This document shows, piece by piece, positions 1 through 64,000 of a stretch of DNA of 64,000 bases. Within the stretch, counting starts at the first letter, position 1; the number at the start of each line of letters is the position of its first letter. A model generated the notes under the pieces. That model did no database searches. It was given only the letters and a program-made list of their open reading frames with translations, and had not been told where the DNA came from. This DNA is from Trichoplax adhaerens (Eukaryota > Animalia > Placozoa): NCBI RefSeq assembly GCF_000150275.1, contig NW_002060949.1, forward strand, positions 1,423,836-1,487,835, read 5' to 3'. The translations under genes were made by a program, and so were the position numbers.

Positions 1-565
1 TTCTAATTCAATAATATATTAGGTTTTAATCCAAGTGTCAGAAATACTTCACGTATTAAGCTGATACAAAATTCAAATTGTGGAATACATCGCAGAGATG
101 TAAGACAAATATTTCTCTTACTATTCCGTAACATGACCTCGTACTATACGTAGTTTTGAGTAAATTCGTTGGAAAAAGTTCTTGATCTGTTCAAAGTTTA
201 CATTGCACGCTTACTTTGAGATATGATAATAATGCAGCAATTTGATAATAACATGAAAGTGATATTATCTTCATTTGCAATATATACTTTACTATACAGT
301 AACTAATTATATTATTATACTATGGAATCCTGTAATTTTCTTCCGTTGATTATACAAGTATTTTTTTGATGAATTAGATTTGATTGGTATAATATAGACA
401 TTGAGTTATTTTCTCTCTGATTCACTGCATATATATTTTTGCGGTAACATTAGATGCGTGGTATCCATTAATTGACCATTCACGACCTTTACTCAAGCAT
501 GGGGTAGTTTATAATACATTTATATTTTATGATAAATATATATATATATAAAAGACGTAGAGTAC

Positions 566-2842
566 TCATTGGCCTGCACAAATTAAACACTGCCCTCCAG
601 TATTACTAGTGCAAGGAAAGTGGCTATACGCACCACAAGTAATACAAGCTGTCATGCCTTTTAATTCACATTTACAGGTTTTAGGAATATTATAAGTGCG
701 ACGAATATGGATGTCGTTAGTAGGAGGCAGATTACTCGCTGCTACACTACTATTTGTAACTTCTTCTTCAGGTAATGGGGTTGTTGTTAGAAATTCTTCC
801 TTAGAATTATTTACATCATCCGGTTTTAAGTCGGATTTTTTCTTATCTGCTTGCTTCTTTTTACCTTTTCCCTTAAAATCAGCTAATTCCTTAGATTGCC
901 TTGTACGCTTAGGCGATTGTTTCTTTTTCTCTTGATTTTTGGATATACTAGTATTATCAATATTTTTGTTCTTTCTTTTCTTTGATATGGCGCCTTTAGT
1001 AGTGGTAGTGGCAGAATTATCAGTAGTATCCATCTTATCCTTAAGTAATGGATCTGTAAGGCAAGGGGTTGTTAAAGGATTTTGATTGCAGTCTTTATCA
1101 TATTCTTTCTTTAGGCTATATACAACACCAACCATAATTGAAAGGTCAATGTATTTTTCAAGAAAGTAGAATTTTCAAAGTTTTATAATCGAGCTAATTA
1201 CCTATCGCCCCAAGACATCTCGAAATTTTCCTTCTGTAGTTCATACAGTGATAGAAATTGTTGTTACTAACTTACAAGTACATTAAAACAGTGCTAAAGT
1301 ATATACCATATATAATATATATATGTCATTAGGGCATCAATTTCGCATTTTGTTATTAAAATTAAGAGTAGTTATTACAATATAATCAATTGATAAATTA
1401 ACTAACCTTCCAAGGATCAAGTTTAGCCATTTTTTTCGCCTGCTGTTTGACTTTTGCTTTTGTTTTAGGCGTAAATTCACCTAGAATCAGTTGAAGATGA
1501 CAGTAGCAAAAACATAAATAAAATTTTATATTATCAAAATGTTAATTACAAAGTTTCTAACGTGAAGTATTAGTACGATAATAAAAAAGATAAATTGTTA
1601 TTTCTAAAACATTTTCGTTGCCATGATAGTGATTAACACTTTCGTCCCTACCTTCAGATAGTTTTAGTCTCCATTCTAAACAAGCACTATTAAAGAATTC
1701 ATTGGATAAACAAGATGACGATAACCTAAATTAATGATTCCAGTATTAGTTACTTATATTAATTGATCGGTTAAATCAGTTCCTATTATTTTAGATTAGT
1801 AAGCAGGTAGGCTCTTGCGGATCTGCCAACCTTAATTGATTGTTCTGAGTTACTTCACGGTCAACCTCGGGTAGCAATTTTAAAAGTTGATATTGATGGG
1901 TTAATGGTAATTTTTCAAACGTGGCTTCGCTAATTATGCCCTAAGTTATTTAATATTATATGGAATTTCATGATTGTTACATAAACTAGCAATCTCTATA
2001 CAGCAGTAGGAAATAATTCCCAATTTACAGTAAGGTAGTAGCTATGTATTAGTTAAATACTTTGTTAATAATGAAGTTAAGATTTAATCCTTTTCGCATA
2101 CCTTTAAATCAGTATGGACGAGGATAGAACTAGGAGTTTCTAAGTCTATAGAACCATTAGATAGACGTTTCAGTTGTACAGCTATGTGAAAAAATTAAAG
2201 TGGAAATCGATAAATAGCTAAAATTGATAAAAAATTTACATCAACCAGATAGTGTACAAAATATCCCTACCAGGGCTAGCGCCTTTCTTCGTTCTCTGCA
2301 AAATTAAGTATATTAATTATCCAAAAGGCAATAAAATACATCAATTTTAGGTTTTTAATTTTTATTTAGTAGTATACGAAAGAACAGTTAAAGCATTACA
2401 TCCGACAACTAAGTCAGCTCTATTTACCGGTTTATTGGATCTCTTTGACGTAGGTTTAACAGTAAGAGGATTAGAAAGTACAGGTTCAGGTATATCGGAT
2501 GTAGCTATAATTGATTAGTTGTCAAATGCAATTAATAAAATATAGTCCAGAAATGTTAGTTAGCTAAGGTAAATAATAGTAATCTTCAAAAAATAACGTC
2601 TTACTAGGATTAACTTTCTCTGATGTATGCTGAATAATATCTTCAAATCCTTTACGATTGCTGTTGGATTTATCTTTCGTTACGGAAGTATTTTTGATTA
2701 AATGCTTTCCGTGTGTTTTCTTGTGGGTCAATTTCTTTGATGATTTTTTATTTCTTTGCTTCTTTTTCTTACAGGTGTTAGCCTGATGCATTTCTTTTAT
2801 GACCATATCAGCTAAATTATTTAACTCTTCGTCGATTTCCAT
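566..2842 (-). CDS. ASXL: Additional sex combs-like protein (DEUBAD + C-terminal PHD); multi-exon, 5' end uncertain (possible extra exon ~3168-3232)
   Basis: GT-AG exons 2102-2181, 1831-1940, 1652-1725, 1407-1480, 1202-1233 and 566-1115 splice in frame to [44 protein letters not shown]...LSNEFFNSACLEWRLKLSEGEFTP...KLDPWKKENFEMSWG (DEUBAD with NEF motif). The C-terminus CKCELKGMTACITCGAYSHFPC...CLIC matches the ASXL PHD. Confidence 0.9.
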
Positions 2843-5800
2843 TTTCTTCTTGGACCGTGGGATAAATTTATTGCACAATAAAATTCAGAATATAAAGGTA
2901 CATGTAATTTTAAAAAATATAAGTTGATGACTTATTTCTTAAGATCGCAGAAGGTTACAACTTGATAGCGTTGATATTATTTGAGTGATGATACGAGTCA
3001 GCCTATTCAATATGCACTGTACACGTCTACTACCAACTGTACGGTGAATGATACTGTTATCTTTATCGATTTTCGGTCTAAAATATGCTTAATTAGATAT
3101 TTATACTTGTTGAAGTCTATAGGGATATCGCAGTATCGCTAGGTCATGACGTATGATTTTTATTTACCTCAGAGGATTTCTCAGATTTGTTAACTGAGGC
3201 GGTAGGATGATTATTGACGTCCGTCATAATCTCTATAATTTATTCGCATCTGGGAAATTATCAGTGATAAGAACATGAGAAAATATTTACATGGAAACGT
3301 TTCGATGCCGATCTACACTATTTCTTGAGAACAATTTCTTACTTCTACAATACAGGATAATAAATGGATACATAAAGTAAATTTCATTCAATCTACGTGC
3401 ATAACAGCTGCGCAATGACTGGATTCCTTTTATATCATTTATCATCACGCGAGTGATGGATGATATATTAACTGCAAGCTATTTTAAGACTAGCGAGTAG
3501 ATTTGGTATTGTGCAATAGTTTCACTTTCAAATTCATAGCAAGGTATAATATACGTATACGTTTTAAGCATTCATTCATTATCTGTTTACAGCAACTCAG
3601 TAAGAAGTGTTGGAACTTCCGAAGGTTTGATCATGGACACGTAAAACGCGTACTCTTCTTCCACTACAGTACTGTAAAGTAGTGCAAAAATACTGTACTA
3701 TCCTGTACTAGTAGGTACAGTATGTATCCGCTACCACAAGGCAGAGTCACAAAGTTAAAAAAAATTTTCTTTTTTTGGCCTCTGCTAGGATCACTACTAC
3801 TACCTATGGTGGCTACTTCTGTATACTGTACATTCCCATAGTACAGTGTCGACGTACTGGAATTTTTTATTTCTAATTGAACTGGTCTATAGTTCCCTTG
3901 TAGATCAACTCGTTCTCTTTCCATTGGTATAAAATTTAAAATTTGTTGAAGAAAGCACAAACAATTTAATACATTTGCTTTGGCAAACACCATAGAAATT
4001 TGCCCGTCCACCGTGTACATAAAAAGAAGAAAGAACTGCAGTACAATGTACGGTACTATATACTCTATGTTGTACTGTAAATGAAATGAATACCTGCTGA
4101 CAGGCTGCAGTAAGAACACGGTAGGCTAAGATTATCGTGAGTGCCTTTCTAAATTTATCGGGGCACTACATGATTAAGACGTGTATAAAGAGTCTACGGT
4201 TGATAGATTAGTTGAAATTGATAGATATTATCGGAAACTACTACACACTCATGCACTCATAGTGTGCTATAAATATCTGTGGAAGTAAAGTAATGCATTG
4301 TTAAGCGTGTGTATCAGCCAAATGGTTAGCAAAGATGGAATTCTTCATCGCTATCGTATTCAACCCTCCAGCATTGACTAATCATGTTGTATGTACAGTA
4401 GAATGTGACTATGTGTTAAGTAGATAGTGATTTGATAAAAGTTGTCTCTCAATTCACGTGCAATGAAAACACTTAGACTGTTACAGTAGTTTAGATAAAT
4501 ATAATAATCAGATAATTTGAGGAATATAGTACTTGTCGACACAGTTTTATTCCAAAAATACACCACAACCATGGTCTAGAGCAGCAGAGTAAAGTAGCAA
4601 AACCCCTGATACGATACATAACTCATACATGAAATTATTACTGTATTGTACCTCGAAAGCTGCCATGACTCGATCTCAATCTGAATCTAGTCTAGTATCG
4701 TCCATTAGTTTCTAATTTCATACTGCAAGCCTCCGTGAGTTTCAAATATAGAGTTTTACGACTTGGTACACTGTCGAATTATCGCAGGTTGGGTACAGAT
4801 ATTTATAATTTAGCTGTATAGTACGAGTATTGACAATTCAAGCAGTTTTCAGTTCGTCAAGCTAGTAATAAGCTTGAATAAATCCAAATCGGTAAGACAA
4901 TTTCAGATACACTGTATGGATCCAGTATACAGTACGGTATTACATGCATTTTCCTATTTGACTTTTCGACTCCAGTAGTCATTCGAGCGCTACTGTTTGA
5001 TGACTGATATTGTGTAAACATATCAATATTAGCCGTGGAACTACAGTAGGAATACTGTGGATTCTATCGACTTGGATCTGGCAATCGATTGGCATTTTTC
5101 ACAATTGAAGAATTGCATTTAATGGAGTCATGTCTCTATAGTACATCTTATAATAATAGTACTTTAACAAGTATTGACTAGAGAAGTGGCGTATTTTAAG
5201 TCAATGTGTAGGAGTTGTTGTAATCTCCAAAACTTTGAGTGGAAAAAACGATCGATGCAGTATTGCATTTTTAACTTTATGACTGACTGTCAGAAAAATG
5301 TACAGCAGAATGGAGTGGGAATTGACTGATCCAATACTTTTGTATATTCCATATACTACATGTACGCGTATATTAGTGAATTTTCACTGTATTTTCCATT
5401 CAGTCTCAAGCTAGCTTACTCCATTTAGCTAGTCTGGTATAGAAATGATTCAAGTCAACAGGCAAATAGGGAAATTTGCACTCCACTAAGCACAATTGTA
5501 GGGTAAGTGTTTATGATCAACATTGTTTTTGGATGATCCTACTGTACTACAGAATAGACTGGATCGCAGATATTTCAAGTCTGTTGATTGAATCTATCCT
5601 ACCGACTATAAGAAATTGTCAATAAGCATTGGCTTTTTGAAATGGAATGTATATCCTCAGATGGGACCCATGATTGTAGAATGCACTGTACCGTCATGTT
5701 GTTGGTATGAACACTTTGCAAGCGCGAGGATGGTGAGTGTGCTGAAGAATGTACACTTTGTAGAGTAGACAGTGCAAAAAAACAAACAAGAAACAACTGC

Positions 5801-6230
5801 CAATGAAGCTAGACTGATGGACAACTAAATCAATCATGGTGGTTGTTCACTACGAAGGCAATACGATATGATGTCCATACAGTAAAAGATGGAAGATAGA
5901 TATGATTGTACATTTAGGTTACTTACCTTTCAATGTAAAACGTTGGCTGACGAACGCATGGAGTGGCTCTCCTTCAATTTTTGATTAGTACAACCCCACA
6001 GTTTCGATCGGATCGTCAAATGACCGAAGCAACTTCCATCAAAGTACACAAAAAAGGTGATTTTCGAGGTGAAACTGGTCAGGTCATCCACCCATACTGT
6101 ACTGTACACTAGGCAGACACCTGGTTGTCATGACTGTTCTGGACACAGTACTGTCCAGTAGAAGTCGCTGATACTGGGTACAGTGCGGTAATGGTGAACC
6201 ACAGGCGGCCCCTAAAAATGTTCTTGCAGT

Positions 6231-6335
6231 CCAGTCCGGTCCGATCGAGTCCAGTCCGGTCCGATCGAGTCCAGTCCGGTCCGATCGAGTCCAGCCCGAT
6301 CCGATCGAGTCCAGTCCGGTCCAAGCCAGTCCAGT
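6231..6335. repeat. 20-bp CpG-rich tandem repeat (ccagtccggtccgatcgagt), about 5 copies
   Basis: Directly visible; built from 5-bp subunits ccagt/ccggt/ccgat/cgagt. Confidence 0.95.
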
Positions 6336-7230
6336 ACTGCATTCGGAGTGTGGTCGTTCGATAAAACGGTGCGATACCGCAACGGACTGTACTGTAGCTA
6401 ATTTGTACTACACAGTACACAGTACACAGTACTGTACATACTGTACTGTACTTGAGAGAGCGGACTTGCCGTGCGCTAAGAATAAGGCAGACTACTGTAC
6501 TGTACTGTATGATCCACACCATAACAGTACATTGTACTCCATTACCAGGTGCTGATCGAAAGCAAGAGAGTAATAGCAACTACCCAACATTTGCAATATA
6601 GGTACTGTACAGAAGCATCGTTAATTGAAGGTTGTCATTCCATTTTTCTACTGTTACAATCAGGCAAAGACAGAAAGAACCAATTTATATCAAATTCTTG
6701 AATTTCAGCAACTTGAGTAGTCTGTTCTCTGTTGCACCTGTTGTCGGGCCGTTTCCGTCCGTCTTCATCTTTCAAGCATTCCTATAAAGACTCAGTATTG
6801 TAGCATCAAGAGTCCTGGAGTCCTTGAGAATGTACACTGTACAGTACAGTATACAGTACTATAACTCCATATTGTTGAGATGCGAAATGGACAGATTCAA
6901 GCATCTTGCGCTGTACTGTACTGTAGAGTGCAGTACCTGATGATGTGTACAGGCTCAGTCACTAGTCCATATATATATATATATATATATATAATATTCT
7001 AGATAGACGTTTACATTTACTATCGAAGGGCCGAAAGACTCTTTCCACCACAGCTTGTGATAATTCATTCATTTTCATTTTTAGAAGTTATACAGTACAC
7101 GATACAGTATCCATCATGCATTGCAGTACAGTTTCTCCAATTGAAAGTGTCACTCCATATTCCTACAGTACAGTAGTACGATGGCACTGTACAGTACATT
7201 GTACAGTATTTTAAGAGCTCTTATACTGTA

Positions 7231-7430
7231 CACATTTGGCATGATACAGTACAGTACAGTATACAGTACAGTACATTGTACAGCTGTCGTACTGTACACT
7301 GTGAGTTTTAACGACAATCGTCTTGTACTGTACTGTACTGTACACTATCCACATTTGCCATGATACAGTATACTGTACTGTACATTGTACAACAGTCGTA
7401 CTGTACACTGTGACGACAATCGTCTTGTAC
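7231..7430. repeat. Imperfect ~120-bp tandem duplication in a TACTG/CAGTA-rich tract
   Basis: acatttg(g/c)catgatacagta...gtcgtactgtacactgtga...acgacaatcgtcttgtac occurs twice; tattttaagagctctt is repeated at ~7207 and ~7483. Confidence 0.85.
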
Positions 7431-10400
7431 GGTGGCATATACAGTACTGGACCGGACAGGACGGACTGAATTCCTAAAATGTATTTTAAGAGCTCTTCTA
7501 CACATTATTGAGTAACTGGACCGTGCCCATAGCAGAGTACCTAAGACCGGTCAGCGCATACTGTATGTATCATATTGGAGTAGAGCAAAACACTGCGCCC
7601 ATAGTAAAGTCGCTTGAATAATTTGCGTTTTACTCCATGTCCAAATTAAAGTTAAGCCCAATCAAACTGCCTTCAACAGTGACAAGTTGCTTTCAATGAG
7701 GTCAGTAAGAATAAAGTAAAGCTCTTTCTATTACGGTGCATTGGCTTAACATGAAAGTTGACACTGGCCATGTACTTAGTAGTACTTGGAAGTTTTGTAA
7801 GCTTCAAGTAGGAACGAGAGTGCCAGTGTCAATGGTGTCCACTTGAGGGAAGGTCATGTGGTACTGCCTAGTAGAATTGTTCACACTGTAGTAAAGATCA
7901 ATCATCATTTCTCATCCATAATCAATATTTTGGATCGTATTTCGCTTTGGAGATAGCATCAATCTTCATTTTACTGTATCCTTGATTGCAACGTATGCCA
8001 TCAAGTATCATGACTGCATTTTGGTGGATTGTTATTGGATAGTTTGTTTTGTAATGGGCAACAATCCTAGCTCAATAACTTGTATAGTCTACACGTAGTT
8101 ACCTTGGTTTTTGATGCCGTATTCTATCGTCGAACGGAATTATCTCCCTTCGCAGTATACATCTCTATGCCTCAAGGGGAACAAGTTTGGACTAATTTGC
8201 TTCAAGACAGGTTACCCATATTATTATTTTTATCCCAATTTACTGTCCAGTCCGAAGATAAAATCAAGCATCAATGTCACTATACCACATCGATAAGATG
8301 GATCTATCCGTCACTTTGATTCAATACTTGTAGAAGCGACACATGTAGTAGTAGTCATCACGACGATCGAACAAACGTTGATTAATGGATGAATTACTAT
8401 TTTACTAATTTATAATTGTCCAATAATGCCCATCAGTAAGCAATGAATGGATAATATCCAGTCACTCGATAAACTATGCATCTTATTTTAAAAGGTCCTG
8501 TAATACGTAGGCCATGTCCAGTCGAAATTGTAATCCAATTTATTAAAGTATTGATTATGTTGGACAATTGGGGCAAATTACAACTGAGAATGAACTAGGA
8601 GCAAGAGTACTGTACTACAGGATCGACTCATTAGCATGCTATTGAATTGTACGCCGGATAATAGATACGCCCTTCACTAAAAATGACTAGCCAGAGTCTT
8701 GCTACTTGTCTAGACTTTCTTGTTCATTTATTACATTAATAATAGTTATGAATTACTTGCTTGTATAGCACTGATATGCAACCTAGAAAGATCTTGATAT
8801 TCTGTAGCTTACAATACGGGCATTCATTAATAAAGTCATGCACTCTACTTGACAAGGATTGGTAATACGGCAGGTACTCATCTTAAGCACTGTACATGAA
8901 CAGAAAACGTGTCTTTTAGCCTAATAACGATATCAAATTGAAAGAATTCAATCGATTCATCAATTCACCAATTAACATAATTTAATTTGATAGAATACAT
9001 TCGTCCATATTCCCAGAATTTTTTTTCTTGATAATATCATCCGTATTTAGACTATTCTCTCAAAAAGACTAATGAATGAATGACTTTTAATTTCATTGAC
9101 ACGTGTTAACTTGTCATTATTTATAATTATTGGAAACTTCCAATTTCTCTCTTGCAACTATAAAACGATATTGTATTCCTTTGCTAGTCAATCATAAGGA
9201 TTGCTAATGATCGTAATGATTATCACTCAGATGAGTAAAAAATGAACAAATTGAACTGATGAAATCTTGCAAATTGATGCTACACCAGCTACTATGAAAA
9301 ATTGACAGGCATGACAACAGAATCTGCCCATCAGAACCTTTTTTCTTTCTTCTATCGACTCTGTGGTGTACAGTACAATCAAAATTGGTAGAGATTCCAT
9401 ATAGATTCTGTTCAGATGGCTGTTTATAACAATATAAAACAGATTGAATGCTATAGTGTAATTGAGCTATCGAACGCTACATATACTCATATATCCACTA
9501 CACCTATTAATAATGATATAATGAGACACGGAAGCTTTTAAGATGTATTGGCACTTCAGAATTGATCTATTTCTACAAACAATGCAAGGTCTAAATGGCC
9601 ACTGTTGTTTTCAATGTGAATAATAATTACGACATAGTTCGAGCTCAAAAAATCCATTTCAACAAGCAATACAACAGATGGAATAATCGAAGTCATCTTT
9701 GTTTATCAGTGTGAAGACTTGAAAAATATTATCTTTATTTAGTTTTATGTTAGGATTATTTGGTTGTAATAAACATCCGTTAGTAAGGTCAGTCCGTCTC
9801 CAATACTAAGGCTAGTCAATATTAATTAAGAAGAAGAAGAAATAAAAATAATTTCTATCATCGCAGCAGTATTGACATGACAGATAGACGAACAGTTAAT
9901 CGGCCATTGAAATATCCTGCCACGCGTACAATCAACTCCGTTCTAAATCATAAAATCTCGCCATCAAAATGGAAAGAGCTATTGTTAATCTGTATGGAAT
10001 ATGGTATTAAGTGTAAAACTATTCTAGAAAGATTGGCCACATCTGGTGATAAATCGATCTTTACAATTTTTAATACCACATCACAACTACATCAATATAC
10101 ACAATAACTGCATGTTTGCTCAGCTAGCCCTAAAATCGCGACTTATTTTTATTCGTTTATTGTTATTTTTATTTTTTATTACAAAATAATGAGAGAATGC
10201 CGAAATTGGTGAAGCATCCTTAATAAAGAGATCTTTCAATCAATGACTGCCATAGTACCGTATGCATGATCCAGGATATCACATGAATCCTTATTTACCC
10301 TGGGATAAAAATAAAATAATCAAAGAGACACGTAATCATCGTAGCCATGTGTCCTACTTAGTTTATCAATAATAATCTACTATCAAACAAATTCAATCCG

Positions 10401-11145
10401 CTAATAATAGCTAAAGATATACCCTAACATCCTATACTTACAAACAAAGTATACGCTGCATACGTACCAGTATATATATATATGTTGCATAGACGTTTGT
10501 ATATCACTCTTTCATTAAAATCCATCAAAAAATTGAAAACAATCGAGTAAGCATCGCGAATGTTAAGGTATGACACGATTCTTCTCGTTATCTTCTAGTT
10601 CAATTACTTCGATGCTTGCTTAAAAAAATTCGGATGTAGGTATTTTCTAATATACAACCTCAGTTGATACGATGTTTATCGATATCAAAATATCATCAAT
10701 TAGGGCAAGCAATATATTCGTACTATTTTACGCTATGGATATGATGAATCTTCTGTCCAAAAAATTTTAGCTCAGATTTTCTAGTTTTAGAAATATCAAT
10801 GTTGTTCAATTCAATACTGAATATTATTATATTATACATGCAGCATGTTATTGAACGGGTTAAAGTGAAGCATATCATCTTGATAGTGATCTGGTATTGC
10901 AAAAGATATGACAAGACCTTGTTTAATACCTTCTTGTTCGTATTTTTACCATTTGATTATATTTAGTAAAAATTGTCGAAATATTCATCTTAATTAATAT
11001 TCTGTAGTATCCTTGATTTTTTGCCATAAAGTAGCATCCATTATAATTATCTTCCAATTTTATTATTATGTGCGTTATGTTTTCACTAAAATATAGTTTT
11101 TTTATTTTTTATACTAACAAAACTATGCAATTCTGATTTGATTAA

Positions 11146-14942
<3,797 letters not shown>

Positions 14943-17645
14943 GCTATTATGGCTATGTCATGGCAGTCTTTGATCCATCTCACTATCACTGCGTTATCAT
15001 TACTTTAGCATTGATAATAAAATATACAGTACTCTATAGCGAAGACATATATGCGTATATTAATTAGAATTGTATAATCAAATAATTATTTAACGTAATA
15101 AACAAAAATACTATAGGAAATATTTTAATGCAGTTGATTATTTTTACTAGAATATATCTTACTGTTTCGATATGACCCTAATATGATACGAATAGCATTT
15201 ATTTTAATTGTTCAAGTTTAAATCGCATTTAGCTGAATGATTACATTTTTAATGCAAGCGATTGTTATCGAATCTGATTTAGTTTAGATAATCCATTTTA
15301 AAATATATATATATATATTAAAAGCTTTACCTATCTGAAGGGTAAAAGGTATACAACAAATTATCTGAAGCATGCGATATTGTACCAAATATATCCTGAA
15401 CGTCATATTCGCTATGAAATTTATATAATAGTAACGTCAATGTTACGCTTCATTTACCATCATTAATATCCATGTAACTATTTAACTAATCACTAATCGG
15501 ATTTGCACACTTGGTTGTGCATTGCGATAATAAAGTACATTATCGTAGCAAGACCATATTCAAACTTATTTCCAACTTCTGTTTTAATTATATTATATCT
15601 AATTTTGTCAATATCGATCAAATTGCTGAATATTTTTTATTGACAATATTTACGTATAAGGTTGCTCTAACTAATCAATAAAATAACTGGTGGCTAAAAC
15701 ATTAAAAAGAAAAATGAGTAGATTCTGTTAGTGTAAGTTCTTATTTATAAGAATACACGTATATGGCACAACTTTGCATACCTAGTTGGTGGGTATCCAT
15801 TGCTGTATATGATACTCCGATTCAGTTACTGTATTTATTACTGAAGTATTAGCGTTCAACTTGTATCATGACCAATTGATCATGGCCTCCAGACCACATT
15901 AACCATTGAATCGAAGCTAGTGATGAAGGACACTCTGTGTATCTACAATCTACGTCATCTTAACGAGCTTTAACGTGCAATTTTTATTCATTAACGATTC
16001 AGTAAGTGATAATACAGATTAAGATTATTGTACTATTGTAGCTTTTAGTAGATTTTATAACGAATATCCGCATGCACAGTGTAGGGATGTCCTCATAAAG
16101 TGTGGGTACTTACGAAGATATTTTAACACTATATCATAGTTTACTGCCCTAAGTACAGAATAATTAATTATAATGATCTGTAGGATGGAAACAGTTGCTG
16201 AATTGCATATATTAAAAACTTAGAAAGTACAGTGTCGCTTATAATTAAGTGCTATGTATACTGAGTGCAATACCGCAAAAGGAGAGATAAAAAGGTACTT
16301 TTTATTCCTCATTTAAGAGATTACAAAAGCAATAAGGATCTAAACACAGTAACATAATATAATTTATAAGGATCTTCACTACTGGTTATCCACAGCAAGT
16401 GTTGTATGCCATTTGCAAGGCTACAACCTCAAGCAAAAAATACGCCAGGCATGGCACCCTTCCTATAAGATTGCATGAAGATCAAACAGTTAGTGATCCT
16501 GCTCGAAGGTATGAAAATGACTTCAGGCTATACAATACTACTTTACAGTCTATAATTAAAAGAATGAGAGCTATCATTATTGTTTTTATTAAAGGGGTAC
16601 AAGGCTTTCGTTCTGTTAAGGCGGATGAAGTCCCATTCCCAAATGGAAATACATAACTACGGAGGTAATTTTCAATTATAATTAAAAGAATCATTCATTT
16701 ACTATATACTGTAGTATGTATGACAGTAGATTGGTGGCTATGATTACAATAGTTTCTGAAAAATGCCTACCCAAAGTGCAAGAGTACTAGCGTATCATCA
16801 ATATCATAATCGTAAACATTGAACAATTTGTCACAGGAGGAGATATTTCCATTAGAGACTACAGTATATCGTATGTAACTGTGGGTAAAACTTTTACTAC
16901 AATTATATCGTAATTACAGGCCATAGCTTACTAGACTTACTCAGTTAAGTTTAGTAATCCAAGAAGACCATAATTAAACACTGGGTATTGAAGATGACTT
17001 TACAACTGAATGGAACCAAAATGTGTTGAAGCAGTAGGAAAATATTCTATACAGATGGACAGTTGTCTTACTGAATAATTAATTAATTATCGAGCAAGGA
17101 AAATCAAGGCATAGGGAAATGCGATGATCTTCAAATGAAGATGACGATCATTTGCTAATCATTTAAAGCGACGTAGCAAGTACAAATTTGCTTGTTGCCT
17201 TGCTTCAATAAAGTTGAAGTGTCTACAGTACTGTATGCTGTATTGGATAAAGTAGTTTTACAGGAGACTGGATAAACAAGGTGGTGCGCTGCAAACTCGT
17301 CCTGTACATTGAGTAAAAGTTGACTGTTGTGTTTAGTTGTTTTCGTACTAAAAAGACATTTGTTGTATAGTAAAGCCAGTATAATTTTAATAATGATATA
17401 GATCCAATTTTTAGTATAGTATGGAAATATTAAGGCGTTAGTGCCAACAGTATCTTATTATGCTGAAAAAGACTCATTTGGCTGTTGCTCTCTCTATACA
17501 CTGTACTAAACCTCTCCACGAATAGTGTATTTTGTATGCAGACGTCTTGCATCTGTTGACTAAACTACAAGTTATCTGCCGTATGTAGTCAAATAACAAC
17601 TTACCTAGTAATTTTAAGCCGAACTGACGATAAAACGAATTAGTT

Positions 17646-17852
17646 TTAAGCATCTCTTTCTTTCTCCAACTTTAATGCTTCATCATTAGCATTGTAATTC
17701 TTATAAAAATTTTCGTAATTCCTAATTCTTGGCACTTGCACCGTATAACGGAAAACAAGTCCGCCAGCCAGTCCAACTCCAATAGCGACAAATATGTCAC
17801 GAAGGACTTCCGTTCGGAATAGATAACGAAGTTGTGGCTTGGCTGCTGACAT
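17646..17852 (-). CDS. COX6C: Cytochrome c oxidase subunit 6C
   Basis: 68 aa with KPQLR, one TM helix and the RIRNYENFYKNYN motif typical of COX6C; a probable 5'UTR intron lies at ~17855-17954. Confidence 0.85.
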   Translation of the reverse strand: MSAAKPQLRYLFRTEVLRDIFVAIGVGLAGGLVFRYTVQVPRIRNYENFYKNYNANDEALKLEKERDA

Positions 17853-18190
17853 AGCTGCAAAATATCAATAGAATAAAAGTCAAGATTAGTGTCCTGTATT
17901 GAAACTTTGACACCATATAATCCATCTAATATTGCTATACTGACTTGTTTTTACCGATGCCGATTTGATATCTGAAGAAGAAAAAACAGTATGGCGGTTG
18001 CAAGTTAATCGAACGCGATTGGAGCCGTAACAGTACAGTACGCTATTAAGCTTGTCCTGTGGCTACAGTGTACAGTACATTGGGCTGTACAAGTACTGTA
18101 CACTGTAGACAATTTTCACAATAGATTGTCACGTGTCTCATCGAGGGTCTCTACTGTACTGTACAGTGTACAGTACTGTAGGCAATGAAC

Positions 18191-18238
18191 TACTGTACTG
18201 TACTGTACTGTACTGTACTGTACTGTACTGTACTGTAC
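18191..18238. repeat. (TACTG)9 pentanucleotide microsatellite upstream of COX6C
   Basis: Perfect tandem array seen directly. Confidence 0.97.
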
Positions 18239-19307
18239 AAGAAGAAGACCCGGACCGGACTGATCACTGCCTCAGGCGGACGGACATTTTACCCAAATGT
18301 GGAGAAATGACTACGGTACTTAGCAATGCTAAAGGACCTTCCATGTCTGCTTTTTCTAAATCGCTGATATTAATTTAAAGAACATTTATGATCTTATATA
18401 ACTGTTTCCAAGCAGATAGTAACAGGTAATAAAGATTCAATGTAATATTGCTTAATTGAGAAAAATCAGTCCATTCAGTACTGCACTGTACAGTATTTTG
18501 ACAGCCCAGCTCGATTTTGTCAGCAGATGCAAATAGGACGGCATACTGTATGTACAGTAATATATAATAATAATATGACTGCACTTTACTGTACACTGTA
18601 ATAATAATTTTGATATATTCAGGTTTCAAGCAGAACTTTGTTTGGATTCAGTGGAATATTACTTAATTTAGAAAAGTATGCAAATTATGGAATCGAGCAT
18701 CGGCAAACTGACGCAATACTCGTAACTGATAACTTACAGTACTGTATTGCACACAGTTAGAATCTCTTACTGTTAGGCTTTTCTTATACTGTAGCTCAGA
18801 TTTTCATCAGGTGCAATTATGCAAAACACATTCACATATTAAAAGACGAGTACACAACAGTATTCATTTGCGTTTAATCCTTAAAAGTCTTAATATTAGA
18901 ATATAATTCGATCGCTATTAATACAGTTTCAGAAAATGCAAATTAACACTAAATGGCAGCAGGGCACATTTTAAGGAAATACTCCTACAATACGAATATG
19001 ACGGTGATAACCTATAATGTATATTGCAATTAGAATTGACGTATACAGTACATGGAGAACAGGTTTATAGTCCAGTGAATAGTGCCGTGATAGATCAGAT
19101 AGAAATATAATTTGACCCAATCTGCAGTATATTGATGTCTATCGAAATCATTCATAGATCGTTATAAAACAGAATTTTAAGAAAATAGCTCTCATTACTT
19201 AAAAATATAAAATTAACTAATTAATCCATTTGAACTGAATTCGAAAAGATTTAAAAAATAATTTTGCTTCAAGGAATGGTCAAGTACTCAAAGCAGTTTG
19301 AAACCTT

Positions 19308-22559
<3,252 letters not shown>

Positions 22560-22719
22560 TCAGGAAGAATCTGACTAAGTTACGATTCTCACGTTATTTT
22601 AATACCTCTAATTTTGACCCCTAGCTAAAAGCTCATTCAGTACAGTACCTGTGGATACCAAATGTGCGCCATAGTGACAGTGATTGATACAACAGCCTCA
22701 GCAGACGAGGACGGGAGGA

Positions 22720-22756
22720 ATGCAAATGCAAATGCAAATGTCGGATTATGACGTCA
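22720..22756. promoter_or_regulatory. Three overlapping octamer motifs (ATGCAAAT) plus a palindromic CRE (TGACGTCA) upstream of GALE-2
   Basis: ATGCAAAT at 22720, 22726 and 22732; TGACGTCA at 22749-22756; ~170-200 bp upstream of the ATG. Function is inferred only. Confidence 0.35.
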
Positions 22757-23746
22757 AAAGTTCACCTTTGACACTGCATCTGAATAGCACTTCAGAACCT
22801 ACTCTCTACAGTACAGTACTGTTCAACAGGCGTAAATCTAGGTCTATTTATTATGCAAACTGCACCGCATCAAAAAGAACCTCTTGACAATGCTCTCCCC
22901 TCCCAAAATTTCCACGAATTTTCAGCCATGCTGTAAAGAGAACTGGCTCCCACACGTACAGTGCTGTGCATACATACTGTACATACTATACCAGTGCCCA
23001 TTGCACAGTACCCTAATGTAAAAGTAAACAGTCATAGATTTTCGGAAGCATGGTACGGTGAGCCAAAAGGACCCCAAATTTGGGCTACTGCTGCATGGAC
23101 ACTGAGAACTCCCTATGCTTCGGATACGGAATAATGTACAGTACTGTACACTCGAAATAGAAGGTCTCTAGTACTGTGTACAGTACAGTACACGATGGAT
23201 TACAATACTGTACAGTACAGTGTACAACAGTCATTCGATCATGTGCATTCAGCACAGATATGCAGTTAGCAGTCAATAATAATTATAATCAAACATAGAC
23301 TGTATAATCAGTTTTATTGATGTATGTGTTATGGCCAGGTGGATTGGCTACTAATCCGTATTCAGAACTGCACTCCACTGCATTGATTATTTTTCAACGA
23401 CATTAAATCCTCATTATTATGAATATCGTAATCTATGAAAATTTCAAGATTTTTTCAAATTGACAGTGTTGTAATATCCAAAAAATACAGCGACGAAAGT
23501 ACTATAAATATGCATAATTAATCATTACTTGAATGCATATTAATCAATTAATTACTTATTATCTCTTTATATATTGTACTGTACGTGTATTGCCATTAAT
23601 TACTGTAGTAATCATAGAGATATAACATTTTAGGTTTTTTCTATGGTAACAATTATAATATACATATACATCGTATAATGCACAGTACAATACTACATTA
23701 ATACTGAGATTATATCTTACAGTATATACTGTAGTATACACTTTAA

Positions 23747-26700
23747 CTACGATATGATTACCCGGCTTTGTAGATGAGAATGAAGCGGCTTCACCCTTTG
23801 CTTACGCGATAATCCTAATCGAAGGGGTTTTGTAGACTGCCAAGGACGAAGTTTTGCTATATCATTTTGCTTATTCTCAATTATGCCTATTAAAAATCAT
23901 TATTGTTATACTGTGATGAGAGATTCAGTTTGTCGATTTTAAGTAAAGAAAACGTAAAATTATAGGACTGTTCACATATTTAATTATATTACAATACACG
24001 TATATGTAATTATACAATACATATATATATATATATGTACTCGTATAGCACCTTGTTGCGAGGAATGAAGGAAAGTTGGGGTTGCTCCTGGCGCCTAATA
24101 ATATAGTTATTAAATCCAGAAGTGATTTCAGTACGTCATTGACCATTCAGCAATCACAGCAATGATGCGCAATTTTATTGCAAAATTTTGAAATATAACG
24201 TTACTATTATGTTTTAGAATTGATTTTAAAGTAATCTATTTCATACGCATTTATAGTAAAGTACCTCTTTTATATTGGATACGGAGGACGTAGTTCGCTA
24301 ATTTCGTAATCAATTTTTTTATCTCTGTCATCTGCCTCAGTCCATTGACCCAAGAAACTAGGCGGCATTTCAAATGTCTTAGCCTTGTGTTCAAGAAGAT
24401 ATTCATCATCATTTTTCGAGCGTGCAGCGACTTGTTTATTGCGATTGCCACAAGGCGCAAGGCTGTAAATTTTATCAATAATTTTGGTATTAATTTCAAA
24501 TTTAGGATTAATTTGAGCATTTACTTTCAAAATTGCCAAACAATGACCAAGATGGCAGTATTGGATAATTTTATCGACATGACCATAGCATGTAGTGAAG
24601 AATTCTCTCTTTAAGTCCTGTACTAGTAGACGAGTAAATATCTCGCTCGATACGTATCGATTGTTCGCCTCTGCTTCATAAGTGAAATTCATAGAGCAAC
24701 TAAAATGATGGTCCTTTACTCTACTATCTGCTACCGATCGTGTATCTAATGTACGATTTAAAAATTGATTAATGTTAGTCACTATCAGTAATATGATACA
24801 ATAAATCTACTATGTTATCAGCACATCCTAGTATTTTGCTGCAAAGAAGTTGAAGCAACATTTACCAGCTGTGCTTAATTTCAGCTTCTTGTGATGAGAG
24901 CTAGGATGAGTGGCGAAGAGGCTAGCATTATCAACTTGTTTTCTTTTATGATTTAAGCAAGCAAACGTCGGACTGATTGTAGATTGATCAATGTAATCCT
25001 TTAAGTGATGTGTTATACTGGTAGCTCGATAATAGTTGGTTATCAGAGTACAGAGTAAATACAGTATCTTATCGTGATTCCATGTGTTAGTTGAGTTGGT
25101 TGGATATATATCATAGTTAGCACCATAAGAAGTAATCCAAATGTTAATCTTCTCTAGATTTAACCCACTGACTGTGTTTTGATATGTTGCAGTGATGACT
25201 TTATACTGCAAGAGATAATCATTAAATCTTTTAAATACAACATATTCAAAGTGACTTAGTTCTTGGAATGAAGCAGGAAGTAATACATGTCCGACATCGG
25301 AGAACTTATCATCCGGGACACTCCTCAGAGACTTCAAGGGATAATCTAGGCACTCCATAAAGGCTCTTGAGGAGCAATACATCCTCCTGTCGCTACTGAA
25401 TCTTATAATTTCAGAATTAGATGCATTTATTATTGACTGTGGAAGACTGAAACTGAGTTTGGTAGTAATAAACCGAAAAGGCCCATGATTATAACCGGCT
25501 TTAGTGAATGAGTTCTTTAGTTTAATAGCTATACAGGTTTTTGTTAATATCCGAGATTTTGTTCGTTTTCGCATAATCATAAAATGCTTGACGATATTTT
25601 TGCTACTGTTTCCATTGCGTCGTGCTATTGGTCTCATATTTTGGTGCTTATCAGATAGCGGTATAAGAGTTCTCATGCGTCTTAAACGAGCTTGATTCTT
25701 TGGATGCCATGCGAGTAGTATCTTACTTTTGAGATAGAGGCTGATATTTTCCCTTGAACTCTTGATGGTTACCAATACATTCGTTTGTAGAGTCTTCTTG
25801 CACCTTAAAAGAAAACAATTTACAACATGGTCATCAATTTAATAAAAGGGTTTAAAATAATGATGTTATAATTACAACATAATGTATGCTGTACTTATCA
25901 TCCGAAAGTGTAGCTACGCGACTTATTCCATTTCTTGATAGACATAAACTTATACTTAATAAATCTCTCAACGGATTCCATAGGATGTCATGTCGAATTC
26001 CTAATTTTATTAGTAAAAATTTTGAAGGATTTCTATATGATAAATAACTAAAGGTGGACTATACCACAAAAAGTTAACATTTTATCTGAATCTTTCAAAA
26101 CAGTTATCAATATACCTCTGATTTAAAAGCAACTTGAAATTAATAGAAGCATATGCTAGATGTCTATTTACCGTTAATAGTAACAGTCCCATCTGATGAA
26201 AACTGATGATTCCAACAAATTTTCTTAGAATTGCTGGATATAATGCTGAGCTCTTTCTTCGTATTATTATTTGCGTTACAAATGGAATTATCGGGTAGAT
26301 TATCTAATAAAAGATGTCCAAATTTTTTAATCCAACTGTTATGTAATGGCTAAATTAAAATATATTAGAATATTATATGCACATATAACTTTCATCTACA
26401 TATTGGATCTCATAAATGGCCTAGCTATTGCTGAAGAATGGGTTTAGGAATTAGGAAGGTGGAGGTCAAAATCTTGAGATAATAAATACTGCACTAATGT
26501 CACGATCAGGTGAAATCAGTAAGCCTAAAACTTGTTTAATTCTGTATACGCAGTTTGGCTCATCATGGTACGTACTAGTACAAATTTTAAGAGACTATTC
26601 AAAATTGAAACTTTATAAACGAAGAATTTTCATTGAATTTATTATTAAGATACGGTCTAAAATTGTATGTGTACCAAGTGTTGCTATTTTGAAGATACGA

Positions 26701-27375
26701 TTTAGATTGGAGCTATTCATATAAGAAGTTTCCCTGTATTGCTGACGGTACAACTTAAATTGTGTATACACAGAGGTAATTCGTTAGGATCCGTGATTAC
26801 CATTAAATGATCAGTTGTATTCTCACGAACAGGATTGAATTCATTCAAGTTTAAACTAATTATTCCGATATCTTATAGTGATTCTTTTGATGAGCTAAAT
26901 ATAATATGCTATCAAATAATATGATGACTAAAATAACTGAAAAATTATAATTATATAATCAATAAATCGACATTTAAATCTTTAGAGCCCACCTGTTATC
27001 TGACCTTCAATATTACTTTCCGTAGCGACAAGTATCAAAACTCGTATCCTTTTATTAGAGTAGGAATAGGAATAGGAATATCCACTAGAAAAAATGTATT
27101 ATTTCAAGATATTTTACTTTCTTTAATTTAAAGTTAAGCTATTTAAGATCATTTTATAAAGTTTTAAGTACATTTTCACTGTTGAATATATTTTAAATAT
27201 CGATTAAACGTTTATTCTAGGCTATCGAAGATAATTTGCCATAATTACTCCATAACCACTAAGCAAAATTATTGACGAAGTAGAATTTTGCAATTTTGAT
27301 CTTGATATTCTATATAAAATTGCCACTATTATTACATAATAGTCTGCTATACCTTATATTCTTAATGGATTTCAT
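23747..27375 (-). CDS. RAD51-associated-protein-like gene (RAD51AP2-like) with C-terminal RAD51-interacting motif; internal and 5' exon structure partly unresolved
   Basis: The last exon (~23747-23886) encodes NDIAKLRPWQSTKPLRLGLSRKQRVKPLHSHLQSRVIIS*. Upstream exons are ~24052-24094, ~24280-24781, 24866-25803 and ~25895-26000; the junctions among the last three are phase-compatible. The ATG at 27375 is tentative. Confidence 0.65.
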
Positions 27376-27406
27376 GATACTTGGTCGTTTTTTCTTTTCT
27401 TGTCTT

Positions 27407-28027
27407 TGAAAATATGAGTTCTGGTTGAGAATTAAAAATTCTTCACTGTAAGTTGAAAATTTTCACTGGTCTTTCTTGCATCCGTAGAAAATTTTCTTTG
27501 AGTTATTATAGTTTTGTCCAAAATTTTTCATTTCAACGTGATGCGATTCAATTCCTGAGGTGAAACAACTGCGACTGTAGGACATGGCGAATGAATCATA
27601 GCAGTCGTTGTGATGTTGATCACGTTCTACAGCACCACGATTTACCACGCAGTCGCTAACTACGACGACAATTTTAATCATGCTATGCTGAATGATCTGC
27701 TATGTCATTTAAAGATAGATTTACTCGGTTTCCTCGAAAACATAAGTTCTGGTTGGAAATTAAAAATTCTTCACTGTAAGTTGAAAATTTTCTCTGAGTT
27801 ATTATAGTCTTCTCCCAAATTTTTCATTTCAACGTGATGCGATTCAACTCCTGAGGTGAAACAACTGCGACTGTAGGACATGGCGAATGAATCATAGCAG
27901 TCGTTGTGATGTTGATCACGTTCTACAGTACCACGATTTACCACGCAGTCACTAACTACGACGACAATTTTAATCATGCTATGCTGAATGATCTGCTATG
28001 TAATTTAAGGATAGATTTACTCGGTTT
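27407..28027. repeat. Recent ~300-bp tandem duplication (two copies)
   Basis: 27407-27729 versus 27736-28027 are highly similar; one copy has a ~33-bp indel bounded by gaaaattttc direct repeats. Confidence 0.93.
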
Positions 28028-28930
28028 AAATACTGAATTATTCTATTTGCTGATAGTATGATTATATAGAATCGTCTGCTTTAAATGTATATGCTATAGT
28101 GATCTGTTATGTAATTAATTTTTAAGACGGATTTACCCAGTTCGCATTCTAGATTATTATGTTTGTTGTAGCATGTATAGGACATTGATTTTAAGAATAA
28201 CATACTGAAATGATCTACTATGTGGTTTTTAGAATAAATTGACTAGTTTACATGCTGAGTAATTACCAGTATTAATAGCACAATTATAGGATTGTTGGTT
28301 TTGAAGTGCTATACTGCAATGATCTGCGATGTAATTTTAGGATAGATTTATTGCGTTGCCGATAGCAATTATATGATTATCGATTTCAATAAAGCACGCT
28401 GAAGCTATCTACTGTACTATGTGATTTTAGAATACATTTACTACTTCACACGCTGAGCTATTACCTGTACCAATAGCACGATGATAGTATCGCTAACTTT
28501 AAACTTATATGCTAAAATGATCTGTTATAGAAATTTAGGATAGGTTTACTTACTTCACACACTGAATTATTATATTTATCGATGATACAATGATAGGATT
28601 ATCCATTTTAAATTGAAATGCTAAAATGATCTGCTGTATAATTTAAGGATAGATTTCCTCGATTCGTACACCATATCATTATTTTGATCCATAATATGAT
28701 ACAGGATTGTTGATTTTGCAATGACACACTAAAGTAACATACAGTACTATGTAATTTTTAGAATGGATTTTACTTAATTCACTTATTAGATTATTACGTT
28801 TACCTATAACATGATTATGAAACTGTCGATTTTAAAGTAGCATGTCAAAATATTGTACTATGCAAAGTTTTAACCTAAACGTAGGCAGCTTATATAACTG
28901 AATCATTACATTTTTGGATAGTATGATTTT
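27988..28930. repeat. Degenerate ~110-bp tandem repeat array (~9 units)
   Basis: A tgatctgctatgtaattt(a/t)aggatagatttac...ctgaattatt-like motif recurs at ~27988, 28099, 28209, 28319, 28400, 28516, 28625, 28735 and 28850. Confidence 0.8.
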
Positions 28931-30329
28931 TAGAATTTCTTTTTATTAATAAAACAGTTATCTACAAAAAGAATTCGTAATGTTAATAAGTTATGTTTCT
29001 GACATTTGTTTCCATGAAAGTAGAAACCTTTTACTGCACGTATCTTATCGTACAATAGTTACAATTTATATATATACAGATATTGTCATACCGTAGATAT
29101 CAGATTAGATATAATTTGAAGTCAATCTTGTATCTGCTTGCTTAATTGAGAATAGAGAGGAATAGATGGGTTCTGCAATTTCTACAGCGTTGTTAACATT
29201 GAACGTCATAAATATAGCAATATTTGACATGGAATAAAATGATATACTAAAGTAGCATTACAAGCAGGATAGTGTGTTATGTTAATAGAAGTTTAGATTT
29301 CATTTGTAAATACTTTGTAGTTTTAGGAATAGTTGTATCTCCTTGTTGTAATTATTGTTGTAGGATACCATATTTATTGTTCTGTTGTAATTGTATTACT
29401 CTAATTGTGTATTATACTGCGTTACGACTATACTTTATGCTGTATATTTATGGGATGTAATCCTTTTACGGACTAAATGTAGCGGTTATGTGTATATTAC
29501 GCATCTGTCAGTGCTCAGATATAGATATACAACTTATTGTTGGGATGTAATAGTAATACTAATAAAATATTATAAACTTTAACTTTTTTTACAATTTATA
29601 CCCAATTAAGACTTACAGTTATAAAGGTTTGAATACGAGTGTATCTAGGAAGGTAACTACCTAGGCTTCGATTTTAATGTGACGCACCAACATCTAGTAT
29701 TATGAATAAACATTTCTTGGCTGCTTTAAGATCTTTTCTTAAAATTTCAATGTATTTATTTATTAAATCTTATAGTAATAGTTGTGAAGATATTATCAGA
29801 TTATTGTTGAAACAGTATCGGTAATAATAATTTACAATACATGTGAGATAACAATTCGTCATAAATTATTTTAGCATCTACGCGTGAGGTGCTAAATCTT
29901 CTGATAACACAAATTTTAAATACTATTAATTTATTTCTTAATATTACTACAGAGTGATACAAATATTTGTTACCGACGAAATCGCTTAAGTACTTTAGGT
30001 CAACATAACTGAAACCAATTACTAAGTATATTTTGTCAATATCGAACGGAGTAAAATTCTATAATTACGAAAGTAATTACAGTTAAAATGTTACTTGCAA
30101 AACATAGTACCAATGTGGAGTTATATTAAAGATACCTTTTTAAGGTATAAAATGACATTTAGGAGTATACGTTCACAATATTAATCTATCATCTCATGAT
30201 ATATAATCGTATCACTCACTAATATTATAGCATCGTATTATCATAACATATCCGCTATTTAGTTTAAGCAAGTATTACGCAAAGATATGATGGTAGCGTA
30301 GCAGTAGTATGATAGCTTAATAGTATCAT

Positions 30330-33584
<3,255 letters not shown>

Positions 33585-33794
33585 TTGTATGCGTGTGCGT
33601 GAGTTGTTGTTGTTGTTGTTGTTATGGGAACGTGAATGAAAGTAAGAATATGGACTGTCGTAGAGATCTTGAGAATAAGGTAAGAAAGAAGTGAGAGTAA
33701 AGGATTAAAACTGGTCAGGGTTTTGGAGAACTTGTATGGCAAGTTTTTGGGAAAATGAAGAATTGATTGAAGGATTCATCGTCTTGGCGGGATA

Positions 33795-33839
33795 TTATAT
33801 AGAGTTTGGATGATTCACTAGAAATTTCCAGTTGCTTCC
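33795..33839 (-). promoter_or_regulatory. HSP70-1 TATA box and gapped heat-shock element
   Basis: TATATAA on the minus strand at 33795-33801; aGAAatTTCc-(5 bp)-cTTCc at 33820-33839 fits nGAAnnTTCn phasing. Confidence 0.7.
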
Positions 33840-33889
33840 ATAAGTACTTGCGCTGCGCAGCTAACGCATCACAATAGAGGCGCGATCTT

Positions 33890-35210
33890 TCGCAGTACTT
33901 TACAATATACAGCACTGTATGTACACTGTACAGTAGGGAAGTAACGAAATCCAGGGAAGACATTACAGTACTTTATATCCGACTTGGGAATGACAGCAGT
34001 GTACTGTACTGTACTGTACAGTATCGTGCAGTACAATACAGTGTACAGTACATACTGTAGAGTACACAAAGCTTCGAGCACAAACGGGAAAGTGCTGGAA
34101 CATGTCTTGCAACTTGCAGCAGTAGCAGCAAGAGTGACCACTGACCGACTACTGCTAGCTCTTCCAGATAGAGATACATTGTATTGTACTGTACAATGGA
34201 CAGTACTGTACTGTACTGTACTGTACTACTGCTATACAGTACTGTACTGTACTGTATATAGTACTGTACGACCGACAGTACTGTACACTGTACACTGTAT
34301 AGTACTGTACTGTATAGTGAGCGTATCGTTGCAGATAGGCTATACGCTTGAAATGATTATTCAAATCAATCAATCAATAAAATAAAATAAAATAATCAGC
34401 CTCCACCCTATTGGTATAGCAAATGGCAGTTTTCCGTCCCTCTCTGCCCTTCTTTCTGCTTTTTAACTGCTATACAGTACCAAGTCCAGGGAAGATTTTG
34501 AAGGAAACCTGCAGGTGATACAGCCGTCCTATCATCATGATACAGTATTGTTGTCATCCAAAATGACGTCATAGTTTAGATCGATCGATCACAAAGAGAG
34601 GACAATCAAGTAAGTTATCAGCCAAAGTAGTCCGTAATATCCAGTACTAGTACTGTCATATACGGCACCTTACTAGATATCACTATAGACTAGTCAATAC
34701 TCTACTTTAAAAGTAGCAGCAGTACTGTACTGTACAGCAGAATTTTTTAAACCTGTCTTCAGTTTCATCTACCATGCAATCTAAGCTTTCGAATGGTATC
34801 AGTTTTATTGATGTTTTATTTTAATTAACCGCAAAAAAGTGTTCTTTTTTGCGCGGGGATAATTCTTGGACACGCTGGATATGCGTTTGCCGACTGCCCG
34901 CAAAATGAGTGGATTCAATCTACAGTGTACAGTACGGTACGTACTGTAATGCAGTACTGTACTGTACTGTACTGTACAGTACAGTATAGCAGAGTACAGT
35001 ACATCGTACTGTACTCTACTGTCCAAAGAAAAAGTGTACGGTACAGTATATTGTACATCGGTAATACTGTACAAGGTACTACTGTACTGTATTACTACTA
35101 CAGTACATCTGTATTACTGAGCTCTGCTACTCACCTTTGTACACACTGTACTAGAAGAGGATATGCGACCAGAAAATTCTGTCCTCCTACTGCTGCTAGT
35201 ACAGTAAATT
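33890..35210. repeat. TACTG/CAGTA low-complexity island in the divergent HSP70-1/XKR intergenic region
   Basis: Dense interleaved tactg/cagta/gtac pentamers at 33890-34320 and 34720-35210. Confidence 0.9.
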
Positions 35211-35417
35211 GAATTGAAAACTTATTTTGTTTTTAAATGCAAATTTTAGCTTTAAATCATAACATTATAATTAGATTATAATTCCACATTCTATCATGAA
35301 ATAATAGCATCAATGATAGATTTTACTGTTCATTACTTTCGATCATTCATTTTGGACTAAATAGTGATAACATTATTGGAAAAGTTGTGTACGCTAGACA
35401 TCAATCAGCAAAGTGTG

Positions 35418-37956
35418 ATGATTCGATCAAGTCAAATTCCTAAGCAAGATGGAACTTACCGAGTGGATGGCATATTCAAATCTGCCCAAACCATTAAAAT
35501 CGAGAATGGCCAGCGAACCATCTCCTATCGATTCTCCTTAATGCGCTTAGTTAGGCTAATCATATCCATCTTACTGTTTACATTAGATTACGTTACGGAT
35601 ATCGTTGTAGCCATCAGATATTATCAAGATGGTGATACTATCTGGTTTATAATGATTATTGTCATGATGTGCTGCAGTGCCGTTACTGTGCAAATCTTTT
35701 CCATCATGTGGAGTACTAGCTGTTGTGATAAAACGAAAAGGGCAAGTCATAATGGTGGTCCATACTTCTACATTAGCCACTTTTTCTGTTTGAGTCAAGT
35801 GCAAAGGTAAGACTTACCACTAAAATACTAGTATGCGGATACTTCATACCGTACTCTATTGCACAATCGAATCAATCGGATATAGTGGTACTGTACATAC
35901 TCTACTTTATGTCATGTCATTCTTGATCAATTTTTATCAATTTTACCTATGAATTTATAAAAGTACAATATCAATACGTAGTATCATGCGATCACTTTTG
36001 TAGTACAGTAGTGATAATTTAGAGACTTTCAATTTGCGCTCATAAAAGGCTCTTAGTACACTCATGCCTTCCAAATTTAGTCATCGACTGTACGAGATTA
36101 TATGCGAGTAATACGTATGTTTATTTTCTATTCTCTGTCAGTATGCTAGTAGCTAGCTTACAATATGAGCTTAGATAGAAGAGCAGTATAGTAGTAAGTA
36201 ATTGAGTGACGACGCTAGCTAGAAGACGGGTTCTATACGCTTATATAGTAGGCTAATAAGTCTCTGCTTAGCGTCTTTAGGTGATACTACACGACTAGCT
36301 AGAGGTGATGCAAAATGTACTATTCATCGACATTGCTTGTTGTGACAAGTTTCGTAATATCACGGATTACCGAACTATGAATTATTCACGTTTAACCTGC
36401 TAAATCATAGCATTGGTCAAATATACAGTAATTAATTCATTCTGTTCCTACTATTTCTGATGTAATTACTCTGATATCCCCGTTGTCAATGCTATAATTG
36501 ATATTATACCAGTATGACAAGATGTGGAGCTCGAACAAATTATACTAAATATGAAACTAACTTAGCAATTGCTTTTATATAATTTTATTATCTTTTAGGA
36601 AAATATATATTTTCTACAAAGGTATGAAGAATCATACAGAGCGCCAGCATATCTCATATCTGTACGACCTACATGACGCTTATCTGATGGATTTAGTTGA
36701 ATCATTTATCGAATCAGCTCCGCAAGTAGTGTTACAGATGTATATCTTATTAAATAAAGAAAAATCTGACTTTATTACAACCTTATCAGTCCTAATTTCT
36801 GGAGTAGCAGTAGCTGTAAGTTTAGTACAATACAGCAAGACTCTACATGAAGCACACTACCCTCCCAAACAAAGATTATCCTTGCCAGGTACGTTCAGTC
36901 AAATTACCTCCAACTATAGTATTAAATATATCAACTACATTCAGTGCTATGACATGCTCATCTAATAATCATGTCGATAGGTTGTTTATTAATTCATTTA
37001 TTTATTTTTATACTTTAAATTTTAATGCCATAAAATAATATATTTCAGGAATAATGATGATATTTATATGGAGGTATTTATTCATCCTATGCCGTTCCGT
37101 GTTCCTTGGCCTTTTTGCCGTTGTATTTACCTACTTTGTTTTTGTGTTAATGGGTTGCCATTGGCTATTCTTTACTTTCTATCTGTGGTATACCGAGAAT
37201 GGTAAGGAGCAATTTCCTGAGTCAGCACTGAAAAGAATTATATACTGCGTTATTGGTGGATTTATTTATATTTTCTGCGTATTTAACTTGAAGAATGGTA
37301 AGAGGGAAAATCAGGCTTTCACTACTGTACAAATTTCGTTTATAAGTTTTAATTGATGTATAAATCAGTTTATAAAGTAGCAACTACTATGCGAATATAA
37401 AGTGTATATCAATACCTTTCTACTTTTCTTAGGTAAATCGCGCTCACGCTACATATTGTATTATATAATTACAATCTTGGAAATGGCTGTCGCTATGACG
37501 ATATGGTTACTAACGCAACAATTAACTCAGATGCGCATGTTTGCCCTCCTCGTTATCATTGGTGGATATTTCTTTGGTTTTTTAAGCATGATATCATATT
37601 ATGCATGCTTTCACCCGAATAGGCTTAACTATCTTCCTGACAAGCTCCAAGAATTATCAACTACTCAGTATTATTTCAGGGGTATTCGCGAAGTTAGTAC
37701 TATACAGCATGCAAATCGACCAACCAATAACCAGTTTACCTTTAAGCAACCAAAACCGAATGTTGACGTAAGTCAACCAGACATACCGAGACCAATGGAT
37801 GATTTGCCTTTTCAAAGTGATGATAATGTGGTTGCTATTGAGGAGCCACGTACGGAATCAGATAATGTCCGCATTAAAGGCGATAAGGCTGATGATATAG
37901 ATGGAGAAAATGTTATACTAGGGACAAGGAAAATTCCAAAAGAATCAACAATTTAA
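35418..37956 (+). CDS. XKR: XK-related protein (XKR-family phospholipid scramblase), 4 exons
   Basis: Exons 35418-35806, 36599-36888, 37049-37297, 37433-37956. XK motifs DYVTDIVVA..YY, LVESFIESAPQVVLQMYIL, WRYLFILCR, RYILYY and YYACFHP; multiple TM segments. Confidence 0.92.
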
Positions 37957-38940
37957 AGGTAAAATTTTAGTTTAGTAATAGAGTATTTATAACAACAAAA
38001 TTGTTCTTACTGTAGTAATATATACGTGCAAGATATAAAGTAAGTCACGAAAGTGTTTACGCCATGTCACAAGGATAGTTGCAGTTTATTATTTTAGTAC
38101 ATACGTACATGCAATCTATTTATTCAGTGTTACTACATATGTTAATTTCATCATTCATATTATCATTTAGCTGAAACTCTCTTGTCCATAGAAATTCGAA
38201 CTTTGACTTCAAGTAACAGTAGTAACGTAAGAAGTATCGAGTTAATAATATCTAAGTTTTTACCTATTCATACATGTACCTCCGTAAGAAAGGGTACATA
38301 GTACCTATAAACATATGATATGCTGTAATAATATACGCTCCAATATATATATATATATATATATATAAGCATACGCCGTACGTTTTATTCTTCTAAAATG
38401 GTGAAAATTTTTATGAAAACTACTATCATACGGGTATACTGCATCTAATAACCTTTAGAATGGTTATTTATTAAGTAAGAGTAAATCATATTTGTTGACA
38501 ATGTCTACGTTAATTTGCTGTATATGATTCTATTTACTTATGTTGAGCATTTTCCTTAGACTTCATTTCAGCGTATACTCGTACTTATATAAAAAATATC
38601 GAAGTTGGTAATAAAATAATTTTCTTTGAGACACTTACGATTAAAAAATTTCGAAATATTTTTGAAATGTACTCGTATTCTCGTAAATTAGGTGGCGAAA
38701 GATTATCTAAATTATGTCATGTATTGTATTTTCTCCTCTAATAACACCTATCTTCGAATGATACAACAACAAATAAATTGTATTATGAAAGTTTAATGGG
38801 AAGAAAGCTGTGATAAAATTGCTTGTATTGGAGTATGGATGACAAAGTTGATTAAAAGTGGATTCAGAAAAATTAGCTTATTACCTATATATTAGAGGAC
38901 TGCTGAAAGCAGGGAAATAACTTTGTATAGTAATATATTG

Positions 38941-39060
38941 TAGTACATCATACTCCTGTCTTTATTTCTTACTAATGAACTAAAAAGAGACGAATAGTAC
39001 ATCATGTAATATATCATAATCTTGTCTTTATTTTTTACTAATCAACTAAAAAGAGACGAA
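38941..39060. repeat. Imperfect ~55-65-bp tandem duplication
   Basis: tagtacatcat...tgtctttattt..tactaat.aactaaaaagagacgaa occurs twice. Confidence 0.85.
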
Positions 39061-40506
39061 TTAGAATAAGAGTTAAGCTAATAAAGTATAGGAATGTGCG
39101 TACAATGACATAATGACCAAACTCCGATAAGTAATCTAATACTTCTGTTCACAGTAGGTTCCTTTTGATCTGATTTCAAGGGTCCTCACATTACGTAGCG
39201 TCTTCTACGTCTAACGTTTAGAGGTTGCGGTTTTTATACTGTACCTTATTTTAAATTCATATTCTGTATTAGTGTTACTGGATCTTTCCAGTGTTGTAAC
39301 AAAAGAGGATCTAGAGATTTCAGAAAACTTACAGTTTCACTTGCGATTATTTATCATTACCGTAAGCTACAATTTATGCGTTGTGATTGTTTCTTTTATT
39401 ATATTTCTCTTATGTTAGAAATATGAGAGTAGTTGGTACATTCTAGAAATGTTGTAATAGAGAAAGATTAACAATTAAGTACAGTGATATCGTGTAGACA
39501 AAATGCATCCTGTTTGTAAATAAACTAAGTCCCGAAAAAGCTTAAAATTTTAAGTATTAACTGCATATAATCTATCCTTACATTTTACGCATGATACATA
39601 GCTGGTAGATAGTACATCTCAGTGTGGCCGAACTGTTAGATCATTGTTAACTACTGAAATTTTTATATCATTTTTTAGTAAGTCAAGTCTGTGATACAGC
39701 TGCGAAACTAAATCTTATAATACGTATACAAACTGATGATTAAACTACTGTATGTCTGCCCTAAAATTGCATACAACTTTATACTCGTACAGCACATAGA
39801 ATTACAACATATCGTCCCCTTAACTATAGTTGCACCGAAATTAATACAGATTGCATAATAATTGGGTAAATGTTTACTGCAACATACTACATGCGTTTAC
39901 GGTTGTTCTGTTTGAATTCTGCGATTTAGTACGATTGGTGATTTATGTATAAATATTTTAATTTATTTAAGATTTGTGCAATTATAGAACAGAAAGTTCT
40001 AAGTATAGAACATGCAAGTACATTGGAGATAAATACCAATGACATCACGAATAATCCATTACTTTGCGATAGAGTAAATATTAAGGAACAGCGATTTACC
40101 ATATTATACGTATACTAATTAGGTATTACGGTATCAGATCTGCAAATGGTGTAACGATTCTATAATAAATCACTTTTATATTACTTTTAATACTACTACA
40201 GAATATAAATATTTTGTAACATTAAATTACTAATATAGATTCGACATACAGTAAGCAAAGCAACAATATGATTCGAAGTAGTTCTATACTTCAAGATAGC
40301 GCAATTATTGCACCAGGTATAGTGTTAATTGATGATAGTAGTTTCGTGTTTCAAGTAACTGTTATCGCTGTACAACAGTCATTGCAACAGGATTACTAAT
40401 ATTACCGTAAATTACAGTTGTCTAGTTTAGTAAAGTATTGGGTAAAGATAAGCAGTAACGCGACAATTTTATGATCGCTTATCATAATCTTTATAGTCGC
40501 AATAAG

Positions 40507-43752
<3,246 letters not shown>

Positions 43753-43962
43753 TTGTATGCGTGAGCGTGAGTTGTTGTTGTTGTTGTTGTTATGGGAACG
43801 TGAATGAAAGTAAGAATATGGACTGTGGTGGAGATCTTGAGAATAAGGTAAGAAAGAAATGAGAGTAAAGGATTAAAACTGGTCAGGGTTTTGGAGAACT
43901 TGTATGGCAAGTTTTTGGGAAAATGAAGAATTGATTGAAGGATTCATCGTCTTGGCGGGATA

Positions 43963-44007
43963 TTATATAGAGTTTGGATGATTCACTAGAAATTTCCAGT
44001 TGCTTCC
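43963..44007 (-). promoter_or_regulatory. HSP70-2 TATA box and heat-shock element
   Basis: Identical to the copy-1 promoter segment (ttatata...agaaatttccagttgcttcc on the + strand). Confidence 0.7.
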
Positions 44008-45139
44008 ATAAGTACTTGCGCTGCGCAGCTAACGCATCAACGCTTGAGCGTGACGAAATCCAGTGAAGACATTACAGTACTTTATATCCGACTTGGGAAT
44101 GACAGTACTGTACACTGTACAGTACTGTAAACAGAGGGTCTCTAGTGCAGTACAGTACAGGGTCTGTACAATACAATACAGTGCACAGTACATACAGTAC
44201 AGTACCGTACAGTGTACAGTACTGTACACAAAGCTTCGAGCACAAACGGGAAAGTGCTAGAACTTGTCTTGCAACTTGCAACAGTAGCAGCAAGAGTGAT
44301 CAGTGACCGACCACTGCTAGCTCTTTGCAGAAAGAGACGCAGTATTGTACAATGGACAGTTGGAGGCCAGTACTACTGTACCACTATACTGTACTGTATA
44401 CTGCAGCCTTCACCATAGAGGTCAAAATTGAATTTTTACCTGTATGCACTGCACCTAGTGGCAAAGGGGTACAGGGCACAGTATGAGAATAGACGCTCTA
44501 TCTGCCACTCACCGTAAACTGACTACTTTCATTTGATTGGATTTCAGCCGTTGTCACATGACATCAATCTGAGTTGGCAGTGACATCTGACTCCGATCGA
44601 AAACGACGTGGCGTCAACAAGTTTATCCGTATCGGTTGTCGCCATAGCGCCAAGAAACGTTTGCTGATTGGCCTGATCGCCACCATTTTCCCTCGTAGTC
44701 TTTTGTTTGAGTTCCATCGACATCGACGCGTCTGGGAACACCTCAACCGGTTGTGGGCGGTAAGATAATACATGCTAGAAAAATGCGCATCAAATGCCTA
44801 CTTACTTTTAATAACACTAGCATACATATACAATTATTATGAATAAGTGCTCGTGCACAAGCACCATCCTGACTCAATCGCCAGCACAATAATGTATATC
44901 GTAGTCTCGTCGGGTCGGAAGGGTGATAGCGCGTGTCACTTGCTATGGCACCACAGCTCGTCGTGTCTACTCACCCTGACGCCACCGTCTCCAATTGGAC
45001 ATTCCCCAAATACCTAAAAGACGCATGACACCAGATAAAGTTCGACACAACTCGATTGATACATGGTTGCAGTGACGCCAGTCAAAGGTCAATCCAAGCC
45101 AGGTATTACTCCTAACTCGCAGTGACGAGACAAAATCAA

Positions 45140-45665
45140 AATTTTCACTAAGAATTTTCCTTGGATCGCATTCTAAAGCCAAAGCGGAATTTTCACTAAG
45201 CATTTCCTTGGATCGCATTTTGGGCTTGTTCAATTCCTTTTCATATTGATTTACTGTTTGCTGCGATCTAAGGTCAAAGTGGAATTTGCGCCAAGCATTT
45301 CCTTGGATCGCATTTTGTGCTTGTTCAATTCCTTGTCATATTGATTTACTGTTTGCTGCGATCTAAGGACAAAGTCAGAATTTGCGCTAAGCATTTCCTT
45401 GGATCGCATTTTTGTGCTTGTTCAATTCCTTGTCATATTGATTTACTGTTTGCTGCGATCTAAAGACAAAGCAGAATTTTCACTAAGCATTTCCTTAGAT
45501 CGCATTTTTGTGCTTGTTCAATTCCTTGTCATATTGATTTACTGTTTGCTGCGATCTAAAGTCAAAATCGGAATTTGCGCTAAGCATTTCCTTAGATCGC
45601 ACTTTTGTGTTTGTTCAATTCCTTGTCATATTGATTTACTGTTTGCTGCGATCTAAAGTCAAAGT
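45140..45665. repeat. 95-97-bp tandem repeat, 5 copies plus a partial, each with an internal 12-bp inverted repeat
   Basis: Unit starts (aagcatttccttRgatcgc) at ~45197, 45292, 45388, 45484 and 45581; arms ccttRgatcgca and tgcgatctaaRg. Confidence 0.95.
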
Positions 45666-45816
45666 GGAAAGTGGTGTAATCCTACGCGAAAAGATTCAAC
45701 TCGTCCAACTGGATGCTGCAAAATTTGTTTTTCACTTTTAGTCAGGTGTTACCGCATTTTAGCATCCAATTACTTGCAGGCCTGATTGTAATTTACTTGC
45801 TGTCTCCATTTCTAGG

Positions 45817-46010
45817 TAGGCTTCTTCTAGTGAACTTTCATAATCAATCCCCTAATTAGAGTTAATCCTAGATAGTATTGATGTCTAAGGTTGCCCACCA
45901 TTGATGTTTGTTATGCCATTTCAATAGCTTCTTCTAGTGAATTTTCATAATCAATCACCTAATTAGAGTTAATCCTAGATAGTATTGATGTTTGTTATGC
46001 CATTTTAATA
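45817..46010. repeat. ~107-bp tandem duplication
   Basis: gcttcttctagtgaa..ttcataatcaatc.cctaattagagttaatcctagatagtattgatgt occurs twice. Confidence 0.9.
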
Positions 46011-46269
46011 GCCTATTTGTACTACAGCAAGCTAAGTAATCATGCAATCAATCACTACAGAGGTTGTCATGTTGAGAAATCATAGCCAAGCTTATTCACA
46101 ACTGTAGTAATATTGGTAATTTGGGGATTCCACTCTACTATTCGACTTCTTGTCGAAGAAGTTGGTTACAATAGGATAACGACAAAATGATACACCAAAG
46201 TCAAGCGCTATCATCTAACATCTTGTTTTTTTCCGTCATTTGTTGATAGGATCAAAGAAAAGTGAAAAA

Positions 46270-49200
46270 ATGAAACATTTTGATATTGGTGCTACATACG
46301 AATTCAATATTCACCATATTCAGTCACCTTCTGGTGAAATTTGGGGACATCTGCAAACAAGTGTACAAGATGTTCGTGAATTATCCCATGTACTCGATTT
46401 TTTCTATAGTAAATGTGGTGATAAAATTCCCCCCTTAACTCAGGCTAAAGTTGGTCAACTGTGTTGCGCTAGAACCAAACGCTTCGATGATGATGGCTGG
46501 GCACGTGGTAAAATTATCCAACTCGATGAAAGTAAGGATAATTTGCGCCTTTTCTTTCAAGATTACGGTCACACCCAATGGATACCACTACCCAAGGTCA
46601 AAATGTTAAAAAATACTTTCAACAATTTACCATCCTTTACTGTTCAAATTAAACCAAGTGATATTACTAAAAGTGATTATGCACATGACGAAGAATTAAG
46701 TGCGCAATTTTGCCAACAATTAGAAAAATTAATTTTACATCAAAAAATTAAATGTATCGTTGAAAAGATTGAAGAAACTGATTTACACAAGATATTAGTT
46801 GCTCGTATCTACTTAGCAGATGGAAGAAATGAATCTATAGGCTCAATATTGTCTCAGCAGTTACGTCGTATGAGGTCCACTTTCCAGCATATTTTACCCG
46901 ATTGTAAAGAAGGACAAGATATTGATATCTCTATCTTACACGTTCACAATCCGGGACAATTCTATTGTAGAATAGCCAGCCAACAGTCACAAGATAATAT
47001 CAAAATGGATGAATTGGAACGCTGTCTACGACTCTATTATGGTCTTTCTATTTCAACCGATCAAGACTACCCGCTCCAAGTTGGAGCTGCTTGCGCTGCA
47101 CCTTTTACTGATCGAAAATGGCATCGAGGCATAATCAAGCAAATTGTATGCGATGATGGTGATAAAGAAGCATTAGTACAGAGTGTAGATACAGGTGCTT
47201 GCGAATTGATTGACAATGGCAAAATTAAAGGATTAGAACCCGAACTTCAAGATATACCGGTCAATATCTTTCAATGCCAGCTACACGGTATTAAGCCCAA
47301 CGATAGCAAATCTACCTGGTCTGTCGATTCCACGCTTTTTTTACAACAGTTAGCTCAAGAACAGAGAATTTGTGGTCTCGTACGTAGGATATTACATGAC
47401 AACTCTTCTATAGGAAAGCAACTCTACAGTGTTGAATTGCATCGGCCTGGCGAAAACTTAACTGTAAACGAACAAATGATCATGGATGGTTTTGCCGCTT
47501 CTAGCTTATCTCGACAAAGTACCCGTAGCATTACATCTCCAGATGAATCTAAGAATTGTAACGATATCGATAATAGTCAACTAGACGAAAGCAATAATTG
47601 CAAGAGTGTTTGTCAATCGAATGCTAGTAAAGTTTCTTTTGGTGATGAAATGTTTGATGTTGATCATAACGAAGAAAGAAATGCGAAGACTTTGGTAAAT
47701 AGCCCCAAGTCTAACAGTAAAGTAAATATTGTAGGCAGTTTTAAGCACAATGAGCAAGATCGAAATGACTGCAAAAAACCTATTACCTACACTAATGGTG
47801 AAAATTTACAAGCTAAAAAATACCAAAACAAAAAATGGGAAGCAGTTGCCAAGGAAGAAGATTTGATCAAGCTTGTCTACGATCGATCTCGTTTAGTAAC
47901 TTCTGTTGATAATCCTGACGTTATCGTAGCATTTATCAAGGATCCTAGTGAATTTTGGTGTCAGTTTGCTTCTAATATTTCCATAATCAATGATATCCAA
48001 GCACGTATGAACGAGTATTCCCAACAAAAAAGACTTCGAATACCGAAGGATATCAAATCAGGTGAATGCTACTGCACGCGCTTTGACAAAGATGATGTTT
48101 GGTATCGAGGAAAAGTTATTGGCAAATTTGGAGACAAAGCTAGTGTTTACTTTATTGACTACGGCAACACAGATTGGGTGCAATTGAAAGATATCATGGT
48201 ATTGGAAAATGATTTTCGTCAGCATCCGTGGCAAGCGTTTACTTGCAAATTAGATGGAGTCTGTCCAATTCTTGGTAGCAGTTGGGGTTCGAAAGCGACA
48301 GATCAATTCACGGAAATGGTAACAAGTAAAACATTCTGTATGACCATTAAGACTGAGATTGATGACAAATTATCAATTATACTTGTTGATAACGAGTCGA
48401 AACAAATTAATAATCGTCTAGTTGAAATTGGTGTGGCTAATAAAGAAACTTACAATCTGCTGAAGAAACAGTTATCTTCCACTTACAGTAAAAATTGGAG
48501 GAGAACTGACAATGACTACAAGACATCAATGCCAACTATGAAATTTCAACCGTCTATTTCAGCAAGTCATGAAAAATTGACTACTACTGATGTGACTGAG
48601 CACACTAAGCATAAACAACCTTCGGAATTTAACCATGTCCAGGTATGCTAGCAATATTATCGTTAATATAACTGCTTGGATATCGATGGATCGTACATGC
48701 ACGATCATAGAGCATGAATGCATCATGTATAAAGTTTCCCTTATTTATAAAACTCTAGTAATGCGTAGTTTATTTATATATCATCTTACAGAAGGTAGAG
48801 GAAAGATTAAGTTTGATCGTGGGAAAGAAGACTAGCGTTTGTGTTATGCATGTTGAATCTCCTAACTGTTTCTATGCAGTTATACCAAAAATTGACAGCT
48901 TTATTGATATGGAAAAGAAATTGCAAGATTTTTGCGCTAACGCAAGTAAGATGTCCACTCGATTTGTGATTGCTATTTTGGCAGTAAAAGTCAAGTAATT
49001 TTAATGTTGATCTTACAATAGGAAGTCCTGTTTCACCAGACGAATTTTGCCTTGGTAAAATGTACGTTGCCTTTAGTACCAAGTTTAATAAATGGTGCAG
49101 ATGCATTCTAACTGACAAAAATGAAAGAGGCGTGATAACTTGCGACGTTTTCTATATTGATTATGGTACGGCCGAAAAATCTATCCAAGGCACGAGTTTG

Positions 49201-50091
49201 AAAATTTTACCTCCTAAATTTCACGAAACTAAAGATCAGGCATTAAAATGCTATTTGACGCCAGCATCGGCTGGAGAGGATCTTCGAAGTAATTGGCACC
49301 CAATGGCATCTTTACAGTTAGAAAATTTGTGCCATGACAAATGGCTCGATGGTACTATTACTCGCGTAGATCAGGATGGTAAACTTTTTGGGCTTTCTAT
49401 TACCATTGCTAATAAAGATAGTCCAACAAAAGATCGAAATGTCTATGACATGCTAAGCAAATTTATTAGATCTGATTCTTCTAAGAGTCTCAATATAAGC
49501 GCAACTTCAAAGTCTGGGTTAAATAGGTATGTTCACTTTAAAACGTCTTTATAATTTCCAATATAACCAGAGTAACTAGCTAGCTAGCTAGCTTTCAATG
49601 CTCTTTATACTTAAGTAGTACATTTTTTTAACATAAATCGTATCCTAAAGTGAAACTAACAATAGCTATACAAGTTCAAAGCTCGGGCAAACATCTGCAA
49701 TGAGTAGTAAGAAAGGTAATTCCTCTCGTACGAGTTATAACTTTAGATATATGCCTTATCACTTTGTGAGGAATTTAAAGTAACTTCGGTTAGATGCCCA
49801 ACATTGACGTTACTGATTTATTTAGGATCTTCAAGATGTGAAAGTGAAGTTGACACGTTAATTTTTGGTGAAGGCTCCGCATCTAACTCTCGCGAATTGT
49901 CAATACCTTTACAGCCCGAAATTATAAGGATTTCTGGAAGGAAAGGTGAACGTGTTCTTATTCCATCAAAGGTCGATTCTACTAGCACTCCAATAACGTC
50001 AAACGGGCATAGGAGCCATATAGGCATGAACAATATTAAAAACGGTCTGTCGACGCAAGATCGATTTAGCCGCTTAGCTTCAGCTGTATAA
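46270..50091 (+). CDS. Multi-Tudor-domain protein with four extended Tudor domains (TDRD1/6/15-like)
   Basis: Exons 46250-48642, 48792-48945, 49022-49526, ~49666-49714, 49826-50091. Four repeats of xP(S/G/N)xF/W...GxxCxA..W.R...(F/Y)xDYG...LP..F. Confidence 0.88.
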
Positions 50092-51063
50092 AAATGAGAA
50101 TCTGTTCGATTTTTACTAAAATGCTTTAAATCTATAACTAGAAAGCGATCTCATCTTATTCCAATTCATCCCTATAATTCGCTTAATTAAGGCTTTAGTA
50201 AATACTTCATTTACGACTCGTTCATTGTGCTAGTGCCAGCGAGATCGATTAATGCCATGCGTTTGCATTGCTTCGATGTTAGCTTGTAATTTATAGATGC
50301 TCTTTTAGACCTGTTCATTTAAATAGTTTTGTTGTATTTTCATGTTATAATACTATATTTAAATAATTTAAAATAGAGTTGGATACAATTACGTTTTGCT
50401 TATAATACAAAGATTTTGTTAGTAGTAGCAGTAAATCTCTAAACGTGGTGAAATTAGTGTTGGCGCACTGGGTTATCTATTGATCTTGCATAGAATTCGC
50501 TGTAACGTCTGCTATCAGGAACTATTAAAAGGTACCTTCTCTGTTCCCTTTTAAAAAGCTCTTTGGCTATGCATATTTTCACATTATTCATACTGTGCGA
50601 TGTTTACTGCCCGACTAATGGCTAAATAACTGTTCTTATGTAGGTCTGTTTTCATTCATTATTATTGTCTTGCTAGTTTTAGCCTTTTTTTTTACGAGTA
50701 CTACAAGTTATCAAACCATTTGATCAATTTACTGGTAGTACGAACGGTATACACTCGTATGTACGTACATTGTACTATTAATAATAGCATGCAAAAGCTA
50801 CTAAAGCTGTTCTTTAGCTAAAAAGTTTAATTTCAAGGTACGGATACCCGTTAACTGTTATATCGGCATCACTAGAAGTCATACAGAAGCAGTAAAGAGA
50901 ATTTCTTTCGACACCGTCATTTTTTATATTTTATTTGATGTTCGCAGTACGCAAAGTCGATTCTTAGTTATGTAAATGATAAATTAAGTTGCACAGGTCA
51001 CGATCGATATTGAATTTGATACGCGCTACATTCAGGAGTCTTGATTAGATCATTCGCGTTCAT

Positions 51064-54000
51064 TTATTTAAACTGCATTATGGTAAAAATGTAGAGGTGT
51101 AAATGTTAGGGTTATAAATACCTAGGTTATTTGATAGACTGACTAGAATGAAATCATAATTTAAACCGTAAAATGTACTAAGCTGTAGTAGGATGTTATG
51201 GAACAAAAGCGAGAATACTTCTAATATTAACATTTCATTTACCTTAATAATGATGCCAGCAGCTACGGTATTACTTCCCGATCGTAGAGTTATCCTCCCT
51301 AAGGCTTTATTGTCTTTATATAAATCCGCGCAGATAGGTCGAGCAGTGGTTATTTCAAAAATTGCACTTGTATGCTTCGTGATACATCTATATAGAACAA
51401 AAATTTCAGTTGAGATAAAGTGATATAGTTCCAGATCGACCTGAGAGGTTTACAAGTATCACTGATGTAGATAATACTATATAAACTTCATTTACCATAC
51501 CTGGGTTTCTTTTTAATGACTTCTCCAGTACTTTTATCTATTATGCTAACTAATTTAGTTACGGAAGCTGTCTCAGTAATTGTATGACAATAAAGTAACC
51601 CCTATAGAAAATTGATATAAAGTACTGTTAAAGAATTAAAAACTAAGTGAATAAATGAAAGTTAAGGATTTTTAATCCCAAAAAGAGAACTGACGGTAAA
51701 TCCAATTGTTATAGGAGTTGGAGGATCAATAACTATCGCTCGAACCAATATCTTTCTCGTGACGCTAGCCAGAGATCCGTGAACGCACACCACTGATCCA
51801 CGGCTGTAAAATATATTCAATTTATAAATTAAATATCCTGCCGAATGTAATTTAGATATACGGGCCCATAGAATTCCTACTATACAGTTTATTTTAATAT
51901 ACTATCGATTCAATGACGCTATTTTACCTAACATTATTAATATCGATACCAATGACCGTTAAGTTACTTTGGTCACCCACACAAGTCCAATTTGTAGCTT
52001 CGTCATGGAGACTAATTGCTACACAAGTAAGAAACTCGTTAATACTGTAATCGGTAGATTTAATTTATTTCTTTGCTTACATTTTACGTATCCTGCTTTG
52101 TTACTTGGTAATACGACTATCTGTTCTCCAATAGCAACTGCACCGGACTCAGCTTTACCGCCGATAACAATACCTTGTCCAATTCCTAATAAATTCATTA
52201 AATATTAGAAATAAATAAAGCATACGAAGTTTTTAAATTTACATTTAAATAATTTGTAAACCTTTATAGACGTCCGACACACAAAGACGAAAAGGTGCAT
52301 CAAGTGATCGCTGAGGAATTTTAAAGTTATCTATTAAGATAGCGAACATGTCTTTCAATACAATTATTATTATTACAACTGCAAATAATAATAACCAGTT
52401 ACGTTACTGTAATTACAATTTAAGCGTTCAGATAGTAAAAAGATTTATACTAACCAATGCAATCTAACAAACTAGGCCCTTTATACCATGTTGTTAAAGC
52501 TTGTGTATCAGACGGCTTAACTAAATTTTCCCCAGTTAATCCACTGCATGGAACGTATCGAACATCTGATTCCTATATGAATTTATTCATTATTAATTCC
52601 ATGATATTCAACATTGTATTAAAGCCAGAGTTAACTCTTATCAAGGGTAAAAAGGCAGCAGAATAGCCTAACCCATTATAAGGATACGTTAATACAAATA
52701 CAGTCTATAAAATTTAAACGGTAGTCTGAGTCACTGATTCTAGTATAACCAACCTTATATCCTGATTGTTTTAAAAACGGTTTTAATTTTCTAATTATAG
52801 TATCATATCTAGATTGAGACCAGTTGACCTAAATAAATTATAATACAGCATAAATTTAGCGTAGCAAAATAAGATTTCTCCTATTTAACTATTTATTGGT
52901 ATAGAACTGCAGCAATATGTACTAACCGTATCTAATTTGTTTACAGCAACTAGTAGTTGCGCTACGCCAAGTGATCGAATTAGCATCGCATGTTCACGAG
53001 TTTGTCCACCAGCTTCAAAGCCAGCTTCAAATTCGCCTACAGAGGCATTTACCACAATAATCGCGACATCAGCCTATAAAAAAATTATTAATCCATCAAG
53101 TCTATCAGAATACCCTTATAAATATTATATATTATCTTTTCTAATTATTCCTGCTTGGTTTTTTCGGATTACCTGAGTAGCACCAGTTATAACATTTGGT
53201 ACGAAATCTTTGTGTCCAGGCGCATCCGATAAAGCTACTTCCTTAGTTTTGGTTTCAAATTTTGAATGACCAATGTCTATAGTTATTCCTCTATTAAATA
53301 ATAGGCATCACTTACAATTTATTCTCTGTAAATCATTTTGCTATATAATTTAACTAAGCACCGCTTTCTCTCCTCTCCAGTTTCGTCCAATACCCATGCA
53401 TACGCGAACGAGGATTTACCTATTTTTCTCGACTCAGTCTCATACTTACGGTTTTGTTAAAGAAATTCTGATTTTTATGTAATAAAGCATTCTCTTAAAA
53501 TTTGATAATGTTGCATTGTTTAAATCTACACACTAAAATCTTACAACAGTTTCAAAGTATTTCGATTTGTAAATTAAATTTAATTATTGAACAGTTTTGC
53601 TATTGGGGATATTTATGCATCGTTTTCTTATCGACTTGACCAAGTAGAAGTAAGAGATGTCCCATAAGAGTACTCTTACCAGCATCTACGTGGCCTAAAA
53701 AATGAAAGCAAATATCATACATAGTGAATTAAAGACAATACATTGATCAAAATTAAATTCGCGATTGGACTATCTTTGGCTTACCAACAACAATAAGGTT
53801 AATAACTTCTTTTCCGGATTGCCTTTTTTTCCATTCGTCTTGAAGATTTATGGCCTATTTTAGGAAGTGACCAATAGTTTATAAATATGAAGACATCAGT
53901 GCATTCATAAAGTACCAACCTGTAACTGTTTCGATAAACTACGAGGCAACTTGGCAACAGGGGTAGCAGTACTCTCCGACTCCTTTGGTGGCGGAGAAGG

Positions 54001-57000
54001 AGAATTTCTTTACAGATATATAAGAAGTTATATTAGTCATACGATTTTAGAATACAAATCACAAAATGTAAGATTCTAGCTCACGGAGGTGACGGTCTCG
54101 CTGATGGCTGTAAATTCTTCTTCGATGATAAATTAAACGATTTTCCGTTATTCTCTTTGAATGTGGCCAAATGTTCAGTTAGTGAATGTACCTTGCTGGA
54201 CTTTGGTGTTGCATTAGTAACATTGGAGGCAATTCCAACGGTATCTGTAAAAGATATGCAATTATTACTGTAAGTGACAGATAATTGTTTTATCGATATT
54301 AATTACTAGGATAGATAAGTGCAATTTGAAAGTATATAGTTTAGAAATTAACAAAAACTTTTCAAATTTCTATTTTATCTATTCACTAATATTTCTAACG
54401 TTAAACTCTAAGATTCACTTTGGTAGGGCAGGAGTTCTCTAATACTCGCCTTCCTGAGGAAAAGAACGCTTCTGCATGACTTTGTCGTCAGGAGAGGGCA
54501 AGTTAAAATCAAAGGCTTTAATTTTGTGATTACGAATTTGTGCAAGACTAGATATCTGCGTTTTAACCAAGACTAGAATACTGTTTTTACTAGAAATTAA
54601 ACTGGCAAACATCGATGGTTTGGCCAATTTCAATATTTCTTGTTTTTCACTGGATTCTGCAGTCTCCAATGTTTTGTCCAAATCATGAAAGTCTCCGATT
54701 TCAGATTGCATTACATCGTTCCATTTACGTGTCATTTCATCGATTGCATCATTAGACTGATTTAAAATTTGAGAACTACTAGAAGCCTTTGTGGCACTTA
54801 TTATTACTAGATTCTCATCTTGATTCTTAATTAACGACTCCTTCTGGAAAGCTATATTACTATCGATACAGGAGGACAAAATATCGTTTAAGTTAATATT
54901 AAGATTATCCCATGGCGACTGCTGGTTAATAGTGGTGCCTTCACTATTAACTAATGACTTCAAATCAACAAAATTTTCAAATATAAGGGAATTATTACTA
55001 TCACCGATTTGACGTATTGGTGATAATTGTAATTCAGTGTCTACATTTTCTGACAGACAAGATAATTCAGCTAATGCTGATAATGGTACATTAAGGTCAT
55101 TTTCAAGTTCAGTACTAAATATGGAATTTTGAGTATTAGCAATGGGCGATAAGTTTTCCAGCGTGATTGATGGATAGTTATCTAATCGATTTGCACCATC
55201 CGATACCAACTGGGTATTGCCTGCGTTATGGTACGTAAAATTTAATTGTTCATTATCTTTGGTGTGACGATCTGTAATTTTATGGTAATGAAAGTGCAAT
55301 TAGAAGCGTAGAATACTCATGCCCTGTAGTATGCAATGGTACTGTATTGCCGTATAAGTGTTTACTTTTCTGCATTTAATTAAAATTACTTTAAGGGGTC
55401 ATACACTTCAGTGTAAATGTTTACGAAAATAACATCACAAACTACAACATTTAATACTATATTTTAGTCATCGGCTCTATCACTTCAATAGTTAACGAAT
55501 GCAATAAAGGTACAAATGGATACATGAAAAAGCGAAAGCCGAAGTAATTGTACAGTAGTTATCTCATCAAATTATACCAATTGGCCTACAAACGATTGTA
55601 TCCATCGCTAAATTATTTGCTGTTAATATTTATACATCTTACCCGAGCTTAATCCAAAATTTTGCGCGTCTGCTTTATCTAAGCCTACAAGCAAAACATT
55701 CGAATATTGGATAACATTATAACAACAAAGGCACCGATATTCAATGCGCAGGTTTGCAAATTAAACTGCGCCAAAGGGTCTAATATCGAATTCTAAAACT
55801 AGATCTTAATCTTTAAATTGTATAATCCTTGACAGCATTGTCTGCATCACAAAACCCAATATTACTTACCTGAAATATCTGTAAAGTTTGGTTCTGTCGC
55901 TTCACCTGGTTAAGAAAGATTATACCATATTGACAAGTAAGATTAAATATATGCGACAATTTACATTCAGCAAGTTTATGCATCTTATATTATACAATAT
56001 ATCAGTCGAACTAGATGTTGCCAGTACTATACACACCTTCTGTCGAAAGGAGCCTATTCAATGCGGCTTCTACATTAAAATTCTCATTAATGACTACATT
56101 CACAACTCTCTTTTCGGAGATATCACCCATTATCGAGCGTATTTGATCCATGCATGCAAAAAGTTTTACTATCAAAACAGTTAAAAATTGTAGGGTAATT
56201 AGCGCAGTAGCTTCATTCGCATTATAGTCTATTGATACAATGTTCTATTCAACTCTAGATTTATTTATATGTTAGTACTTTTTTATTTGATGAAATTTTA
56301 TAGTTTAATGCAACTAATTAAGGTGATACAGTAGAAACACATGATATATCTTTCAGACACAGCAGTTTATTATATCGTGTTGCTGAAAGACGGAATGCTT
56401 ACGATATTCTTACTTTTGTTATCAGGAGATAATTTCAGGCGGCTATAATCGATAGAATCATCTAATAAAGATTCATCTTCATCTTCGTCAACTTTGTCTT
56501 TTTCTGCCGATTTTGTAATGTATTCACTAAGAAAATTAGACTGGTTCCCTCTTGATCTTGAATATATAAACTCCGCTTCTATAATAGTATTTTTTATAAC
56601 AAAATGTACACGTCATAGCAAATGTTAGTGAAATACCAAATTTAGTTCAATTACTTAATCCTATTTTAAAAACAATTATGAGTAGCAACTTGTAGCTATA
56701 ACGTACTGTACAGGCTAAGTGTGAGACCGTGAGTACTTTGCTGTACTGTATATCAAGAAGCCGTTAACGAAAACTTAGCTGATATATATAGACAATAGAC
56801 TCATTCCTGATACTAGAGGTTACCGATATAGTCCTTCAGTTAGTGTTTAGCGCAATATTATTGCGATATAGAAACAAAACTGCACTGTTCATCTTTGAAC
56901 TTGAATAAATTACAGGTCTGGGCATGCTATAACGTATTGCTATTGTACCGTATCTATCAAGGAGTACTAATATAGAGAAAAAAATTTACCGTATACATAT

Positions 57001-57925
57001 GAGCTAAAGATATTAATTTACTGTTGTACTCAACTTTCACTACTGTAATCACTTCATTAATATAGTCATTGCAACGTTTATATCTATCGATATGACGGAA
57101 TTCTCGACATAGTTTAACAAAGTTAAGAAAGTAACTTGCCTAAACTCGATGACAGCATACTATCTTCTTCCATAGATCTACCATAGACGTCGTCAGTGCA
57201 TTCTATAAATTCATATTTGTAACATTTTTTAACGGCAATACGTATTTTGTTTAAGATACCATAAATATCGCTTAGGTCGTATTTTAGCCAAATTGTTTAA
57301 GGTTATTAAGTTAAGTTAAAAGTTTAATGCATTCTACACGTTATTACGAATATATTTTAGTAAGTAATACTATTACAAATTGACATGGTTTGATTTGGAA
57401 TCAGTGCTGATGAGAAATTGATTGCCAACTATCTTAGATCATGACATAAAATAATACGAGATAGACATACAGTATAACTATTTGTTAAAGAGGATATATT
57501 TCCATTTATTCATTTAGCCAGGTATAAAGGGAAACGCATGTTTCAGTTGATAGACGTTATATCCTAGTTGATACACTATTGTATTTTATACATTGGACCA
57601 CCCTAGCGCACGACGGTGGTGACTAGTGGCTGCATACAGCAACGTACTTCTACGTATGATCTATTTCAATATCCTAGCGATTAACAACTCGCTCACTCTC
57701 TAGACAGCTACTTATTGCGTGATGAAATCCATAGTCATGATAAATTACTATACCTGATGTTCTATAATTATTATGATTATGCATCTATCCTGGCCTGGCA
57801 ATAAAAGGTGTAAACGACTACCACATTACGAATCAAAAGAGCAAAATAAGACAGTGTACAATCCTCTGTGGTCGTATCTTACCATCTTCATAGTGCATAT
57901 TGCGAACTGCCCTATGTCTAGCCAT
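51064..57925 (-). CDS. HBS1L: HBS1-like translational GTPase (Pelota partner), full-length isoform
   Basis: Exon 1 [14 protein letters not shown] (57883-57925), [11 protein letters not shown] (57140-57202), AEFIYSR, HBS1_N/UBA exon 56037-56168. GTPase motifs [45 protein letters not shown] and VNKLD; C-terminal [16 protein letters not shown]. The last micro-exon (FK*) is tentative. Confidence 0.95.
53446..53612 (-). other. U12-type (minor spliceosome) intron with AT-AA termini in HBS1L
   Basis: 5' end ATATCC; branch site TTCTTTAAC with the branch A ~11 nt from the 3' end; only this junction gives the in-frame MHK-YETES. Confidence 0.8.
54439..55271 (-). CDS. HBS1L: Alternative terminal exon of HBS1L encoding a Ski7-like (HBS1LV3-type) exosome-binding C-terminus
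   Basis: 833-nt open exon inside the HBS1L intron. Its acceptor ttacag|AT is in the same phase as the constitutive acceptor at 54244. It ends KPSMFASLI...[18 protein letters not shown]...*. Confidence 0.85.
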
Positions 57926-60900
57926 GGTGATGTTCCTCTTGTATTGAACTATTTCTCGTATGATAGCGTCTCCAACGTTTTGCAAACTAACATCAGCACC
58001 TGTGATAGCTGTTATTCTACTTCATCTATACTGTCAATCTCTTCTAATGACACAGATAGATGCTATAATACTATATACTATTAATTCCTACCAATGGGAT
58101 ATTACAACACTCTATCCACTGGCACAGGAAGACACTTTTTCTTGGGAAAGAACAAATCTCATGGTATACAGTATTCTGATTATTGATCACTAACTACTGT
58201 AGTGTATCATTAAGGCTTACTAAAGTACTTTTCAATACTGCTAACTAGGCACATCAACTATCCAATATCTCCTTTGAAATCAAATCCATTAATGGCAGAA
58301 AAAATCCACTTCGTCCTTGTGGTCTATGCTCAGGCCAGGCTAGTACAGGATGGCTAATTTTCCGTACAACATGTACAGTATGGGCAAATGATTACTGAGT
58401 GATACAATAATGCTTGCAACCAGTCTATTTATAGTAGACCACGACCGTGGGCTAGTGAGGCGCCTGTGGTTGACGCCAGCTCGATTGTACTGCGACGAGA
58501 CCGTGACGTTGGACTTGTTTAGTGGAAATGTCTTATACAGGACACAGTCAGTATCACGCGCTAATAGGAATAGACCTCTGTTTTTGATCATGTCTGGGTA
58601 ACATCCCTCAAAGTACAGTACAGTGAGGCGCGTTCAGATCAGAATACAGAGTACTGTGCCATTCTGTACTGTAGACTGTAACTGGGTAAACGTCAGTTGC
58701 TTCCAGCTGCATCACATATACAACATATACTGGGCATGAGCAGTAAAAGTCACGGCTATGACTATCCACCGCAGTCATTTGTACTGTATTGCAAAATGAA
58801 GAGGATATAGCACCAAAATTGCTATCCTAAATGGTAGTGAGAAATGACTGATTATTGGTATAGGGTTGTAAGAGTATTTCTACATAAAAATGTAGCCGTA
58901 AATCAAGTAAAAATCCTGTAAAATAACCAAACAGTGGTATAAGGAATCACGATCACTTTTGAACTTCTAACCAATATCGACTGTGCCTAGCTATCTGGTC
59001 ATGGCCTATACTGTATTATACAAGTATACTACGGTCATTTCAATTTCGTAGGCAGCTAAATATATCCCTGTTAGTAAAAGGTATAAGTACAGTCGGTACA
59101 CGCCAAGTATAACTAGCCAGGGATCGACTAGTATAATAAAAAAATACAAAACTACGCTATTACTTTAATGTAATGATAATAATGATGGGAATATTAATAT
59201 ACATGTACTGTACAGTGAACTGGAATTACTGTACTGAACACGCGAAGTAGTATAGTGGATACTTAGTAAATTACGTATCATTTCAATTTAACTATGCACT
59301 ATAGATACTATCGATAAATATCAGTAAATTACATGTCATTTTATTTATTTTAACTTCACTTGCGAAACCGCATATTTCTTCTATTTTGCAACAAATATGG
59401 CCAAAAGACGCATATGTAACGTATCCGTGCATATAGTAGTAACATGACTACATAAAAAGAATAATATCCGTGTCTATAGTATTTCACGATTAAAGATTGC
59501 AAATTTAGAGCACAGTACAGCACAGTATATTACGTAGATTGCATATACTGTACAGTACAAGGCACGCTGCAATACTAACCAAATGCAAGATTGTAGGCAA
59601 GCGCGCTTGTACAAAGTCAGTAGAAGAATAGTCGCATTTTTATCACCACTAGATTTCTCTTTGAATCTTGCGTCAAGAGTTTTCCATTGAAAACTGAAAA
59701 TAGCATTCCGCAATAATGTATAAATTCCTACAAGTTTAACTAGCAATTTCAACACCAATAAATTACACGACTATTTTTACACCTATTAAATCCAAAATAA
59801 CTATTTTCATTTATCAATTTGTTGTACTGTACAAGTGTTTTAATATACATAAAAAAGTGAAATAGAATTAACTTCAAGCAAAGTTTGGCTATTCTAACTA
59901 GGAATATCATATGGTGAATATACATATATAATATACGTATATGCGTCGTGTACAATACCTACAGTATATGTATACTGCATATAACAGTGTACAGCATTTG
60001 GGCTGCCTATGCCGTACAAATTCATTTGCCAATACAACACCTGCAATGTTCGCAATAATTTACATTGTACAGTTTAAATTTGTAAAGTAATTCAAGTAGT
60101 GTAGGTAAGAATTGTGTAGTACACCAGTCGCTATTCATAAAGTCGGATATTTTTTAAGGATTAAGAATTCCCCTTTCCTATTACAATGCTATTATGTATC
60201 AGTAAATATGCTATCACAATTACTATTGTTGAAACTATAATTGCAACATCAGAAAACCTTGCAGCATTGAGTCTTATTTGTAATAATAAAACAAAACATA
60301 CGTCATTTAATAGTGTACAAATTTTAAGGACGAGAGGCAAATTTTGAATTATTTAAATCAAATTATACATAAAGAGAAAATTTTAAAATAATATAAAAAT
60401 GAGGCATTGAAAAGTCATCATCTCGTCGAAATGTTAATATGCGCATGTTGTAAGTATTGTATAATTGTATAAAAATATCCGATGATTTAGTGCAGTAATA
60501 TTAATATTGATTCGATTAGCATCCATAGATCCTTGACAAAGCACTATCTATATGATTTGTGATTAACATAAATTTAATGCGAGAAATCAAAAAAAAACTT
60601 TATACAGAATTTCATACAGTAATACGTAGTTGGAGAATAAAATTTCAAATTAACCGTCAAAAGCTACCCTTCGCATGGCAGTTAAACTTTCTCTTTTTAT
60701 CTAACAGAAAAATATTAAAATTGCATCATTACTTTGTTAGACAATTTGGCGATTAATAGCACCTTGATAGAACTAATAGAAGGACTAATACTTATAGCCA
60801 GTTATTACACAACATGCATATTACTGCCGTGTTTTATACTAAACTGACTTGTACACTTACGTGTTAAATATTTTACCCATCTAGGTCTTGAAAATGAAAT

Positions 60901-63900
60901 TCAAGCTTGCAAATTAGGTTCTTTCAATTTTTCCGCAATATGTTGCGCAACTTTTTCTCTATCGTCCTTTAATTAATAACATCACAATAATTCTTATAAA
61001 CAAATTTTGCAAAATAGGCTCACATACCAGGGCCTAGAGGTTACTAAGAGCATAAAGTAACCATAGCAAGTTAATACTCCCTAATTTGGCATATACTAAC
61101 CTGCTTTATAAATCCATATAGAACTAATTCTTCCGCTAGTTTTGATAAATCTTCGTCTGTGTTTAATATATATTATATATTATTATTAGTGTAGGGTTTG
61201 CAATTCGAATTTAACAAATAATATGTAGCAAATAGAGTATTTATTTGTATATCCAATGACTCAACTAATCTTCCATGACGCAAATTAAATGTTGAAATTC
61301 ATTTTATTGTAAAGAAATAAAATTATTTAAAATATAGCGTAGGATTTCTCTTACTAACCTAATGATACATCACACGATAATTCCCTATTGATTTCATTTT
61401 CCATTTTAAGGGTGATCACAAGCTAATATATACGATCAAAAATTGTTATTTGATAAGAAAGAAAATTTCATTGATCAAAATTTTGGGCATAGTTTACTTA
61501 CATGTCTTTTGACTTCATCATCTTCGACGGCACGAATTGTACAATTAACAGATAATACTGATTTAGTCTCCTTACTATAGTGCTCACTATCAATTGATGG
61601 ATCATCTTTCGTCTTATCATCGGAGTCATCGCTGCTCGAAAGTAGAAACGGGTGTACTATATTTGAAAGGGTACATTAAATTATATAAACTATACTAGTT
61701 ACCACGTTACTAACCGTACTAAATCTTCATCCTTATAAACGGAAGTTAATGGATACAAGCCGCTCCTAATTATGATTGTCACCATTTGTAAATACTTCTT
61801 TGTTATAATTTAAAATCATATAACCAACCTCACTTCCTCTATATATTTTTCTAAATCAAGAGCTGGGGGCCCACTCGCATAACTATTCAAAATAGAGCAC
61901 TTATATATTAACATTTCTAGTACTTGTATTATTTTTGTACTGAATATCAACTACAAAAAATGATTACCCAAAATGAAATGGTTCGTCACTGCTTTTATAA
62001 GAAATATCTGCGGCAATTCCTTCCATTTGTGATAGAATAGCTAATGGAATACTATTCGAGTCTTCAGGTATTGCAACTAGATAATTTTCGATTAAAATGC
62101 AATTCCTTTTATGAAATGCTAACATAAATAAGATATTCAACCTCGACGAGTTAAGTACTTTCTGACTTTAACAATCTTTAAAGTTATCAATAAATATTAA
62201 ATAAAGTGCGCAACCAACCTTCTTTATCGACTATAGTATGCGCAGCTTGTAATTTTAAACTATGTACCTAGGTAATTTAATCACACGCCAAGGTTAGTAC
62301 AAATTATGCTACGATATTTTGTAATTTAAATACGAAGTGAAGTAACCTCAAAAAGAAATTTATCTAAAAGTAGCTCCTTAGCTGAAGGTCTCATTTCAGG
62401 CTTCTCCTGAAGACATCTTTGCAAAAATTTCTACGACGTATCATTAATACGACCGAGTTAAAACTTTCATTTAAGTTATCACAGCGTAAAATGTTTGTTT
62501 GTTATACGTCTTAGTTCTTACCAGTAAGTCAGTATTTTCTAGTGATTCAAGAGAGTTTTGGATAGATCCTCTATTCCAATAATTCATTGAAGGAGAAGGT
62601 TTTTTTCCACTTTTAGTATCAAAAAATTGCGTTGCAATCTAGTAACATATATAACCCGATATGTTAGATAAACTATACAGATAATGCTTATAAAATTAAA
62701 TTCGGTTACAGTTGTCTTATTGACAGCCTAGTCAGGATACGTAATTAAATAATACTAAGAAAACTTACCTCTAGGGCACAGATACCGAATGCATAAATGT
62801 CCACAGAAGTCGTTAAGATAGCTTCTTTGATGTCTGTGTATTATATTTGAAAGATTAAATTGCATATCGAGACTAGTAATTCGTCTAACAACTCTACTTT
62901 TATATAATTGTAGTTATAAATTACCATATTCTGGTGCTGCAGTAAACAAATTTTGCAGTTCCGATGGGGACCTAGATTTTGCATGGTAACTGATAGCTTC
63001 CGGGATCACTACAAAAATGTTATGTAATAGTTTTTTTTGCCGGTGTTTTAATCACCTAGATGTTAAGAAAGTCGATAATAATTCAAATTCAGCATTTACT
63101 TACCAGACCCAATCTTGATCAAGCCGTTGTGTTGAATATAGATCGTATCTAAGCTAAGATTTCCATGGATAATTGGTGGAGTGAATGACGCTAGATGGCT
63201 AAAGTTTTAAATAAAAATGGCAAGGAATCATAAATATTGGCGATAGTCTCATCAAAACCTACTTACTTATTGTGTCATATGTATTCATATTATCTGGTAG
63301 TTATCTAGTGAAGCAATATTGCTTTACAAAATTTAGATATAGAGACATACTCTAAGGCAGAAAGAATTTGTCGACACCAACGCTTAAATAACTGCGATAT
63401 AATAATATAAAAAATTAAATTAATTAGAGATTGCGTTTCTCTAGTAAAACCATCAATTGTGACTAATAAATATCCTAGATGTTACGCACCTTTTCCTGTA
63501 AAAGTCCTTTTTGGTTCTTCTTCGTTTTCTTTAAAAATTGCTTTAGAGAACCAGACGTCATGTATTCCGTAATAAACGTTATCTATTATAGAAGCAGACA
63601 TGAAAGAATTTATACGAATGATTAATTTCGAAATTTCGGCCGGTAAATTTAATTGTGCTTTAGAAACTAATTTATATGAATATCATAACTAAGACTTACA
63701 CGAGCTTTCTTTTTCACTTCATCATTATGCGTCCAATAATGATAGAACTCAACAATATTGTTGTGCTAAATTCATTAATATTAGTCAAGTAAAAAATTTC
63801 TGATCAGTTTACCCTAGCTACAATTTCATACTGGTCAAAACATGATAATTTATAATTTAATAATCTAGTATAGTTTGTTATTTATGCAAAATGACAATTT

Positions 63901-63975
63901 AACTATAGCAATGTTAAGAAGACATACATTACCTCTAGTTTAGTTAGGCTGTCGAAGAATTTTATCATCTTTTTG
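60901..63975 (-). CDS. NRBP1: Nuclear receptor-binding protein (NRBP/Madm pseudokinase), 5'-truncated by the window edge
   Basis: Spliced exons give HNNIVEFYHYW, FITEYMTSGSLKQFLKKTKKN, KRWCRQILSAL, PPIIHGNL...IYIQHNGLIKIGSV, VDIYAFGICALE, BC-box-like VHSLKLQAAH, GLYPLT, NRELSC and LAEELVLYGFI; stop at 60901-60903. Confidence 0.95.
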
Positions 63976-64000
63976 TTGGATTAAAAATAAGTCATAGTTA

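Follow-up and report, generated by a model that had tools for sequence, protein, structure and literature searches.

Does Trichoplax adhaerens, a placozoan, possess a RAD51-binding exon of the kind known from vertebrate RAD51-associated proteins, and if so, to what gene does it belong? RAD51AP1, NUCKS1 and RAD51AP2 are still described as vertebrate-specific in PMC1636435, in PMC4787752 and, as far as their abstracts go, in later papers. RAD51AP2 is a vertebrate, meiosis-specific partner of RAD51 (Kovalenko 2006 PMC1636435; Ma 2022 PMC8754306), and in human RAD51AP1 and RAD51AP2 a short last exon carries the whole RAD51-binding region. The question is raised by a locus on contig NW_002060949.1, within a stretch of 64,000 nucleotides (positions 1,423,836 to 1,487,835; hereafter the window), for which the original prediction was a hidden terminal exon with a RAD51-interacting motif, belonging to a RAD51AP2-like gene. 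The features of this exon are as follows, with a slash at each splice boundary:

23747 to 23886, minus strand: terminal coding exon with the RAD51-interacting motif (from sequence, translation, PF15696 and codon usage)
23887 to 23888, minus strand: AG of the 3' splice site, tttttaatag/GC, a canonical acceptor with an A/T-rich tract before the AG
23804 to 23824, minus strand: Site-M equivalent, L-R-L-G-L-S-R, 7 of 7 residues identical to human RAD51AP1 332-338 (aligned to PDB chains 9qnc_B and 9qn8_B)
23780 to 23785, minus strand: Site-C equivalent, the Leu-His pair, corresponding to human RAD51AP1 L345/H346 (L328/H329 in the older isoform) and RAD51AP2 L1143/H1144

The peptide and its core are as predicted, the acceptor is canonical, and the reading frame continues uninterrupted up to a stop. 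The exon is entered in phase 1 and runs through 45 full codons to a TAG at 23749-23747; accordingly, window 23747-23884 on the minus strand translates into 45 codons and a stop, and the translation includes ...DIAKLRPWQSTKPLRLGLSRKQRVKPLHSHLQSRVIIS directly before that stop. The core, P-L-R-L-G-L-S-R-K-Q-R-V-K-P-L-H, occupies 23827-23780, and the stop codon lies 10 codons past the Leu-His pair. The anticipated profile match was also obtained: the exon peptide scores 37.6 bits (E 2.6e-9) against positions 19-38 of the 39-position Pfam profile PF15696 (RAD51_interact), above its gathering cut-off of 25 bits. When all 105.6 Mb of the genome were scanned in six frames, the exon came out as the top PF15696 site with 36.5 bits and E 8.2e-7, thus far beyond chance. 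On the minus strand, the motif frame is the one frame of three that is free of stops across the exon, with a mildly positive codon log-likelihood ratio of +3.6 to +4.1 bits, and the plus strand holds no ORF of at least 30 aa over it. The exon lacks a start codon.

Site-M and Site-C were defined in the structure of the RAD51AP1-RAD51 filament (PDB 9QN8/9QNC; Kuhlen et al. 2025, PMC12704761), where the essential Site-M occupies a pocket of RAD51 by insertion (PMC12704761). The window motif shares 13 of 15 core residues with the human RAD51AP1, also known as PIR51, of these structures (9qnc/9qn8). Two-hybrid mutagenesis found R316, L319, L328 and H329 of RAD51AP1 and L1134, L1143 and H1144 of RAD51AP2 to be critical; all four of the former are kept in the window motif, as are the equivalents of the three in RAD51AP2. 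As in RAD51AP1, 9 residues separate the critical leucines, the Arg-Val-Lys-Pro-Leu-His segment is identical, and the motif would lie close to the C-terminus. The other traits of the RAD51AP1/NUCKS1 family, whose disordered body contains DNA-binding segments, are absent, the window gene being without an acidic/basic low-complexity body and without the WVPP of Site-N, and having Ser after Leu-His in place of the Pro of RAD51AP1. The N-terminus of RAD54 has limited similarity to the window motif, with Leu-Gly-Leu ... Leu-His-type residues in common (PMC1636435), but it scores far lower; the RAD54 segment is internal and dispensable for RAD51 binding (PMC1636435), whereas the window match is near-perfect and predicted to be C-terminal, with no Snf2 ATPase attached.

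Two open reading frames upstream on the same strand are candidates for the body of the protein:

24866 to 25676, minus strand: exon A, from the first in-frame ATG (25676) to a phase-1 donor after G24866
24782 to 24865, minus strand: intron between exons A and B, 84 nt, phase 1, G/GTAAATGT ... ctgatag/TG, read from the sequence
24270 to 24781, minus strand: exon B, 170 codons, with the coding frame supported up to its own TAA stop (24272-24270)
24263 to 24264, minus strand: GT of the only canonical-looking donor by the end of exon B, GAG/GTACTT, out of frame and 5 nt beyond the stop

The ORF of exon A is open from 25775, with a possible acceptor at 25803, and its frame is free of stops over 302 codons, where the other frames have 25-28, with a positive log-likelihood ratio under a codon-usage model trained on the Tudor ORF alone. 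Removal of the 84-nt intron puts the 315-codon and 170-codon ORFs into one frame. The 5' half of exon B has a log-likelihood ratio of +16 bits; its 3' half (the last 85 codons) reaches +28 to +31 bits, where a rival open frame scores -20 to -29 bits, so that the coding frame is favoured by about 50 bits. Both exons are long stop-free ORFs within DNA of 33-36% GC, and each is single copy in the genome. The layout is an exon of 811-936 nt, an exon of 512 nt with its own stop and a motif exon of 140 nt. Exon B and the motif exon are 384 nt apart, and the interval from 24270 to 23886 holds 5-13 stops and gives negative log-likelihood ratios in all three frames. An AATAAA stands at 24179, 90 nt past the exon B stop; none was found in the 400 nt downstream of the terminal-exon stop.

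The motif exon had been expected to be spliced to the end of the open reading frames at 24280-25803, and this part of the prediction is not supported as it stands, as exon B ends at a genuine stop (24272-24270) and has no donor that would be both canonical and in frame with the motif exon. Its in-frame donors, GTCAAT, GTTTCT and GTCCTC, each have a pyrimidine at +3 and are weak; the exon bases that precede these weak donors are 24350, 24359 and 24290. The GTACTT donor, preceded by exon base 24265, matches the phase of the terminal exon in a non-coding frame alone, which stays open for 89 codons. A second intron within exon B that shifts the frame to the GTACTT donor has 49 formal solutions; each has a poor donor or acceptor, and the frame so reached has negative codon-usage support. 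A U12-type donor at the exon B end, CC/GTATCCAAT, was likewise rejected, being in phase 2 against a phase-1 acceptor and having no branch-site-like sequence at the right distance. The sole join that is in frame and canonical throughout leads from exon A at 24866 to 23886 and skips exon B. Its donor and acceptor agree in phase (phase 1), which would happen by chance in one case of three. Exon B would be either an alternative last exon or an internal exon that needs a weak donor.

By homology with the human RAD51AP1-RAD51 filament structure, we propose that the Leu-His pair anchors on the ATPase surface of RAD51, that LRLGLSR would then insert into the pocket of the RAD51 N-terminal domain and linker, and that this insertion would stabilise the filament and tether the remainder of the protein to it. 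The remainder would most likely be the upstream body, namely exon A (25676-24866), with exon B (24781-24270) as an alternative or additional part. Joined from exon A to the terminal exon, the predicted product has about 316 residues and a basic tail; exons A and B alone would encode about 440 residues without the motif. The sequence itself establishes the exon, the motif and its significance, the conserved contact residues of both partners, the coding nature of exons A and B and the splice phases; splicing and expression of the exon, its binding to RAD51 and any meiotic role are what we infer from the DNA. Taken as one statement, we consider it probable that the exon is real and forms the C-terminal coding end of a single-copy placozoan gene, that its peptide binds RAD51 and that its most likely body is the one upstream.

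Database searches gave little to place this body. With exons A and B as separate queries, word-index protein searches returned no matches in the 94-551 aa length range, nothing usable came from an ESM Atlas feature search for exon A, and Pfam recognised no domain in the body; joined exons served solely to check reading frames. The single-sequence AlphaFold model of exon A has a pLDDT of 32.6 and is unusable, and the density of TACTG/CAGTA pentamers gave no signal marking the 5' end of the gene. An exhaustive representative protein search with the 45-aa exon peptide had no matches at E <= 0.001, the exon sequence itself included; in a database so large, a query of this length would not pick up vertebrate proteins, and the result speaks only to near-identical annotated proteins, none of which is represented. 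No gene model, transcript or ortholog of the motif-exon gene was found in the public protein sets searched.

Elsewhere in the genome lies an acidic/basic RAD51AP1/NUCKS-like gene that has a motif exon too (L002; G000:C1393, about 973221-974549, plus strand). This gene has the acidic/basic body and the Leu-His-Pro of human RAD51AP1, with no clear WVPP; its terminal motif exon is of phase 1, as are all its introns. It is also present in a second placozoan, again with a phase-1 terminal motif exon, and its presence in two placozoans indicates that the motif is in use in the placozoan lineage. Since this gene has a motif exon of its own, the window gene is not the RAD51AP1-type carrier; it is a second, structurally different carrier of the motif. 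The two placozoan motif exons have 39-46% overall identity and are unrelated outside the core. Both have Lys-Gln after Leu-Ser-Arg/Lys, where human RAD51AP1 has Leu-Ala; the window motif is nonetheless closer to the human core (13/15) than to its placozoan paralog. A third PF15696-like site (L003, 16.7-19.8 bits) was set aside as chance or a relic; an in-frame stop immediately upstream, with no AG between, leads us to read it as chance.

Is the second carrier a RAD51AP2? This assignment would rest on architecture and a few flanking residues. As in RAD51AP2, the motif would be C-terminal and lie wholly within a short last exon, the putative body is unrelated to that of RAD51AP1, non-repetitive and mostly one large exon, and the last ~55 residues would be basic if exon A is joined directly to the terminal exon. 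The lead-in T-K-P-L (basic-Pro-aliphatic) resembles the SRPI of mouse RAD51AP2, the deletion of which abolishes RAD51 binding (PMC1636435, PMC8754306), and a Leu stands three residues past the His. The RAD51AP2 layout of one very large exon and short exons, the last with the motif, is similar in kind, but the window gene is much smaller (a body of about 270-440 residues vs 976-1159 in RAD51AP2), and its middle exon bears a stop. The Tyr-Leu-Lys specific to RAD51AP2 is replaced in the window gene, which reads Leu-His-Ser-His-Leu-Gln, the Leu alone matching. Of the prediction, this much is supported: the gene is not of the RAD51AP1 type, which has its separate gene on another contig, and the body is not acidic/basic. 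The absence of Tyr-Leu-Lys speaks against RAD51AP2, and the placozoan Lys-Gln also fits an origin of the exon within the placozoan lineage. Orthology to RAD51AP2 is plausible, but we rate it as less likely than not.

Such a local origin is a live possibility. It would make the window gene a lineage-specific placozoan gene, not a RAD51AP2 ortholog, that gained the motif when the phase-1 terminal exon of the RAD51AP1-like gene was duplicated or shuffled. It concerns the evolutionary reading alone and is compatible with a RAD51-binding exon. Entry of the motif exon in phase 1 in both genes, next to the uniformly phase-1 introns of the RAD51AP1-like gene, is consistent with this origin, as are the Lys-Gln common to the placozoan motifs in place of the human Leu-Ala, the lack of any relative of the body in our searches and the non-conservation of Tyr-Leu-Lys. 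The two exons are, however, unrelated outside the core (39-46% identity overall), the window core is nearer to the human one (13/15) than to the placozoan paralog, and the flanks differ as they do in the vertebrate pair, the RAD51AP1-like gene having Leu-His-Pro, as human RAD51AP1 does, and the window gene a basic-Pro-aliphatic lead-in (cf. mouse SRPI).

Other explanations concern the exon itself. It may be a relic, once joined to exon B through GAG/GTACTT and cut off by a recent frameshift or stop, or by a 1-nt assembly error, so that the product ends at 24270 without the motif. This would account for the only canonical donor by the exon B end lying 5 nt past the stop, in phase in an 89-codon open frame, and an A7 run at about 24322-24316 and the AATAAA 90 nt past the stop agree with it. 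We nevertheless find it improbable: codon usage backs the stop-ending frame over the last 85 codons (+28 to +31 vs -20 to -29 bits), which places any frameshift very close to the exon end; the motif and its acceptor are intact; and skipping of exon B gives a canonical in-frame join that needs no repair. Slightly less probable still is that the exon belongs to another transcript with unrecognised upstream exons, ORFs A and B being an unrelated neighbour gene. Indeed, the sole links are the shared strand, adjacency (384 nt) and a compatible phase, and exon B comes with both a stop and a candidate poly(A) signal; yet the interval 24270-23886 offers no other open frame with a coding signal, the motif exon has no start codon, and the next downstream gene, which we take from its ORFs to be UDP-glucose 4-epimerase-like, begins after the motif exon. 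A chance resemblance in non-coding AT-rich DNA is extremely improbable. The motif is short and the weak third site does look like chance, but the window exon has an E value of 8.2e-7 genome-wide in six frames, 13 of 15 human core residues including every functionally tested one, a canonical acceptor and a clean frame.

A genuine coding exon, our preferred reading, bears on the age of the motif, the prediction of a carrier in a non-vertebrate having been borne out by the placozoan T. adhaerens. The RAD51 of this genome (contig C1409) keeps the contact residues F92, R95, T119, Q145 and D184; contact position 50 is Glu in both species (D50 as written in the paper), and I100 is replaced by Val. 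Since a placozoan has both an identical RAD51-inserting segment and a conserved RAD51 pocket to match, this control of the RAD51 filament would be at least as old as the placozoan-vertebrate ancestor, and from the sequence comparison the "vertebrate-specific" motif dates at least to that common ancestor. In the literature searched, no paper linked RAD51AP1 to Trichoplax, nothing was found on PF15696, IPR031419 or 'RAD51AP1-like' names, and in a multi-taxon search, no paper among the matches listed concerned RAD51AP1. Automatic database annotations may already list RAD51AP1-like invertebrate proteins, which limits the surprise. Two natural, very divergent carriers of one motif provide a test of what the motif does alone, and if the second carrier is germline-specific, it would give a handle on placozoan meiosis. 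The fullest version of this reading is speculative, and we think it rather unlikely in its entirety: placozoans would carry RAD51AP1-type and RAD51AP2-type partners, the AP1/AP2 split and a dedicated meiotic RAD51 accessory factor would predate the placozoan-bilaterian divergence, and the window gene, unannotated since silent in clonal cultures, would mark a poorly observed sexual phase. RAD51 in Trichoplax is encoded by about 8 small exons, and the genome contains DMC1 as well.

The terminal exon that encodes the RAD51-interacting motif (minus strand, 23886-23747) is confirmed, and chance resemblance is ruled out. Positions 23884-23747 translate on the minus strand into 45 residues and a stop, including ...K-P-L-R-L-G-L-S-R-K-Q-R-V-K-P-L-H-S-H-L-Q..., as the original prediction had read the peptide. 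The profile search that it had proposed returned a match to PF15696 (RAD51_interact) at 37.6 bits (E 2.6e-9; cut-off 25 bits), and in a six-frame scan of 105,631,681 bases on 1,414 contigs this exon is the top PF15696 site genome-wide (E 8.2e-7). The acceptor tttttaatag/GC lies directly 5' of the exon, thus setting its start at 23886 with a phase-1 entry (one upstream-exon base plus GC). The window, G000:C1408:1423836-1487835, has a GC content of 28-42%, mostly ~33%, and its genes are broken up by short introns.

A PDB-sequence search aligned the peptide with human RAD51AP1 in 9QNC and 9QN8 (Kuhlen et al. 2025, PMC12704761): T-K-P-L-R-L-G-L-S-R-K-Q-R-V-K-P-L-H-S-H in the placozoan against N-Q-S-L-R-L-G-L-S-R-L-A-R-V-K-P-L-H-P-N in human. 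In the human complex, Site-M (the LRLGLSR segment) is required for binding, filament stabilisation and strand exchange, while Site-C (the Leu-His pair L345/H346) occupies a shallow groove, touches D184 and Q145 and acts as a recruitment anchor (PMC12704761). Two-hybrid mutagenesis identified R316, L319, L328 and H329 of RAD51AP1 and L1134, L1143 and H1144 of RAD51AP2 as critical (Kovalenko et al. 2006, PMC1636435). The placozoan peptide keeps every one of these residues, with the critical leucines spaced identically, 9 residues apart. The RAD51 gene of the same genome lies on contig C1409 (~2098758-2100300, ~8 small exons); exon-by-exon alignment with human RAD51 chains shows that F92, R95, T119, Q145 and D184 are kept, that position 50 is Glu in both the placozoan and the aligned human chain (D50 in the paper), and that I100 is replaced by Val. 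Given the conserved peptide and RAD51 contact residues, we infer on good grounds that the motif peptide would bind placozoan RAD51. Contig C1414 also carries a DMC1 gene.

Upstream of the motif exon lie two exons, A and B, whose ORFs connect in frame via an 84-nt phase-1 intron:

25775-24828, minus strand: ORF of exon A, 315 codons
25676-24866, minus strand: exon A, from the first in-frame ATG at 25676
after G24866, minus strand: exon A donor, G/GTAAATGT
before 24781, minus strand: exon B acceptor, ctgatag/TG
24782-24270, minus strand: ORF of exon B, 170 codons
24781-24270, minus strand: exon B

Both exons are supported as coding: neither frame contains a stop, whereas the alternative frames have 25-28 per 300 codons, and codon usage gives positive log-likelihood ratios for both, even with a model trained solely on the window's unrelated Tudor-domain ORF. 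Each is single-copy in the genome, so neither is a repeat or transposon. Profile search found no Pfam domain in this body, word-index protein searches found no homolog of either exon, and exon A gave no ESM Atlas neighbour and no usable fold from single-sequence prediction. Two near-identical tandem short ORFs lie upstream of the gene (minus strand, 27463-27681 and 27771-27977; 72 and 68 aa), both beginning MIKIVVVVSDCVVNRG...

The simple join of the motif exon onto 24280-25803, as originally proposed, fails, because the exon B frame runs to a TAA at 24272-24270. Over the last 85 codons of exon B this frame scores +28 to +31 bits in codon usage, against -20 to -29 bits for the other open frame. 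The sole canonical donor nearby, GAG/GTACTT at 24264, lies 5 nt past the exon B stop and is reached by the disfavoured frame. The in-frame phase-1 donors within exon B each carry a pyrimidine at +3:

24349, minus strand: G/GTCAAT
24358, minus strand: A/GTTTCT
24289, minus strand: C/GTCCTC

Two-intron joins to the motif exon are formally possible; we rejected them for their poor sites and disfavoured frame. The exon A donor and the motif-exon acceptor are both phase 1 (a match expected in 1/3 of cases by chance alone), so skipping exon B gives an in-frame join with canonical sites only. The intron would span 24865-23887 (979 nt), the junction codon would be G+GC (Gly), and the predicted product, counted from the ATG, would be ~316 residues long and end in a Lys-, Arg- and His-rich tail. 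Together with an AATAAA 90 nt 3' of the exon B stop, this in-frame join suggests that the gene may have two alternative last exons, of which only one carries the RAD51 hook.

For 89 codons spanning the 3' half of exon B, a second frame (minus strand, 24257-24523, codon starts congruent to 1 mod 3) also contains no stop; it ends exactly at the GAG/GTACTT donor, where its phase matches that of the motif exon. Codon usage argues against this frame being coding. The exon B C-terminus (minus strand, 24273-24302) reads ...ISELRPPYPI before the stop; its L-R-P-P resembles the FxPP/WVPP recombinase-binding P-motif, without the essential aromatic first residue.

The genome scan gave a second PF15696 site, locus L002, at 23.2-24.3 bits, slightly below the cut-off, and a related locus, L016, was found in a Logan contig:

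G000:C1393:972953-976033, plus strand: L002; gene at ~L002 269-1597 (genome ~973221-974549), ~5 exons
SRR30664515 contig 14440, 53-755: L016, genomic contig from a related, placozoan-like organism

The L002 motif sits in the final exon of a small gene with several exons, whose introns are all phase 1; the remaining exons are acidic and basic sequence of low complexity, with Asp/Glu/Ser runs followed by Lys-rich stretches, and judged by sequence, the body is of RAD51AP1/NUCKS1 type. The terminal exon ends ...VRIGLSKKQSVKPLHPSANNSK and a stop (V-R-I-G-L-S-K-K-Q-S-V-K-P-L-H-P...), with Leu-His-Pro common to L002 and human RAD51AP1. L002 has no WVPP Site-N, the closest stretch being RPRPRWNVT. L016 is its ortholog (65% identity), with the same phase-1 terminal motif exon, ending ...PVRIGLSRKQPVKSLHPNANSK and a stop (V-R-I-G-L-S-R-K-Q-P-V-K-S-L-H-P...). 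L002 and its ortholog indicate that placozoans possess a RAD51AP1-like gene; the window gene would then be another predicted carrier of the motif, with a different structure. A weak third site, L003 (G000:C1405:1934198-1934254, plus strand, SLRFGLSREAKTPLHAYYF..., 16.7-19.8 bits), was rejected because it is directly preceded by an in-frame stop and has no acceptor; it is probably a chance match or decayed exon.

The evidence on the original assignment to RAD51AP2 is mixed. In vertebrates RAD51AP2 is the second carrier beside RAD51AP1, and the window gene is in the equivalent situation. Further points in its favour are a non-repetitive body, contained mostly in a single large exon with the predicted short motif exon after it, a basic C-terminus in the predicted exon A/motif-exon product, and Leu at +3 after His. 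The T-K-P-L lead-in resembles SRPI of mouse RAD51AP2, whose deletion abolishes RAD51 binding, if SRPI is assumed to adjoin the core. However, the RAD51AP2-specific Tyr-Leu-Lys is His-Leu-Gln here, and the body is far smaller. Lys-Gln is common to both placozoan motifs where human RAD51AP1 has Leu-Ala, which would fit an exon duplication inside the placozoan lineage equally well. True orthology to RAD51AP2 is plausible but less likely than not.

Both motif and mechanism are already fully known, and RAD51AP1-like proteins have probably been auto-annotated in invertebrate genomes. The literature searched describes RAD51AP2 and NUCKS1, the paralog of RAD51AP1, as vertebrate-specific, a description that by extension covers the motif as well; our search found no paper linking RAD51AP1 with Trichoplax and no mention of PF15696, its InterPro accession or '-like' names. 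Exon-by-exon queries found neither motif exon nor body in the searched protein collections. What emerges is a placozoan pair of motif carriers and a testable alternative-last-exon model, with the window gene as a candidate germline marker.

An uninterrupted 803-codon ORF (plus strand, 46240-48651), ~22 kb away from the RAD51-motif gene, carries three Tudor domains (PF00567, E 8e-61), as in TDRD-type proteins, which are typically germline-associated. Downstream of the motif exon, ~1.2 kb away, begin ORFs typical of UDP-glucose 4-epimerase (minus strand, 21247-22553), and between them and the motif exon lies a dense island of TACTG/CAGTA pentamers (22800-23200 and 23600-23750).
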